From an uncultured Candidatus Saccharibacteria bacterium (GTDB lineage: Bacteria > Patescibacteriota > Saccharimonadia > Saccharimonadales > JANWIN01), in the NCBI GenBank assembly GCA_964520375.1, contig CAZFNQ010000001.1, forward strand, positions 5,842 to 59,047: 53,206 bases of DNA. The letters run 5' to 3'. The notes under the pieces are model-generated. The model made no database searches. It saw only the letters and a program-made list of their open reading frames with translations, and had not been told where the DNA came from. Both the position numbers and the translations under genes were made by a program. Each line of letters opens with the position of its first letter. The stretch's first letter is position 1. Below are positions 1-53,206 of the stretch, piece by piece.

Positions 1-899
1 AATCGATTGAGATCCTAACTACCGACTGGGCTTATCGTTTCCGTCAAATCATTGCCGATAAACACACCTTGCTGGAACCAATCTTAGCCAACTATAAATT
101 AAGCGTTACACATTTAAATAACTTTATTGATGTAACCGCTGGTGGACCGCAGTTTTTTCTAGTTCACAATTTGCTGCGTTTTCCGCAGGCGCTGACCCCG
201 CCGGCTGCCTACGGTGACAGCGTCCATAAAGCCTTGCAGTGGGCCAATTCAATTCTTCGTGAAACAGGCAGGCTGCCATCTAAACGCAGTCTCCAAACCT
301 ACTTTACAGATATGCTGGATCGCAAACACCTAAAACAAACCGACTATAAGCGTTTGGCTCAGCGCGGCCAGGAGGCCTTGGGACGCTATTTAAAAGACCG
401 TCGAAGCAGCTTTAGTGCCCAGGATTTGATTGAGAGGGGCTTTAATAACGAAGGAGCAATTGTTAATAGTGCTCGTCTGAGCGGTAAGATTGATAAAATG
501 CACTTTACCGGCGTCGGTAGACTTCAAGTTATAGATTTTAAGACCGGTCCACCAGCCAAATCATGGCAGGCTAAAGCCGACTATGAGAAAGTTAAGCTTC
601 ACAAGTACCGCCAACAGTTGCTATTTTATAAACTACTGGTTGAACAATCCGCTAGTTTTAGTAAAAAGCTAAATGTTGAATCGGGTACTCTGGAGTTTAT
701 TGAACCAGACAGCGAAGGCGCATTGGTAGACAACCTGAATATGAGTTTTGACTCGGGAGAACTACAAAAATTCAGAAAACTAATTGGCATCGTCTGGCAA
801 CACATAATGGCACTTAATTTTCCAGACATCCACGCCTATCCAAAAAACTTGGCCGGTATAACCCAGTTCGAAGACGACCTACTGACTGGCAAAATATAA
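1..899 (+). CDS. C-terminal PD-(D/E)XK (RecB-like) nuclease domain of a UvrD/AddA-type helicase-nuclease; 5' end lies outside the window
   Basis: The frame is open from nt 3 with no stop before the listed TTG at 69, so the gene is truncated by the window edge. Motifs GKIDKM..VIDFKTG and QQLLFYKLL fit the D..(D/E)xK..QxxxY pattern of RecB-family nucleases. Confidence 0.55.
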   Translation, partial: SIEILTTDWAYRFRQIIADKHTLLEPILANYKLSVTHLNNFIDVTAGGPQFFLVHNLLRFPQALTPPAAYGDSVHKALQWANSILRETGRLPSKRSLQTYFTDMLDRKHLKQTDYKRLAQRGQEALGRYLKDRRSSFSAQDLIERGFNNEGAIVNSARLSGKIDKMHFTGVGRLQVIDFKTGPPAKSWQAKADYEKVKLHKYRQQLLFYKLLVEQSASFSKKLNVESGTLEFIEPDSEGALVDNLNMSFDSGELQKFRKLIGIVWQHIMALNFPDIHAYPKNLAGITQFEDDLLTGKI

Positions 900-935
900 A
901 AGGCGCCCCTAGTTACGTGGCGCCTTAATTATTTT
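900..935. terminator. Bidirectional intrinsic terminator hairpin between convergent genes
   Basis: AAGGCGCC (900-907) pairs with GGCGCCTT (919-926), an 8-bp GC-rich stem with an 11-nt loop. T/A-rich runs follow on both strands. Confidence 0.5.
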
Positions 936-949
936 AACTATTTTTTTAT

Positions 950-1606
950 TTAACGTCTGCTTCTTTTTGGTCGGGAAGAGTTCGTGACTGTTGAAGCCGC
1001 ATACATTAAGGCGTAAATGTTAGAACCGACTACAGCGCCTGCTATCGGACCAACTGCATATGACCAATCCCATGACTGGATGCCTAAAGCTACAGCTGGG
1101 TTAATAATACCGTTTGCTCCCAGTGAGGCAACCAAGATACCCAAAGCGTAGGAAGCTCCAACCACAAAAGTGGTTTTAGCCGGGTCTAGCTTTTGAATCA
1201 TAGCTGCGGCTGCACCGTAGGTAAAGACGGCTGTACCAACACCCTCAGCAATAGCTACCCGCCAAGCAAAGTGCGGTCCAGCAATACTGGTCAGTGAATG
1301 ACCTAAGAAATAGCGTATTAGACCCCAAGCGGCTAGGCCACCTAAGACTTGAGAAGCAATGTAGACCACCGCGTGCGGTGTATCAATTTTACGCATAACC
1401 CACATGCTGATAGTGACAGCTGGGTTAACGTGTGCGCCAGTTATGCTGCCAATTGTCAGCACCAGGACGCCTAAAGTAAGACCACCGGCTAAACCGCTAA
1501 ACAGCGGGAACGATGTTCTAGCCAACATGGCATAAAACACCAGTGATAATACCCCCACACCCAAAAACTCCGCCACAATCATGGCGATCTTCTTTCGTCC
1601 AAACAT
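950..1606 (-). CDS. MIP-family channel (aquaporin/glycerol facilitator)
   Basis: Two NPA boxes (HVNPAVT and INPAVA), six hydrophobic segments, and an AAGGAGG SD 8 nt upstream of the ATG. Confidence 0.9.
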   Translation of the reverse strand: MFGRKKIAMIVAEFLGVGVLSLVFYAMLARTSFPLFSGLAGGLTLGVLVLTIGSITGAHVNPAVTISMWVMRKIDTPHAVVYIASQVLGGLAAWGLIRYFLGHSLTSIAGPHFAWRVAIAEGVGTAVFTYGAAAAMIQKLDPAKTTFVVGASYALGILVASLGANGIINPAVALGIQSWDWSYAVGPIAGAVVGSNIYALMYAASTVTNSSRPKRSRR

Positions 1607-1699
1607 ATGGATCCCTCCTTAATTTATAACCATAGCATAGTACACTTTTGCTATTTTGCAAATTAGTTATACACAGTTAAAAGTATTAGGCTCTCTTGT

Positions 1700-2581
1700 T
1701 TAGCGGATGATGAGCATATTCTTAGTCAGCGAATAGGTAGTACCGTACTGCCACTGCAACAAAGCATGTAGCATTAAGCTGTACTCTTTAGCGTTATTAG
1801 AGAAAATTTTAGCTATTCTTGTCAGGGGATCTACGTCCACTTGGAAAGTTGGAATGTCAGCGTTGTCACGGTCGTTGCTGTAGCCTTTGCGACCATTAAT
1901 TTTGGCGCCTTGGGCCCAGTGATTATGCCGGAGATTGTCCGGATCATTTTTAAAGGCATCGTTTTCACCGTTTAGTGTCTCAACTACTCCACCTTTGGCT
2001 GCTACAGTTTCTTGGATAAGTGCCTTGCGGAATTTTTGCCATTTTAGATCACTTGTCATACGCTCATAACCAATTTGTGCACGGTGCCAATTATCTAAAT
2101 CAAAATTATCACCTAAATCTATTTTGGCTTGCTTGATCCATAGTTCATCAGAAGCGTGTTCGGCAATATTGGACTCGATACCGTTGGCCTGGTCGACTGA
2201 TCCGCAGCCAGTCTTTTCGTGATCATGAAGAGGTTTATGGCGATGGGCGCCAAGTTTTTCGCCGCCATCCATTAAATGGTCAGCAATTTCGCCCACAATT
2301 ACTTCTGGCCCGGCTTCGACTTGAGTATCGGTAAGTCCCGCCCATCCAACAGCACCAACGGCAAATAAAGCTGAGCCAAGATTACCAGCAGCCACTTTTT
2401 CACGAACCGGTTGTTTACCTTCAACGGAATTTCGCTCATCAATACAGACCACATGCGGATCTTCAACTGGCTTTTGAGATTTATCACTGGCTTCAATAAT
2501 TTCCGAAACACGGAATTCTCCAGTTGGCTCAATAACACCAGTACCAGCTGCAAAAACTACGGCTCTATCAGAGAGAGGCAT
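1700..2581 (-). CDS. Hypothetical soluble protein with a Cys/His cluster (CIDER ... HRHKPLHDHEKTGCGS)
   Basis: Long ORF. I prefer the internal ATG at 2581 (MPLSDRAVV) because AAGGAG lies 9 nt upstream; the longer 2647 start has no SD. Confidence 0.55.
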   Translation of the reverse strand: MPLSDRAVVFAAGTGVIEPTGEFRVSEIIEASDKSQKPVEDPHVVCIDERNSVEGKQPVREKVAAGNLGSALFAVGAVGWAGLTDTQVEAGPEVIVGEIADHLMDGGEKLGAHRHKPLHDHEKTGCGSVDQANGIESNIAEHASDELWIKQAKIDLGDNFDLDNWHRAQIGYERMTSDLKWQKFRKALIQETVAAKGGVVETLNGENDAFKNDPDNLRHNHWAQGAKINGRKGYSNDRDNADIPTFQVDVDPLTRIAKIFSNNAKEYSLMLHALLQWQYGTTYSLTKNMLIIR

Positions 2582-2731
2582 ATAACTTTCTCCTTCTTGT
2601 ATATCTATATATTGTCCTGGAATTTCCATAAAGATATACATTAACACTTTTTTATTTGTAATGAAAGATACATTTTAGTAGTGACATATATCACTGCCGG
2701 CAAACCCATTCTCTGTTATATTTCAAAAATC

Positions 2732-3172
2732 ATGGCTAAAACTGAACCTGCTATGGAGCAACCCCGTCCAAAAGTAGATGATGACATTGTCTATGGTTTA
2801 CGTATGGATCTGCGATCCGACCCCAGTATGGCTGATACAATTTTTAGACTCATCGCTAATGACCAGCCAACCTATACCCGACAGGGCATGTACATGGCTC
2901 AAGAACGTTCACACGGTGACCCGGTTCGTCAAGAAGGCTGGTTAGAAGGTTATGTAGTCGGTGCCGAAGCTCATCGCCGACAAGACACACGCTTGGCCAT
3001 TCAACAACGCAGCAATGAAATCTCCGAGCCGGTAGATTGGGATAATGTTACGCCGATAGAACGAGTAAGGAAACGGCGTTTTAAACCGATTAGGCTATGG
3101 CTTGGGGGAGTGGCAGCGGCTCAGCTTATTAATAAGAATAAGCCCAAATCAAAACCTTTGGAAGAAATTTAG
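2732..3172 (+). CDS. Hypothetical protein with a basic C-terminus and one predicted TM
   Basis: ORF with an ATG at 2732, 9 nt downstream of TGTTATATT (2714-2722). The listed GTG at 2681 is a less likely start. Confidence 0.45.
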   Translation: MAKTEPAMEQPRPKVDDDIVYGLRMDLRSDPSMADTIFRLIANDQPTYTRQGMYMAQERSHGDPVRQEGWLEGYVVGAEAHRRQDTRLAIQQRSNEISEPVDWDNVTPIERVRKRRFKPIRLWLGGVAAAQLINKNKPKSKPLEEI

Positions 3173-3609
3173 CGTTGACGTTGGTGGTGTCGCCGCAGTC
3201 CAGCCACTTTAAGCCGGACAGCGTGGCGATCCATTAAGCTTTGTGCTTGGCTAAGTTCAACTTTGTCCTTGGCCGCGCGGGCCAGCTGTTGAGCGCGGTC
3301 AAAAGCTTTCTGAGCCTCTTGCTCGTTAATCTCATCCTCGCGGTCGGCCTCATCGACCAACACCCGCACTTTGTTGTCAACGACTTCAATAGCTCCGCCG
3401 TTAGTGGCAAAATATTCAAGTTTGCTATCTGGGTCTTCAGGCCGTCGCCTGACAGCTATTACACCTGGCGCGGCCAAAGAAACCAGGGGAATGTGGTGTG
3501 GCAAAACGGCAATTTCACCATCAGGTGTTGGCAAAATAACTTCATAAACATCTTCACCGAATTTAGTTCCGTTGAGCGTAACTAGTTCAAAATGAATAAC
3601 ATCAGCCAT
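3169..3609 (-). CDS. atpC: F1 ATP synthase epsilon subunit
   Basis: N-terminal beta-sandwich signature (LVTLNG..EVILPTPDGEIAVLPHHIPLVS) plus a C-terminal helical hairpin, as the last gene of the atp operon. The ATG at 3609 overlaps the upstream stop as TGATG; a GTG at 3612 is also possible. Confidence 0.9.
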   Translation of the reverse strand: MADVIHFELVTLNGTKFGEDVYEVILPTPDGEIAVLPHHIPLVSLAAPGVIAVRRRPEDPDSKLEYFATNGGAIEVVDNKVRVLVDEADREDEINEQEAQKAFDRAQQLARAAKDKVELSQAQSLMDRHAVRLKVAGLRRHHQRQR

Positions 3610-4127
3610 CACTCATCTCTCTTTTGGCGCTTTTCAATTTCCGATACTAGTTCAGAGCCTTTGGGTGGCCAAACTTGAGCCAATGGTTCTTCTGGCTCGA
3701 TATATGTTCCATCCATCATACAAATGACTTCGCCTATATTTTTAGCTTTCGGATAAGTGCCTGACAACCATACATTAAATGCATCCGCCACTTTCGCGTG
3801 AGTATTAGTTATGGAATTGTCAAAAATCTCTTCGGGCTTTACCCCAGATGTAGGACGTGTCGATTTGTAAACTATATCTTCTAACGACTCTTTGGTGTCA
3901 AGCGTAGCAGCAACATGCTCTTTAATAATATCTGTTGTGAGAACTTCTGCTTCATCTCGCCGACGCATGGCATCGTTAATTGCAGGAGCAGGGAATTTTG
4001 GGTCATCAGATCTAAAGCCTAAGTGATTGGTTGGATCCCAAGTAGCGAAGTCAGCGATGTGACCGTCTGGCGGTCGATCGCCACTAATTTTGTAACCTTC
4101 TTCACCTGGTTCTAGTGGTTGAGCCAT
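3609..4127 (-). CDS. Unknown 172-aa protein inserted between atpD and atpC
   Basis: Same strand as the operon. Its ATG directly abuts the atpD TAG (TAGATG) and its TGA overlaps the atpC ATG. It has no TM and no recognisable motif. Confidence 0.6.
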   Translation of the reverse strand: MAQPLEPGEEGYKISGDRPPDGHIADFATWDPTNHLGFRSDDPKFPAPAINDAMRRRDEAEVLTTDIIKEHVAATLDTKESLEDIVYKSTRPTSGVKPEEIFDNSITNTHAKVADAFNVWLSGTYPKAKNIGEVICMMDGTYIEPEEPLAQVWPPKGSELVSEIEKRQKRDE

Positions 4128-5534
<1,407 letters not shown>

Positions 5535-5876
5535 TTAAAAAATTCTTTCAGGTCTCTTAAGACCGTTATCAATGGTGCGATGGGCCAGTTCCTCGTCAGA
5601 GACCAGCAAACCATTATCAAGCAGCAACTTTGCGTAGTTGGCTTTCCCCCTAACTTGAGCAAAGGCCACAACCGCATCATGCCCAATGCAATTTATTGTT
5701 TGCTCTGCCCACATACTTGGATCTTGACCTGGCTGATCTAGAGCAAGCTCCATAACAATTCGCACCGATTCACCAATTCGTGCTAGTTCCGAATGTGAAT
5801 AATCACGATGGTACTGCAAAGCGATGTCTATTGCACCAATTCCTTGGTCAGTTGGTGAGGTAAGGCTTGTTCTCAT
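5535..5876 (-). CDS. Unknown 113-aa protein inserted between atpG and atpD
   Basis: Its ATG overlaps the atpG stop (ATGA) and its TAA stop sits immediately before the atpD SD. Without this ORF there would be a 347-nt gap inside a tightly packed operon. Confidence 0.5.
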   Translation of the reverse strand: MRTSLTSPTDQGIGAIDIALQYHRDYSHSELARIGESVRIVMELALDQPGQDPSMWAEQTINCIGHDAVVAFAQVRGKANYAKLLLDNGLLVSDEELAHRTIDNGLKRPERIF

Positions 5877-6742
5877 TGCCCAATAGCCTCCGCGCCGCCG
5901 GTTATCTCGGCAAGTTCTTGAGTGATGGCCGCCTGGCGGGCAGTGTTAAATGCCAAGGTTAAATCATCTATCAAATCATTGGCATTATCGGTAGCATTTT
6001 TCATAGCCATCATACGCATCGAGTGTTCACTGGCACTGGCCTCGGCGAAGGCCTGATTAAGCTGAGCCTCAATAAGCCGGATAGTGATGTTATCTAGGAC
6101 TTCCTGGACTGAGGGTTCAAACAGAGCATCGTCTAAATTGGTGGGAGTATTTACTTGCTCAAAACCAGCCGGCAGCAAACGCTGGCTTTTGGCAGTTTGG
6201 ACAATCGAAGATATATAGTCAGTGAATAATACATCGGCTGCGTCAATTTGGCGGTCTGTGAAGGCATCTATGATGGTGTTGAGTATCGGGCGTAAGTCAT
6301 TTGCCGTGGGGCTTGAGGCAAAATCTTGATAGGCGGCGACAATTTCAACATTATTAAGTCGGCTGGCAAACTTAAAACCTTGCTTGCCAACTACAATGAT
6401 CTTACTGGTGACGCCGTTTTGCTTATCCTGAATTAGCTCGGCGGTTAGTTGTCTCAGTACATTGGTGTTGTAGGCACCGGCTAAGCCACGGTCGCTGGTA
6501 ATAACAATATGCATACGAGTCTTTAGGGGACGTTGTTTATATAGTGGATGTTGACTGACATTGGTCAGCTGGCCTAAACGATTCAATATTTCAAGTGCCA
6601 GGTTGCGGAAATCACGGCTCTTTATGGCTGCCTCTTGGGCTCGGCGCATTTTGCTTGCTGCTACCAGCTCCATGGCTTTAGTGATCTGCCTAGTACTACG
6701 CACGGCCTTAATTCTAGTCTTAAGCGTTCTTGTCTGGGCCAT
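5873..6742 (-). CDS. atpG: F1 ATP synthase gamma subunit
   Basis: N-terminal [27 protein letters not shown] and C-terminal [13 protein letters not shown] coiled-coil signatures. Confidence 0.95.
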
Positions 6743-8300
6743 TTTCTACTTTCTCCGCCTTAGTTTCTTGGCTCCTGTATTGTGAAGCTATAGAATTGGC
6801 AGTGTCGGTGATTAACTTCTTGATTTTATCGTCGGGTGCATCGCCTTTATTGAGCTCTACCATTTCGCTACCATGCTCACTATGTAATTGAGTCAATAAA
6901 TTAGCTTGGGCCTTTTTAACATTACTAAGCGGCACGGTGTCGAAGCTTCCTTCATTGGCAGCCATTAATATAGCGGTTTGTTCCCAAACACTAAGCGGCG
7001 AATACTGTGGTTGCTTAAGCAGCTCGGTTAGGCGTTGACCGCGTTCAATCCGGGCCTTAGTTTCCTCATCCAGATCAGTTGAAAACTGACTAAAGGCGGC
7101 AAGTTCACGGAATTGGGCCAGATTTAGTCTTAGTTGCCCGGCCACGCTTTTAACAGCTTTAGTTTGGGCGGCACCACCAACGCGAGATACACTCAGACCC
7201 ACCGAAATAGCCGGACGTATACCTTGATAAAACAAATCTGTTTCCATAAAGATTTGGCCATCGGTAATGGAAATAACGTTAGTCGGAATATAGGCGCTAA
7301 TGTCACCGGCTTGAGTTTCAATAATAGGTAGGGCAGTAAGCGAACCGGCTCCCAGCTTGTCACTTAACTTGGCTGCTCTCTCCAATAACCGTGAGTGTAA
7401 GTAAAAGACATCACCCGGATAAGCCTCTCGACCTGGCGGGCGACGCAGCAGGAGAGACATTTGGCGGTAAGCCGCAGCATGCTTGGATAGATCATCATAA
7501 ATAATCAGGGCATGTTTTTTATTGTCGCGGAAATATTCACCCATGGTGCAACCGGCATAAGGCGCCAGGTATTGCAGGCTTGCTGGGTCAGCAGCCGAAG
7601 TGGCGACTATAATAGTTTGCTCCATAACGCCTTCGCGCTTGAGCCGCTCGACTATACGGGCCACCTTGCTCAGCTTCTGGCCAATAGCCACATAAATGTT
7701 TATAACGCCAGTTTCTTGGCGACGCTGATTTATCATGGTGTCGACAGCCACGGCGGTCTTGCCAGTTTGGCGATCGCCAATTATTAGCTCACGCTGACCA
7801 CGGCCAATAGGCACCATTGAATCAATGGCAATCAATCCTGTCATTAGCGATTCATGCACACTGCGGCGATCTAGCACCCCAGGCGCAACTTGTTCTACTG
7901 GACTGGTTTGCTTGGTTTTAATTGGACCCTTGTCGTCCAATGGACGTCCCAGCGGATCAACCACCCGGCCGACTAGTTCAGGGCCGACCGGTACTTGTAA
8001 AATTTTGCCAGTTAAATGTACCTTAGCACCAGCACTGACAGTTGATTCCTCAGCCAAAAGCACGGCGCCAATTTCGTCTTCAGTTAGATTAAGAGCAAAA
8101 GCCGATATTTTGCTTCCTTCATTAGACTCAATTTCCAGCATCTCGGAAAAACCACAACCACTCAGCCCATAAATCCAGGCAATGCCATCACCGACGCGAG
8201 TGACTATGCCAACAGTCTCAACCTGCGGTGAGCGTTTCAGCTTTTCTATGGCTTCCCGGATATCGGCACTGAGTTCTTTGACTGATAAATCTTGTGCCAC
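6720..8300 (-). CDS. atpA: F1 ATP synthase alpha subunit with a short C-terminal extension
   Basis: Walker A GDRQTGKT and the motifs YDDLSKHA and [21 protein letters not shown]. Its 3' end overlaps the atpG start by 23 nt. Confidence 0.97.
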
Positions 8301-8311
8301 TATGTATTCCT

Positions 8312-8719
8312 TTACGCCCCGTTAGTAGTTAGTTGTGATAAATGGCGCAGCTTGGCCCTAAGCGTTAAGTCTAACTGAATATCTGGTGTTTCCAGCCTAA
8401 CGCCGCCCAGTAATGACTGGTCGCGTTGGCTATTCATAATAACCTGACGAGCGTTCTTGTGAGTGGCTTTAATTATTTGTTCGAGTTCTCGGCGGATTTG
8501 GTCGCTCAGCTCAAAAGCGCTGGTGACCTCGGCCTCATAGCTGCCGGATTGGGCGCGTAGTTCTAGCAACTTGCGCATTAAACTGTCCAGTTCCTTAGTC
8601 CGACGCTCGCTAACCAGATAAGCGGCAACAATTTGGGCAATTTTATCAGCTGGCAGCTTGCTATTTAGCAGTTCATTAACGGCCGTGGCGATTTGGCGAG
8701 TAGTGGCTTTAGTGCTCAT
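8312..8719 (-). CDS. atpH: ATP synthase delta (OSCP) subunit, unusually short at 135 aa
   Basis: Positioned between atpF and atpA. Its C-terminal signature [22 protein letters not shown] matches the delta pattern (GG..i..gd..iD.S). Confidence 0.8.
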
Positions 8720-9261
8720 CGTCTGGCCTCCTGCAAAGCCTTTTCTATCAGCTTTCTATCCTGAGGAGCATCTAAACGTTGATCGATCACGATTTCGCTA
8801 GCCTCTGCCACGAGCGTTAGCATTTCTGCCTCCAGATTTTTACGGGCCTGAGCTAAATCGTCGGCTATACGCGCCTGGGCATCGCTTAGCATGACTTCGG
8901 CTTTGCGGGCTGCCGATTCTTCAGCTGCTTTTAGCATAGTAGCCACGTCTTGCTGACCGGCGGCAATAATTTTATCGGCTTCGACCCGAGCTTTTTGCAA
9001 CAGTATTTCTACTTGCTCGTCTAAACGCTGCTTTTCCTCGGCCATCTTTATACCCAGATCAACGCCTTGATCAATAGTTCTGCGCCGCTCGTCCAGAGCC
9101 GTTATAATTTTGGCGAAAGCAAACTTCTTAAGCAGCCAAAATACCAGTACAAAAGTGGCAATCTGCAAAATCAGAGATTTTACATCCACGCCCAAGGCAG
9201 CAATGCCGCCACCACTCTCAGCAGCGAATAGTCTTGGAACTGATATTAAACTTTCTACCAC
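8716..9261 (-). CDS. atpF: ATP synthase Fo subunit b
   Basis: Single N-terminal TM followed by a long charged helix, in the expected operon position. Confidence 0.85.
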   Translation of the reverse strand: MVESLISVPRLFAAESGGGIAALGVDVKSLILQIATFVLVFWLLKKFAFAKIITALDERRRTIDQGVDLGIKMAEEKQRLDEQVEILLQKARVEADKIIAAGQQDVATMLKAAEESAARKAEVMLSDAQARIADDLAQARKNLEAEMLTLVAEASEIVIDQRLDAPQDRKLIEKALQEARR

Positions 9262-9349
9262 AGAACTCCTTAATCTTTAGGCCTAGCTTCAAAACCTAGG
9301 CAAAATGTACTTTTTGACTGTGCTATTCAACACTCAATACTGAAAAGTA

Positions 9350-9595
9350 CTACAATGTGAAGACAACAACTAATACGTAAATAGCAATCGCTTCTACCAA
9401 GGCTGCACTAATAAGCAGTATTGGCAAAATACGACCGGCAATCTCGGGATTGCGGCCAATGGCTTTCATCACGCTGCTACCAATCATGCCCAAGCTGAAA
9501 GCCGGCATAATGGTACCAATGGCAATGGTCATGCCTTTGACAAAACTAGGATTGGCAAGCGCTGATGTGCTTGAATCCGCCAGTAGGTGTAACAT
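9350..9595 (-). CDS. atpE: ATP synthase Fo subunit c
   Basis: 81-aa two-helix hairpin with an RNPE loop and the ion-binding Glu in LVEAIAIY. The E is followed by A, which suggests the H+ type. Confidence 0.9.
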   Translation of the reverse strand: MLHLLADSSTSALANPSFVKGMTIAIGTIMPAFSLGMIGSSVMKAIGRNPEIAGRILPILLISAALVEAIAIYVLVVVFTL

Positions 9596-9636
9596 ATGTC
9601 TCTCCTTTTTAGTTACGTTATTTTATCATATCACTT

Positions 9637-10476
9637 TTAACCAGGTGTACCCTGAGCAACCATATCTTCTGTCGCCGGTTTACTGATCATTGAGTGGTCT
9701 GATACTTCCTCATACCCATCTTCAGGGTGGGTGGTAGCCAAGGTAAGATAAACGATTACCAAGGTAGTAAACACAAATGCCTGCACAAAGCCTATAAACA
9801 GCTCCATAAAAATAAACGGCAAGGTCGAGGCCGGCGAGCCCACTCCCGTAATTGAAGCCAGTACTAGCAGCAAGACTTCACCAGCAAATATATTCCCAAA
9901 TAAACGCAGGGCCAGACTGGCAACGCGGGTAAACTCGCCCAAAAGCTCCAGCAAGCCGACAAACAGGTTTATAGGGTTCCAGGGCTGAGTGCTAAAATAA
10001 TGGGTCAAGACACCTTTAAACTTAAGCTCCCGCAGAGAATAAACCTGAATAATAATAATTGAACTTATTGACAGCGCCAGTGTACCGGTTAAATCTGATG
10101 TCCAGGCGCGAAGTAACGGCTCGCCATGATACTTTATGCTGCCGACACCAGGCAGCAGACCAGCCCAGTTATTGAACATAATAAACAAGAATAGGGTCAG
10201 CAAAAACGGAGCATATTTCATGGCCTTCTTACGATCGTGCATGACCTCGGCAGCCAGGTTTATAACCCCGTCACACAGCAGCTCAACAATAGTTATAGTG
10301 CGACCGCTGGATTTAATCTTAATACGGCTAGCCGCAAACACCAGACCTAGAACTAATAGCGCGCTGACAAGCCAGCCTAAAATCATGGAATTGGATATAC
10401 TTACCCCTAAAAATGTAGTAATTCGCTCGGCGTGAGGCAAAACCGTCGGAACACTGCTTGAAAAGGTATTAATCAC
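9637..10476 (-). CDS. atpB: ATP synthase Fo subunit a
   Basis: Polytopic membrane protein with the essential Arg motif LALRLFGNIFAGE. Confidence 0.92.
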   Translation of the reverse strand: MINTFSSSVPTVLPHAERITTFLGVSISNSMILGWLVSALLVLGLVFAASRIKIKSSGRTITIVELLCDGVINLAAEVMHDRKKAMKYAPFLLTLFLFIMFNNWAGLLPGVGSIKYHGEPLLRAWTSDLTGTLALSISSIIIIQVYSLRELKFKGVLTHYFSTQPWNPINLFVGLLELLGEFTRVASLALRLFGNIFAGEVLLLVLASITGVGSPASTLPFIFMELFIGFVQAFVFTTLVIVYLTLATTHPEDGYEEVSDHSMISKPATEDMVAQGTPG

Positions 10477-10769
10477 GCTTTATCACCTTTAAAAAAGTCC
10501 GGGTAGAGAGCTTTAATTTGACGATATACCAATAAACTGGCAATAGCTAACGATAGGAACAAACCAATTAAGGTAAACAGCGGTTGAGTGTGGTTATGTT
10601 TATCGATTTGTATGCCGATGTAGCAGAGCAGCAAAATTGGCAAGGCCACCCGCCAAGTGGTATCCATAAGTTGAATAGCAATAAGCCAACCCTCGCGGCT
10701 GGGTCTAATCCCACTCTCCCTGGGAGTCGTCTTGGGGCTGTCTTTAACCCCTTTGGCGGCTGTCTTCAT
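10473..10769 (-). CDS. AtpI/AtpZ-like small membrane protein, first gene of the atp operon
   Basis: 98 aa with two TM segments. It overlaps the atpB start by 4 nt and sits in the typical operon position. Confidence 0.6.
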   Translation of the reverse strand: MKTAAKGVKDSPKTTPRESGIRPSREGWLIAIQLMDTTWRVALPILLLCYIGIQIDKHNHTQPLFTLIGLFLSLAIASLLVYRQIKALYPDFFKGDKA

Positions 10770-10777
10770 CTCTTGGC

Positions 10778-10786
10778 ATTATATCA
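10778..10786 (-). promoter_or_regulatory. Extended -10 box (TGATATAAT) of the atp operon; apparently leaderless
   Basis: The reverse complement of 10778-10786 reads TGATATAAT. Only 8 nt separate it from the ATG at 10769 and no SD is present. Confidence 0.5.
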
Positions 10787-10900
10787 GTTGATAAGAGGTG
10801 GGCGCAATAGAAAAACCAAAAAATAAAGGTAATTACTATAACGCCAGTATTACTACAAAAAGTATAGCAATAAGTGCCCGAGTTATGTAAAATTAAAGCT

Positions 10901-11140
10901 ATGGTAACTGTTTATTCAACGACTTGGTGTGCATTCTGCCACGCTGCCAAACAGTATTTTGATCACTTAGGTGTTAAATACGAAGACAAAGATGTCGAGA
11001 AAGACGCTATGGCCGCTAACGAAGCCGTTGGCAAGTCCGGCCAAATGGGAGTGCCGGTTATTGATATAGATGGACTGATTGTAGTCGGTTTTGACCGTCC
11101 TAAAATTGACGCCAGCCTACGCGAAAAAAAGCTAATTTAA
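10901..11140 (+). CDS. Glutaredoxin-like protein (NrdH/YruB type)
   Basis: The motifs VYSTTWCAFCHAAKQYF (CxxC) and GVPVI indicate a thioredoxin fold. I prefer the ATG at 10901 over the listed GTG at 10874. Confidence 0.8.
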   Translation: MVTVYSTTWCAFCHAAKQYFDHLGVKYEDKDVEKDAMAANEAVGKSGQMGVPVIDIDGLIVVGFDRPKIDASLREKKLI

Positions 11141-11197
11141 ACATCCTTTTTTCAAATTGCATAAATATGTTATACTTAGAATAATTGAAAGGTATTT

Positions 11198-11683
11198 ATG
11201 CAGCAACAAACTAGGTTAAGCTTGGATAGAGATCCAGCGACGCCATTTATTATCTCCCCACCAGCTGACGAAGCCCAGCGTGATTTTTTAATGTCTTTCC
11301 GCCAGAGCGCTATTGATGAACCTGATCTTGTCAAGGCCGGTATGGAAGCTTATTTCGGAATGGCTTTTAGCGGCGTTTGTGAACAAGAAGAGCGCATACA
11401 AAGAACTGACAGATTTATCGAACAGATGTCAGGCAATCCTAAGTTGCTAAAAATCGTCGACCAACTTCGGGTCATAATTAGCAGCGACCTATACGTTGAT
11501 TTAATGGATTTTGAACAAAGAGAAGGTTTAATTAGCTCCAACCCAATAATACAAGAACTTGATCGAACAATTGAAGCTTATCCCGGTCGTATCGGTTTTG
11601 AGATGCAAAGACGCGGTCTTAGATTAAGCTTGGGTTTATTAAACCTAGATAAAATACCAGGCTTCGCGGGGTCTAGCGAATAA
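11198..11683 (+). CDS. Hypothetical protein
   Basis: 161-aa ORF with no recognisable motif. Confidence 0.45.
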   Translation: MQQQTRLSLDRDPATPFIISPPADEAQRDFLMSFRQSAIDEPDLVKAGMEAYFGMAFSGVCEQEERIQRTDRFIEQMSGNPKLLKIVDQLRVIISSDLYVDLMDFEQREGLISSNPIIQELDRTIEAYPGRIGFEMQRRGLRLSLGLLNLDKIPGFAGSSE

Positions 11684-11747
11684 TCAACGCTAGCCAGTAC
11701 GAAAAAGCCAGCCAAGAATCTAGGGGAATAAGGCATAATAGTATTTG

Positions 11748-12317
11748 ATGAGTTTTGAAGACTTTAAAACAAAACAGTCTGTTGTCGTGGTCTATACCGG
11801 TGAAGGCAAAGGTAAAACTAGCGCCAGTCTGGGGCTAATGGCCAGGGCGCTTGGCAACCGCTGGAATGTGGCTTTTATTCAATTTATAAAACACTGGGGT
11901 ACCGGTGAACATGTTTTTATTCGTGATATCCAGCGAGTTTTTAAAGACCAGCTGTACTTTTATAAGGGCGGCAAGGGCTTTTACAAAGCGGGTGATCTGA
12001 GCCCCCAGCACATTAGCGAAGCCCAACATAAAAAGGCCGCAACTGATACTTATAAAGAAGCCCTTGAAGCTGTCACCAGCGGCAAGTTTGACTTGGTCAT
12101 CTGTGATGAAATTAATAATGCTCTTCATGATGGTTTAATTAATAAAAAACAGCTCAAAGCGCTAATAGAAAAGCGTAAACCCAATACCAGTTTGTGCTTG
12201 ACCGGACGTGACTTCCCTCTGGAATTTCTACCGCTAGTCGACATTGCCACCAATATGACTAAGTTAAAACACCATTTTGACGACAAATTTCTAGCTAACA
12301 GGGGTATAGACTACTAG
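11748..12317 (+). CDS. cobO: Cob(I)yrinic acid a,c-diamide / cob(I)alamin adenosyltransferase (CobO/BtuR family)
   Basis: P-loop-like YTGEGKGKTSASLG, FIQFIK and the DLVICDEINNAL motif are typical of CobA/CobO/BtuR. Confidence 0.75.
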   Translation: MSFEDFKTKQSVVVVYTGEGKGKTSASLGLMARALGNRWNVAFIQFIKHWGTGEHVFIRDIQRVFKDQLYFYKGGKGFYKAGDLSPQHISEAQHKKAATDTYKEALEAVTSGKFDLVICDEINNALHDGLINKKQLKALIEKRKPNTSLCLTGRDFPLEFLPLVDIATNMTKLKHHFDDKFLANRGIDY

Positions 12318-12343
12318 ACTTTACAGCTATTATATGATATAAT
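12315..12343 (+). promoter_or_regulatory. Sigma-70-type promoter of the sigma factor gene (leaderless arrangement)
   Basis: TAGACT (12315-12320), a 17-nt spacer, then TGATATAAT (12335-12343). The ATG at 12350 is only 6 nt downstream and there is no SD. Confidence 0.5.
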
Positions 12344-12349
12344 CTGTGT

Positions 12350-13624
12350 ATGCCAGAACCTGTGGCCAACAATTTTGAAAGAATATGGGATGCCAACGAG
12401 GCATTCCAATCTATAGAAGTAGCCCGCAAATCGGGCACTGAACCCCGGGCTGATCAAGTGGAGACATTCTTGAGTAATGTTGAATACTTCTCTGAACTAC
12501 AGTCACTAATTGCCGAACGTTTAAGACCGGAACTGGGTGAGTCGGAAGTTACAGATGCGGAGCTACTTGGTGCAACTTACGATGCTTTAGCCGAAAGCGA
12601 GCGCGGTGAGGATGAAGAAACTATTTGCCTACGCGCACTTTATAAATTGAGCGATAGGGAACAGCCAAAGAGTGCTGAACCAACAGATCTAAACCCCAAG
12701 ACTTCTGAACCTGAAACTAATAGTGCACACGTCACTGACATGATTGATCAATCCGCAATCGATCAGTTTGCGCTCTATCGTAGTGGCGACTCTGACGCAG
12801 CCATATGGTTGGTTAATCAATACGGTGCTTTTGTGCGTAGTCTTGCCCGTAGACTATCTTTCAAGCTTCCCCGAAGCGCGAGTGCAATAGACTACGACGA
12901 TTTAGTACAAGAAGGTATGATCGCCATGTTGTATGCAGCCGAGAGCTACAGGAATGACATGGGAGCTAACTTCATGACATATTCCAGAACTAGTATTCTC
13001 AGAAAAATGGACCGGCACATTAAGGATATGCGTAGCACAGTCCGAGTGCCTGCTTCAACGCGTGATAAAGCTACTAAAATTGAGGCCATCAATCAACTTC
13101 GGAGGGGAGAACGAAGACCACCCCTAACTCCGCAGGAAATAGCCGAGCTTGTTGATGTAGATCCCGACGATAGATATGTTGCCCGCAATTATAAAGATAA
13201 AACAACGGTTGCAAGCCTTAAGCATGTTCAGCTTATTACTGACAATATGGGTTCGCTTGACCGAGGTTTCTCACCGCATAACGATTTATCACCTGGTAAT
13301 GATTATATCCTCGATGAACGCAATGGAATGGAAAGTATCACTTCTTCTCCTGACCCCGATGTTGAAGATGAGGCTACAAATAGACTATTTAGAGTGGAAG
13401 CTTCCAAGTTTCTAATAGATGGAATCGACTCCCTAAGTGACCGAGAAGCAACAATATTAGCACTTCGATTCGGATTAGATGGAACCGGAATAATGAAAAG
13501 CTTAGACGAAGTCGCACAACAGTTTGATTTAAGTAAGGAACGGGTCCGAATTATCGAGTCCCATGCATTATCAAAACTACGATGGTTCAAGCGGAACACT
13601 TATCATAGTTTGTTTGCGTCTTAG
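12350..13624 (+). CDS. RNA polymerase sigma-70 family factor with a long acidic N-terminal extension
   Basis: Region 2 (DLVQEGMIAMLYAAESYRNDMGANFMTYSRTSILRKM) and the region 4.2 HTH (SLDEVAQQFDLSKERVRIIESHALSKLR). Confidence 0.85.
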   Translation: MPEPVANNFERIWDANEAFQSIEVARKSGTEPRADQVETFLSNVEYFSELQSLIAERLRPELGESEVTDAELLGATYDALAESERGEDEETICLRALYKLSDREQPKSAEPTDLNPKTSEPETNSAHVTDMIDQSAIDQFALYRSGDSDAAIWLVNQYGAFVRSLARRLSFKLPRSASAIDYDDLVQEGMIAMLYAAESYRNDMGANFMTYSRTSILRKMDRHIKDMRSTVRVPASTRDKATKIEAINQLRRGERRPPLTPQEIAELVDVDPDDRYVARNYKDKTTVASLKHVQLITDNMGSLDRGFSPHNDLSPGNDYILDERNGMESITSSPDPDVEDEATNRLFRVEASKFLIDGIDSLSDREATILALRFGLDGTGIMKSLDEVAQQFDLSKERVRIIESHALSKLRWFKRNTYHSLFAS

Positions 13625-13679
13625 TTAGAGCCTTTTTACTTTTCATCTGCGTTAGGCAATCGTGCTAACATTTAGTGGC

Positions 13680-14210
13680 ATGGAGCAAACACTTTTTTTA
13701 ATGCTTGGCTATCCTGGCTCAGGCAAGACAACTACGGCTAAAATTATCCAACAGCTGACTGGTGCTGAACATTTATGGGCTGACCACTTGCGACGTGAAA
13801 TGTATACATTACCCACTTATTCACATCAAGAAAACCTTGAACTATATGCCCATTTAAATAAGATAACCGAACAATTACTTAGTAGCGGTAAAAGCGTAAT
13901 TTTTGACACTAATTTTAGCTTTTATAAAGATCGTGAACACCTACGGCAAATAGCCGCTAAACACGGTTCCCAGGTAATTATTATTTGGGTTCAAGTTCCA
14001 AAAGAAATTGCTCGGCAGCGAGCTGTAGAAGATGCTCATTTACACAGCCATACCCGTGTGCTGGGCCATATGCCAAGGGAACATTTTGAACGCATTTCGG
14101 GTAATCTCGAACCTCTGCGCAGTGACGAGCCCCATATAACTATTGACGGCACAAAAGTCAGCTCTGACTATATTAAGCAGCAACTCCAGACCGCTGGACT
14201 ACTCACATAA
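13680..14210 (+). CDS. P-loop kinase (AAA_33 / zeta-toxin-like fold)
   Basis: Walker A GYPGSGKTT lies near the N-terminus. The ATG at 13680 is preceded by TGCTAACAT 8 nt upstream. Confidence 0.65.
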   Translation: MEQTLFLMLGYPGSGKTTTAKIIQQLTGAEHLWADHLRREMYTLPTYSHQENLELYAHLNKITEQLLSSGKSVIFDTNFSFYKDREHLRQIAAKHGSQVIIIWVQVPKEIARQRAVEDAHLHSHTRVLGHMPREHFERISGNLEPLRSDEPHITIDGTKVSSDYIKQQLQTAGLLT

Positions 14211-14224
14211 GTACTAATAAAGAC

Positions 14225-15094
14225 CTACCTATTTATGCGGCCATAGTTATCATTGAGACGCATCCTAAGAGCAATAATTGGCCAACATATAAGGGAGTAA
14301 ATCATAGAAAAGCCTGTCAGCGACCACCCCAATAGCCCCATAGATAATCGCCGCGATAAACTTATCTTATGTACATTTGAAGCCTTAAGCGTGCCGAGTT
14401 GTTTGTGGTACTTCTTCATACCAAAACTCTTTTTCAGGTAGGCCCAAAACTTTGGCCAGTACAAATAACTGATGCCTTCAGTCCTAATAAGTAATTTATT
14501 ATCCTGGATAATCTTGCCACCTTTGCCAATAAGTACAAGTGATAGATCCTGATCTTCGTGTACCCGGGAGCCGTCAGGGGCAGTGTCTGGTTTGATCCTT
14601 ATCCAGGCGCTTCGGCGAATAGCCATATTTGCTCCCCACATAGTTATAACGCCGTAAAGCGACTGAGCGGTCCAAAAATAGGCTCTGGACCAGAATGTTG
14701 ACCGTAGCCAGCCAATCCCTAGCAACAACCTGGTTTGACCTAAGCCAGCAACGCCGTCAATGCTAGAGTCACTAAAGTCATCCAAGACACGCTCGACCCA
14801 ACCCGGCATGACTATACTGTCGGCGTCAATGCGACCAATAATATCCCCCCGAGCCGCATTAAAACCTCGATTACGCGAAACTGTTCTACCTTGGATTGGT
14901 TCCTTTAGGATACGGACCAAATTGTATTTCTGTGCGATCGCCATGCTTCCATCCGTTGAATTGTTGTCCACTACAATCACTTCCAGCGGTTTGACCGTCT
15001 GAGTAACTATGGCGTCCAGGCAGGCTTTCATATGGTTTTGTTCATTGTAAACTGGTATAACTATGCTAAGCGTTAGCGATTTATCGTTGGGCAT
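14225..15094 (-). CDS. Family 2 glycosyltransferase with C-terminal TM segments
   Basis: LSIVIPVYNE, VVDNNSTDGS, the RIDADS (DxD-like) motif and a C-terminal hydrophobic region. Confidence 0.8.
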   Translation of the reverse strand: MPNDKSLTLSIVIPVYNEQNHMKACLDAIVTQTVKPLEVIVVDNNSTDGSMAIAQKYNLVRILKEPIQGRTVSRNRGFNAARGDIIGRIDADSIVMPGWVERVLDDFSDSSIDGVAGLGQTRLLLGIGWLRSTFWSRAYFWTAQSLYGVITMWGANMAIRRSAWIRIKPDTAPDGSRVHEDQDLSLVLIGKGGKIIQDNKLLIRTEGISYLYWPKFWAYLKKSFGMKKYHKQLGTLKASNVHKISLSRRLSMGLLGWSLTGFSMIYSLICWPIIALRMRLNDNYGRINR

Positions 15095-15126
15095 ATATAT
15101 TAGTTTATAGCAGGTTAGCCAAGTCA

Positions 15127-16299
15127 GTGAAAAAAGCCGGCTCCAAAAAAAATAAGCGACAAGTTACTAATCGTATTAGGCCAATCATATATTGGTTGGA
15201 AGCTAGTGTTTACTCAACAATATTAAATATCTTACCTAAGAAAACTTTTTGGCGTCGCTTAGTCCTATCTCTAATAGCATTTGTACTCCTTACCGTCGGT
15301 AGCATGTACGGTATAGCCCGCTGGTACATTGCCCAAAATGCCAACAAGCCACTGAAGCTTGGTGTAACGTTCATCCCAAATTATGCACAAGGTTTTGGTT
15401 TAGACCCAAAGCAGACCATGCAAGCCATGATTACGGACCTTGGTGTAAAAAATATCCGTTTGGTTAGCTACTGGGAGACTATAGAACCTAGTCCAGGCAA
15501 ATATGACTTTAGTCAGCTGGACTGGGAATTTGCCATGGCAAACGCCGCAGGAGCAAAGATCAGCTTGGCCATTGGTCTGCGTCAACCCAGGTGGCCGGAA
15601 TGTCATTCACCTACTTGGGCCGGTGTAAAAACTAAACCCGAAAGTGTTTGGTACCCCAAGCTAAAAGAAGTTATGCGCCGTGTTGTTGAGCGCTACAAAA
15701 ATAACCCCGCACTGGGCAGTTATCAGTTGGAGAATGAGTACTTCTTAACAGTATTTGGTGAGTGCACTAACTTTAACCGCCAGCGTTTAATTAATGAGTA
15801 TAACTATGTAAAACAACTTGATCCCAACCATACGCTTATTGTCAGCCGCAGCAATAACGCTATCGGTTTGCCGATTGGCCAGCCGAGGCCCGATGAATTC
15901 GGTGTATCTGTATACAAGCGAGTTTGGGATGCTACGATTACACACCGCTATTTTGAATACCCGTTTCCGGCATGGTTTTACGGCTTTTTGGCCGGTGCTG
16001 GCAAGATTTTAACAGGTAAAGATATGATAATTCACGAACTCCAAGCCGAACCGTGGCCTCCCGGTGGTATTACTGGGCCGACGTCATCAATGGCCGAGCT
16101 GGCTAAATCTTTAGATGCCAAACGCTTAAAGGATAGGTTTAGCTATGGTGAAGCCACTGGAATTCGTGAAATTTACCTCTGGGGAGCGGAGTATTGGTAT
16201 TGGCGCAAAGTTAAGTTTAACGATGACAGCATGTGGCAAGTTGCCCAGCAGGAATTCGCCAAAGCCAATGCTGATAACGCTAATCTTTTATCTAAATAG
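15127..16299 (+). CDS. Membrane-anchored clan GH-A (TIM-barrel) glycoside hydrolase, GH5/GH42-like
   Basis: N-terminal TM, W..IEP..G.YDF, an acid/base-type NEY in YQLENEYF, and a candidate nucleophile in IHELQAEPW. Confidence 0.6.
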   Translation: MKKAGSKKNKRQVTNRIRPIIYWLEASVYSTILNILPKKTFWRRLVLSLIAFVLLTVGSMYGIARWYIAQNANKPLKLGVTFIPNYAQGFGLDPKQTMQAMITDLGVKNIRLVSYWETIEPSPGKYDFSQLDWEFAMANAAGAKISLAIGLRQPRWPECHSPTWAGVKTKPESVWYPKLKEVMRRVVERYKNNPALGSYQLENEYFLTVFGECTNFNRQRLINEYNYVKQLDPNHTLIVSRSNNAIGLPIGQPRPDEFGVSVYKRVWDATITHRYFEYPFPAWFYGFLAGAGKILTGKDMIIHELQAEPWPPGGITGPTSSMAELAKSLDAKRLKDRFSYGEATGIREIYLWGAEYWYWRKVKFNDDSMWQVAQQEFAKANADNANLLSK

Positions 16300-16303
16300 T
16301 CTG

Positions 16304-17317
16304 CTATCCTGCAATAGCCATGCGGGCAAGCAGGGCATGCAGCACGACGTTATCGCCCATTGAGTGATTCTGGCCCTCAAGACTTACGACAGATACACGG
16401 GAGTTGTCTTGATTCGCTAACGTGTACCTGAAAAAGTCCTGCATTTCAATCGGAAATATCCTGCTATCTCCGCCGCCACCAATAGTAAGCTTAAAGTCTT
16501 GATTAGCCCCGGTAGCCGCGGCGACATCTGTATTTAAAGTGCTAGAAGCCATTCCTCGCTTGACGGAGCGCATTGTCATTGCTGACCAGCTGATTATCCA
16601 GTCTTTGGTTATTCGCGCAGTCTGTAAGATATTATTGATGCCGCCGCCAGCGCGCTGAGCATCTGTTAGAGCTGGTATCGCCGAGTCGTTAATGGCCCGA
16701 TTTAGATCTTTTAATTTAGTGCTGAAGAAAGCGCCTTCCAGTTCCCTAATTTTTCTGGTTAGACAATTAGGTGGTTCAAATAGTCCGGAATTACCTAATT
16801 CAAACCGACTATTTTCTGCAGCCAGTCTTAGTGCGGCCGCTCCAACCGAAGCCCCAAACGAGTAACCTATTACATTCAGTCGCTCTATCTTAAGATAATC
16901 CAATACATGGGCCTGTTTATCGGCAATTGGGTCAAAGTGACCGTTTGCCACATCTGTTCGCTGATCATCACTCAGAGCGTAAGCTGTCTGGCTTGATGTA
17001 TTATCTGGAAATACTATCAGCCGGGTAGGCTCAGGCAATATATTCTGCAGAGCCATGGCACGAATAGCCATGCTGGGCTTCCAACCGTTCGTATAAGGCA
17101 GCGTTAAGACAACCGCTGATTCGCGGTCATGATCTTCCATGGGTGAAAGTTCAACATAACGTGCACCTTCATAGCCACTGTACTTTGCTTCCGGCATAGA
17201 TTTAACAACTTGATCCAAGGATTGGGCTGCTAAGTCTTCATGAGCCTCCCGGGCATGGTCATCCCAGTAGGGCAGGAGCTCAGGCGGCACCACAGGTTGA
17301 AGTGTTTCCAAGCTCAT
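16304..17317 (-). CDS. Alpha/beta-fold hydrolase
   Basis: Nucleophile elbow GYSFGAS (GxSxG) at the expected position. Confidence 0.6.
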   Translation of the reverse strand: MSLETLQPVVPPELLPYWDDHAREAHEDLAAQSLDQVVKSMPEAKYSGYEGARYVELSPMEDHDRESAVVLTLPYTNGWKPSMAIRAMALQNILPEPTRLIVFPDNTSSQTAYALSDDQRTDVANGHFDPIADKQAHVLDYLKIERLNVIGYSFGASVGAAALRLAAENSRFELGNSGLFEPPNCLTRKIRELEGAFFSTKLKDLNRAINDSAIPALTDAQRAGGGINNILQTARITKDWIISWSAMTMRSVKRGMASSTLNTDVAAATGANQDFKLTIGGGGDSRIFPIEMQDFFRYTLANQDNSRVSVVSLEGQNHSMGDNVVLHALLARMAIAG

Positions 17318-17392
17318 AATTAATAATATTTTATCATTTTAATAGGTTTTTGTCTATACTTATTATGCTTTTACTGGTACAATATTTGGGTT

Positions 17393-17857
17393 ATGAAAAA
17401 GAAGGCCAAGAGCCAGATCAAGCGCATATCTAATCGACGAGCCAAGTTTGATTACGAACTAGGTGATAGTTTTGTGGTGGGCCTGCAACTAACCGGCGGC
17501 GAGACCAAAGCCCTACGGTTGGGTCATGGCCAGCTGCGCGGAGCCTACGTAACCATTAAAGACGGAGAACTGTGGCTAATTAATGCCGCTATCAGTCCCA
17601 GTGCAGGAGTACCCATTAGCGAAGCTGATCAAACCCGCAGCCGAAAACTACTGGCCAAGCGAAAAGAAATTGACCGACTAGCTGCCGCCAAACAACAAGG
17701 CCAAACTATCATTCCATTGGAAATATTGACAGGCGGGCGGTATATAAAGCTCCGAGTTTCACTTGGAAAAGGCAAAAAACGCTATGACAAACGCCAAGTT
17801 CTAAAAGCCCGTGACCAAAAACGCCAAATTGAGAATATAGTTAAGTCGTCTTATTAA
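17393..17857 (+). CDS. smpB: SsrA-binding protein
   Basis: N.RA.FDY, L.G.E.K, and a basic C-terminal tail with KGKKRYDKRQ. Confidence 0.9.
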   Translation: MKKKAKSQIKRISNRRAKFDYELGDSFVVGLQLTGGETKALRLGHGQLRGAYVTIKDGELWLINAAISPSAGVPISEADQTRSRKLLAKRKEIDRLAAAKQQGQTIIPLEILTGGRYIKLRVSLGKGKKRYDKRQVLKARDQKRQIENIVKSSY

Positions 17858-17930
17858 CTTTTAAGCTTTAGTATAAACCATGTTTGCCAACAGATAAGCC
17901 CTCAGCTATAATTCGTCCGTTAGTCGCTAA

Positions 17931-18005
17931 TCCAGAGTAGCTCAATGGTAGAGCAGTGCCCTGTTAAGGCAATGGTTGCCGGTTCGAGTCCGGCCTCTGG
18001 AGCCA
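17931..18005 (+). tRNA. tRNA-Asn (anticodon GTT), CCA encoded
   Basis: Manual cloverleaf: acceptor TCCAGAG/CTCTGGA, D stem GCTC/GAGC, anticodon loop CTGTTAA, T arm GCCGG-TTCGAGT-CCGGC, discriminator G plus CCA. Confidence 0.9.
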
Positions 18006-18010
18006 AGCAT

Positions 18011-18036
18011 AAGCGCTTTGAAAGAAGTGCTTTTTT
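18011..18036 (+). terminator. Weak intrinsic terminator after tRNA-Asn
   Basis: AAGCGC / GTGCTT form a 6-bp stem with one G-T pair, followed by TTTTTT. Confidence 0.35.
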
Positions 18037-18056
18037 GATGCCGCGGGATTATAATT

Positions 18057-18842
18057 ATGCTTATGTTAAGAAGAGAAGACGGTTTTGGAGTTCTACCCGT
18101 TATTGTCGTAGTTGTAGTATTAATAATTATTGGATTAGTTGCAAGTAAGGTACTAACTAACAACAAACCAAGACAGCAATCACAATCTACCAGACAAGCC
18201 AATAGCCCTCAGACGAATAATGAGAACTGTAACTCCCAGCCGCGGTTTCAAACGCCGGTCGATCTTAGCAAAGTTAGCAGTATTTTATATCCCGGGCAAT
18301 ACCGCGGCAATGAATACAAAGCCCACGGTGGTTTTCGGTTTGATAGCTACAAGCCCGCAGATATAGTAGTAAAAGCACCCTTAGACGCCCAGATTGAGCG
18401 GGCTGGTCGCTATATCCAAAATGGTGACGTGCAAATCCTGCTAGAGTTTAGCGCCGCTTGTGGCATAACTTACCGCTTTGATCACATACTTACTGTTGCA
18501 GCCGAGCTGCAGTCGTTAGTGGACAGCTTGCCCAGGCCGACATCGGACTCACACACTACACTAGTCAACCCACCAGTGAATATAACTGTTGGGCAGGTGA
18601 TTGCAACTGCGGTCGGCTCGCCCAGCACCCACAACACATTTGTTGACTTTGGTGTTTATAATACGCTGCACAAAAATAAGGCATCTAATGACCCTGCATG
18701 GCTAGCCAAACATACTCAAAACCCAAATGACCAGTACGGAATCTGCTGGTTCGATCTACTAACACCCCGGGATGCTACTCTGGTCAGGAGCTTACCATCA
18801 GGGTCAAGCGAGAGTGGCAAGACCAGCGATTATTGTAACTAA
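18057..18842 (+). CDS. Membrane-anchored secreted hypothetical protein
   Basis: N-terminal TM (VLPVIVVVVVLIIIGLV). TATAAT at 18050-18055 suggests the true start may be the ATG at 18063. The body resembles a LytM-like layout only weakly. Confidence 0.5.
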   Translation: MLMLRREDGFGVLPVIVVVVVLIIIGLVASKVLTNNKPRQQSQSTRQANSPQTNNENCNSQPRFQTPVDLSKVSSILYPGQYRGNEYKAHGGFRFDSYKPADIVVKAPLDAQIERAGRYIQNGDVQILLEFSAACGITYRFDHILTVAAELQSLVDSLPRPTSDSHTTLVNPPVNITVGQVIATAVGSPSTHNTFVDFGVYNTLHKNKASNDPAWLAKHTQNPNDQYGICWFDLLTPRDATLVRSLPSGSSESGKTSDYCN

Positions 18843-18914
18843 GTTTAAACTGCAATATAGTTCTAAGTTCCATCACTATGGAGAGCCATAGATAAATACG
18901 AGCTTTAACTTCGT

Positions 18915-19607
18915 TTATGGTTCTACATTAAAGTAGCCTGCTGTCTCAGCATGCAAATGATCGTGGAACTGATAAGTGCCCGACTCGGAGAGCGTTATTG
19001 TCTTACCATAGCCTTTTTGAACACTTAGTTCAGCCACCCCAGCGTAGGCTTCATGCGCTAGGTGAGGCCCGAATGAAATATCACGAATTTCGTTATCTTC
19101 ATTAATAAACGTCAGGGTATCGCACTTGTGAGCAGCCGTATGCAGAGGACTTACCACTCCGTTTTTGATGTTGACTTTGTGGTTGACACGAAGCTCCTGG
19201 CAAGCCCCGGTCGCCTGACCACCAATCTGGGAGATACCTTCATCATTGACTAGTTTCTTTGTGATGTCTGTTGACGACATATTGTAGTGCAAGTTGTTAA
19301 TGATCAATATTGATCCGCCCACTATAATCAGAATGACACCGACTGTAGCTACATAGAAGAATAAGTTCCAATTTGGTTTTGGTCCACGGCCTATATGCAA
19401 GAAGAAAGTTATTTGAATCACCATTTGGATTACGGCAAACCCTAAGATTGTTGCCAGCAGCGCCGTACCTGATATCGATTGGTTTACGACTAAATAGTAA
19501 GGAATTAATGTAACTACCAAAGACAATATCAAACCAATGACATAAGATTTCATAGTCCCATGCTCTGGCTTAGGTTTGCCGCTAGAATTGTGTGCTGGAC
19601 CACTCAT
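18915..19607 (-). CDS. cyoD: Cytochrome o quinol oxidase subunit IV fused to a ~110-aa C-terminal cupredoxin-like domain
   Basis: The N-terminal 115 aa have three TM segments and a CyoD-like sequence (KSYVIGLILSLVVTLIPYYLV, FFLH). The extra C-terminal domain ends in GTYQFHDHLHAETAGYFNV. ATGA overlap with cyoC. Confidence 0.8.
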   Translation of the reverse strand: MSGPAHNSSGKPKPEHGTMKSYVIGLILSLVVTLIPYYLVVNQSISGTALLATILGFAVIQMVIQITFFLHIGRGPKPNWNLFFYVATVGVILIIVGGSILIINNLHYNMSSTDITKKLVNDEGISQIGGQATGACQELRVNHKVNIKNGVVSPLHTAAHKCDTLTFINEDNEIRDISFGPHLAHEAYAGVAELSVQKGYGKTITLSESGTYQFHDHLHAETAGYFNVEP

Positions 19608-20197
19608 TTAAACGCCCCTAAGTACACGAAAGTGAAAATAAAGATCCAGACAATATCCAGAAAGTGCCAAAACAGACTGAGCATATTCAACTTTCGAACC
19701 ATATGCCAGTTAAGTCCCCGCTTCATGATGAAAGCCAGGGTGATAACCATCCAGAGTAGTCCTGAGATAATATGCAGTCCGTGTGTTCCGACCAGCACGA
19801 AGAATGATGATAGAAAAGCGCTACTTTGCAGAGTGTGCCCATCGTGGATTAAACTGGCGAATTCATGCATCTCTATACTTAAAAACCCCAGACCGAGTAG
19901 GAACGTGACGGCGAACCACAAAAGTGTCTGATTCTTCTTGCCCCCACGCGCCGCGATCATGCCAATACCACATGTAAAACTGCTGGTGAGAAGTATGATG
20001 GTTTCAGTCAGTGCCAGTGGGAGACTAAAGAGATCTCGGCCCGACTCTGTGCCAAAAGTATTGCCATGCAGCACCGCATAGGCAGCAAACAGGACAGCAA
20101 ACATCAAAAGATCCGTCATCAAATACACCCAAAAACCGAAGGCAGCCCGTTCATTTGCCTCTATTTCGTGGTGGTTCAACTGGTGTGATGTTTCCAT
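19604..20197 (-). CDS. cyoC: Cytochrome o quinol oxidase subunit III
   Basis: Five-TM protein with typical heme-copper oxidase subunit III motifs (FWHFLDIVWIF), in the expected operon position. Confidence 0.9.
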   Translation of the reverse strand: METSHQLNHHEIEANERAAFGFWVYLMTDLLMFAVLFAAYAVLHGNTFGTESGRDLFSLPLALTETIILLTSSFTCGIGMIAARGGKKNQTLLWFAVTFLLGLGFLSIEMHEFASLIHDGHTLQSSAFLSSFFVLVGTHGLHIISGLLWMVITLAFIMKRGLNWHMVRKLNMLSLFWHFLDIVWIFIFTFVYLGAFK

Positions 20198-22278
20198 GTG
20201 CGCCAGCTTTTATTTTTTATAACATCTCTCGCAAAGACGAATACAAACTTCACAAGTTCCCATAGGCTCATATCTTCATCGTCATCATCATTGCCAGATT
20301 CAGTAGTCTCTGTCTTCCTTAACCTGACTTCTTCGAGTTTCTTTACTTCATCTGCTTCAAGCGTATAGTCAATATCTTCCTTGAACATACGAATAACCAG
20401 TACAACGATGATGCCAATTATCGATACCGCTGCCAGCCAGTTGATGTCCCAGACAAAGGCGAAGCCGGCTAAGAAGGCGAAGCCGGATATATAGATTCCG
20501 GCCGCTATATTCTTAGGCATATGGATTGCTTCATAGGCAACTTTTGGCAGGCCATGCTTCTTCATTTCCCAAAAGGCATCTCGTGATGTAACTTGCGGAG
20601 TAGTGGTGAAATTGTAGGACTGCGGCGGCGACGGAGTAGCCCATTCTAAAGTTCTCCCATCCCAAGGATCACCGGTCGTATCACGCAGTCGCTGCTTTTG
20701 AATGATACTGGCCAATATTTGTGCCAACTGCAGAGCCACGCCAATCGCTATGACGATTCCACCGATCAACATAAGCACATATAAGGGCTGCCAGCCAGTG
20801 GAAGAATCGTAGTGATCAAGTCTTCTTGTAGCTCCCATAAGTCCCAGCACATACATTGGTATAAAGGACAGGCAAAACCCAATAATCCAACACCAAAAGG
20901 CATTTCGGCCAATCCGCTCATTGAGCCTAAAACCCGCGAACTTAGGGAACCAGTATGATATCCCGCAAAAGACGCCAAAAAGTACGCCGCCAATGACCAT
21001 GGAATGGAAATGCGCAACTAAGAACAGGCTATTGTGAAACTGGAAGTCAGCTGGTGGTACCGCCAACATGACACCGGCCATACCGCCAATTGCAAACACA
21101 GCGATAAACCCAAGGAACCACAACATTGGCGTATCAAACCGAATCCGTCCTTTGTACATCGTAGCAATCCAAGTAAACACTAATACGGACGTCGGTATGG
21201 CAATAATCATTGTCATCGTGCCAAAGAACGCGTTGACATCAGCACTGGCACCCATTGTAAAGAAGTGATGCAGCCAAACAGACAGCGCCAGCGTTGAAAT
21301 TCCAATCATACCGAGCACATTTGATGTGTAGCTGGCAATTTGCTTGCGGCTGAAGGTTGTAACCACCTCCGAAAACACACCGAAGGCCGGCAATATTAAT
21401 ATATACACTTCAGGATGCCCCCACATCCAGATGAGATTGGTATACATCATGGGGTCACCGCCACCAACAATCGTAAAGAAGTGCGTGCCTAAATATCGGT
21501 CAAAAAATACCAAGAATATAGTGGCGGTAAGTAGTGGAAACACAGTTACGGCCATAATCATGCTACAAAGCGACCCCCAAGTGAACAGCGGCATTTTACC
21601 CAAGCTCATGCCGGGTGCGCGCATCTTTAGAATCGTCATAATAAAGTTAATGGCACCAAGCGTCGTGCCAATACCAGAAATCTGTAGACTCCATATCCAG
21701 TAATCCACACCCGCACCTGGACTGAAAACTTTTTCCGACAGTGGAGCAACCGCTAGCCAGCCGGTAGCAGCATATTGACCGCCAACGAAGAAAAACATGT
21801 TAACCATGACCACTCCGGCGACAAATAACCAAAAACCCAGCGTGTTCAAGAATGGTGAAGCTAAGTCTCGAGCCCCAATCTGGAGTGGCACTATGTAATT
21901 TATGAGCCCAAAAATAAACGCCATAGCCACAAAGAAAACCATAATATTACCGTGAGCTGTAAAGATTTGCTGGAAATGATCAGACGACAGGTACCCATGT
22001 GAGGATCCGGAAGATAGCGCCTGCTGAAGCCAAATCATTATTGCATCCAGTCCGCCGCGCAGGAGCATTAATCCACCGACGATAAAGTACATAATACCGA
22101 TCCTTTTCGGGTCAACTGAGGTCAGCCACTCTTTCCAGAGCCATTTCCATCGTTTCAGATATGTTATTACCGAGATAGCAACTAAACCCATTAGGGAAAA
22201 AGTTAGCGACGCACCGATTGTAAACCATTCATGCGGCAAGGCTTCCCAAGTCAATTTGCCCAGTAGTAATTCTTTCAT
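20176..22278 (-). CDS. cyoB: Cytochrome o quinol oxidase subunit I (heme-copper oxidase catalytic subunit)
   Basis: Signature WMWGHPEVYILILPAFG, plus HHFFTMG and VAHFHSMVIGG, with ~14 TM segments. Confidence 0.95.
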   Translation of the reverse strand: MKELLLGKLTWEALPHEWFTIGASLTFSLMGLVAISVITYLKRWKWLWKEWLTSVDPKRIGIMYFIVGGLMLLRGGLDAIMIWLQQALSSGSSHGYLSSDHFQQIFTAHGNIMVFFVAMAFIFGLINYIVPLQIGARDLASPFLNTLGFWLFVAGVVMVNMFFFVGGQYAATGWLAVAPLSEKVFSPGAGVDYWIWSLQISGIGTTLGAINFIMTILKMRAPGMSLGKMPLFTWGSLCSMIMAVTVFPLLTATIFLVFFDRYLGTHFFTIVGGGDPMMYTNLIWMWGHPEVYILILPAFGVFSEVVTTFSRKQIASYTSNVLGMIGISTLALSVWLHHFFTMGASADVNAFFGTMTMIIAIPTSVLVFTWIATMYKGRIRFDTPMLWFLGFIAVFAIGGMAGVMLAVPPADFQFHNSLFLVAHFHSMVIGGVLFGVFCGISYWFPKFAGFRLNERIGRNAFWCWIIGFCLSFIPMYVLGLMGATRRLDHYDSSTGWQPLYVLMLIGGIVIAIGVALQLAQILASIIQKQRLRDTTGDPWDGRTLEWATPSPPQSYNFTTTPQVTSRDAFWEMKKHGLPKVAYEAIHMPKNIAAGIYISGFAFLAGFAFVWDINWLAAVSIIGIIVVLVIRMFKEDIDYTLEADEVKKLEEVRLRKTETTESGNDDDDEDMSLWELVKFVFVFARDVIKNKSWRTWKHHTS

Positions 22279-23183
22279 TATTTGTGTGAATGGCTTCCGT
22301 ATAGCCCTGTGTATTTAATAATCACTCTGGCATATAAATTATTGTCGCTAAGATTGTAGAAGGCAGCTGGATTGCTTTTACTGGGTTGTAAGATGCTGTC
22401 GTACTTGGCGGTATCAAGCACACTTGGAGACTGTTTTACTGCCTGCACCCAACGGTCAAAATCTTCAGCGTCACTGGCACGGGCAATAAACTTCATTCCT
22501 GAAAAACCAGCACCATTAATTTCGGCTGAACTTCCTGGATAATCTCCAGGTGTGTCGGCCATCAAGTTTAAACGATTGACATGCCCGGTCATGGTATATA
22601 GCTGACCGCCAAGATTCGGAATCCAGAACGAACTCATTGGTGCCTCATCAGCTGTTAACTCAAATTGAACCGGGGTATTTACTGGAATTTGAACAAAATT
22701 GACCGCCGCAATTCCTTGTTCCGGATATATAAACAACCATTTCCAACGCATCGATACGACTTGTATCGTTAGCGGTTTGGTATCAGTAGCAATCAGTTTC
22801 TGTGGCGCTAGCCTATGAGTAGCAGGCCACATTACGGATACTAGTATTAGCATGAAAGTGCCTGGTATTGCCCAAACGCCAATATTAAACCACTTGCCAT
22901 GATGAAAGTTTGGTTCATATTTAGCTTTTGGATTAGACTCCCGGTATTTCCAGGCGGTGAAATAAAGCAAGGTAACTGATGGTACGGCAATCACCAACAA
23001 CACACTGACCGTATAAAGCATTAGGCCGTGTTGCTGCTTGGCAATCAATCCTTGGGGATTAAATAGCGCTGTGTTATGACCGTGTAGTAGTCTTCTTATA
23101 AGCAACCCCAAGTCTGCTAATACCGTGAGAATAATCAGCACAAGCCACCCCGGACTAATACTATTTTTGTTACTTTCTGACAT
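22278..23183 (-). CDS. cyoA: Cytochrome o quinol oxidase subunit II (quinol type, no CuA ligands)
   Basis: Two N-terminal TM segments. The cupredoxin domain has SSFWIPNLGGQLYTM..GAGFSGMKF, resembling CyoA rather than a CuA C..C..H..M site. The ATG at 23183 or the TTG at 23186 could be the start. Confidence 0.88.
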   Translation of the reverse strand: MSESNKNSISPGWLVLIILTVLADLGLLIRRLLHGHNTALFNPQGLIAKQQHGLMLYTVSVLLVIAVPSVTLLYFTAWKYRESNPKAKYEPNFHHGKWFNIGVWAIPGTFMLILVSVMWPATHRLAPQKLIATDTKPLTIQVVSMRWKWLFIYPEQGIAAVNFVQIPVNTPVQFELTADEAPMSSFWIPNLGGQLYTMTGHVNRLNLMADTPGDYPGSSAEINGAGFSGMKFIARASDAEDFDRWVQAVKQSPSVLDTAKYDSILQPSKSNPAAFYNLSDNNLYARVIIKYTGLYGSHSHK

Positions 23184-23335
23184 CAACCTGGTTCTCTCAA
23201 AACGTAACCATAATCATGTCTATAACTATATCATGAGCTGATTAGCGTGGGGGATTGGCCCAATTTGAGTCCCGCCATCGGATCCAAGGTAGAACTAAAG
23301 GCGAAGAATCATTAAGAACTTGATAAAATATACTT

Positions 23336-23623
23336 ATGCCTACAAAAGCAATCGCAACTGACTTTATGCATAAAATGCCGATAGATTTAAAAAAAGCTCT
23401 GCATTCTGACGAATCAGTTTACGAGCGGTGGGAAAACCTCACGCCACTGGCACGCAATGAATGGATCTGCTGGAATATCACAAACAAAAAACCAGAAACA
23501 AGAAAAAATCATATCGAGCGGACCGTGATGGAGTTGCTAGAAGGAAAGCGCCGACCTTGTTGTTGGATAGGTTGTATACATCGTTGGAATAAAATGCATA
23601 AAATTAAAAGTGCAGTAAGGTAA
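23336..23623 (+). CDS. YdeI/OmpD-associated (OmdA) family protein
   Basis: L.PLARNEWICWI..KKPETR..HIERTV..L..GKRRPCCW.GC.HR, as I recall for this family. Confidence 0.6.
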   Translation: MPTKAIATDFMHKMPIDLKKALHSDESVYERWENLTPLARNEWICWNITNKKPETRKNHIERTVMELLEGKRRPCCWIGCIHRWNKMHKIKSAVR

Positions 23624-23651
23624 ACTAAAGGCAAATTGGTATACTAGACTT

Positions 23652-23864
23652 ATGCAAAAGATAGCAACACGAGTATTTATTATCGCTTCCATTACCTTTG
23701 GTATTGTTGGCATTTTAATGGTCATGACAGCTCCTTTTGGAGAAGGCGAAACGAGTTCTGACCTAAACCGAGCATTTCAAAAACTTCTACTGATAGCTGT
23801 TTTTATAATTCTTCCTTCGTTTGCACTTAGCGTTGCTAGTAAGTACCTAAACGGTAAATCTTAA
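23652..23864 (+). CDS. Small two-TM membrane protein
   Basis: 70-aa ORF with two hydrophobic helices. Confidence 0.4.
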   Translation: MQKIATRVFIIASITFGIVGILMVMTAPFGEGETSSDLNRAFQKLLLIAVFIILPSFALSVASKYLNGKS

Positions 23865-23919
23865 TTCTTAACTTCAAAAACGCTGAGCACCGTTATTAAC
23901 TTAAGGAATTTTACGAAAC

Positions 23920-24612
23920 CTAAGGTAGTTTAGTGTTGAGCACAGCGACAACTAGATTGGTATAAGCATCGTTGCCGGCGTCTGTGTAATGAATATTTGA
24001 CGGCTTCATGTATTCTGGATGACCTTTGGCCGCCGAACACCAGCCGACAATTGTAAGATTAGGCCAACGACTTTTTGCGTCCGATAAAGCAGTATTGATT
24101 ATCCCGCAACCGGTTTGATCTTGACTGGGTTCAAGACTACAAGGCAAATTTGTCCATAGAATCGGGCGATTAGTAGGTAATAAGCCCATTATGTAGTCGA
24201 TCTTAGTTCCATAGTTTGCATAGCCACGAGTGGAAGCAGTGCCTAAAATACCAGTGTCATTTATTCCGAGTTCAACCACATAAGCATCTGGGTTGAGTTT
24301 GCTGCGCACTAATGGAATGCGAGTTTTCCAATAATCTAAAAAGGCCGGGTTGGGGCAGGGACCTGTGCTGCGGCAGCCATTCCATCTTATGGCAGCGCCG
24401 GCGGCTGCCATATCTATTGGCACGTAGCCAATTTCACTTGGTGTCATTATCATGTCACGGCGGTTAGCACCGTAAACTATGTTTGAATCCCCAATGAAGG
24501 CAACCACACCTCTGACTGAGCCAGCCGGAGTTCCTGAAAAAGCTCTAACAACTCCAGAAACGGCTACCAGTATGGTAACTGCTGCTACTAAAAGTGATAG
24601 TTTTCGGTTCAT
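23920..24612 (-). CDS. Secreted SGNH/GDSL-like hydrolase
   Basis: Signal-like N-terminus (MNRKLSLLVAAVTILVAVSG) and block I FIGDSN. I prefer the ATG at 24612, which has an AAAGGTGGAG SD. Confidence 0.6.
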   Translation of the reverse strand: MNRKLSLLVAAVTILVAVSGVVRAFSGTPAGSVRGVVAFIGDSNIVYGANRRDMIMTPSEIGYVPIDMAAAGAAIRWNGCRSTGPCPNPAFLDYWKTRIPLVRSKLNPDAYVVELGINDTGILGTASTRGYANYGTKIDYIMGLLPTNRPILWTNLPCSLEPSQDQTGCGIINTALSDAKSRWPNLTIVGWCSAAKGHPEYMKPSNIHYTDAGNDAYTNLVVAVLNTKLP

Positions 24613-24717
24613 AAGTTCTCCACCTTTATTTCCTATTAGATTATACACCATTTTAATGCAAAAAGCAAGCTGGGTTGCTTTAGGTAACGGCTGCTAAAAC
24701 TCTGTACAATGTAAGCT

Positions 24718-24873
24718 ATGGCCATAAATCCTAGGTGCAATAGTTGCGGCAAGGAACTGAACCTGTACGGGGCAATTTTATTTAGCCCTCCAAATAAAAA
24801 AACTGAAGTTAAAAAGTTCCACCTTTGTAAAGACTGTTACAAAAAAATTGTTAAAAACTTCATGTATAAGTAG
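24718..24873 (+). CDS. Unlisted 51-aa zinc-ribbon protein (CxxC..CxxC)
   Basis: My own translation is MAINPRCNSCGKELNLYGAILFSPPNKKTEVKKFHLCKDCYKKIVKNFMYK*. TACAAT at 24705-24710 lies 7 nt upstream of the ATG. The ORF is below the 60-aa track cutoff. Confidence 0.45.
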   Translation: MAINPRCNSCGKELNLYGAILFSPPNKKTEVKKFHLCKDCYKKIVKNFMYK

Positions 24874-24941
24874 TTATGGTTTACAATCTCGCAGTCGTGT
24901 TTTACAAGTAAACCAGCTAGTATTTTTGCTATCATTAGGCA

Positions 24942-25607
24942 ATGTCATTTCCATCACATTCAAGATCAACATGGGACAAGGCCCAGGAAGCAGAAAAAGG
25001 CCACTGGGCTTGGCTGTGGCAAGCCGCTGATTCCGAACAAAGAAAATCCTTAATTAATAATGAGACTATAAAAGGTGAGTTTATATTCCAGCAAATGGCT
25101 GATTTTTTTAAAGTTAAACCACAAAAAGATTGGCACAAGCTTAAAGTACTTGATGTCGGCTGCGGACCTATCAGCCTTATAGCCCGCAATAAGCTGGGTA
25201 TAATCAGGGCCGGGGTAGATCCGCTACGTTACCCGAATTGGGTGTATCAAGAATACGAGAACAAAAATTTCAAGGTTTACGAAAAACCGTTTGAAGAGTT
25301 AGGTGTTAAACAGAAGTTTGATGTTATTGTTTTTTATAATGCCCTGCAACACTTCGCTGACCTAAAATCCGTCGCCAAAAAGTGCCATGAATTTTTAGCC
25401 AAAGATGGGGTCATTTATTTGTCAGAATACCTAGAGGTTCCAACCAATGAGGCACATATACAATTTTTAGAATCGGGTGCATTGAATATGTTGTTTAGCT
25501 CCGCCGGTTTTAAAGTAAACTCCGTGGAACGAGCCGTACGACTGCCAGGTTACGTTGAGCGGCCCGATGGTTCACCTATTAACTTGTATATAGCTAGACT
25601 GATGTAG
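24942..25607 (+). CDS. Class I SAM-dependent methyltransferase
   Basis: Motif I VLDVGCGPI and the post-I/II pattern FDVIVFYNALQHF. Confidence 0.75.
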   Translation: MSFPSHSRSTWDKAQEAEKGHWAWLWQAADSEQRKSLINNETIKGEFIFQQMADFFKVKPQKDWHKLKVLDVGCGPISLIARNKLGIIRAGVDPLRYPNWVYQEYENKNFKVYEKPFEELGVKQKFDVIVFYNALQHFADLKSVAKKCHEFLAKDGVIYLSEYLEVPTNEAHIQFLESGALNMLFSSAGFKVNSVERAVRLPGYVERPDGSPINLYIARLM

Positions 25608-25639
25608 GCGATAGGTCCAATTTATATCTATTAGATATC

Positions 25640-26329
25640 CTAAAATCTTTGGTTGGGTGGCATTTGGATGTTGCGACGGTCGTGCCGTCGGCGCAAAAAT
25701 AGCCATAGCCAGATTAATAGCCCTACAAAGATTGCTACCAAAGAAATAATAAGTATCCAGTGATTTGGTTTTTTCGTTGCCGCTGCAGCGGCAGGAGTTG
25801 GGGTTGTAGTGGAGGCTCCCAGCACTTTAAATGTAAAAGTTGCTTTGCCATTTTTAATAGCATTTAGAGTAATAGAAATATCATTTATGCCGTCACCATT
25901 TACATCAATTTGTTTGGTATCACCTACAAAAAAACGGAGTTTAATAGCGCCGGGACTAATGGTAAGGTCAACGTAGTTACTGGTAACTTTATTGATAGTT
26001 ATGCTATATCTGATAGTTTCGTTATTTGCGGTAACGTCAAAATATAATACTTGGCCGGCTTTTAATACCAGCTGCTGGCCATTAACAGAAAAAAAGTTGT
26101 CATAATTATTAAGCAAAATTAGGGAAGTGCTAGAGCTGGGAGTGCTAGAACTAGGTGAAGAACTAGATGGAGTTGAACTCGACCCAGAACAGCCTTGGCT
26201 ATATTTACAAGCACCGTAGTTGCCGCCGCCGTAAACTGCCGCCCAGGCAACTGGCTGCAAAACAAAAGCACAAACAATAAACACAGGAGCTAATAATCTG
26301 GTTATTTTGCCAAATGTCTTAATTGCCAT
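25640..26329 (-). CDS. Secreted protein with a Ser-rich linker and a C-terminal TM anchor
   Basis: Signal peptide ending AWA, an SSSTPSSSSPSSSTPSSS linker, a beta-rich body, then a C-terminal TM followed by RRRHDRR. Confidence 0.55.
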   Translation of the reverse strand: MAIKTFGKITRLLAPVFIVCAFVLQPVAWAAVYGGGNYGACKYSQGCSGSSSTPSSSSPSSSTPSSSTSLILLNNYDNFFSVNGQQLVLKAGQVLYFDVTANNETIRYSITINKVTSNYVDLTISPGAIKLRFFVGDTKQIDVNGDGINDISITLNAIKNGKATFTFKVLGASTTTPTPAAAAATKKPNHWILIISLVAIFVGLLIWLWLFLRRRHDRRNIQMPPNQRF

Positions 26330-26384
26330 TTACACAAGCGATTATAACATTTATACTAAGTCTAGAATTAAAAAAGGAGAGGGT

Positions 26385-26552
26385 ATGTTTGGTAAAACAG
26401 AAGATTTGGTCATAGTTCTGCTAATTATCTTGTTGCTATTTGGCGCTAAGAAGATTCCGGACTTGGCTCGCAGTATTGGCCAATCGGCCCGTGAGGTCAA
26501 AAAGGGCTTTAGTGGCGAAGACGAAGAAACTAGTTCTAAGAAGTCTAAGTAA
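26385..26552 (+). CDS. tatA: Twin-arginine translocase subunit TatA/E
   Basis: MFGKTEDLVIVLLIILLLFGAKKIPDLARSIG matches the TatA pattern. An AAGGAGAGG SD precedes the ATG at 26385. Confidence 0.88.
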   Translation: MFGKTEDLVIVLLIILLLFGAKKIPDLARSIGQSAREVKKGFSGEDEETSSKKSK

Positions 26553-26573
26553 CCCTCAAAAAAAGGAGCGGGG

Positions 26574-27575
26574 GTGGCACCGTCACAAACATTTCATGAC
26601 CACATAAAAGAGCTCCGCCGTCGCATAATGTGGATAGTGCTGGCGATTGGCATAACCGCGGGTATCAGTTATGCACTGCGTGTTAGTCTTATTCGCATTT
26701 TGCAAAAACCGCTAGGAGCAACACTTTTTTACACTTCACCAGCCGGTAGCTTTAATTTTATTATAAAACTGTCGACTATTATTGGTTTATTTGTAGCTTT
26801 GCCAGTCATAATTTATCAGTTGCTGCGTTTTATTGAGCCAGCCTTACCAATAAATATTAAAAGAAGTACGATGTTTAAGTTAATATCGGCTTCGTTTTTG
26901 TTGGCGCTGGGTGGCATAGCTTTTGGTTATTTTTACATGGTGCCGATGTCACTACACTTTTTCGCCGGCTATTCCACGGATCAAATTAAACCGCTGATTT
27001 CGGCCAATGAGTATTTATCTTACTTGATGGGCAACTTGACTATCTTTGCCTTGATGTTTCAAATCCCCCTGGTCGTACTATTTATTAACTGGATTAAGCC
27101 TACCAGGCCGCGCAAGCTGCTGCGCTACCAGCGACACGTCATTGTCGGTTCGTTCGCATTAGCCGTGGTTTTGCCGTTTACTTATGATCCTATTTCGCAG
27201 TTTATTGTGGCCATACCAATTATAGTGCTGTTTTACTTATCAGTAATTTTGCTGTGGGCCGCGAATCGAGGCCGCATTTATCCCGGTGAGGCCAGCCCGG
27301 CCGTCAGCCCAATCTTGCCAACACCTCCGGCGCCCTACACTGAGCCAATGCTAGTGCCAGTATTGACTCCAACCATTAACAATAGACCGCGGTCTATTGC
27401 GGTGGAAGGCTTCGTTAGTAGGCCGGTCGGGGCACTACCCCGCCGCACCCAATATGCCAATTCCACCGAGCTACGCCAACAGGTGGCTGGACAGCCAAAG
27501 CCAAGCCACAAATCCTCGCCAAAGCCCAGGCTGTCCATTGATGGCATTAGTCCGCCTTTGACATCTTCAGCATAA
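26574..27575 (+). CDS. tatC: Twin-arginine translocase subunit TatC with a ~90-aa Pro-rich C-terminal extension
   Basis: F.DHI.ELRRR start and a six-TM layout. GTG start with an AAGGAG SD. Confidence 0.85.
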   Translation: MAPSQTFHDHIKELRRRIMWIVLAIGITAGISYALRVSLIRILQKPLGATLFYTSPAGSFNFIIKLSTIIGLFVALPVIIYQLLRFIEPALPINIKRSTMFKLISASFLLALGGIAFGYFYMVPMSLHFFAGYSTDQIKPLISANEYLSYLMGNLTIFALMFQIPLVVLFINWIKPTRPRKLLRYQRHVIVGSFALAVVLPFTYDPISQFIVAIPIIVLFYLSVILLWAANRGRIYPGEASPAVSPILPTPPAPYTEPMLVPVLTPTINNRPRSIAVEGFVSRPVGALPRRTQYANSTELRQQVAGQPKPSHKSSPKPRLSIDGISPPLTSSA

Positions 27576-27587
27576 GATTAAAAAGCC

Positions 27588-27616
27588 TTGACACTGCCCA
27601 CAATATTGCTTATTCT
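27588..27616 (+). promoter_or_regulatory. Candidate sigma-70 promoter for the fibre operon
   Basis: TTGACA (27588-27593), a 17-nt spacer, then TATTCT (27611-27616), located in the tatC-to-27664 gap. Confidence 0.4.
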
Positions 27617-27663
27617 ATTAGGGAAATAACCATAAACAAATACTACTCTGTTGTGGAAGCATA

Positions 27664-27864
27664 ATGGACAAACAAAAAAACCTACAAAAACTTTTCAACA
27701 AACCTATGGATAGAAAACAGTTCCTGGGTCATGTGGGCGCCGGGGCTTTAATGGTTATGGGAATAAGCGGTCTGCTAAAAAGCCTACTGGACTATGGCAG
27801 CCAACCGCGGCAGCAGTCTGAGGTTGGTTATGGTTCATCATCATATGGAGGCGGAAAGAAGTGA
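27664..27864 (+). CDS. Small (66 aa) protein with a Tat-signal-like N-region (DRKQFLGHVGAGALMVMG) and a Gly/Ser-rich tail
   Basis: ORF with a GGAAG SD-like element. It has an R-K pair followed by FL and a hydrophobic h-region. Confidence 0.45.
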   Translation: MDKQKNLQKLFNKPMDRKQFLGHVGAGALMVMGISGLLKSLLDYGSQPRQQSEVGYGSSSYGGGKK

Positions 27865-27907
27865 TATATAATACAGGCTAGATAAGCTTTAGGGGAGTGA
27901 TTACTGT

Positions 27908-30900
27908 ATGGCACGTTTGCCAACACCTGGAGGTGATGACGGAACTTGGGGGGATATCCTCAATGAGTTCTTAGATGTCGGCCATAATAGTGATGGCACT
28001 CTAAAAGACGTAGTAAAGACAAGTGGTAATCAGACAGTAGCTGGGACAAAGACTTTTAGCGCATCTCCACAGGTTCCAACACCCAATAGTGCAGCTGATG
28101 CTACCACTAAAGCCTATGTCGATGCCACGGCTGGGTTGGGCACTACTGGTGCTACAGGCGCAACAGGTCCGGCCGGCCCCGCAGGAGCGACCGGTAGCGG
28201 CTCTACTGGTGCTACCGGGCCAGCAGGCAGTGCCGGCGGCCAAGGTAGTACTGGCGCTACCGGTGTCGGCAGCCAAGGCAGTACTGGCGCTACCGGTGCC
28301 GGCTCTGCGGGAGCAACGGGTGCAACAGGAGCAACTGGCACAACTGGCGGATCTGGAGCAACTGGGGCAACCGGGGCTGGTAATACAGGTGCAACGGGGC
28401 CGACGGGCTCAACCGGCCCACTAGGCAATGTCGGGGGTGATAGCTTTACGTTTACTTATGACAGTTCCAGCACAGCCGATAGCGATCCAGGCAACGGTAA
28501 GCTTAAATTTGATAACGCCACCATTGGCTCAGTTACTAAAATTTATATTGATTTGCTGGAAAGCAACGGCAGCAGCGTTACGGCTTGGCTGGATAGTTTA
28601 AATAACGGCTTCCTTAAACTTTTTAGAAATTCCAACCCAGCCAACTTTATATTGTTTACCCTTAACTCGGTCACGACTACTTCCGGCTATAGAAAATTAA
28701 ACGTTACTTACCTAGACAACACCGGCACACTTAGTACTACAACTGGTGACACTGTAGTAACATTTGCAACCACAGGGCCTACTGGGCCGCAAGGTGCAAC
28801 CGGCAGCACGGGTGGTCAAGGCTCAACAGGAGCAACTGGGTCCAGCGGAACAGCGGGCGCTACGGGCTCAATAGGAGCAACTGGTGCCGGCAGTACTGGT
28901 GCCACTGGACCAACAGGCAGCACGGGTGGTCAAGGCTCAACAGGAGCAACTGGTGCCGGAACGACAGGAGCCACCGGCCCAACAGGCTCAACAGGCGGCA
29001 GCGGAGCTACTGGGGCGACCGGTCCGCAGGGCACATCAGGCGGCTCAACAACCTTTGTAGGTGATTGGGCAGATGCTACGCCTTATGCTTCAGCTGATCA
29101 GGTAACTCATAATGGTTCTAGTTACTCCTGTACTTCAGCTCATACTTCCAGTCCCTCGACTGAACCTGGGGTTGGGGGTAGCTGGCAAACCAAGTGGCAA
29201 TTGGCAGCCCAGAAGGGCGACACTGGTGTAACCGGGGCAACTGGTGCTGTAGGTGCCACTGGCGTTGGAGCAACTGGAGCAACTGGAGCAGGCGGCAGCG
29301 CCGGAGCGGCTGGCTCTACTGGTGCAACTGGCGCAGGAGGAGGGACTGGGGTTACCGGGGCTACCGGCCCACACGGCCAGTTTGGCGGTAATTCATTCAG
29401 CTTTACTTATGACGATTCAGCGACTACAGACAGCGACCCGGGTAATGGCAAGTTTAAGTTTGACAATGCCACTGTTAGCTCAGTCACCAAGATATATATT
29501 GACTTGCTTGATTCCGGCGGTACAACCATAACCACCTGGTTGGACAGCCTAGACGACATTACTAACAGTGTTACCGGCAGCCTAAAACTATTCAGCATTG
29601 CCGACCCCACACTGTGGGCTGTCTTTAACCTTACATCGGTTACTTCGGCAACCGGTTATCGTAAACTTAATGTTACTTACGTTGCATCAAACTCAACGCT
29701 GGCCACTACAGCTTCAGACACAGTTGTCAGCTTTGCAGTAGCCGGCGCAGCTGGTGCCACAGGCTCAACTGGTAGTGGCGGTGCCGACGGGGCAACGGGT
29801 GCCACCGGTGCAGGTGGATCAGCTGGAGCCGCCGGAGCAACCGGGGCCACGGGCGCTGGTGGTGCCAGTGGAGCTACCGGCCCAAACGGAGCGAGTGGCG
29901 CCACCGGACCGCAAGGCAATACCGGTGGTGATAGCTTTACGTTTACTTATGACAATTCCAGCACAACTGATGCCGACCCTGGTAATGGCAAGCTAAAACT
30001 TAATAACGCAACCGTTTCGTCCGTCACCAAAATCTTTGTTGATTTGCTGGACAGCAATAGCGCATCGGTTACAAATTGGCTAGACAACCTCAACGGCGGC
30101 ACAGTCAAGCTGTTCAATAATTCTGCGCCAACTAATTTTGCAATCTTCACGTTAACTTCAGTAACCTCAGCAACTGGATACCGAAAGCTAAACGTAGCCT
30201 ATTTAGCAGATAACGGTACCTTGGGTACCGGAACCGGTGATATGGTGGTAACATTCGCACCGCAAGGCGCTACGGGGGCCACTGGGCCTCAAGGCGCTAC
30301 AGGTACAACCGGAGCTACTGGTACAACTGGCGGTGCCGGATCCACAGGAGCAACAGGACCCTCCACCGTAGCTGATAACGTTTTTACGCTACAAGACGAT
30401 GGTGATGCTACTAAGCAAGGACAGTTCCAGCTGTCTGGGGTTAGTGCTGGCTCAACTAAGACGCTAACCTGGCCAAATGCTAATGACACAATAGTTGGCA
30501 AAGCTACCACAGATACCTTTACCAACAAAACATTTGATACGGCAGGGACAGGAAATGTCCTTCAAATTAATAGCACAACCGTTTCTGATAAGACCGGCAC
30601 GGGTAAAGTCGTCCTGGATACGTCACCTACCTTAGTTACACCTGCCGTGGGTGCAGCCACAGGAACATCATTGGTCCTATCATCCTTCCTAAACGAGGCC
30701 AAGGGTGCCGATATTGCTTCTGCGACGACCACAGATATTGGGGCAGCGACCGGTAACTATGTACACGTTACCGGAACTGTAACTATTACTGGACTAGGTA
30801 CAGTACAGGCCGGAACCCGTAGGATAGTTAAATTCACTGGCGCCTTAACTCTGACTCACAACGCCAGCAGCTTGATTCTGCCAGGTTCGGCCAATATAAC

Positions 30901-32227
30901 TACCGTAGCTGGTGACACTGCTACATTTGTTTCCCTCGGCTCCGGTAACTGGATTTGTACGTCATACCAGAAAGTCACTATTACAGGTACTGGTAGTGCT
31001 GTCTTAGCAACTTCGCCGACAATCGTGACTCCGACCATCGCTGCAACTGACTGGACAAATGCGACTCACACGCATGCTGGCGCTTCTACCGGAGGCCAGA
31101 TTGCTCACTCAGCATTAACGGGATTAACCTCTGGAGACGACCACACTCAATACGCACTATTAGCCGGCCGTAGTGGTGGGCAGACTCTAATTGGTGGTAC
31201 CGGTTCGGGCGACAACTTAACGCTAAAATCTAGTTCCAACGGTACGGTTGGTAAAGTTATCTTTGGCGCCGCAGCTGCCACAGCTTATGATGAAGTCAAT
31301 GAACGATTTGGCGTCGGTACAGCCTCGCCCAGCTCTGTACTAAATATTGTCGACACCCAACCAGCCTCGGTAAGTTCTTCGCCTGGTACTGACGCTACCA
31401 ATAACCTGGTCGTATCAGGCGGTATAGGTGGTGCTACTACGATTGCAACTACCGGTACTGGTGGACATGGTGCCGATTCATCCGTTACTACCGCTGCAGG
31501 AGGTACAGCCGCCTCGGCCACGACAGCCTCCACTGGCGGCCGGGGCGGCAACTTTACCGTTACTGGTGGACAAGGCGGACAAGCAGGTCTTCTTGCCACT
31601 ACTGCCGTTGGTGGAGTTGGTGGCGGCTTCACAGTCACAGCTGGACAAGGTGGAACTGCTATTGCCGGTGGTGGAGGCGCGACTGCAACTGGTGGAGTCG
31701 GTGGCGCTATAAATCTAACAGGCGGAACAGGTGGTGCAGCAACCCTTGCTACTACTGCTAATGCCCAGACCGGTGGAGCGGTCAACATTACCGGTGGGAC
31801 GGGCGGAGCGGCCACCTCAGGTGGAACAAATAACGGCGGCGATGGCGGGGCTGTCATAATAACGGCCGGGCCTGGAGGTACGGGAGCGTCTTCTGCAGGT
31901 ACCGCCGGCCTAATTCTTTTCAAGACCAGCACCACCACTGGTGCTGCGACAACAAAATTGACAATTGGTCTTAACCTATCCATTGCAGATGCCGCCAACG
32001 TCATACTTGGTACCTCTACAGGAACTAAGTTCGGGACGGGTACATCTCAAAAAATTGGTTTTTATAATGCTACTCCGGTTGTGCAGGCAGCCTCTATCAC
32101 TCCCGCACCGGCTGGCGGGACGGGTGCTGCCGCCGGTGGTTGGGATACAGCTGCACACAGAAACACTGCAATTACGGCAATAAACGATATAATAACTGCA
32201 TTACAAAACTTAGGCTTAACGGCGTAA
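27908..32227 (+). CDS. Giant (1439 aa) collagen-like / tail-fibre-like modular surface fibre protein with no signal peptide
   Basis: AGGGGAG SD. Contains five G-X-T collagen-like tracts, three copies of a ~112-aa module, a CBM5/12-like insert, TLQD..TK..F.LS repeats, GGxGG beta-helix-like repeats and a C-terminal [19 protein letters not shown] motif. Confidence 0.85.
28133..28429 (+). repeat. Collagen-like G-X-Y tract 1 of fibre 1
   Basis: [19 protein letters not shown]...[10 protein letters not shown]: Gly at every third residue with occasional register breaks, mostly GAT/GST triplets. Confidence 0.85.
28433..28768 (+). repeat. Module copy A (~112 aa, [10 protein letters not shown]...DTVVTFA)
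   Basis: Shares a conserved skeleton with copies B-E: F.FTYD.S.T.D.DPGNGK.KF.NAT..SVTKI.IDLLDS....T.WLD.L....KLF......FA.F.L.SVT...GYRKLNV.Y. Confidence 0.8.
28775..29044 (+). repeat. Collagen-like tract 2 of fibre 1
   Basis: [22 protein letters not shown]... It contains a perfect 38-nt direct repeat (28802-28839 and 28916-28953). Confidence 0.85.
29051..29203 (+). other. CBM5/12 (ChtBD3)-like carbohydrate-binding insert
   Basis: [50 protein letters not shown] fits W..Y..GD.V.yNG..Y.c...H.s....P.......W. Confidence 0.55.
29216..29383 (+). repeat. Collagen-like tract 3 of fibre 1
   Basis: [16 protein letters not shown]...[10 protein letters not shown]. Confidence 0.8.
29384..29737 (+). repeat. 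Module copy B (~118 aa, [10 protein letters not shown]...DTVVSFA)
   Basis: Same skeleton as copy A, with a 6-aa insertion ([10 protein letters not shown]). Confidence 0.8.
29744..29923 (+). repeat. Collagen-like tract 4 of fibre 1
   Basis: [22 protein letters not shown]...GATGPQGNT. Confidence 0.8.
29924..30259 (+). repeat. Module copy C (~112 aa, [10 protein letters not shown]...DMVVTFA)
   Basis: Its first ~27 nt (ggtgatagctttacgtttacttatgac) are identical to copy A, and the rest diverges. Confidence 0.8.
30266..30360 (+). repeat. Collagen-like tract 5 of fibre 1
   Basis: [31 protein letters not shown]. Confidence 0.8.
31535..31905 (+). repeat. Glycine-rich GGxGG-x-hydrophobic-T-GG repeats (~5 units of 21-27 aa), beta-helix-like
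   Basis: The units [57 protein letters not shown] and [15 protein letters not shown]. Confidence 0.7.
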
Positions 32228-32240
32228 AGGGTATAATACT

Positions 32241-32468
32241 ATGGTTAATAACGTTCAAGCGGCACTAAACTTAATAGATCAGAATATTGCCAATCTAAAT
32301 GGTACCCGCCAATCCCATATGGAACTTCAAGAGGCCGTTGCGATTTTACAAAACTTAATTGATAAAACTATAGAAAATGCTAAAAATCCAAAGACTGTAG
32401 AAAATAATAAAACTACGCCAGAAACTGCCGCGGTGGATAAACCTAAAACCGAAAAGAAGAAAGTCTAA
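32241..32468 (+). CDS. Small (75 aa) helical, Lys-rich protein between the two fibre genes
   Basis: An AAAGGG SD precedes the ATG, and its stop lies 5 nt before the fibre-2 ATG. The N-terminal half has a heptad-like helical character. Confidence 0.5.
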
Positions 32469-32473
32469 AAAAT

Positions 32474-35422
32474 ATGGCTCGACTGCCAACACCTGGAGGT
32501 GATGATGGGACTTGGGGGGATATCCTCAATGAGTTCTTAGATGTCGGCCATAATAGTGATGGCACACTTAAGGGTGTAGTTAAGACTAGTGGTAATCAGA
32601 CCGTAGGCGGGACAAAGACTTTTAGCTCATCACCACAGGTTCCAACTCCTAACAGTGCGGATGATGCTACTACTAAAGCCTATGTCGATGCCACGGCCGG
32701 GGTAGGAGCTAGCGGTCCGGCCGGATCAACTGGTGCCACTGGGCCAGCTGGTAGCGACGGCGGCCAGGGCAGCACAGGAGCAACTGGTTCGGCTGGTAGT
32801 GCCGGCGGCCAGGGTAGTACCGGAGCAACGGGACCGCAAGGCTTTGATGGTTTCGATGGTGCCACTGGCGTACAAGGAGCCACTGGTTCTGGTGGTGCCA
32901 CTGGTAGTCAAGGCAGTACTGGAGCCACAGGCGTTGGAAGCACAGGAGCGACTGGATCTGTTGGGGCTAGCGGGGCGACCGGCCCTAGGGGTTACGCTGG
33001 CGGTGACACGTTTACCTACACATACGACAACTCTAGCACGGCTGACTCTGATCCCGGAGCTGGTAATTTTAAGTTTGACAACGCTACGATTTCATCTGTC
33101 ACTAAAATCTTTGTAGATTTACTAGATAGCAATGGTACCACCGTTACTAACTGGCTGGCTAATATGGGTGGCGGTGTTGTTAAGCTATTCAATAACTCCG
33201 ATCCAACTAAGTTTGCCATCTTCGCAGTTGACTCTATTACAGCTGTAGGCGGTTATACCAAACTCAACGTTACATACACTACTAGCGCGGGGACGCTAGG
33301 AACTGCTGCCGGTGACAGCGTTATTACTTTTGCGCCACCAGGACCGACTGGCCCTCCGGGTAACGCCAGTACCCAAGGTGCAACTGGCGCCACAGGCCCA
33401 GTTGGAGCCGACGGTGCGACCGGCGCCACTGGTGCAGGCGGTAGCGCTGGCTCAGCTGGTCCAACTGGGGCCAGCGGGGCAACGGGACCAACTGGATCAG
33501 TTGGAGCGGCAGGTACAACTGGTGCGACAGGTTCGGCTGGTAGCACGGGCAGAGACTCTGGCCTTAAGTATACTTATTCGACTGATACAGCTAATAACGA
33601 TCCGGGTAGTGGTAAGATTAAGTTTAATTCAGCCACGCTGGCATCTATTACTACCTTACGCATCAGTGAGACTGATGGCGATAGTAACGATATAGCTACA
33701 CTTATCCAGACTTGGGATGATAGTACTACCAGCTCGGTCAGGACCACTATTACAATGGTCAAAGATGGTTCACCAGGCAATGTCCTGGTATTACAAGTAG
33801 CTGGTGCCATTACTGACAACGGCACCTGGGACAACTGTACAGTTTCATATGTAACTTCTTCCGGTTCTTTTACCAACAACGATACTGTCAAATTGTTCTT
33901 TGCCAGGACTGGTGATCAGGGGGCTACGGGATCGACCGGGGCGACCGGCAGCGCCGGGCCCTCTACAGTAGCCGACGATGTCTTTACCCTGCAAGACAAC
34001 CTAGACTCTACCAAGCAGTTGCAGTTCCAGCTGGCTAATATCGGGAGTGGCTTAACCCGGACTATTACCGTTCCTAACAATAACATTATCCTGCCAACCA
34101 CAACCCAACCGATTACGTTTAACGGGACCACAACCGGTAGGGTCTATGCTCTACCTGATGCCAACACTGAGCTTTTGAGCACAACGATAATCGCTAACGT
34201 TGGTAATAAAACGTTTCTTAATACCAATTCTATGTCCATTAAGGATAATTTATTAACCCTGCAAGACAATAATGACACTACCAAACAGGCTCAATTTGAT
34301 CTATCTGGCATCACTACCGGCACTACCCGAACCTACACATTGCCTGATCGTTCGGATACGCTAGTTGACCTCGGCAGTGCCCAAACCCTGACTAATAAAA
34401 CCATCTCTGAGTCGTCGGTTACGAATCTAACAACCGATCTAGCCGACGTCCAAACTCAGACCGCTCTGCAAGCCGCTCAGATTCAATCAAGGGTGCAGGC
34501 TGATTCCGGGCACTATGTATGCTCAGGCTTGGGGTTGACCGCAAACGCCACTCCTACAAAGCTCAACATGGCCGCCGGTACTGTGTTCATGACTACCACT
34601 GAACTGAATGTTGCGGCACAGTCGGCGATTTCGACAACCATTGCCAGCATGGCGGATGCCACAAACCCGCGGTGGGTGATAGTAGAACTGGACTCATCCA
34701 CAGTTGTTCAATTCAACCAGGGCACCGCTGCTGCCTCCCCAGCCTTCCCGGCGTTTACCGCCGCACGAACGCCACTAGGGTTTTTGTATATCCCAGCCAA
34801 TGCCACAAACGTCGACACCTTGCTCACAACTAATAACGGCAATGCAAAACTAATTGACGCAAGGGTGGTCTACAATATTCTTCCGGCGCGGCGACTCACT
34901 TCCAATACCACTACGACTACAGTAAATAATCCCGCTACTCCGACAACTATGCTCAGTAGCCCGATAACTTTGCCAGGTGATTCTCTCAATGTCGGTGATA
35001 TTTTCAAGGTAACAGCCGGTGGAAAGTTTACGCCCGGCGCAACAGCAGATACCACGGTCCAAATTCAGTTTAGCATCGGTGGCGTCGTTTATTTCGATTA
35101 CACTACAGTGAACTTAACTAAGGCAGGTAATACTACTGACACCCGCCCCTTCCGTTTTGAGTTCGAGTTTGTACCGTTTAGCATAGGGACAACCGCCGTG
35201 CTGAAGTGGTCGGGACAATTCGTTATTGCCGCGGTTGCAACCAGCAATGTGGCTGGATTGGGTGGTGGCACCTCCGGCAGTATGGCTGTAACCAATGGGC
35301 AGACGGGGTTTATAGATAGCACCAATAATCTGGGTATTGACTTGCTGATGGCACGTGGTGCATCGGCGACGAACTCTAGCTTTGTTTTGCGAGAATTTTC
35401 ACTAACGAAATATCCGGCCTAA
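32474..35422 (+). CDS. Second (982 aa) collagen-like / tail-fibre-like protein, paralogue of fibre 1 with a different C-terminal domain
   Basis: Its first ~75 aa are nearly identical to fibre 1. It has collagen tracts, module copies D and E, two TLQD..TK..F.LS repeats and a unique ~330-aa C-terminal domain. Confidence 0.85.
32699..32998 (+). repeat. Collagen-like tract 1 of fibre 2
   Basis: [30 protein letters not shown]...GATGPRGYA. Confidence 0.85.
32999..33334 (+). repeat. Module copy D ([10 protein letters not shown]...DSVITFA)
   Basis: Same skeleton as copies A-C: [36 protein letters not shown]...[14 protein letters not shown]...GYTKLNVTY. Confidence 0.8.
33335..33547 (+). repeat. Collagen-like tract 2 of fibre 2
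   Basis: [30 protein letters not shown]...GSAGSTG. Confidence 0.8.
33548..33904 (+). repeat. Module copy E, divergent ([13 protein letters not shown]...DTVKLFFA)
   Basis: Retains Y.Y..D....[16 protein letters not shown]...I...D........I..W.D and a terminal DTV..FA, but the core is strongly diverged. Confidence 0.6.
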
Positions 35423-35426
35423 GCTT

Positions 35427-36671
35427 ATGATTTCACAACTAGCAATTATTGGAGACTCCCTATCGACTGGTTTCCCGACTGGCTCGGCTATGGGAGATGG
35501 TCGACAAGGAGGTTGGGACGAACTCCTGGCTGAAGGTTTGGCGAATATTTCGGGACTGGGGCCGATGTTGAGCTCTGGTTATCGCGGTGTTGCCAATGGC
35601 ATTCAAAGTTTTCGCGAATGGTCATATGCCGGAACGTGGACGACAGTAACAAACGCAAATCTTTGGGACAAGCTTCCCTATGGCTTCGGAAAAACCGCCA
35701 GTGGGGCTGGTAGTATTGCGACTTTTACCCGTCCGATAGAGTGGCGCACACCCGTTGGGTTTAAGCTATACTGGGTGGACTTATCCACTGGCGGTAATTG
35801 GCAATACCGAATTGACGGCGGTTCATGGATAAACATGGGCCAGACCTTAGCGCATGATAGTAAAATCTGTGCCTTCTATGTGCCAACGCCCTTCACCGAT
35901 ACAATTGATATTCGTGCTTTTGATGGTACCAGCAGTGCTGGCTGTTTCCCTGCCGGTATTGAACTATTTTGGAGTGATCCGACTGCACCGGGAGCAAGCG
36001 GGCTCATCGTCCATCATTATGCCGTGGGCTCACAAAACCTACACAAGCTTTTCACTTCTATTGCCGGGGACAGGATGGCAATAATGGATTCCGTAAAATT
36101 AGGCACCGGATCGCCAATTGTTAATGCTGCCAACATCTGTACCCTGATGATGCACATCAATGACGTGAAGGATTTTGGCAACACCACAACCTGGGCGAAC
36201 GATCTTACATCGTTCAACTCTCGCGTATCACCACTCGGTCCTGTCGCATTTATGAATCCTTATGAGACAGTCCCAACCACCTTTAACGCGACGACTCAAA
36301 GCGACTACCGCGCCCAAACCAAGACAACTGCTGCTGGATTCGCTACGCCCGCCAAGGTACTTGATCTTTATGATTTGTGGACCGCGAACGGCTGGGGCAC
36401 AGGCGTCGGTACGCAAAACGATGTCATCCAGGCTGCAGGGTTAACCTTCGACAATATACACGAGACCTTGGCCGGACATCTTGACCTCTACTTTCGTATC
36501 TACTGGTGGATTCGTACTCAAATCCTATCCGGGCTCAATGATAATACGCCCAGCAGATACCCGATGGCCGCCAAGCAAACAGCAATACAATATTCTGGCA
36601 AGCAAGCCGGAGTGCAATATTCGGCTGGTGCACCCATAACGGTGTCAACTCGAGGCCAACCTACAAACTAA
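35427..36671 (+). CDS. SGNH/GDSL-family hydrolase (esterase/deacetylase-like) without a signal peptide
   Basis: Block I IIGDSLSTG, an HIND block-III-like element and a DNIH (DxxH) block V. The ATG lies 4 nt after the fibre-2 stop. Confidence 0.65.
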   Translation: MISQLAIIGDSLSTGFPTGSAMGDGRQGGWDELLAEGLANISGLGPMLSSGYRGVANGIQSFREWSYAGTWTTVTNANLWDKLPYGFGKTASGAGSIATFTRPIEWRTPVGFKLYWVDLSTGGNWQYRIDGGSWINMGQTLAHDSKICAFYVPTPFTDTIDIRAFDGTSSAGCFPAGIELFWSDPTAPGASGLIVHHYAVGSQNLHKLFTSIAGDRMAIMDSVKLGTGSPIVNAANICTLMMHINDVKDFGNTTTWANDLTSFNSRVSPLGPVAFMNPYETVPTTFNATTQSDYRAQTKTTAAGFATPAKVLDLYDLWTANGWGTGVGTQNDVIQAAGLTFDNIHETLAGHLDLYFRIYWWIRTQILSGLNDNTPSRYPMAAKQTAIQYSGKQAGVQYSAGAPITVSTRGQPTN

Positions 36672-36730
36672 GAAATTACTTACTCCTAAGTTTGAAGTAC
36701 TATTATCTGTTTGTAGTAAAGTAAGAGCAG

Positions 36731-37888
36731 ATGAAGTTTCGCTTTCATGTTATTAGTTTGCCACATACTCAAACAACAGCTGAGTATACGGCCTGTGCCT
36801 ACACCCAAAAGGTCATAAAGTTTTGCCGGATGATGAAATCGCTAGGGCACGAGGTATATCTGTATGCTTCAGAAGAAAATGAAGCGCCGTGCGATGAGCT
36901 TATTACCATTGTGACTAAAAAAGAACAACGTAAATGGTTTGGCGAATACGATTTCAAACAGCAATTCTTTAATATTGACTGGAACGAGACATTGCCGCAC
37001 TGGGTTATCCCAAATGCCCGCGCAATAACGGAGATTAAGAAGCGTGCAAAGGCGCGGGATTTTATTTGCATCATTGGCGGAGTTTGCCAAAAACAAATTT
37101 CCGATGGCCTGCCAGCCATGATGAGCGTGGAGTATGGCATTGGCTACTACGGCGTATACGCGCCGTATCGGGTCTACGAAAGCTACGCCCAGATGCACTA
37201 TGTCCACGGCCAGCTGCAAAACGATAATGGTCGGTCGTTTGACGCTGTCATACCCAACTATTTTGACCCTAAGGACTTTCCGTATAAAGCCAAAAAAGAT
37301 GACTTTTACCTATATATTGGCCGGATGATTAAGCGCAAAGGCCCGGACATGGCCGTAGAAGTCACCAGGCGGATTGGCGCCAAACTAGTTATGGCGGGCC
37401 AGGGCGTGAAAAAGATTGAAGGTAACAGGATTATTGCTGACGAGATAACTGTTGAGGGTGATCATATCAAACACATGGGACATGCTGATATTAAGCAGCG
37501 CGGACAGCTAATGAGCCGGGCTAAAGCCGTGTTTGTTATGTCCTATTATCTTGAACCGTTTGGTGGCACCTCAATTGAACCTTTATTTTGTGGCACACCG
37601 GTTATAACTAGCGATTGGGGCGCCTTCCCGGAGAATATCCCGCATGGGCTGGCCGGTTACCGGGCGCGCACCTTGGGAGAGGCTATCTGGGCCGCTCAGA
37701 ATGTCGATAAATTAAATCCCGCCAAAATCCGTAAATACGCTGTAGATAATTTCAGCCTAGATAGAGTGAAGTACTTGTACCAAGCCTACTTTGAGCAGCT
37801 CAACACCTTATGGGACGAAAACGGCTGGTACAGCAACTGGCACAGGGGTGTTTCTAAGTACCATCGCTACACCAGGTATTATCCCTAA
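36731..37888 (+). CDS. GT-B fold glycosyltransferase (GT4-like)
   Basis: The C-terminal motif EPFGGTSIEPLFCGTPVITSDWGAFPE fits the E(x7)E GT4/GT1 signature. Confidence 0.7.
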   Translation: MKFRFHVISLPHTQTTAEYTACAYTQKVIKFCRMMKSLGHEVYLYASEENEAPCDELITIVTKKEQRKWFGEYDFKQQFFNIDWNETLPHWVIPNARAITEIKKRAKARDFICIIGGVCQKQISDGLPAMMSVEYGIGYYGVYAPYRVYESYAQMHYVHGQLQNDNGRSFDAVIPNYFDPKDFPYKAKKDDFYLYIGRMIKRKGPDMAVEVTRRIGAKLVMAGQGVKKIEGNRIIADEITVEGDHIKHMGHADIKQRGQLMSRAKAVFVMSYYLEPFGGTSIEPLFCGTPVITSDWGAFPENIPHGLAGYRARTLGEAIWAAQNVDKLNPAKIRKYAVDNFSLDRVKYLYQAYFEQLNTLWDENGWYSNWHRGVSKYHRYTRYYP

Positions 37889-37942
37889 AATAAATAATGT
37901 AAAATAGCATCATGGCTAAACACAAACATTTAATCGTATCTT

Positions 37943-38575
37943 ATGCGTCATAGTAGCCGTATAAAACTTTTAATCCTACCATCGCTAATAAGCGGGGTGA
38001 CAACAGTGCTTTTGAGCGCTGCTGTACTGGGTACTGCGATTTATTCTTATTTATCTGGCAAGGGTATGGTTTATGAATACCTGTTTGGGCCAAATAGCTC
38101 AGCCGAACTTATCCGCCAATCAAGAGGAACTATTTCAGCTTTTAGCGACACCGTCTTTGGCAATCAAACGCTAACTAAGGTTTTATACTTTGCATTTTGG
38201 ATGATTGTTGGCCTGGTGGTTTACCTAATATTGCATACCTTAATAAAAGGCGCGTCCGTGGCGGCCGAGGATATACAAGAATCCACCTATAAAAATATAC
38301 GAGTCAGGGATATGCTGACAAATATTGGCACCCGCTTGGCAGTTAGACTGGCTGCTTTAACTGCCTGGATAGTTTACTGGGTATTTTTTATTAAAACCTT
38401 GCTGCCTCTGAGTGTCTTGTTGGCCCGGACCGGGACAACCGATCTATCTAGCCCGACGGGGTGGCTGTACGGAGTTTCAGGGTTGACTGTATTAGTATTG
38501 AGCATTCATGTACATCTGATATTTTTACGCCTAGTTGCGCTTCGTGCTAGGTTATTTGAAACTAGTGAAGTCTAA
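37943..38575 (+). CDS. Polytopic membrane protein, unknown function
   Basis: 210-aa ORF with ~4 hydrophobic helices. Confidence 0.5.
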   Translation: MRHSSRIKLLILPSLISGVTTVLLSAAVLGTAIYSYLSGKGMVYEYLFGPNSSAELIRQSRGTISAFSDTVFGNQTLTKVLYFAFWMIVGLVVYLILHTLIKGASVAAEDIQESTYKNIRVRDMLTNIGTRLAVRLAALTAWIVYWVFFIKTLLPLSVLLARTGTTDLSSPTGWLYGVSGLTVLVLSIHVHLIFLRLVALRARLFETSEV

Positions 38576-38658
38576 CAAGATTGCTTATAACCCCGCGGCA
38601 CCCAAGATAATACTATATTTTTAGATTTGTTATATAATAAGCGAAGTTAGCATAAGCA

Positions 38659-40044
38659 ATGTCAGATAATAATAACAAAGATTTATTTACCAAAACTATT
38701 GAGGCACCAGCCCAAGTGCTAGACAGTACCGTCGAGGAAGCTGGTAAGGTATTAAGAGCCATACCAACCGATCAAATGGTTAAAACTGCCAAAAAAACTG
38801 GCGAATACTGGTCTAATCTGGGTCCTGGTTTAACAACTGGTGCGTCAGACGATGATCCCTCCGGCATTGCTACTTACTCACAAGCTGGGGCCCAATATGG
38901 CTTTCGATTACTTTGGCTAGCACTTTTTACATTCCCACTTATGGCCATCGTGCAGGAGATGTGTGCCCGTATAGGCTTGGTTACAGGCCGTGGGTTAGCC
39001 GGTAACATTAGAACATTCTTTCCACGCAAGGTTTTATATATCTGCACTGTGTTACTATTCGCCGCCAATGCCTTTAACATTGGCGCCGATCTTGGTGCTA
39101 TGGCCAAAGGCGCCCAGCTGCTAAATCCAAAATTAAACTTTTCACTTTTAGTAATTGGCTTTGCGCTGACTAGTTTGATGCTCCAGATTTTTTCGCCTTA
39201 CGCACGCTATGCTAGGTATCTAAAGTATCTAGCGCTAGTATTATTGGCCTATGTTCTCTCAGCCCTACTGGCACATTTGGATTGGAGTCAGGTGCTCCAA
39301 CATGCTGTTATACCATCAGTGAGGTTCCATAAAGAGCAGTTGCTATTAATTTGTGCTATTTTAGGTACTACCATATCGCCATATCTTTTCTTTTGGCAAA
39401 CCTCCCAAGAAGTCGAAGAACAAGTAGAACTAGGTCAAACCTCAATTGCGTCGCGTAAAGGCGCCAGCAAACAAGATGTGAAGAAAATGAGAATAGATGT
39501 TTGGAGTGGCATGCTGCTGTCTAATATTGTGATGTTTTTTATTATTGCCGCCTGTGGTGCCATTTTGTTTAGCCACGGAATTACCAAAATAACCTCTGCT
39601 GCCCAAGCCGCTGAAGCCTTGCGGCCATTTGCCGGCAACGCTACCTACTTCTTATTCGCAGTCGGTATTATTGGTACCGGCTTGTTAGCCATACCGGTAT
39701 TGGCTGGTTCCAGTAGCTACGCTCTGGCAGAAAGCTTGGGCTGGCGCGGGGGTTTAAATCACAAGCTTAAACAAGCCCACGCTTTTTACGGCATCATTAT
39801 TATTTCCATGCTTATGGGGCTAGGCCTAAACTTTATTGGTCTGGACCCAATTAAAGCCCTTATTTACAGTGCTGTTGCCAACGGTCTGGTTGCACCGGTT
39901 GTACTGCTACTAATAGTCTTAATTAGCTCAAATCGGAAAGTCATGGGTGAGTGGGTGAATAAACGCAGCACTACTGTATTGGGATGGTCTGTAACCTTGC
40001 TGATGATATCCGCCGGTCTAGCGGCCATTTTTGCGCTAATCTAA
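38659..40044 (+). CDS. NRAMP-family transporter homologue with non-canonical metal-site motifs
   Basis: GPGLTTGASDDDPSGIATYSQAGAQYGF resembles the NRAMP TM1 region, with ~11 TM segments. The canonical DPGN and MPH motifs are replaced by DPSG and SPY. Confidence 0.75.
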   Translation: MSDNNNKDLFTKTIEAPAQVLDSTVEEAGKVLRAIPTDQMVKTAKKTGEYWSNLGPGLTTGASDDDPSGIATYSQAGAQYGFRLLWLALFTFPLMAIVQEMCARIGLVTGRGLAGNIRTFFPRKVLYICTVLLFAANAFNIGADLGAMAKGAQLLNPKLNFSLLVIGFALTSLMLQIFSPYARYARYLKYLALVLLAYVLSALLAHLDWSQVLQHAVIPSVRFHKEQLLLICAILGTTISPYLFFWQTSQEVEEQVELGQTSIASRKGASKQDVKKMRIDVWSGMLLSNIVMFFIIAACGAILFSHGITKITSAAQAAEALRPFAGNATYFLFAVGIIGTGLLAIPVLAGSSSYALAESLGWRGGLNHKLKQAHAFYGIIIISMLMGLGLNFIGLDPIKALIYSAVANGLVAPVVLLLIVLISSNRKVMGEWVNKRSTTVLGWSVTLLMISAGLAAIFALI

Positions 40045-40045
40045 T

Positions 40046-41278
40046 TTATTCATAGCGCAGAGCATCGATCGGATCTTTGCGGGCTGCTTTAGCAGCTGGG
40101 GCAATTCCAAATAGTATGCCTACTAAAACTGAGGCCAGGCAAGCAACCAGGACTATCGGCAAAGTAATAACTGGCTGTAAATGCGTAAATATACGAATAG
40201 CTATATTAGCCAAAATAGCGATCATAAGTCCGGTAATAGCTCCGACACCGCACAGCACTATAGCTTCAATTAAGAACTGCCCCAGAATTTGCTGGCTAGT
40301 GGCACCCAGAGCCTTACGAATGCCAACTTCACGAGTTCGTTCGGATACCGATACCAACATAATATTCATAATTCCTATACCGCCGACTACCAGTGAAATA
40401 GCAGCGATACCGGCAATAAAGCCGGTAAGAAGGTTTAGTATGTCGTTAGTAACTAATAAGTTTTCATCTTGCTTTAAGACAGTAAAGTCATCTTGTTGAC
40501 CATGTGCGCCTAATAGACCCCGATTAATAGCGGCAATAACTTGATCAGTCTTGTTAGCGTCCACTGGCTTAACTAGTACTTGAACTAACTGGCTATTACC
40601 GCCGGTAATTTTTTGGGCGACGTTGTAAGGAATAAATATAGCTTTGTTAAAATCTGGCCCAAGGGCAATAGGGGATGAATCAAACCTATCAAAGATACCG
40701 CGGACTATAAAATCCTGACCGTGTATATTTAAAGTCATACCTACCGGACCCTCCTCACCGAATAATTTTAGTGCCACATTGCGGCCAATTACAGCGGCTG
40801 GGGATTGGCTATCAACAGAAGTAAAGAAGGAACCATAAGTGATTTTTTGCTTTAAGATGTCCGGCAGATCCGGTCCGGTACCTATAATGTAGCCATCGTT
40901 GTACTGGTGTCCATCAACTTTGGCACCGCCGCTTATAAGGCTAATTGGAACCGTTGTTTTGACACCGGACGAGGCCAGGATGACCCCGAGATCATTAGCC
41001 GCTAAACTACCGCTGCTAAAGTTATAGCCATTAAGTGCGTTAACTTTAGTTATTCGCCCCTGAGCATCACGTTCGACAATTTTACCGGGTCTAATGGTTA
41101 TTAGATCACCGCCTAATCGGTTAATTTGACCCACGATCTGGTGTTTTATGCCTTCGCCCAGACTAACCGTAGTCACAACCGACACCACACCAATAATAAT
41201 GCCCAGCATAGTAAGCAGACTGCGCCATTTGCTAGCTCGCAGCGAGGCAACCGCCATCTTAACATTACCTTTGAACAT
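40046..41278 (-). CDS. MacB/FtsX-type ABC transporter permease
   Basis: N-terminal TM, a large extracytoplasmic domain, and C-terminal FtsX helices with GIMNIMLVSVSERTREVGIRKALGA. Confidence 0.88.
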   Translation of the reverse strand: MFKGNVKMAVASLRASKWRSLLTMLGIIIGVVSVVTTVSLGEGIKHQIVGQINRLGGDLITIRPGKIVERDAQGRITKVNALNGYNFSSGSLAANDLGVILASSGVKTTVPISLISGGAKVDGHQYNDGYIIGTGPDLPDILKQKITYGSFFTSVDSQSPAAVIGRNVALKLFGEEGPVGMTLNIHGQDFIVRGIFDRFDSSPIALGPDFNKAIFIPYNVAQKITGGNSQLVQVLVKPVDANKTDQVIAAINRGLLGAHGQQDDFTVLKQDENLLVTNDILNLLTGFIAGIAAISLVVGGIGIMNIMLVSVSERTREVGIRKALGATSQQILGQFLIEAIVLCGVGAITGLMIAILANIAIRIFTHLQPVITLPIVLVACLASVLVGILFGIAPAAKAARKDPIDALRYE

Positions 41279-42148
41279 TTACTTTTTTCTCCTGGGTTTG
41301 GTTTTTTTGCTGGCTTTTTTGCGGGTTTTGCGTCTTTTTGGGCTGGTAGCTGGTTTGTGCGGTAAGGCATGCATTAGGGCTGACACACCGGCAGCATCGT
41401 CGTCCTCAGTAGCCTTGCGCGGAAATAAATACATCACCCTGCGCGCTCGGCGGGGCACCTCGCCAATTGGTGTCTTTTCATCGTGAACAATATTGCCATC
41501 GTGCATATAAATTACGCGGCTGGCGAAGCGGGTCAATTCCGGATTATGGGTAACCATTAGTACGGTATTGCCAGATTGATGAACTTCGCTAAGGAGCTCC
41601 ATAACTACCAAGCTGGCACTACTGTCGAGGTTGCCGGTCGGCTCATCGGCAATAATAATGCTTGGATCATTAATTAGGGCCCGGGCAATGGCAGCCCGCT
41701 GAATTTGGCCGCCACTTAACTGCTTGGGCATAAAGTACTCACGGTCAGCCAGCCCGATTTGCTCCAGTATGACACTTGCTCGCTTAAGCCGCCTAACTGG
41801 TGTAATGCCACGGTAAGCCAGTGGCAGAGCAACATTTTCCACCACATTTAACTTTGGCAGTAGATTGTAATACTGAAATACAAAGCCTATCCTGTCGCGT
41901 CGGATTTTGGCTCGCTGGTTTGGCCGCAGCCGGGCAACCGAGCGACCACCTAGGCTATAGCTGCCGTGAGTGGGGTGATCAAGCAGGCCAATTACGTTCA
42001 TAAGTGTAGACTTACCCGAGCCGCTAGGACCCATGACAGCCACAAATTCACCTTGCTCTATGTCAATGTTAACTTCCTCAAGAGCGACCGTTGTGGCGTC
42101 GCCCCAGCCGTAAAGTTTACTGACATCTTTTAGGGATATTACCGGCAT
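41279..42148 (-). CDS. ABC transporter ATP-binding protein (MacB/LolD-like) with a ~70-aa Lys/Arg-rich C-terminal tail
   Basis: Walker A GPSGSGKST, Q-loop, signature LSGGQ and Walker B IIIADEPTG. I prefer the ATG at 42148 (MPVISLKDVSKLYG), because the longer ORF to 42283 covers a structured leader. Confidence 0.88.
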   Translation of the reverse strand: MPVISLKDVSKLYGWGDATTVALEEVNIDIEQGEFVAVMGPSGSGKSTLMNVIGLLDHPTHGSYSLGGRSVARLRPNQRAKIRRDRIGFVFQYYNLLPKLNVVENVALPLAYRGITPVRRLKRASVILEQIGLADREYFMPKQLSGGQIQRAAIARALINDPSIIIADEPTGNLDSSASLVVMELLSEVHQSGNTVLMVTHNPELTRFASRVIYMHDGNIVHDEKTPIGEVPRRARRVMYLFPRKATEDDDAAGVSALMHALPHKPATSPKRRKTRKKASKKTKPRRKK

Positions 42149-42211
42149 TTCTTTGCCTTGTTTTAAGTTTTTAGTGGCACATAAAACGCTTATGGCAATC
42201 AGTCGACTATA

Positions 42212-42280
42212 CAAAAGGTGCCCTCTGCCGGAACAGACTAACCCGCATTGGGTAATCTGACTGGCAAAAAACACCTTTTG
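42212..42280 (-). promoter_or_regulatory. 69-nt nested hairpin in the 5' leader of the ABC operon
   Basis: CAAAAGGTG (42212-42220) pairs with CACCTTTTG (42272-42280). Inner pairs are TGCCGG/CTGGCA and CAGA..ACCC/GGGT..TCTG, with loop GCATT, giving ~24 bp in total. Confidence 0.5.
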
Positions 42281-42413
42281 CACTCGCTTCTCGCGCTCAA
42301 ACCATATCTACAGATAAGGTAAACCCAGTGTACTCTTTAAATAACTTGCAGTGCAATATAAAAAGTGTAGTAATTTTGAGTATAATGTTTAAGTTGATGG
42401 ATAGTTCAAGCCA

Positions 42414-42504
42414 GGAGAGGTCGCATAGTTGGCCTAGTGCGCCGCCTTGGAAAGGCGGTATACCCGCAAGGGTATCGCGGGTTCGAATCCCGCCCTCTCC
42501 GCCA
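42414..42504 (+). tRNA. tRNA-Ser (anticodon GGA), long variable arm, CCA encoded
   Basis: Acceptor GGAGAGG/CCTCTCC, anticodon stem-loop CCGCC-TTGGAAA-GGCGG, variable arm TATACCCGCAAGGGTATC, T arm GCGGG-TTCGAAT-CCCGC, then G plus CCA. Confidence 0.9.
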
Positions 42505-42523
42505 AAAAGGTTATAATGGAATT

Positions 42524-43186
42524 ATGAAAGTTACGAAATATGAACATGCTTGCTTGGTGGTCGAGGAATCGCCCAGTTCCGCCCAGCCAAATCAGGACCG
42601 CTGTTTGGTAATTGATCCAGGAAATTATACTAAATCTCTACCGGCCTATCTAAACAATGTGTCAGCAATCGTGATAACTCACGTCCATGCTGATCATTTT
42701 GACCCGGAGAATTTAAAAAGATTAGTTGAACAAAATACTACAGCCGACATTTTTTGTACTGAAGAAGTCGCCAAGCAGCTAAGCCTTAAAAACGTCCAAA
42801 TTGTAACCGGTGGGAGTAGTGGTGAATCAGGTCCATTTCGTTTGTCCTTTTTCGGCGGACAGCACGCTCTTATCCATCCATCTTGGCCAGTTGCCCAAAA
42901 TGTCGGGGTAATGGTAAACAATAAATTATATTATCCAGGGGATTCATTTGTAGTTCCGGGTACAAAAGTGCAATTATTGGCACTGCCGGTCAGTGCGCCC
43001 TGGCTCAAACTGGCCGAAACTATGGATTTTCTGACGGCAATAAAACCAAGGCTGGCTTTTCCAACCCATAATGCACTTTTATCCAATATTGGCGAAGACC
43101 TAGTGGAGGGGATACTTAGTGGCAGCGCGCAGTCTTATAGCGGTCTATTGAAATCTTTGCCAGTTGGTCAATCGATAGAGATTTAG
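42524..43186 (+). CDS. MBL-fold metallo-hydrolase
   Basis: The HVHADH (HxHxDH) motif. The ATG at 42524 lies after the tRNA, whereas the listed 42437 start would overlap tRNA-Ser. Confidence 0.8.
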   Translation: MKVTKYEHACLVVEESPSSAQPNQDRCLVIDPGNYTKSLPAYLNNVSAIVITHVHADHFDPENLKRLVEQNTTADIFCTEEVAKQLSLKNVQIVTGGSSGESGPFRLSFFGGQHALIHPSWPVAQNVGVMVNNKLYYPGDSFVVPGTKVQLLALPVSAPWLKLAETMDFLTAIKPRLAFPTHNALLSNIGEDLVEGILSGSAQSYSGLLKSLPVGQSIEI

Positions 43187-43890
43187 CCCTTAATTAATGT
43201 ACCTACGGCTTTGCCGTTAATAATCTTGAGCAAATTGTCTTTTTCAAAGGCATTAAAAACAACTATCGGCATGTCATGTTCCATAGCCAACCCCAGAGCT
43301 GCCTTATCTATAATTTTAATCTCCGGGTTCTCAATGGCTTTTTGAAAATCTAGTCTATCAATTTTAGTAGCGCTACCATGCTTATGCGGATCGCGATTAT
43401 AGACACCATCTACCTTGGTAGCTTTTAGCATAGCTTGGCAGCTAAGCTCTAGGGCGACATTTACGGCGGCTGTATCGTGCGTAAAATAAGGCCGTCCGAT
43501 TCCGCCAGCGACAATTACCACCCGGCCATGTTCCAAATGCTTATTTGCTCGTCTGTATGAGTAGGCTTCGGCGACTTGGTCGGCAAAGATGTTACTTAGA
43601 CACCGCGTCGGGATTTTATTCTTTTCAAAAATATCGGTCATGGCCATAGAATTTATTAAACCACTCAGCATGCCCATTTGGTCGCCGGTTACCCGTCGGA
43701 TGCCTTTAGCGGCTATCTCAGCACCCCTAACCATATTGCCACCACCAACTATCATGACCAACTGACAACCAGCTGCTAGTACTTTTTTTACTTCTGCCGC
43801 CAAATAGGCAGCTGTCCCGGGATCAAAGCCACCCTCAAATTTACCAGATAATTGTTCACCTGAGAGTTTTAGTAACACCCGCTTATACAT
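43183..43890 (-). CDS. pyrH: UMP kinase
   Basis: YKRVLLKLSGE, VVGGGN and the amino-acid-kinase fold motifs. Confidence 0.92.
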   Translation of the reverse strand: MYKRVLLKLSGEQLSGKFEGGFDPGTAAYLAAEVKKVLAAGCQLVMIVGGGNMVRGAEIAAKGIRRVTGDQMGMLSGLINSMAMTDIFEKNKIPTRCLSNIFADQVAEAYSYRRANKHLEHGRVVIVAGGIGRPYFTHDTAAVNVALELSCQAMLKATKVDGVYNRDPHKHGSATKIDRLDFQKAIENPEIKIIDKAALGLAMEHDMPIVVFNAFEKDNLLKIINGKAVGTLIKG

Positions 43891-43937
43891 TGACAGCTAG
43901 TCTAGCAGATGTGGTTTGGTAACGCTATACTGATGTT

Positions 43938-44735
43938 ATGAGAATTTATTCGTGGAATGTGAATGGTATTCGGGCTGTCTGGAACAAAGGTATGTTTCAG
44001 GAATTTATCAAGAAAGAGCAGCCGGACATATTATGCCTGCAGGAAACCAAAGCGACGAGGGACCAATCAGAAGTCGACTTAGTAGATTACCAAGAATATT
44101 GGAATTCCGCCGAAAAGAAAGGTTATTCTGGGACAGCAATTTTTACCAAAATAAAACCGCTAAATATTATCAATGGATTGCCCGAAGACATAATTAAAAA
44201 ATACAAGGTAACCGGTGATATTTACGGTGATCCCAACAAAGAGGGCCGGGTCATAACGGCCGAGTTTGATAAATTCTACCTGGTAACTGTATATACGCCT
44301 AACGCTAAGGATGACTTGTCGCGCATCCCACTCCGTCACAAGCACTGGGACCCAGCCTTTTTAGAATATTGTAAACAGCTAGAGCAAAAAAAGGCAGTCA
44401 TCTTCTGTGGTGACCTGAATGTAGCTCATACGCCCGATGATTTGGCTCGACCTAAAGAAAACGAAGGCAAAAAAGGTTACACCAAGGAGGAGCGCGAAGG
44501 TTTCCAAAGCTTCGTTAAGGCCGGCTTTGTTGACACTTTCAGGCTATTCCAAACGGGAAATGGGCATTACACTTGGTGGACGCACTGGGCTAATGCCAGG
44601 GCGAGAAATGTTGGCTGGCGGATAGACTACTTTCTAGTTTCATCCAAGCTAAAAACCAAAGTCAAAGCTGCTGGTATCCATGCTAACGTCATGGGCTCCG
44701 ACCACTGTCCGATAAGCATTGACCTTGAGGTTTAA
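43938..44735 (+). CDS. xth: Exodeoxyribonuclease III (AP endonuclease)
   Basis: SWNVNG..., LCLQETK, GDLNVAH and the C-terminal SDHCPI. Confidence 0.92.
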   Translation: MRIYSWNVNGIRAVWNKGMFQEFIKKEQPDILCLQETKATRDQSEVDLVDYQEYWNSAEKKGYSGTAIFTKIKPLNIINGLPEDIIKKYKVTGDIYGDPNKEGRVITAEFDKFYLVTVYTPNAKDDLSRIPLRHKHWDPAFLEYCKQLEQKKAVIFCGDLNVAHTPDDLARPKENEGKKGYTKEEREGFQSFVKAGFVDTFRLFQTGNGHYTWWTHWANARARNVGWRIDYFLVSSKLKTKVKAAGIHANVMGSDHCPISIDLEV

Positions 44736-44737
44736 CA

Positions 44738-45553
44738 ATGGACTTGTCGCTCATCGCACCTGAGACTACTGATAAATTAGAGTTACCTGGCTTAGAGGAC
44801 ATACCGCAAAAAGACACAGATAAAATGACTAGCACAATAAAAGACAGACCATTTGCGGTTTTTGATATTGACGGCACATTAATACGCTGGCAGCTATACC
44901 ACGCCGTGGCTGATGCTTTAGCCCGACTCGGCTATTTTGACCCACGCGTTTTTAAAGGGGTGCAAGAAGCTCGAGCCTTGTGGAAACAACGATCACATGA
45001 TGAATCATTTAAAGATTATGAACATCGCCTAATAGTAGCTTACGACCAATTGTTGACTAAGCTTACAGTCAAGCAGTTTAATGAGGCAGCCGAGTCTGTT
45101 TTTAAAGAATATAAGGATCAGGCCTATACATACACCCGCGACCTAATAAAGCAACTAAAAAAGAAAAACTATCTTCTGTTCGCAATTTCCGGATCCCAAA
45201 CTGAGATAGTCGCTAAGATTGCTAACTATTATGGCTTTGATGATTTTATTGGCAGTAAGTATGAACGACGTGGTAATAGGTTTACTGGTAATAAGCAAAT
45301 CGCCAAAGGGACCAAACATTTGCTGCTTCAAGAATTAGTTAAAAAACACCAGGCTACGTACAGCGACAGTATTGCTGTTGGCGATAGCGAGGGCGATGTA
45401 TCTATGTTAGCTGCGGTCGAGCAGCCAATAGTCTTTAATCCCAATAAGATTTTGTTTAAGAAAGCTAAACAACGAGGCTGGCCAGTGGTAGTTGAGCGCA
45501 AAAATATGGTTTATAGATTTGAGCCTAAAAGTGGAACATACATACTGGTATAA
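44738..45553 (+). CDS. HAD-superfamily hydrolase (SerB/HAD-IB-like)
   Basis: Motif I FDIDGTL, motif II ISGS, and motif IV GDSEGD. Confidence 0.75.
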   Translation: MDLSLIAPETTDKLELPGLEDIPQKDTDKMTSTIKDRPFAVFDIDGTLIRWQLYHAVADALARLGYFDPRVFKGVQEARALWKQRSHDESFKDYEHRLIVAYDQLLTKLTVKQFNEAAESVFKEYKDQAYTYTRDLIKQLKKKNYLLFAISGSQTEIVAKIANYYGFDDFIGSKYERRGNRFTGNKQIAKGTKHLLLQELVKKHQATYSDSIAVGDSEGDVSMLAAVEQPIVFNPNKILFKKAKQRGWPVVVERKNMVYRFEPKSGTYILV

Positions 45554-46325
45554 ACAAACTGCCGAACAGCCGCTGTTCCCAGATCTTATCTGGAGCCGCC
45601 CCCAAAACAAGCATACTTCTGGCAAACTATTAATTATTGGTGGCAATATTCATAGCTTTGCCGCCGCTGGACAGGCGTATAGTGCTGCCCAGCAAGCCGG
45701 CATCGGAACCGCACGGGTTGTTTTACCCAACGTATTGCAACCTACCATTAGTAAGTTAATACCTGAGGCCTATTTTGTAGCCAGCACACCCAGTGGAAGC
45801 TTGGCCGAGCGATCTTTGGCAGAAATTTTAGAATTATCCGCCTGGGCAGACGCCTTGCTCGTGGCTGGAGACTTAGGCCGCAACAGCGAAACAGCCATTC
45901 TACTAGAAAAACTTGTCAGCAAATATAGTGGCCTTTTGGTCCTGACAAAAGACAGCGTGGATCATTTTACGCATTCAGTTGGAGCAATAATTGAAAGACC
46001 CCAAGCCGCATTAGTGCTTAGCATCGCCCAGTTGCAACGGCTTGCAATTAGTGCAAATTTTGAAATGGCTTTTACGTTTGATATGAGCTTAATTAGGCTA
46101 GTGGAATGTTTGCATGAGTTCACGAGCCGATTTGCACCATATATTATCGTCAAACACTTAGATACTTTAATTGTTGCCGCTAACGGACAGGTGAGCTCAA
46201 CTAAGTCTAAAGTAGATGAACAGTCCTGGAGTCTGCCAACTGCCGCCCAGGCCTCTGTTTGGTGGCTGCAAAATCAGAGTAAGCCATTTGAGGCCTTAAC
46301 TTCAGCCGTAAATACTGCAAACTAA
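45492..46325 (+). CDS. YjeF C-terminal-like carbohydrate-kinase fold (NAD(P)HX dehydratase-like); start uncertain
   Basis: RPQNKHTSGKLLIIGGN...AAGQAYSAAQQAGIG resembles the R..HKG..G.vliiGG..y.GA pattern. Possible starts are the TTG at 45492, the TTG at 45519 and the GTG at 45531, all overlapping the HAD gene. Confidence 0.5.
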   Translation: MSAKIWFIDLSLKVEHTYWYKQTAEQPLFPDLIWSRPQNKHTSGKLLIIGGNIHSFAAAGQAYSAAQQAGIGTARVVLPNVLQPTISKLIPEAYFVASTPSGSLAERSLAEILELSAWADALLVAGDLGRNSETAILLEKLVSKYSGLLVLTKDSVDHFTHSVGAIIERPQAALVLSIAQLQRLAISANFEMAFTFDMSLIRLVECLHEFTSRFAPYIIVKHLDTLIVAANGQVSSTKSKVDEQSWSLPTAAQASVWWLQNQSKPFEALTSAVNTAN

Positions 46326-46388
46326 TAATCGGTAGCGGTATACCTCTTGTACTTCATTTATAAGTATAGGTATTACTAAGAAACAACA

Positions 46389-46475
46389 TGGTGCCGGGGG
46401 AGGGACTTGAACCCTCATGATATTGCTATCACCGGATTTTGAGTCCGGCGCGTCTACCAATTCCGCCACCCCGGC
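46389..46475 (-). tRNA. tRNA-Leu (anticodon CAA), long variable arm, CCA encoded
   Basis: The reverse complement reads GCCGGGG-T-GGCGGAATTGGTAGACGCG-CCGGA-CTCAAAA-TCCGG-variable arm-GGGTTCAAGTCCCTC-CCCCGGC-A-CCA. Confidence 0.9.
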
Positions 46476-46546
46476 AGGTTATATTATCAGATAGGAGAAC
46501 AGGGACAATTGTACTATATACTATACTTGAGTAATAGTTCTCGCTT

Positions 46547-47788
46547 ATGGATCCACAAAACCCACAACACCAAGCTAATCATCCCCATCAGCCACCCAGT
46601 GATGCCCGTGCTAAGGAAAAAGCCCAAGCTGATAGTGCCGCTAATTTAATTAGACAAAGGCTAGATTCACTGTATGAGGAAGAGCCGGCTGCTAAAGCTG
46701 AGGCACGTGAGGCCGAGCAAGTCACGCACCGCTCCAAGCACCAAAACTTTATGCACAAGTTAAGTGAATCCGGCAAATCGCTAGCCGAAATACAATCAGC
46801 CTGGCATGAATATTACGCCGGTCTGCCGGATAAAGAGAAGTACGAGGTTTGGGATGAGTTCTATAAAAGTAACGGCCAGCAGTCACATTTTGCTACAGCT
46901 CAAGCTCACCAACCCCAGGATAGTGGTGCGCAGGTGGTGGAAACATCCCCGCCAGAAACAGTCAGTCATCACAAACCTGCCAAGCACCACAAGCATCAGC
47001 CTTCTCACGCAACACGATCTGTATCTGACGTTAAACACCAGCTGATGAGCGACTCAAGGCCTCATCGTAAACTTAAAGCTAAACAACATTTTCAATCGTT
47101 ACTGTTTGGTTTGGGGCTAGGTTCAGCCGTAGTACTAATATTACTGTTTGGTTTTTTCAACGAGCGCTTTATCGCTCCATTTATAACACCAAGCCGACAT
47201 GTCAGTTCCACGCCGATTATTACAGACCCGAACAATGACAAAGTCGATCCAGCCCCAAGAGTTATTATTCCAAAAATTAATGTTGAAGCCCCGGTGGTAT
47301 ATAACGAGCCCTCAATCGACGAACAGGCTGTTCAAAAAGCCTTAGAGCGGGGTGTTTTGCACTATGCTACCACACCAAATCCGGGCGAGAGAGGTAACGC
47401 GGTTATCTTTGGTCACTCCAGTAGCAATATCTTAAACCATGGCAAAGCAAAGTTTGCCTTTGTACTGTTGAGTTGGTTGGATAAAGGTGATATTTTTTAC
47501 CTAAATAAAGATGGCAAGCGCTATGTTTACAAAATTTACAAGAAAATGATCGTCAATCCCCAGGACGTAGCAGTAATTGGTCAACAGGACAAACCGGACA
47601 CGGCTACGCTAATAACCTGTGATCCACCAGGCACTTCGGTTCACAGGTTGGTTATAGTCGGTCAGCAAATCAGCCCCAATCCGGCCAGTAATACCGCTAG
47701 TACGGCTATAAAAAGCAATGCTCTTCCAGCCATTATTCCTAGCAACTCAATAACCCTTTGGCAAAGAATTAAAGACTGGTTTAATTAA
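46547..47788 (+). CDS. Sortase-family transpeptidase with a long disordered N-terminal region and a TM anchor
   Basis: Catalytic-type motifs GNAVIFGHSS and TLITCDPPG (TLxTC), plus a downstream Arg in SVHRLVIVG. Confidence 0.8.
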   Translation: MDPQNPQHQANHPHQPPSDARAKEKAQADSAANLIRQRLDSLYEEEPAAKAEAREAEQVTHRSKHQNFMHKLSESGKSLAEIQSAWHEYYAGLPDKEKYEVWDEFYKSNGQQSHFATAQAHQPQDSGAQVVETSPPETVSHHKPAKHHKHQPSHATRSVSDVKHQLMSDSRPHRKLKAKQHFQSLLFGLGLGSAVVLILLFGFFNERFIAPFITPSRHVSSTPIITDPNNDKVDPAPRVIIPKINVEAPVVYNEPSIDEQAVQKALERGVLHYATTPNPGERGNAVIFGHSSSNILNHGKAKFAFVLLSWLDKGDIFYLNKDGKRYVYKIYKKMIVNPQDVAVIGQQDKPDTATLITCDPPGTSVHRLVIVGQQISPNPASNTASTAIKSNALPAIIPSNSITLWQRIKDWFN

Positions 47789-47816
47789 TACCAGCCAGGC
47801 TTAGCAGGCTTAAAGA

Positions 47817-49280
47817 TTATTTGATCTTAAGCTCGGTGCGAGTGAGAGCAATTTTGTGACCTGGCGCAACCGAAGGGGCAATATTGTATAGCGCGTTGAA
47901 ACCAGGATCAAAAAAGATTGTCTGACCTGGCAGTGTGGAAGTCAAGTATTGTTGGTTCACGCCATCAAAATCAAAAACTAAGGTTTTATTTTGAACTGCA
48001 AGAGTTAGCCGTTGTCCATCCATCCAAATGGCCCCAACACTGCTGGCCAGCTTTTGGCCTAGCTGATAATAATACCGGCTATCGCTGTCAATATCATAAA
48101 CCCCAAAACGGTTGCCGCTTTGAGCAGAAATAAAGCGGCTACCTGGCGAAAAAGATAAGAACTTTAAATTAGTCATTCTAAGTACTTTGAAGGGTTGGGG
48201 GGTGCGGCCACTGCGGGCAGAACCGAGGGGATTCTTGTAAATATAGGCATCACCGGTAATTATCGGCGCAATTACTATATAGTCGGCACCACTGTAGCGG
48301 CCAGCAACTATTTTATAAACAGTTTTGGCGGGGTAATGATTAAGTAAGTAGCTTTTTTGGCCATCCCAGAGTTTTACAGTCAGCTTGCCGGGGACAGTTC
48401 CATCGTTAGTTACATATATTAATTGGTTGGGGCCGTCGGATTTAAAAGACATCACTTTAGACAGCAAGACTGCTAATTGTCTGTTCTTTAAATCCGCCGT
48501 TGAAATAGTTTCGGCCTTTTGGCTATATAAGTAGAGTTTGTCAAAACGATGGTCGCGCATTTCAACTGACGACGGATTGACTCCAAACAGCTTGTTTAAA
48601 TTGATTGAACTGGAAGGAGCAGCGCGGTCAAACATAATAAATTCGCTGCCGCCACGGAAATTATGTTTGAGAAGAACATGTCGATTATCACTCGACCATT
48701 CTACGGCGAAAAGCTTATGTGAACCCGCAGATTTTGTTAGTAGGTTACTCGGAAGTGACAGGGATGCCAGGTTTGGACTAGTAACTTTAAAGTCGAACTC
48801 ATCAAACTTATTACTCGATCCGGCCGGTTGAACTAGGAGCCAGCGCCGATTGGGACTTTGAGTGGCCATGACTGGAGCATCATTAAAAAGCTGCCGATCA
48901 GTTCTAAGAAGTTTAGCAGGGAACAGCAACGGATATACCAACTGAGTTACACTGCCGCCATCCAGATAAAAAGTCCGACTCCAATCTCGGTAACCGTTGC
49001 TTTTAAGCAAAAAGCTGTAGTTGCCGGAAGGTATATTTAGCCGTAAGCTAGTTTTGCCTTTGTGATCACCATTGACATAAACATCTGCAGATACTGGCTT
49101 TGAATCAACAAACACCAAACCGTTTTGTATTATCTGGCCGGTATGGCGGTTATAACTGTAACCACGGGCTAATAGAAAGATTAGCCAGGAAGTTAGTCCC
49201 AGTACAATAGCCATTAGAATATAGCCAATAAATAGTCTAATATTATGTTGTCTTTTTTTGGCAGGGTCGAGAAAATCCAT
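47817..49280 (-). CDS. Membrane-anchored PEGA-domain protein with a beta-rich C-terminal region
   Basis: N-terminal TM and a PEGA-like segment (VDSKPVSADVYVNGDHKGKTSLRLNIPSGNYSFLLKSNGY). Confidence 0.65.
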   Translation of the reverse strand: MDFLDPAKKRQHNIRLFIGYILMAIVLGLTSWLIFLLARGYSYNRHTGQIIQNGLVFVDSKPVSADVYVNGDHKGKTSLRLNIPSGNYSFLLKSNGYRDWSRTFYLDGGSVTQLVYPLLFPAKLLRTDRQLFNDAPVMATQSPNRRWLLVQPAGSSNKFDEFDFKVTSPNLASLSLPSNLLTKSAGSHKLFAVEWSSDNRHVLLKHNFRGGSEFIMFDRAAPSSSINLNKLFGVNPSSVEMRDHRFDKLYLYSQKAETISTADLKNRQLAVLLSKVMSFKSDGPNQLIYVTNDGTVPGKLTVKLWDGQKSYLLNHYPAKTVYKIVAGRYSGADYIVIAPIITGDAYIYKNPLGSARSGRTPQPFKVLRMTNLKFLSFSPGSRFISAQSGNRFGVYDIDSDSRYYYQLGQKLASSVGAIWMDGQRLTLAVQNKTLVFDFDGVNQQYLTSTLPGQTIFFDPGFNALYNIAPSVAPGHKIALTRTELKIK

Positions 49281-49366
49281 GTTTGAGTATTGTGAGGTTA
49301 GCTAATCCCTATTTATAGCACTAATGTGCTGCTTCTACTAGCACGTATATTATTGTCAACTGATTA

Positions 49367-49401
49367 GTTTAAGCGTAATATAGGTTCGTAGACGCTTAAG
49401 C
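49367..49401 (+). promoter_or_regulatory. 10-bp inverted repeat in the divergent intergenic region
   Basis: GTTTAAGCGT (49367-49376) pairs with ACGCTTAAGC (49392-49401) including one G-T pair, with a 15-nt loop. It lies 32 nt upstream of the GTG at 49433. Confidence 0.4.
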
Positions 49402-49432
49402 TAAAGCGGCAAAAGAGGGCATTATTGCTACA

Positions 49433-50539
49433 GTGAGCCAACAAAAAAATACATTAGTTATAAATGGTAAAACTTACAATGTCAAAACTGGTTCTATGTT
49501 AAATAATATACCTCCAACCAGCCCACCAGTTCACGGCACCAAGTCACTAGAGGGCTTTATTAAAACTAGCAAAACTCAAAGTGTTGCCCACCAGGCTGCA
49601 CCAGTCAGGCCATCAACCAGATCCCGAGCTACTAGCGCTAATGCCCTACACAGCAAGCGCCAGCACGCCAAAACGCTTATGCGCGGGATTGTTAGCAAAC
49701 CGCATATCAATAAAACCTCGGCCTTTGCCAGCCGCTTAGAACCTGACAGCCAATCAACTATTACCAGTAAAAACATCCATACCAAACTTGCGACCGCTCG
49801 CAAACATCGAGCCCAAGGTATAGCAAAAAGTATCCATGTAAAACGCTTTAACGAAAGCCAGAGCGAGTCGATAGTTACTAAAAAAACAGCGCCTTTAGAT
49901 GTTAAGCCCAGCCCACATCCATATAGTGTTCGTAAATACGAACCGGTGGAAGTAGAGCCACCAAATGCTTCAGAGTCAAGCGACTTTTTTGCAACTGCCC
50001 TCAGCCAAGCCACCAGCCATGAGCAGTTGTCTCCCAAGCCAACTAAAAGACGACACAAGGCAGCTAAGAAGCTAGGCCTCAGCAGAAGGGCTGCTAATAT
50101 TAGTGCCGCAGCGCTAATAGTAATTATCCTGGGCGGATTTGTTGCTTATCAGAACATACCCAATATGGCCATGCGGGTAGCCGTTGCCAGAGCTGGCCTG
50201 CATGCTTCTTTGCCAGGTTATCAGCCATCTGGTTTTTCTCTTAGTCATAATATTCAAACAGCGCCAGGTCAAATAGTGATTAGTTTCAAATCCAACAGTG
50301 ACGATCGACAATTTAAGATTACCCAAATCGCATCGGATTGGAACAGCCAAGCTTTGCAGGATAATTACGTGGCTACTACCGACCAACCTTACCAGCGTGT
50401 CGACCAAAACAATGGTAAAACCGTATTTATATACGGCACGTCCAACGCCAGCTGGGTAGACGGTGGCATCTGGTATAAAGTCGAAGGTAACTCCAGCCTG
50501 ACCAGTGACCAACTTCTCAAAATTGCCAACAGTTTTTAA
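49433..50539 (+). CDS. Single-pass membrane protein with a DUF4367-like extracytoplasmic C-terminal domain
   Basis: Basic, disordered N-terminal half, a TM (AAALIVIILGGFVAY), and a C-terminal LPGYQPSGFSL...W.DGGIWYKVEG.S.LTSDQLLKIANSF pattern, as I recall for DUF4367. Confidence 0.5.
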   Translation: MSQQKNTLVINGKTYNVKTGSMLNNIPPTSPPVHGTKSLEGFIKTSKTQSVAHQAAPVRPSTRSRATSANALHSKRQHAKTLMRGIVSKPHINKTSAFASRLEPDSQSTITSKNIHTKLATARKHRAQGIAKSIHVKRFNESQSESIVTKKTAPLDVKPSPHPYSVRKYEPVEVEPPNASESSDFFATALSQATSHEQLSPKPTKRRHKAAKKLGLSRRAANISAAALIVIILGGFVAYQNIPNMAMRVAVARAGLHASLPGYQPSGFSLSHNIQTAPGQIVISFKSNSDDRQFKITQIASDWNSQALQDNYVATTDQPYQRVDQNNGKTVFIYGTSNASWVDGGIWYKVEGNSSLTSDQLLKIANSF

Positions 50540-50577
50540 AATAACTGGCCCCTGTTGCATGCTACAATACAGCTTAA

Positions 50578-51984
50578 ATGAAAGCTGTTAGAACCAGGTT
50601 TGCACCTAGCCCCACCGGTTTTATGCACGTCGGTGGAGTTAGAACAGCTTTATTCTCATGGCTTGTCGCCAAGCAGGCCAGTGGACAATTCTTGCTACGG
50701 ATTGAGGATACAGACAAAGCTAGGGAAGTCAGAGGTTCGGAGCAGCATATTAAAGATTGTCTTAACTGGTTAGGCATTAAGCCAGATGGACCTGCCTACA
50801 AACAGAGTGATCATTTAGATATCTATAAACAGTGGGCTCAAAAACTTGTTGACAGTGGTCGGGCTTACACTGATTCACGCACGCCAGAGGAATTAGATAA
50901 GATAAGACAGCTTGCTGCAGCAGCCAAGCGCCCAGTATTGTTTCGAGAAAACCGGCCAAAAGACTCACCCAAATGGCAAGACGGTAAGCCACTGCGGTTT
51001 AAGAGCGATCCGAAAATTTACAAATGGCATGATGAAGTCATGGGCGACCTATCTGCCGGCTCTGAAGCAATCGATGATTTCATACTTATGAAGAGTGATG
51101 GTTATCCTACCTATAATTTCGCGCATATAATTGACGATAAACTAATGGAGATCTCACACGTTATCCGCTCTCAGGAATTTTTAGCATCAATTCCAAAATT
51201 CCTAAACTTATATGAAGCGCTAGATATTGAAGCACCTATAATGGCGACTTTGCCCTATGTTATGGGTCCGGATGGCAAAAAGAAACTCAGCAAGCGCGAT
51301 GGCGCCAAAGACTTATTAGACTACGCTAGGGAAGGCTACTTGCCTGAGACTATGGTTAACTTTTTAGCCACGCTGGGCTGGAATGATGGCAGTGAGCAAG
51401 AAATCTTTACGATCGAAGATCTAGTTAAAAAGTTTAGCTTGGGCCGAGTCCAAAGGTCAGGTGCTAAGTTTGACGAACAGCGCTTGCTGTGGCTCAATGG
51501 CGCTCACATTCGCAAACTGAGTCTGGATGAACTATACAAACGCTCAGTAGATTTTTGGCCAGTGGAAGCAAAAAAATATGACGACAAGTATAAAAAGGCA
51601 GTACTTGCCTTAGTCCAAGAACGACTCAAATATCTAGCCGAGCTACCCCAATTGACCAGATTTTTCTTTGTCGATTTACCAGTCGATCCAAAATTAATTA
51701 GTCAGCATAAACAGTTAAAAAAGCTACCTGAAGACGAACTTAAGTCACTACTACAAAAGACCCGAGACGGGCTAAAAAGCAGTGATTTTACAGAGTCAGA
51801 TCTTAGCCGTAAACTAAACGATCTACTCGTTCAAACCGAACAAAAGCCTGCCATACTATTTAGCCTAATCCGTATCGCCACGACCCAAGCGCCAGCTAGT
51901 CCGGGCTTGGCCGAAACACTAGCCGTACTGGGCAAAGCTCGCAGCCTAGAGCGAATAGAAAACGCTATTAGCGCAATGAAATAA
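50578..51984 (+). CDS. gltX: Glutamate--tRNA ligase
   Basis: RFAPSPTGFMHVGGVRTA (HIGH-type) and KLSKRDG (KMSKS-type) motifs. Confidence 0.95.
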   Translation: MKAVRTRFAPSPTGFMHVGGVRTALFSWLVAKQASGQFLLRIEDTDKAREVRGSEQHIKDCLNWLGIKPDGPAYKQSDHLDIYKQWAQKLVDSGRAYTDSRTPEELDKIRQLAAAAKRPVLFRENRPKDSPKWQDGKPLRFKSDPKIYKWHDEVMGDLSAGSEAIDDFILMKSDGYPTYNFAHIIDDKLMEISHVIRSQEFLASIPKFLNLYEALDIEAPIMATLPYVMGPDGKKKLSKRDGAKDLLDYAREGYLPETMVNFLATLGWNDGSEQEIFTIEDLVKKFSLGRVQRSGAKFDEQRLLWLNGAHIRKLSLDELYKRSVDFWPVEAKKYDDKYKKAVLALVQERLKYLAELPQLTRFFFVDLPVDPKLISQHKQLKKLPEDELKSLLQKTRDGLKSSDFTESDLSRKLNDLLVQTEQKPAILFSLIRIATTQAPASPGLAETLAVLGKARSLERIENAISAMK

Positions 51985-53206
51985 CATTATCGTGTTGAAG
52001 ATCTTGCTCGGTCGATGGCTTGGTTGGCACTGTGGTTAATTTTTTACGTCGGCGAATACGCTTGCGTTTTGGTTTTTGAGACGTGCTTTGCTCGCTTGTT
52101 CTAGCACCAAAACTATGAGCCGAAACCGTACCTAGATGCCTGAAAATTGGCGTGTTTGATTCAACAACTGCCTTAGTCTCAACTTTTGCGGCTGTAACAG
52201 TCATAGCCCGATCATCCTTGGCTACAAATTTAGCCAACCTCTGAGGTTCAACATAGCGGGACTGGACTTGTAATTCAATCTCATCGCGCCGAGCGGCATA
52301 CTGACGCCGGCTTTGTTCAATAATTCCAGCAGTTTGATCAGCGTAGGAATCCGGTAAGTCTTTGGTTGTTCCAGAAAAGGCCTGAACCTTTTCACCATTA
52401 ATGGTCATACTGACAGCAAAATGCCGGTTGTGCATGTGTACCAAATCGTGTTCAACAAAAGTCGGTTCAAAGTATCGCTGCATGCCACCAGCATCATCTG
52501 CACTCATTCGAAAGGCAATAATTGAGCCGACGTTACCAAAAACGGCATCACGAACAGCTGGATTCATCTGAGCGATGTACTGGTTAGCGACGGTCAGGTT
52601 TAATCCATACTTACGGGCCTCACTCAGGATAGTAGCAAAGGAATCAGTAGCAAAGTTTTGAAATTCGTCAACATATAAATAAAACGGTGTGCGGTCTTCG
52701 GCGGCAATATTAGCCCGACTCATAGCCGCCATTTGTATTTTGGTAACCAACAGTGCACCTAGCAAAGCTGCGTTATCCTCACCAATAAGGCCGCGCGACA
52801 AATTAACAATTAAGATTTTACGCTCGTCCATAATGTGACGAATGTTAAAGCTGCTTTTGGGCTGGCCGATGATGTTTCGTACGGTCGGGTTAGCTGTAAA
52901 GGCGCCGACTTTGTTCAGTACCGGAGCCACAGCTTCGGCCGCAAATCTTTCATTCCAGCTAGCAAACTCGACGTTCCAAAAATTCCGCACCACTGGATCC
53001 TGCACATATGTCAGTACTTCCTGGCGAAATTTCCTATCGGTTAATATGCGAGTTATATCCAGCATGGTGGCATCAGGGTAATCAAGCAGTGCCAGGATGC
53101 AATATCTCAAAATATATTCCAGCCTGGGCCCCCAACTATCGAACATGCGCTTTAGGACACCAATCAGTTCACTACAGGTATGGGTTTTGAGTTTAGGGTC
53201 ATAGAC
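51968..53206 (-). CDS. VirD4/TraG/TraD-like type IV coupling-protein-type ATPase, C-terminal part; N-terminus lies outside the window
   Basis: The frame stays open upstream of the listed ATG (53146) to the window end. It has a Walker-B-like FYLYVDEFQNFAT and a basic C-terminal tail. Its 3' end overlaps gltX convergently by 17 nt. Confidence 0.55.
   Translation of the reverse strand, partial: VYDPKLKTHTCSELIGVLKRMFDSWGPRLEYILRYCILALLDYPDATMLDITRILTDRKFRQEVLTYVQDPVVRNFWNVEFASWNERFAAEAVAPVLNKVGAFTANPTVRNIIGQPKSSFNIRHIMDERKILIVNLSRGLIGEDNAALLGALLVTKIQMAAMSRANIAAEDRTPFYLYVDEFQNFATDSFATILSEARKYGLNLTVANQYIAQMNPAVRDAVFGNVGSIIAFRMSADDAGGMQRYFEPTFVEHDLVHMHNRHFAVSMTINGEKVQAFSGTTKDLPDSYADQTAGIIEQSRRQYAARRDEIELQVQSRYVEPQRLAKFVAKDDRAMTVTAAKVETKAVVESNTPIFRHLGTVSAHSFGARTSEQSTSQKPKRKRIRRRKKLTTVPTKPSTEQDLQHDNVISLR

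Follow-up and report, generated by a model that had tools for sequence, protein, structure and literature searches.

Known collagen-like fibres and the locus studied

The bacterial collagen-like proteins Scl, Lcl and BclA carry one terminal globular domain and are not known to have repeated internal beads, and the gene sgtA adjoins bclA3. To our knowledge BclA has no classical signal peptide, as is also the case for the fibres described here. BclA3 is described as being glycosylated by a dedicated glycosyltransferase, SgtA (PMC7157674). Globular domains placed within the collagen rod are found in the trimeric fibres EPclA and EPclB of the E. coli O157 prophage, in which collagen rods are capped and interrupted by such domains and EPclB has an internal Pf2 bead between two collagen domains (PMC3368898). 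In these fibres the helix is renucleated by PfC, which, like PCoil, is a trimerising non-collagen domain (PMC3368898).

The locus compared with these systems is located in a stretch of 53,206 nucleotides from an uncultured Saccharibacteria bacterium, hereafter called the window. It codes for two long paralogous proteins, fibre 1 and fibre 2, followed by an esterase and a glycosyltransferase (Table 1). Fibre 1 consists of an N-terminal anchor, collagen, module A, collagen, a CBM5/12 domain, collagen, module B, collagen, module C, collagen and a long non-collagen distal region. Fibre 2, the exact sequence of which is present in a public protein collection (P0028), has an N-terminal anchor, collagen, module D, collagen, module E, collagen and a distal tip.

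Table 1 Features of the fibre locus (positions in the window)
Feature	Position	Strand	Details
Fibre 1 CDS, 1439 aa	27908..32227	+	ORF; PHROG tail-fibre families down to 1.7e-44; Pfam Collagen, CBM_5_12
Fibre 1 N-terminal anchor, aa 1-77	27908..28138	+	GxKTF...ATKxYVD fibre motif
Collagen-like tract, short interruptions	28139..28441	+	fibre 1 aa 78-178; Gly-X-Y runs, repeat families D1/D2
Module copy A, type 1, GYRK subtype	28433..28768	+	fibre 1 aa 176-287; AF2 pLDDT 94.9
Collagen-like tract	28775..29047	+	fibre 1 aa 290-380; Gly-X-Y runs
CBM_5_12 carbohydrate-binding bead	29066..29185	+	fibre 1 aa 387-426; PF02839, 28.1 bits (cut-off 26.2), E=2.1e-6
Collagen-like tract	29216..29392	+	fibre 1 aa 437-495; Gly-X-Y runs
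Module copy B, type 1	29384..29737	+	fibre 1 aa 493-610; HMM scan
Collagen-like tract	29744..29932	+	fibre 1 aa 613-675; Pfam Collagen best stretch aa 616-670
Module copy C, type 1	29924..30259	+	fibre 1 aa 673-784; HMM scan
Collagen-like tract	30266..30364	+	fibre 1 aa 787-819; Gly-X-Y runs
Fibre 1 distal non-collagen region, aa 820-1439	30365..32224	+	fibre repeats, Gly-rich segment, C-terminal end
Fibre 2 CDS, 982 aa	32474..35422	+	ORF; PHROG tail-fibre families
Fibre 2 N-terminal anchor, aa 1-77	32474..32704	+	direct repeat of fibre 1 start
Collagen-like tract	32705..33007	+	fibre 2 aa 78-178; Pfam Collagen E=6.2e-17
Module copy D, type 1	32999..33334	+	fibre 2 aa 176-287; HMM scan
Collagen-like tract	33377..33556	+	fibre 2 aa 302-361; Gly-X-Y runs
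Module copy E, type 2, GTWD subtype	33548..33904	+	fibre 2 aa 359-477; phrog_35140 E=4.9e-7
Collagen-like tract	33911..33964	+	fibre 2 aa 480-497; Gly-X-Y runs
Fibre 2 distal region and tip, aa 498-982	33965..35419	+	sequence comparison
SGNH esterase, Ape1-like, 414 aa	35427..36671	+	homologues carry PF13472; no signal peptide
GT1 glycosyltransferase	36731..37888	+	Pfam Glycos_transf_1

Module copies and collagen flanks

Translation placed all five module copies in frame in the two ORFs, each about 115 residues long (~113-119 aa). No sixth copy was found anywhere in the window with a six-frame HMM scan; as the HMM itself includes the five copies, the scan is informative only on this point. Copies A to D have 58-70 % protein identity with each other and 26-33 % with copy E; the BLASTP match between A and E has E=2e-12. 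A six-residue loop, DDxTxxV, is kept in copy B and absent from A, C and D.

Gly-X-Y tracts flank 5/5 copies, as stated in the initial annotation, whereas the spacing of the copies, described there as regular, proved irregular: successive copies in fibre 1 are 205 and then 62 aa apart, and the two in fibre 2 are separated by 71 aa. The CBM5/12 bead lies in the longest of these intervals and is likewise set between collagen tracts. In the window copies no spacer separates the triplets from the first strand, and they start again 2-3 residues past the last. Thr occupies the Y position in 60/109 and 26/59 triplets, and Pro is scarce.

Copies A and C share 28 identical nucleotides near their 5' ends (28436-28463 and 29927-29954), where approximately 27 had been given previously, and their overall nucleotide identity is 67 %, lower than the three-quarters estimated at that time. 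Synonymous sites are saturated between the copies (pS 0.70-0.92), and the duplications are therefore old. The dN/dS ratio, the calculation of which the initial annotation had suggested, was 0.07-0.10 among A-C, indicating purifying selection. On this saturated background the 28-nt identical run fits a small conversion tract or a constraint at the nucleotide level, and the values together are consistent with the earlier suggestion of old duplications with local gene conversion.

The starts of the two fibre genes form a 279-nt direct repeat (84 % nucleotide identity). Fibre proteins of actinophage and Aeromonas phage contain repeats similar to the fibre 1 anchor, and the fibre 2 anchor scored 25.6 bits against BppL_N at aa 35-52, just below the cut-off of 25.8 bits. 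Neither distal region had a sequence match in the PDB. That of fibre 1 shows mosaic similarity to relatives, and residues 732-981 of fibre 2, its tip, share 43 % identity with the C-terminal end of a phage tail fibre encoded by a phage-like contig (L043).

Family and distribution of the module

The module matched no family in Pfam or NCBIfam, even when 75 family members were scanned one by one, and no sequence in the PDB. The module is thus still unassigned, as first noted, but it is not rare: it belongs to a large, uncurated family of all-beta domains common in phage fibre shafts and widespread in phage tail fibres and predicted viral structures. Judged by sequence comparison, the likeness of the five copies is far beyond chance; the profile made from them retrieves 7,228 cluster representatives at E<=1e-3 and 3,529 at E<=1e-10. 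Proteins of the family have 1-8 copies. HMM matches include the tail proteins gp22 (two copies) and gp23 (one) of pelagiphage HTVC010P. Single copies are found in a Caudoviricetes tail fibre adjoining a baseplate J gene and in a Devosia prophage tail fibre, the gene of which lies downstream of tape-measure, Dit and J-like genes. The family is also present in collagen-like proteins of some giant viruses.

In 151 homologues of at least 400 aa, the first copy was preceded by a median of 166 aa and the last was followed by a median of 270 aa, and this last copy lay 30 aa or less from the C-terminus in only three. We therefore read the module as a probable in-line shaft bead in mid-protein, not a receptor-binding tip. 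Gly-X-Y tracts occur in 118 of the 150 top homologues, at least four triplets are present in 177/390 inter-copy linkers, and short linkers are still of the form G-x-x-G. One protein (P0012) has eight copies in a tandem array in which Gly-X-Y runs never reach four triplets. Since some tandem arrays lack long Gly-X-Y runs, the domain is not obligatorily a collagen clamp.

Predicted fold and conserved residues

The AlphaFold2 model of copy A is compact and all-beta, with 7-8 strands and one short helix, and is of high confidence (pTM 0.87; pLDDT in Table 1). The module is thus predicted to be a fold, and not disordered, the outcome named beforehand as speaking against a domain. Foldseek gave no PDB structural neighbour (best TM 0.43, best E 0.039), with no lectin or CBM among the top PDB matches listed. 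In BFVD, 47 structures matched below E=1e-3, with TM values as high as 0.91; most of them are phage proteins annotated as "collagen triple helix repeat".

Direct-coupling analysis of 470 copies (about 440 effective sequences, strand directions read by eye) gave the all-antiparallel strand order b1-b2-b8-b5-b6-b7-b3. Strands b1 and b8 run in the same direction, and the termini would therefore be at opposite poles of the module. Covarying pairs were D13-K91 and D51-R90 in type 1 and N13-D91 and Q51-W90 in type 2. Because the conserved acidic residues covary with basic ones, they look like internal salt bridges and not like a free ligand site. Hardly any variation is seen in the DPGxG motif, and acidic residues are grouped at one pole; the DPGxG loop, together with the strong conservation of the E subtype, could point to a binding surface instead.

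Partner genes and relatives in Saccharibacteria

The fibres, the SGNH esterase and GT1 are syntenic in at least five Saccharibacteria genomes; the locus there is prophage-free, and phage structural genes were not found at the cassette. GT1 is always just downstream of the fibre cassette, with identities of 86-88 % (loci L003 and L004) and 53 % (L008). TatC is found upstream in two genomes and Nramp/MacB downstream in two. The esterase, in which GDS and DxxH are invariant or nearly so, is itself below Pfam thresholds and was modelled with pLDDT 87.3; paralogues come after fibres in two other loci (L004 and L041). No export signal was seen in the fibres or the esterase, their termini being read by eye.

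In the Saccharibacteria relatives the anchor is 67-86 % and the modules are 68-83 % identical, the latter range also applying to copy D and its counterparts, and distal regions are replaced or mosaic. We interpret the locus as a chromosomal cassette that derives from phage and, although conserved in Saccharibacteria, is reshuffled rapidly.

Role of the modules

The best explanation, taken whole, is that the shaft modules form trimeric beads that clamp short collagen helices, to which we assign a probability of roughly 0.55. Each copy is predicted to fold alone as a compact antiparallel barrel or sandwich, which the chain would enter at one pole and leave at the opposite one. Because Gly-X-Y abuts the first and last strands, one copy from each of three chains would be placed around the fibre axis, giving a trimeric bead. 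The bead would nucleate, register and clamp the flanking short, Pro-poor, Thr-rich triple helices, which may be marginally stable on their own, and would in addition determine the length of the fibre and the position of its hinges. The seat of specificity would be elsewhere, in swappable C-terminal tips and accessory beads such as CBM5/12. The knobs on a trimeric stalk proposed in the initial annotation fit the junction anatomy and the probable opposite-pole termini, from which we infer the trimer itself.

It is possible, though doubtful, that the modules are instead lectin-like, with low-affinity copies along the trimeric stalk giving avidity for a target-cell surface polysaccharide and the conserved polar pole (DxDPGxG, DDST, GYRK) acting as a binding or metal site. 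Arrays of up to eight copies resemble avidity designs, the adjoining esterase and glycosyltransferase point to carbohydrate biology, and the bona fide CBM5/12 at an equivalent position indicates that beads on the fibre 1 stalk can be ligand-binding. The near-invariant DPGxG and the acidic pole are in line with this, as is the E subtype, whose conservation between lineages far exceeds that of the neighbouring GT1: copy E is 79-81 % identical to three copies in L008, while the GT1 of L008 is the most divergent noted above. However, there is no significant sequence or fold likeness to any CBM or lectin (E 0.25 only for a legume lectin; CBM_6 matching 2/75 family members at E 0.007), the acidic residues pair internally with Arg/Lys, the module is almost never the terminal domain, and a dN/dS of about 0.1 gives no sign of diversifying selection. 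Moreover, among relatives the modules are conserved and the tips variable, opposite to the pattern usually seen in specificity determinants.

That the modules are passive spacers or decoration, monomeric and lateral like the Ig-like domains on phage proteins and adding only bulk or length, appears unlikely. The single chain is confidently folded by AlphaFold2 as an autonomous, non-intertwined unit, copy number varies freely between relatives (1 to 8) and tandem arrays exist without long collagen tracts, but flexible linkers are absent; collagen triplets adjoin the module at either end, so all three copies would be forced onto the axis. The opposite-pole termini would likewise put the domain in the load-bearing line and not in a side excursion, and strong purifying selection with a motif invariant across thousands of sequences exceeds what a passive spacer needs. 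Very improbable is a decaying prophage remnant without present function, its repeats inherited from a phage tail fibre. The architecture and PHROG matches are typical of phage tail fibres, export signals are lacking, the GC content is 0.50-0.56 in the fibre region and 0.42-0.47 in the flanks, and a phage-like contig with a GC content near 52 % carries the fibre 2 tip and the esterase side by side. Yet both ORFs are intact, the copies are under the purifying selection given above, the anchor is kept across genomes, and the genes occupy the same chromosomal place beside GT1 in at least five of them, with no phage structural genes.

Comparison with known systems

Scl1/Scl2, Lcl and BclA/BclA3 resemble the window fibres in having Gly-X-Y rods with a globular domain and Thr-rich triplets. 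The Scl/Lcl NCBIfam models gave the window fibres 56-70 bits, from the collagen part only, against cut-offs of 325-500 bits, and no LPXTG motif was seen in the fibre sequences when read by eye. The 414-aa esterase is Ape1-like by predicted structure: it matches the peptidoglycan O-acetylesterase Ape1 (PDB 8gkd, 4k3u) with Foldseek E=2e-13 and TMt 0.65, sharing the SGNH fold, a beta-strand insertion between catalytic block I and the remainder, and conserved GDS and DxxH, with only about 10 % sequence identity and without a signal peptide.

EPclA and EPclB share with the window fibres collagen rods broken by globular beads and are a precedent for the trimeric-bead reading. Their globular domains are unrelated, as PfN (PF08400), Pf2 (PF03406) and PfC (PF06820) gave no match in the window fibres, which, unlike EPclA/EPclB, have no coiled-coil segment and carry more beads, up to four per chain including CBM5/12. 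The same domain, by profile and predicted fold, is present in HTVC010P gp22/gp23, in collagen proteins of uncultured Caudovirales in BFVD (TM 0.8-0.9) and in phrog_35140, labelled "unknown function"; many of these proteins also combine it with Gly-X-Y tracts, and none has a curated family or solved structure. In contrast to them, the window fibres combine the GYRK and GTWD subtypes in one fibre and are chromosomal in Saccharibacteria, not part of a virion gene cluster. The genomic context is the more unusual point, with phage-fibre-like genes in a prophage-free chromosomal locus.

Organization of the fibre genes

Fibres 1 and 2, the two paralogous collagen proteins of the window, are nearly alike in their first 77 residues ([22 protein letters not shown]...), and their genes share 84 % nucleotide identity over the first 279 nt. 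Behind this N-terminal anchor, collagen tracts alternate with copies of a module of about 115 residues, called A to C in fibre 1 and D and E in fibre 2. A CBM_5_12 carbohydrate-binding module makes up a sixth bead of the stalk, of another kind than the five modules. The distal regions of both fibres and the product of the partner gene that follows fibre 2 gave no match in a sequence search of the PDB.

Features of the fibre locus (nucleotide positions within the window; residue numbers within each protein)
Feature	Nucleotides	Residues	Remarks
229-aa protein	25640-26329 (- strand)	229 aa	N-terminal hydrophobic segment, Ser/Thr/Pro-rich linker, C-terminal membrane anchor
TatC	26574-27575	333 aa	Pfam TatC domain on residues 9-215 only; C-terminal ~120 residues a Pro/Ser-rich extension
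Fibre 1 ORF	27908-32227	1439 aa	same strand as fibre 2; begins with anchor
Collagen		78-178
Module A		176-287
Collagen		290-380
CBM_5_12	29066-29185	387-426	between two collagen tracts; 28.1 bits, cut-off 26.2 bits
Collagen		437-495
Module B		493-610
Collagen		613-675
Module C		673-784
Collagen		787-819
Direct repeat, fibre 1	30356-30436		81 nt
Distal part, fibre 1		~620 residues	non-collagen, after last collagen tract
Fibre 2 ORF	32474-35422	982 aa	same strand as fibre 1; begins with anchor
Collagen		78-178
Module D		176-287
Collagen		302-361
Module E	33548-33904	359-477
Collagen		480-497
Direct repeat, fibre 2	33956-34036		81 nt
Distal part, fibre 2		~485 residues	non-collagen, after last collagen tract
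SGNH hydrolase (partner gene)	35427-36671	414 aa	next gene after fibre 2; GDS and DxxH conserved; AF2 model matches Ape1 in Foldseek
GT1 glycosyltransferase	36731-37888		comes right behind the fibre cassette in every related Saccharibacteria locus, at 53-88 % identity

The 81-nt direct repeat (72 % identity) lies right after the last collagen tract in both fibres. Its product, GPSTVADxVFTLQDxxDxTKQxQFQL, looks like a short fibre repeat unit, and a third similar peptide is found at residues ~590-625 of fibre 2. Several ORFs of 80-240 aa that overlap the two fibre genes out of frame or in antisense (28001-28428, 29677-29919, 31285-32004 and 33253-33891), with Pro/Ala/Val-rich products, were rejected as genes and regarded as by-products of the repetitive GGN-GCN-ACN codon pattern. 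A scan for promoters and terminators performed no better than chance, and no signal peptide, twin-arginine motif, membrane segment or LPXTG motif was seen when the fibre and esterase sequences were read by eye.

The five copies of the module

A six-frame scan of the 53-kb window found exactly five copies of the module, divided between the two fibres and set between collagen tracts as the initial annotation had described. The knobs do not occur at the regular intervals envisaged there, the two gaps between copies of fibre 1 measuring 205 and 62 aa and the single gap of fibre 2 measuring 71 aa. All five copies can be aligned over their full length; A to D (the GYRK subtype) are 58-70 % identical, and E, of the GTWD subtype, is 26-33 % identical to them (BLASTP of A against E, E = 2e-12). 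Each copy covers the family profile from position 1 or 2 to 115, including the T-x-D-x-DPG-x-G...NNAT motif, in a profile which was itself seeded with these copies; support independent of it comes from phrog_35140, which matches copy E at 4.9e-7.

Copies A and C have 28 identical nt at their 5' ends and then diverge, as had been noted, but to an overall identity of 67 % rather than roughly three-quarters. The shared run is best explained either by a small conversion tract, in line with the local gene conversion proposed earlier, or by a constraint at the nucleotide level. Synonymous differences among the copies are saturated (pS 0.70-0.92) and dN/dS, which had been suggested as a way to variable binding surfaces, is 0.07-0.10 where it could be estimated. 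These values indicate that the duplications are old, as had been suspected, and that the protein sequence of the module is under purifying selection.

Predicted fold and extent of the family

Neither of the outcomes that would have spoken against a novel domain, a known family or disorder, was observed. The fibres and 75 diverse members of the family, scanned singly against Pfam (2025 copy), gave no family for the module at E ≤ 1; CBM_6 matched 2 of the 75 members at E 0.007. NCBIfam returned solely far-sub-threshold matches to collagen adhesins, and the five-copy profile had no significant match among PDB sequences, the best being a legume lectin (E 0.25). The AlphaFold2 model of copy A, from an alignment of the 75 sequences, is compact and very confident (pLDDT 94.9, pTM 0.87), with strands at residues 4-9, 23-26, 36-40, 59-65, 72-83, 86-97 and 107-112 and a helix at 50-55. 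A Foldseek search of the PDB with this monomer gave no match under E = 1e-3; the best alignments (TM 0.38-0.43) were to assorted small barrels, and a V-ATPase domain, a HerA domain and a K1 capsule lyase were rejected as homologues, their small-barrel likeness being weak (TM ≤ 0.43). Assignment to a known CBM or lectin was likewise dropped, as no significant match of sequence or fold was found. Among the predicted viral structures of BFVD, 47 matched the same model at E < 1e-3, the best of them reaching TMq 0.91. Most by far were "Collagen triple helix repeat" proteins of uncultured Caudovirales, together with proteins of the cyanophages S-H34 and S-CAM7, of Rhodobacter phage RcapNL and of the metagenomic giant viruses Marseillevirus LCMAC102, Indivirus and Klosneuvirus.

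When, as had been recommended, the five-copy profile was run exhaustively with HMMER on 1.84 billion cluster representatives, it returned 7,228 proteins at E ≤ 1e-3, 3,529 at 1e-10 and 391 at 1e-30. The module, unassigned in the initial annotation, is thus uncurated and structurally unsolved, yet it is not rare. Overall, the original interpretation is supported with two qualifications: the spacing of the knobs is irregular and the family, though uncurated, is widespread.

In 177 sequences inspected, proteins had 1 to 8 copies, most often 3. Gly-X-Y runs lay on both sides of 163 of 569 copies, on one side of 188 and on neither side of 218, the last including direct tandem arrays such as a homologue with eight copies (P0012). 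A run of ≥ 4 triplets occurred at least once in 118 of the 150 best proteins, and at least four triplets were present in 177 of 390 inter-copy linkers, many short linkers still being of the form G-x-x-G, for example TGDKGLDGVS. Only 3 of 151 homologues with 400 aa or more had their last copy within 30 residues of the C-terminus; the medians were 166 residues ahead of the first copy and 270 past the last.

A tblastn search of GenBank phages found the module in a tail protein of HTVC010P, whose gp22 has two copies and gp23 one by HMM scan. It was also found in a "putative tail fiber" from Caudoviricetes, encoded downstream of a baseplate J-like gene at a distance of a few genes. Among GTDB species genomes, the closest relatives were in Candidatus Saccharibacteria MAGs (76, 63, 55 and 40 % identity). 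An Acidimicrobiia MAG also carried the module, and Devosia, Mesorhizobium, Azospirillum, Massilia and others had one copy each. The carrier gene of Devosia geojensis lies downstream of tape-measure, distal-tail and J-like genes, an order which identifies it as a siphovirus prophage tail fibre.

The Saccharibacteria relatives are conserved in the N-terminal anchor (67-86 % identity), the D-type copy (68-83 %) and the E-type copy (79-83 %), while the distal regions are absent, replaced or only partly similar. Tail fibres are classically mosaic in just this way, with an exchangeable tip on a conserved anchor and shaft. Conservation of anchor and modules while tips vary argues that the module would be an element of the shaft and not a determinant of specificity. 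The E-type module of the window is 79-81 % identical to three copies in the fibre of a distant Saccharimonadales locus (L008, 8960-12442). The GT1 genes next to these two fibres share only 53 % identity, which implies that the E subtype is either under very strong constraint or exchanged laterally.

Strand order and the acidic cluster

Mean-field direct-coupling analysis of 470 full-length copies gave as top couplings the antiparallel pairs b1-b2, b8-b5, b5-b6, b6-b7 and b7-b3, plus b2-b8 contacts. Since strand tracing has b1 and b8 running in the same direction, the N- and C-terminus probably lie at opposite poles. Across the 75 diverse members D18, P19, G20 and G22 are nearly invariant. The strongest couplings were D13-K91, D51-R90 and Y35-K91, and copy E and its subtype carry N13/D91 and Q51/W90 at coupled positions. 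Because D13-K91 and D51-R90 are coupled and are replaced in the E subtype, much of the conserved acidic cluster would consist of internal pairs and not of a free ligand site. Calcium-binding loops follow the pattern DxDxDG; a metal-site reading of this kind was not adopted, as D-x-D-P-G-x-G does not fit it and the acidic residues covary with Arg/Lys as internal pairs.

Collagen tracts

Gly-X-Y triplets in runs of at least four number 109 in fibre 1 and 59 in fibre 2, and uninterrupted runs are short, with 6-26 triplets each. Pfam Collagen (PF01391) scored 61.5 bits on fibre 2 and 21.9 bits on fibre 1, the latter score missing the cut-off of 27.2 bits owing to the shortness and the interruptions of the runs in fibre 1. 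Thr is prevalent in the Y position (60/109 triplets in fibre 1, 26/59 in fibre 2) and Pro is scarce. The triplets abut the module without a linker, as in ...GPLGNV|[10 protein letters not shown] and ...VVTFA|PQGATG.

Partner esterase and chromosomal setting

The partner protein has block I (GDS) and block V (DxxH) of SGNH hydrolases; among 33 homologues, G9, D10, S11 and D342 are at least 90 % conserved and H345 is invariant. PF13472 was found on several of the homologues, and the protein itself had no Pfam match at E ≤ 0.01. Its AlphaFold2 model (pLDDT 87.3; residues 373-414 predicted to be disordered) matched the peptidoglycan O-acetylesterase Ape1 in Foldseek (E = 2e-13, TMt 0.65), also across its beta-strand insertion. 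The predicted product is an Ape1-like SGNH esterase.

The window is plainly cellular: it encodes ATP synthase, sigma-70, cytochrome oxidase subunits, TatA/TatC, Nramp, a MacB-type ABC transporter, GltX, sortase and three tRNAs, and no phage structural genes were present among the ~40 ORFs checked in its 53 kb. A prophage context was rejected on these grounds, and the Saccharibacteria loci L004, L008 and L041 show the same cellular synteny. L041 has the order TatC, a 1790-aa collagen fibre, a 1080-aa fibre, an SGNH homologue, GT1, Nramp and MacB; L004 has a GDSL gene, a fibre, a 412-aa gene, SGNH, a second fibre, SGNH and GT1, and in both loci an esterase paralogue follows each fibre. In L003, GT1 follows the fibres, and in the distant relative L008 it follows (53 % identity) a 1160-aa fibre with six modules of alternating subtypes. 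TatA and TatC are directly upstream of fibre 1 in the window and in L041, and the fibres are without the twin-arginine motif. The 229-aa protein, with a weak Invasin_D3-like stretch (E 0.009), is likely a surface protein near the fibre locus.

The fibres resemble tail-fibre families (phrog_5073, 1.7e-44; phrog_6320, 9.1e-37; others), many of these matches being driven by the collagen tracts. BppL_N reached 25.6 bits on the N-terminus, against a cut-off of 25.8 bits and over 18 residues only, and a BppU-like partner was not seen in the window. The anchor motif GxKTF...ATKxYVD is also present in phage fibre repeats. It occurs once per window fibre and many times in the 1397-aa product of gene 30 of Streptomyces phage ShakeNBake. 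Because this protein has the generic repeat and neither module nor collagen, a specific actinophage link was dropped. A glycosyltransferase and a methyltransferase gene, which follow gene 30 at a distance of two and four genes in a locus where genes 31 and 33 were noted, are a loose echo of the methyltransferase, fibre and GT1 neighbourhood of the window.

A phage-like contig of ~52 % GC (GCA_034680565.1, JAXOUH010033512.1, 8388-11461) encodes a 537-aa tail fibre whose N-terminus resembles phage tailspike and fibre N-domains and whose C-terminal 257 residues are 43 % identical to the tip of fibre 2 (aa 732-981), with a 52 %-identical esterase directly after it and a BppU_N baseplate gene near. 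The GC content of the window's fibre region is 0.50-0.56 and that of the flanks 0.42-0.47, a difference to which the collagen codons contribute. Judged on sequence, tip and esterase have evidently been exchanged with phages and the cassette kept at one chromosomal site.

Discussion

Opposite-pole termini and linker-free collagen junctions suggest that the chain runs straight through the module, and three copies, one per chain, may be packed round the fibre axis. We favour, with a probability of roughly 0.55, a module that would act as an in-line trimeric bead, nucleating, registering and clamping the flanking collagen helices and setting fibre length and hinge points. This is proposed because the tracts are short, Pro-poor and Thr-rich, and because in experimentally studied bacterial and phage collagens adjoining non-collagen domains trimerise the chains and renucleate the helix (PMC3368898).

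The main rival, a lectin-like domain providing avidity, has on its side the invariance of the DPGxG pole, the striking conservation of the E subtype and the equivalent position taken by the CBM5/12, but it appears rather unlikely given the lack of CBM or lectin similarity, the covariation pattern of the acidic residues, the mid-protein position of the module and its conservation where tips vary. Both the clamping bead and the lectin fit the data better than a passive lateral spacer, which is improbable, or than fibre genes left over from a dead prophage, which is very improbable.

Saccharibacteria are epibionts on other bacteria, and the fibre locus in them is unusual and prophage-free. The papers searched held nothing relevant on Saccharibacteria or Patescibacteria with collagen or tail fibres, nor on a structure of HTVC010P. 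It is conceivable, though doubtful, that Saccharibacteria have domesticated a host-recognition cassette of phages, which they retain at one fixed place in the chromosome and use to recognise and grip their bacterial host. Collagen-and-knob fibres with swappable tips would be combined in it with an Ape1-like O-acetylesterase of the cell wall and with a glycosyltransferase, and it would operate either at the cell surface or on a phage-like particle yet to be discovered. The knob module would be the constant scaffold on which tips can be traded with phages. The phage-type fibres are intact and, with an enzyme resembling peptidoglycan esterases next to them, occupy a conserved locus free of prophage, fibres and enzyme alike being without export signals; if the reading holds, this would be a testable lead on host recognition by ultrasmall epibionts or on the swapping of recognition modules with phages. 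The module itself is a domain of thousands of phage fibre proteins and some giant-virus collagen-like proteins that has no family entry, solved structure or described function; defining its family would improve tail-fibre annotation in viromes, and it could serve as a compact, autonomously folding unit to stabilise short hydroxyproline-free collagen in engineered fibres.

As GT1 adjoins the cassette and the Y positions are Thr-rich, O-glycosylation of stalk threonines, as noted for BclA3 with SgtA (PMC7157674), is an idea open to test. EPclB of an E. coli prophage likewise has two collagen rods parted by an internal globular bead (PMC3368898). PfN (PF08400), Pf2 (PF03406) and PfC (PF06820) had no Pfam match at E ≤ 1 in the window fibres, and EPcl-type fibres (PfN-PCoil-Col-Pf2-Col-PfC; PMC3368898) have only the architectural principle in common with them. 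The fibres of the window are collagen-containing proteins of tail-fibre type, with internal beads drawn from an undescribed family of domains.

Follow-up and report, generated by a model that had tools for sequence, protein, structure and literature searches.

Two adjacent genes for phage-fiber-like proteins on a Saccharimonadales chromosome probably owe the likeness of their 5' ends to recombination: we judge it likely that they are tandem paralogs, that the head at their N termini was homogenized by gene conversion, and that both proteins kept the same partner, for which the Tat route is the strongest candidate. The window, by which we mean the whole 53,206-nt stretch of DNA analyzed, is bacterial chromosome of the Saccharimonadales type rather than phage and belongs to a 610-kb assembly. 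The genes flanking the fiber locus are housekeeping genes (ATP synthase, cyo oxidase, tat, glycosyltransferase, Nramp and ABC), and searches of the organism's own genome, which is 88% complete, found no TMP, portal, capsid or Dit family. The fiber genes are chromosomal and lie outside any phage or prophage structural module (Table 1); on the grounds of these flanks and of the absence of phage structural families, we rejected their assignment as fibers or receptor-binding proteins (RBPs) of a virion tail.

Table 1. Features of the fiber locus, with coordinates as positions in the window
Feature	Coordinates	Strand	Basis and remarks
tatA	26385..26552	+	likely ATG inside the 26307-26552 frame; translation MFGKTEDLVIVLLIILLLFGAKKIP…; tblastn synteny
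tatC, 333 aa, with Pro-rich C-terminal extension	26574..27575	+	PF00902 match in own genome; tblastn synteny
66-aa Tat-signal-like mini-protein (…MDRKQFLGHVGAGALMVMGISGLL…GYGSSSYGGGKK)	27664..27864	+	directly 5' of fiber 1; NCBIfam NF038009
Fiber gene 1, 1439 aa	27908..32227	+	head, collagen-like tracts, three ~115-aa modules, CBM5/12 insert, shaft, Gly-rich C-terminal part
5' end of fiber 1 matching fiber 2 (N-terminal domain, codons 1-77)	27908..28140	+	ungapped, 88.8% identity
33-residue leader of fiber 1	27908..28006	+	consensus from 101 homologs
56-nt perfect run, fiber 1, codons 13-31	27944..27999	+	alignment of the two copies
Second sub-module of fiber 1, residues 34-76 (...DATTKAYVD), BppL_N-like	28007..28135	+	Pfam PF18338, 33.5 bits
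75-aa helical ORF between the fiber genes	32241..32468	+	stop 5 nt before fiber 2 ATG
Fiber gene 2, 982 aa	32474..35422	+	head, collagen and modules as in fiber 1; distal ~330 aa differ
5' end of fiber 2, partner of 27908-28140	32474..32706	+	ungapped alignment
33-residue leader of fiber 2	32474..32572	+	alignment and consensus
56-nt perfect run, fiber 2	32510..32565	+	alignment of the two copies
BppL_N-like sub-module of fiber 2	32573..32701	+	PF18338, 28.5 bits
414-aa SGNH/GDSL-like protein, after fiber 2	35427..36671	+	IIGDSLSTG motif
Glycosyltransferase family 1 gene, end of conserved cluster	36731..37888	+	Pfam PF00534; phrog_3408 at 7.5e-95

Both fiber reading frames are intact, with low dN/dS, and fiber 1 has a full-length ortholog in a genome of the same genus (G001_C19a in genome G001; 57% identity over 1468 aa), while fiber 2 is on record from only one contig. 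Homologs of the SGNH/GDSL-like gene follow the fiber genes in G001 and in G003, a genome of the sister genus, and the glycosyltransferase is 86-88% identical at the amino acid level in both. As the order tatC, first fiber, second fiber, SGNH-like gene, glycosyltransferase recurs in G003, the duplication predates the homogenization; judging from sequence and gene order, the two fibers are old tandem paralogs. The small ORF between them matched no family, and tblastn found no homolog of it in the other loci compared. Promoter and terminator scans of the locus performed at chance level.

The original prediction placed a repeat at the two 5' ends, and its coordinates proved exact: the copies align without gaps, with 26 mismatches in 233 nt, and the 56-nt run is the longest perfect match in the alignment. 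The encoded first ~75 aa are nearly alike, as had been claimed, since the 77 codons contain five nonsynonymous differences (D34G, A45G, A52S, A63D and L77V) alongside 18 synonymous ones. The alignment is thus real, but the label "near-identical" is too strong for DNA that is 89% identical with a dS of ~0.5. In a repeat search the two copies come out as direct repeats of 279 nt at 84%; similarity begins at the ATG, and the 300 nt 5' of it are ~30% identical, as in random sequence. Such a repeat in 53 kb cannot be chance. The 56-nt run by itself is mildly unusual, with a probability of about 0.012-0.015 for a clean run of this length given 26 mismatches; neither an exact 44-mer taken from it nor a degenerate pattern coding for its peptide matched any metagenome contig. 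The distal parts had been described as unrelated, which holds for the last ~330-450 aa but not for everything beyond residue 75: a collagen tract and a ~115-aa module extend the homology to about residue 340 at 65% amino acid identity, and a second homologous stretch lies at a GPSTVAD(N/D)VFTLQD junction.

Synonymous sites set the head apart from the rest of this shared region. Across codons 1-76 the two fibers differ with a pS of 0.36 (dS 0.49, dN 0.024), versus a saturated pS of 0.75-0.79 over the remainder, and residues that are identical between the proteins use identical codons in 52 of 70 cases within codons 1-76 versus 61 of 171 within codons 77-354 (Fisher p = 4.6e-8). The fiber 1 head compared with that of its own full-length ortholog gives a pS of 0.79, and the unconverted tandem pairs G001:C19 and G003 give 0.79 and 0.71. 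A prediction that divergence in this region would not be uniform was borne out, with the window's copies 89% identical in nucleotides and each of them only 67-78% identical to any same-genus copy, the fiber 1 ortholog included. In the 56-nt stretch, the corresponding sequences of other genomes are 68-82% identical and carry synonymous changes in every case, so no general constraint on the nucleotide sequence operates there. The phylogeny of the head, built from 222 nucleotide columns and 10 rows, was poorly resolved for the most part, and we therefore relied on synonymous-site counts instead; an AU test of a clade joining fiber 1 with its ortholog was borderline (p = 0.047). With G001 as the one same-genus genome compared, and with its second gene, G001_C19b, cut by the contig end, the fiber 1 head is nearer to G001_C19b (85% aa identity) than to its own ortholog (73%).

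These counts favor the proposal that the homology could support recombination between the two genes, and they suggest an old gene conversion that was limited to the N-terminal domain, beyond what constraint on the protein alone would produce. A dS of about 0.5 makes the event old. The paralog-over-ortholog likeness is bounded by the ATG and by about codon 77, and the genome encodes RecA. Non-reciprocal recombination would have copied one head onto the other gene, probably with the downstream gene as donor and after this lineage had diverged from its sister species. A later and shorter tract may account for the 56-nt perfect run. Selection would then keep the heads alike because both fibers need the same partner.

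Tandem pairs in other genomes also have common 5' blocks. A pair in G001 (C26) contains a block of 1145 nt and one in G033 a block of 784 nt, each at 100% identity in metagenome-assembled contigs; both blocks end sharply, and blastn found no similarity beyond either. A third pair, in G015, has 393 nt in common at 92%. Among 67 leader copies from 17 genomes, amino acid identity is 0.757 within versus 0.632 between genomes, and 41 of the 67 have their nearest nucleotide neighbor in the same genome, a likeness that could also stem from lineage-specific gene birth.

The head itself consists of two parts. Its first 33 residues, which we term the leader and which mark an uncurated "MARLP" family of fiber- and spike-like proteins in Saccharimonadales, follow the consensus M-A-R-L-P-x-P-G-x-D-D-G-T-W-G-x-[IV]-L-N-x-[FY]-L-x-V-x-H-N-x-D-G-[TS]-L-K from residue 1; both fibers fit it at residues 1-33 and are the top profile matches in their own genome (84 and 83 bits). 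The leader has no Pfam or PHROG match. In homologs, a linker of 0-13 aa joins it to the BppL_N-like sub-module, the only head part that matches actinophage proteins. There the PF18338 match spans just 18 residues (35-52; cut-off 25.8 bits), and on the full-length proteins fiber 2 scores 25.6 bits versus that cut-off and fiber 1 is not listed. A PDB sequence search with the leader profile and the 78-aa head returned chance matches only (E about 1), and an AlphaFold2 model of the 81-aa head from 22 sequences was uninformative (pLDDT 52.9).

The N-terminus had been expected to occur on other proteins, ahead of exchangeable distal cassettes, and both expectations are borne out: 106 matches carry at least 10 types of C-terminal Pfam domain, many different bodies stand behind the leader, and the perfect 5' blocks precede unrelated 3' parts. 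Searching with a 36-aa leader profile yields 6680 clusters (50% identity), with the match beginning at residue 1 in nearly every one. Of the best 150 library matches, at least 144 start at residue 1, and over 5000 protein clusters have the leader in this position ahead of diverse bodies, among them collagen, CBM5/12, pectate-lyase fold, beta-helix, GDSL, laminin-G, FGE-sulfatase and S74. Related genomes hold up to 13 copies. The contig profile search, made with an eight-row alignment, samples only [SG]DDGTWGD variants. We set aside as uninformative a match in Mycolicibacterium agri, where a short frame is followed by an out-of-frame ORF.

Genome context links the leader to Tat. Across 151 Saccharimonadales genomes, 59 have both the leader and TatC, one has the leader only, six have TatC only and 85 have neither; in the lone leader-only genome, the mini-protein adjoins the leader gene. 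Contrasts within genera (g11, g38, g41 and g43) are concordant in 4/4. In 28 of 53 genomes no more than 5 kb separates tatC from a leader gene, and in 18 of them no more than 1.5 kb; the order tatA, tatC, mini-protein, leader gene recurs at many loci, 63%-GC contigs included. The 66-aa mini-protein, located 43 nt 5' of fiber 1, has a DRKQFL motif and an h-region and scores 64 bits against NF038009 ("Tat system-associated protein"), under its cut-off of 100; its homologs sit directly 5' of leader genes at many loci and keep an R-[RK]-x-F-L motif with a hydrophobic stretch. The mini-protein also tracks TatC more generally, being present in three of the six TatC-only genomes. Neither fiber has a Tat signal of its own, as the acidic leader contains just one Arg and no hydrophobic stretch, and we rejected the fibers as canonical Tat substrates, S/T-R-R-x-F-L-K and the hydrophobic region being absent from the fibers themselves. 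A strict twin-arginine motif scan of the genome picks the 66-aa protein and not the fibers, which is weak evidence; a loose scan was discarded as mostly false positives. Counting against a link to Tat, tail proteins of five viral contigs bear the leader too, and there it must dock to the virion.

The proposed Tat link consists of correlation and gene adjacency, and in this context the Tat export system is a better candidate than a phage baseplate for the partner of the head. Most likely, both heads would have as their common partner the Tat export route and, with it, the mini-protein, by way of which folded, signal-less trimers could be exported piggy-back or anchored. We infer that the fibers may be exported or anchored in a Tat-dependent manner and that they may bind host cells. 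More tentatively, and short of calling it probable, we suggest that the leader could be the cargo tag of an undescribed route in which a 66-aa "detached Tat signal peptide" is bound by the trimers, takes them across TatAC and perhaps keeps them anchored; these reduced genomes would then retain Tat mainly for this route, and conversion would keep the fibers compatible with the carrier.

Other histories could be proposed for the likeness of the heads. Purifying selection on the protein alone, with the head as its most constrained part and no exchange of DNA, agrees with the very low dN and with the position of the 56-nt run, which codes for those residues that the family conserves best. Synonymous sites, however, are spared in this pair alone, while the orthologs and the G001:C19 and G003 pairs are saturated under the same protein constraint and every other genome has synonymous changes in the 56-nt segment; we regard this explanation as very unlikely. 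Recent birth of a chimeric gene, in which a copy of the neighbor's 5' end was joined to a body that was older or had been imported (cassette capture), would leave the same outcome as conversion in the present data. The G001:C26 and G033 blocks resemble such captures, ending sharply before unrelated 3' parts and downstream genes, and the former takes in 85 nt of upstream DNA; but each of the window genes has a counterpart at the equivalent position in G001 and in G003, and their homology past the head is of old divergence, so both bodies were already in place, and an origin by fusion is unlikely.

Two further explanations concern what the genes do today. Were the repeats to drive frequent deletion or hybrid formation that changes the expressed distal domain, as in antigenic variation, one would point to a pair of direct repeats that lie in a single operon at a distance of 4566 nt, to the encoded RecA and to the perfect 5' blocks of other genomes. 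Yet recombination would be poorly served by 56 perfect nucleotides within sequence otherwise 86% identical, the neighborhood contains no gene for a recombinase or invertase, and each gene is complete and has a start of its own, which leaves programmed switching barely credible. The fibers could instead be remnants of a prophage, with a head that once docked to a baseplate and no cellular role at present. PHROG tail-fiber matches, the BppL_N motif and the lack of a signal peptide suit this origin, as do the leader proteins of viral contigs, which follow tape measure and Dit genes or lie in a head-tail module. It is nevertheless highly improbable given searches of the 88%-complete genome that found no phage structural genes, a locus syntenic across genera beside tatC and a glycosyltransferase, intact frames under low dN/dS, up to 13 copies in some genomes and a near-perfect co-occurrence with Tat. 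We retain old conversion between resident paralogs that serve a common partner as the preferred reading.

Concerted evolution by gene conversion occurs in other bacterial paralogs, those for surface proteins included, such as the tuf genes and the opa and pil loci. As in those systems, the fiber paralogs are closer to each other than to orthologs over a bounded tract, synonymous sites included; unlike them, the tract is confined to the very start of the genes, in a putative docking or export module, and the rest diverges freely. Phage RBPs, including lactococcal BppL, likewise combine a short conserved N-terminal part with very diverse C-terminal domains, contain trimeric-fiber features (collagen, beta-helix and DUF5907 repeats) and have recombination breakpoints just past the conserved head, and the second sub-module of the fibers matches BppL_N and actinophage proteins. 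The cited account of Klebsiella-phage tailspikes describes modular proteins whose N-terminal anchor is conserved and whose distal domains can be exchanged (PMC12692247). The fibers here depart from phage RBPs in being chromosomal, vertically inherited and outside a structural module, in having 33 initial residues that lack a PHROG, Pfam or PDB relative, and in a presence tied to Tat genes; for the BppL_N-like motif, searches of the genome found no baseplate gene that could supply a BppU-type partner.

The mosaic adhesive trimer (MAT) fibers of Bdellovibrio bacteriovorus, in which a signal peptide precedes a ~130-aa beta-rich domain (Caulton et al. 2024, PMC10769870), offer a parallel in a cell that lives on other bacteria and encodes many phage-fiber-like trimers. 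Compared by description, the fibers here differ in lacking a signal peptide, in beginning with a 33-aa leader and a 43-aa motif (a 76-aa head) and in being linked to Tat. "Hitchhiker" co-export through Tat is known for HybO/HybC and PaoABC (Lee et al. 2014, PMC4273604), and the fibers would similarly be folded cargo without a signal, encoded beside a partner with a twin-arginine-type signal and beside Tat genes. Known hitchhiker cargoes are redox enzymes, however, not fibers, and the putative carrier here is a mini-protein with little beyond a signal peptide and a GYGSSxYGG tail. LPXTG-anchored collagen-like adhesins (Scl1/Scl2; NF038329 and NF038330) were considered and rejected: the fibers score 61-70 bits versus cut-offs of 325-400 and lack both a signal peptide and an LPXTG sorting signal.

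Those Saccharibacteria and other Patescibacteria that have been cultivated grow attached to host bacteria. Players known in host recognition include type IV pili and unnamed adhesins (PMC10633639, PMC12206443). The leader is an uncurated N-terminal module that over 5000 protein clusters contain and no domain library names. The fibers that carry it form a chromosomal, phage-fiber-like family that would evolve in the manner of phage receptor-binding proteins, with a head kept uniform by recombination and bodies free to change, and the tie to Tat across 151 genomes provides a testable lead on how signal-less fibers may be delivered to the cell surface.

The 5′ ends of the two fibre genes (fibre 1, 1,439 aa; fibre 2, 982 aa) constitute a real repeat. 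They align without gaps at exactly the predicted coordinates, with 26 of 233 nt mismatched (88.8% identity), a similarity for which the term "near-identical" was generous. The two genes become similar at their ATGs, with only random-level identity over the preceding 300 nt, and 77 codons contain 18 synonymous and 5 non-synonymous differing positions; a repeat search recovered the two copies with a length of 279 nt and 84% identity. The 56-nt perfect match is indeed the longest in the alignment, and by itself it is only mildly unusual (P ~0.012–0.015 for such a clean run, given 26 mismatches). The original prediction was also correct that the distal ~330–450 residues are unrelated, but homology does not end near residue 75: BLASTP matched the first ~340 residues at 65% identity, spanning the head (the first ~76 codons), a collagen tract, and a ~115-aa module that is repeated within fibre 1. 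The GPSTVAD(N/D)VFTLQD junction is likewise common to both proteins.

Coordinates of features in the window, in fetched loci of relatives (L032, L034) and in other fetched loci
Feature	Coordinates	Remarks
tatA	window 26385–26552 (+)	
tatC	window 26574–27575 (+)	333 aa
Mini-protein gene (66 aa)	window 27664–27864 (+)	homologues in L033, L044, L046, L058, L067, L070, L073, L154, L155
Fibre 1 gene	window 27908–32227 (+)	
Fibre 2 gene	window 32474–35422 (+)	
5′ repeat	window 27908–28140 and 32474–32706	
56-nt perfect run	window 27944–27999 and 32510–32565	
Glycosyltransferase gene	window 36731–37888	86–88% aa identity between genera (adjoining fibres, 31–57%); phrog_3408 match at 7.5e-95
Sortase gene	window 46547–47788	413 aa; 11 kb 3′ of the fibre cluster
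G001:C26 block copies	L032 2838–3982 and 7549–8693	
G033:C3 block copies	L034 4306–5089 and 7492–8275	reverse strand
Phage-module leader proteins	L041 3098–9272; L038 331–9617	portal and major head upstream
Mycolicibacterium agri leader-coding stretch	L082 3001–3859	followed by a 251-aa ORF in a different frame

The window is bacterial chromosome. It encodes an F-type ATP synthase, a cytochrome bo-type oxidase, a sigma factor, TatA, TatC, Nramp, an ABC exporter, a sortase, GluRS and three tRNAs, and named homologues belong to Candidatus Saccharimonadales. The fibre cluster runs tatA, tatC, the gene for a Tat-signal-like mini-protein of 66 aa, fibre 1, a 75-aa helical ORF, fibre 2, an SGNH-like protein and a family-1 glycosyltransferase, which may glycosylate the fibres. 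TatC carries a Pro/Ser-rich C-terminal extension of ~100 residues past the 208-position Pfam core, and extended TatC frames of up to 424 aa are common across the order. In the source assembly (610 kb, 46 contigs, 88% complete), the head occurs on fibres 1 and 2 only.

The tandem fibre pair is old, since it has counterparts in a same-genus genome (G001) and its gene order recurs in another genus (G003: tatC, a 1,790-aa fibre, a 1,080-aa fibre, SGNH-like protein, glycosyltransferase). The G001 orthologue of fibre 1 (C19a, 1,426 aa) aligns over its full length (57% over 1,468 aa) and is followed after 4.3 kb by a second head-bearing gene. The head closest to that of fibre 1 is nevertheless that of fibre 2, ahead of every relative's copy: the two share 89% of nucleotides and 95% of amino acids, compared with 67% and 73% between fibre 1 and C19a, and 73–78% of nucleotides between either fibre and the other G001 copies. 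Where residues are identical, codons are also identical at 52/70 positions in codons 1–76 versus 61/171 in codons 77–354 (Fisher p = 4.6e-8). By the Nei-Gojobori method, pS between the fibres is 0.36 in the head (dS 0.49, dN 0.024) and 0.75–0.79 in the remaining shared region; it is 0.79 between fibre 1 and C19a, and the tandem pairs that escaped conversion, in G001:C19 and G003, have values of 0.79 and 0.71. Because protein constraint is equal in all these comparisons, the low synonymous divergence of the window pair reflects history rather than selection. In all other genomes the 56-nt stretch differs at synonymous sites (68–82% identity), which excludes a general nucleotide-level element. 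A weakly resolved head tree placed the two fibres as nearest neighbours, and an AU test of a clade uniting fibre 1 with its orthologue gave p = 0.047.

We conclude from these sequence comparisons that a head-limited, gene-conversion-type event postdates the split from G001 and is itself old, with dS of ~0.5 accumulated since; we thus read the 5′ similarity as the product of conversion between ancient tandem paralogues. The fibre 1 head is nearer to the downstream-type G001 copy (85% aa) than to its own orthologue, which suggests that fibre 2 was the donor and fibre 1 the recipient. RecA is present in the genome. As for the 56-nt run, either a short tract of later date or chance may account for it. 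Ongoing recombination between fibre copies is possible.

Relatives contain longer identical blocks. The tandem genes of G001:C26 (664 and 808 aa) share 1,145 nt at 100% identity, from 85 nt 5′ of the start codon to a point within a collagen tract. In a second relative, G033, where a sulfatase gene follows each of the tandem genes (510 and 556 aa), the shared block measures 784 nt at 100% and starts 2 nt before the ATG. No blastn similarity was found past either block: neither the 3′ parts nor the genes that follow (SGNH-like, sulfatases) are related. These MAG-derived blocks represent either very recent conversion or capture, or assembly artefacts. A pair in a third relative, G015, has 393 nt in common at 92%. 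Across 67 leader copies from 17 genomes, amino acid identity is 75.7% within versus 63.2% between genomes, and 41 of the copies have their closest nucleotide match inside their own genome.

Homologue alignment resolved the head into two sub-modules joined by a 0–13-residue linker. The second, VVxxSGxxTxxGxKTF…DAxxKxYVD, matches Pfam BppL_N across 18 residues and is the sole part of the head found in actinophage records. The first is a 33-residue leader without a match in Pfam, NCBIfam, PHROGs or PDB. The same N-terminus does occur on other proteins: a leader profile matched 6,680 clusters at 50% identity (5,177 at E < 1e-10), and in at least 144 of the best 150 matches, on proteins of all lengths, it lies at residue 1. 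It precedes collagen, CBM5/12, pectate-lyase and other beta-helix folds, GDSL esterases, laminin-G, FGE-sulfatase and S74 domains, which supports the proposed model of a common N-terminus with swappable distal bodies. Among species-representative genomes, the narrow variant [SG]DDGTWGD is found mostly in Saccharibacteria; the few other carriers are other Patescibacteria, Chloroflexota-type or Dormiibacterota MAGs, and one Mycolicibacterium. The stretch in M. agri, a cultured actinobacterium, may represent a copy with a frameshift.

The leader genes of Saccharimonadales lie in ordinary chromosomal contexts. Leaders also occur on tail proteins of five IMG/VR contigs (GC 41–69%), in one example in the order tape measure, Dit, leader protein, and are thus common to cells and phage tails. 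Two 63%-GC loci, labelled Acidimicrobiales (L154) and Pseudonocardiales (L155), encode leader-bearing pectate-lyase-fold proteins adjoining the mini-protein, with a T4SS coupling protein alongside; L154 has a relaxase, and L155 a serine recombinase, TatA and a prepilin-like N_methyl protein. This suggests that in high-GC bacteria the leader module is carried by conjugative elements as well.

Using the window's tatA, tatC and mini-protein as tblastn queries, we found that many fetched loci, two 63%-GC contigs among them, have these three genes in that order with a leader gene next. Among 41 relatives, TatC was present in 23/23 leader-positive genomes and missing from 16/18 leader-negative ones. 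An evenly drawn set of 151 genomes represented the order, 150 of them with ≥90% completeness and one being the 88%-complete genome of the window: 59 had both leader and TatC, 85 neither, 6 TatC only and 1 the leader only (Fisher p = 9e-34, not kinship-corrected). In the leader-only genome the mini-protein adjoins the leader gene, so tatC there is probably unassembled. Four genera (g11, g38, g41, g43) contain both states, and all 4 contrasts are concordant. A leader gene lies <5 kb from tatC in 28/53 genomes and <1.5 kb in 18/53. The mini-protein family, marked by a conserved R-[RK]-x-F-L, a hydrophobic stretch rich in Gly and Ala, and a GYGSSxYGG(K/R) C-terminal tail, tracks TatC generally, being present in 66/151 genomes, including 3 of the 6 with TatC only.

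Several known systems resemble the fibres. Phage receptor-binding proteins match them in architecture and evolution; a virion protein was ruled out by the lack of a structural module, and tape measure, portal, major head and Dit families were not found in the 88%-complete genome. [quoted passage not shown] A Scl-type adhesin was rejected on scores far under cut-off and the lack of LPXTG. Neither fibre carries a Tat or Sec signal in its translation or in a genome motif scan, and neither qualifies as a canonical Tat substrate. That scan yielded very few other Tat-like-motif candidates, and a soil Saccharibacterium genome has only four predicted Tat substrates (PMC6031116). From genomic context, the simplest interpretation is that the head common to both fibres would serve as a Tat-dependent export or anchoring module, the fibres perhaps being carried piggy-back by the mini-protein in the manner of hitchhiker export (PMC4273604). 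A literature search returned no paper joining Saccharibacteria, such fibres and Tat.

A docking or export role for the head is well motivated, although inferred. Leaders bear genome-specific signatures (loci L094–L119), namely VSLN..DGT[IL]Q in G040, PGSDNGTWG in G018 and QDGGTWGNLLNEYL in G015, a pattern to be expected were a cell's copies all co-evolving with a single partner.
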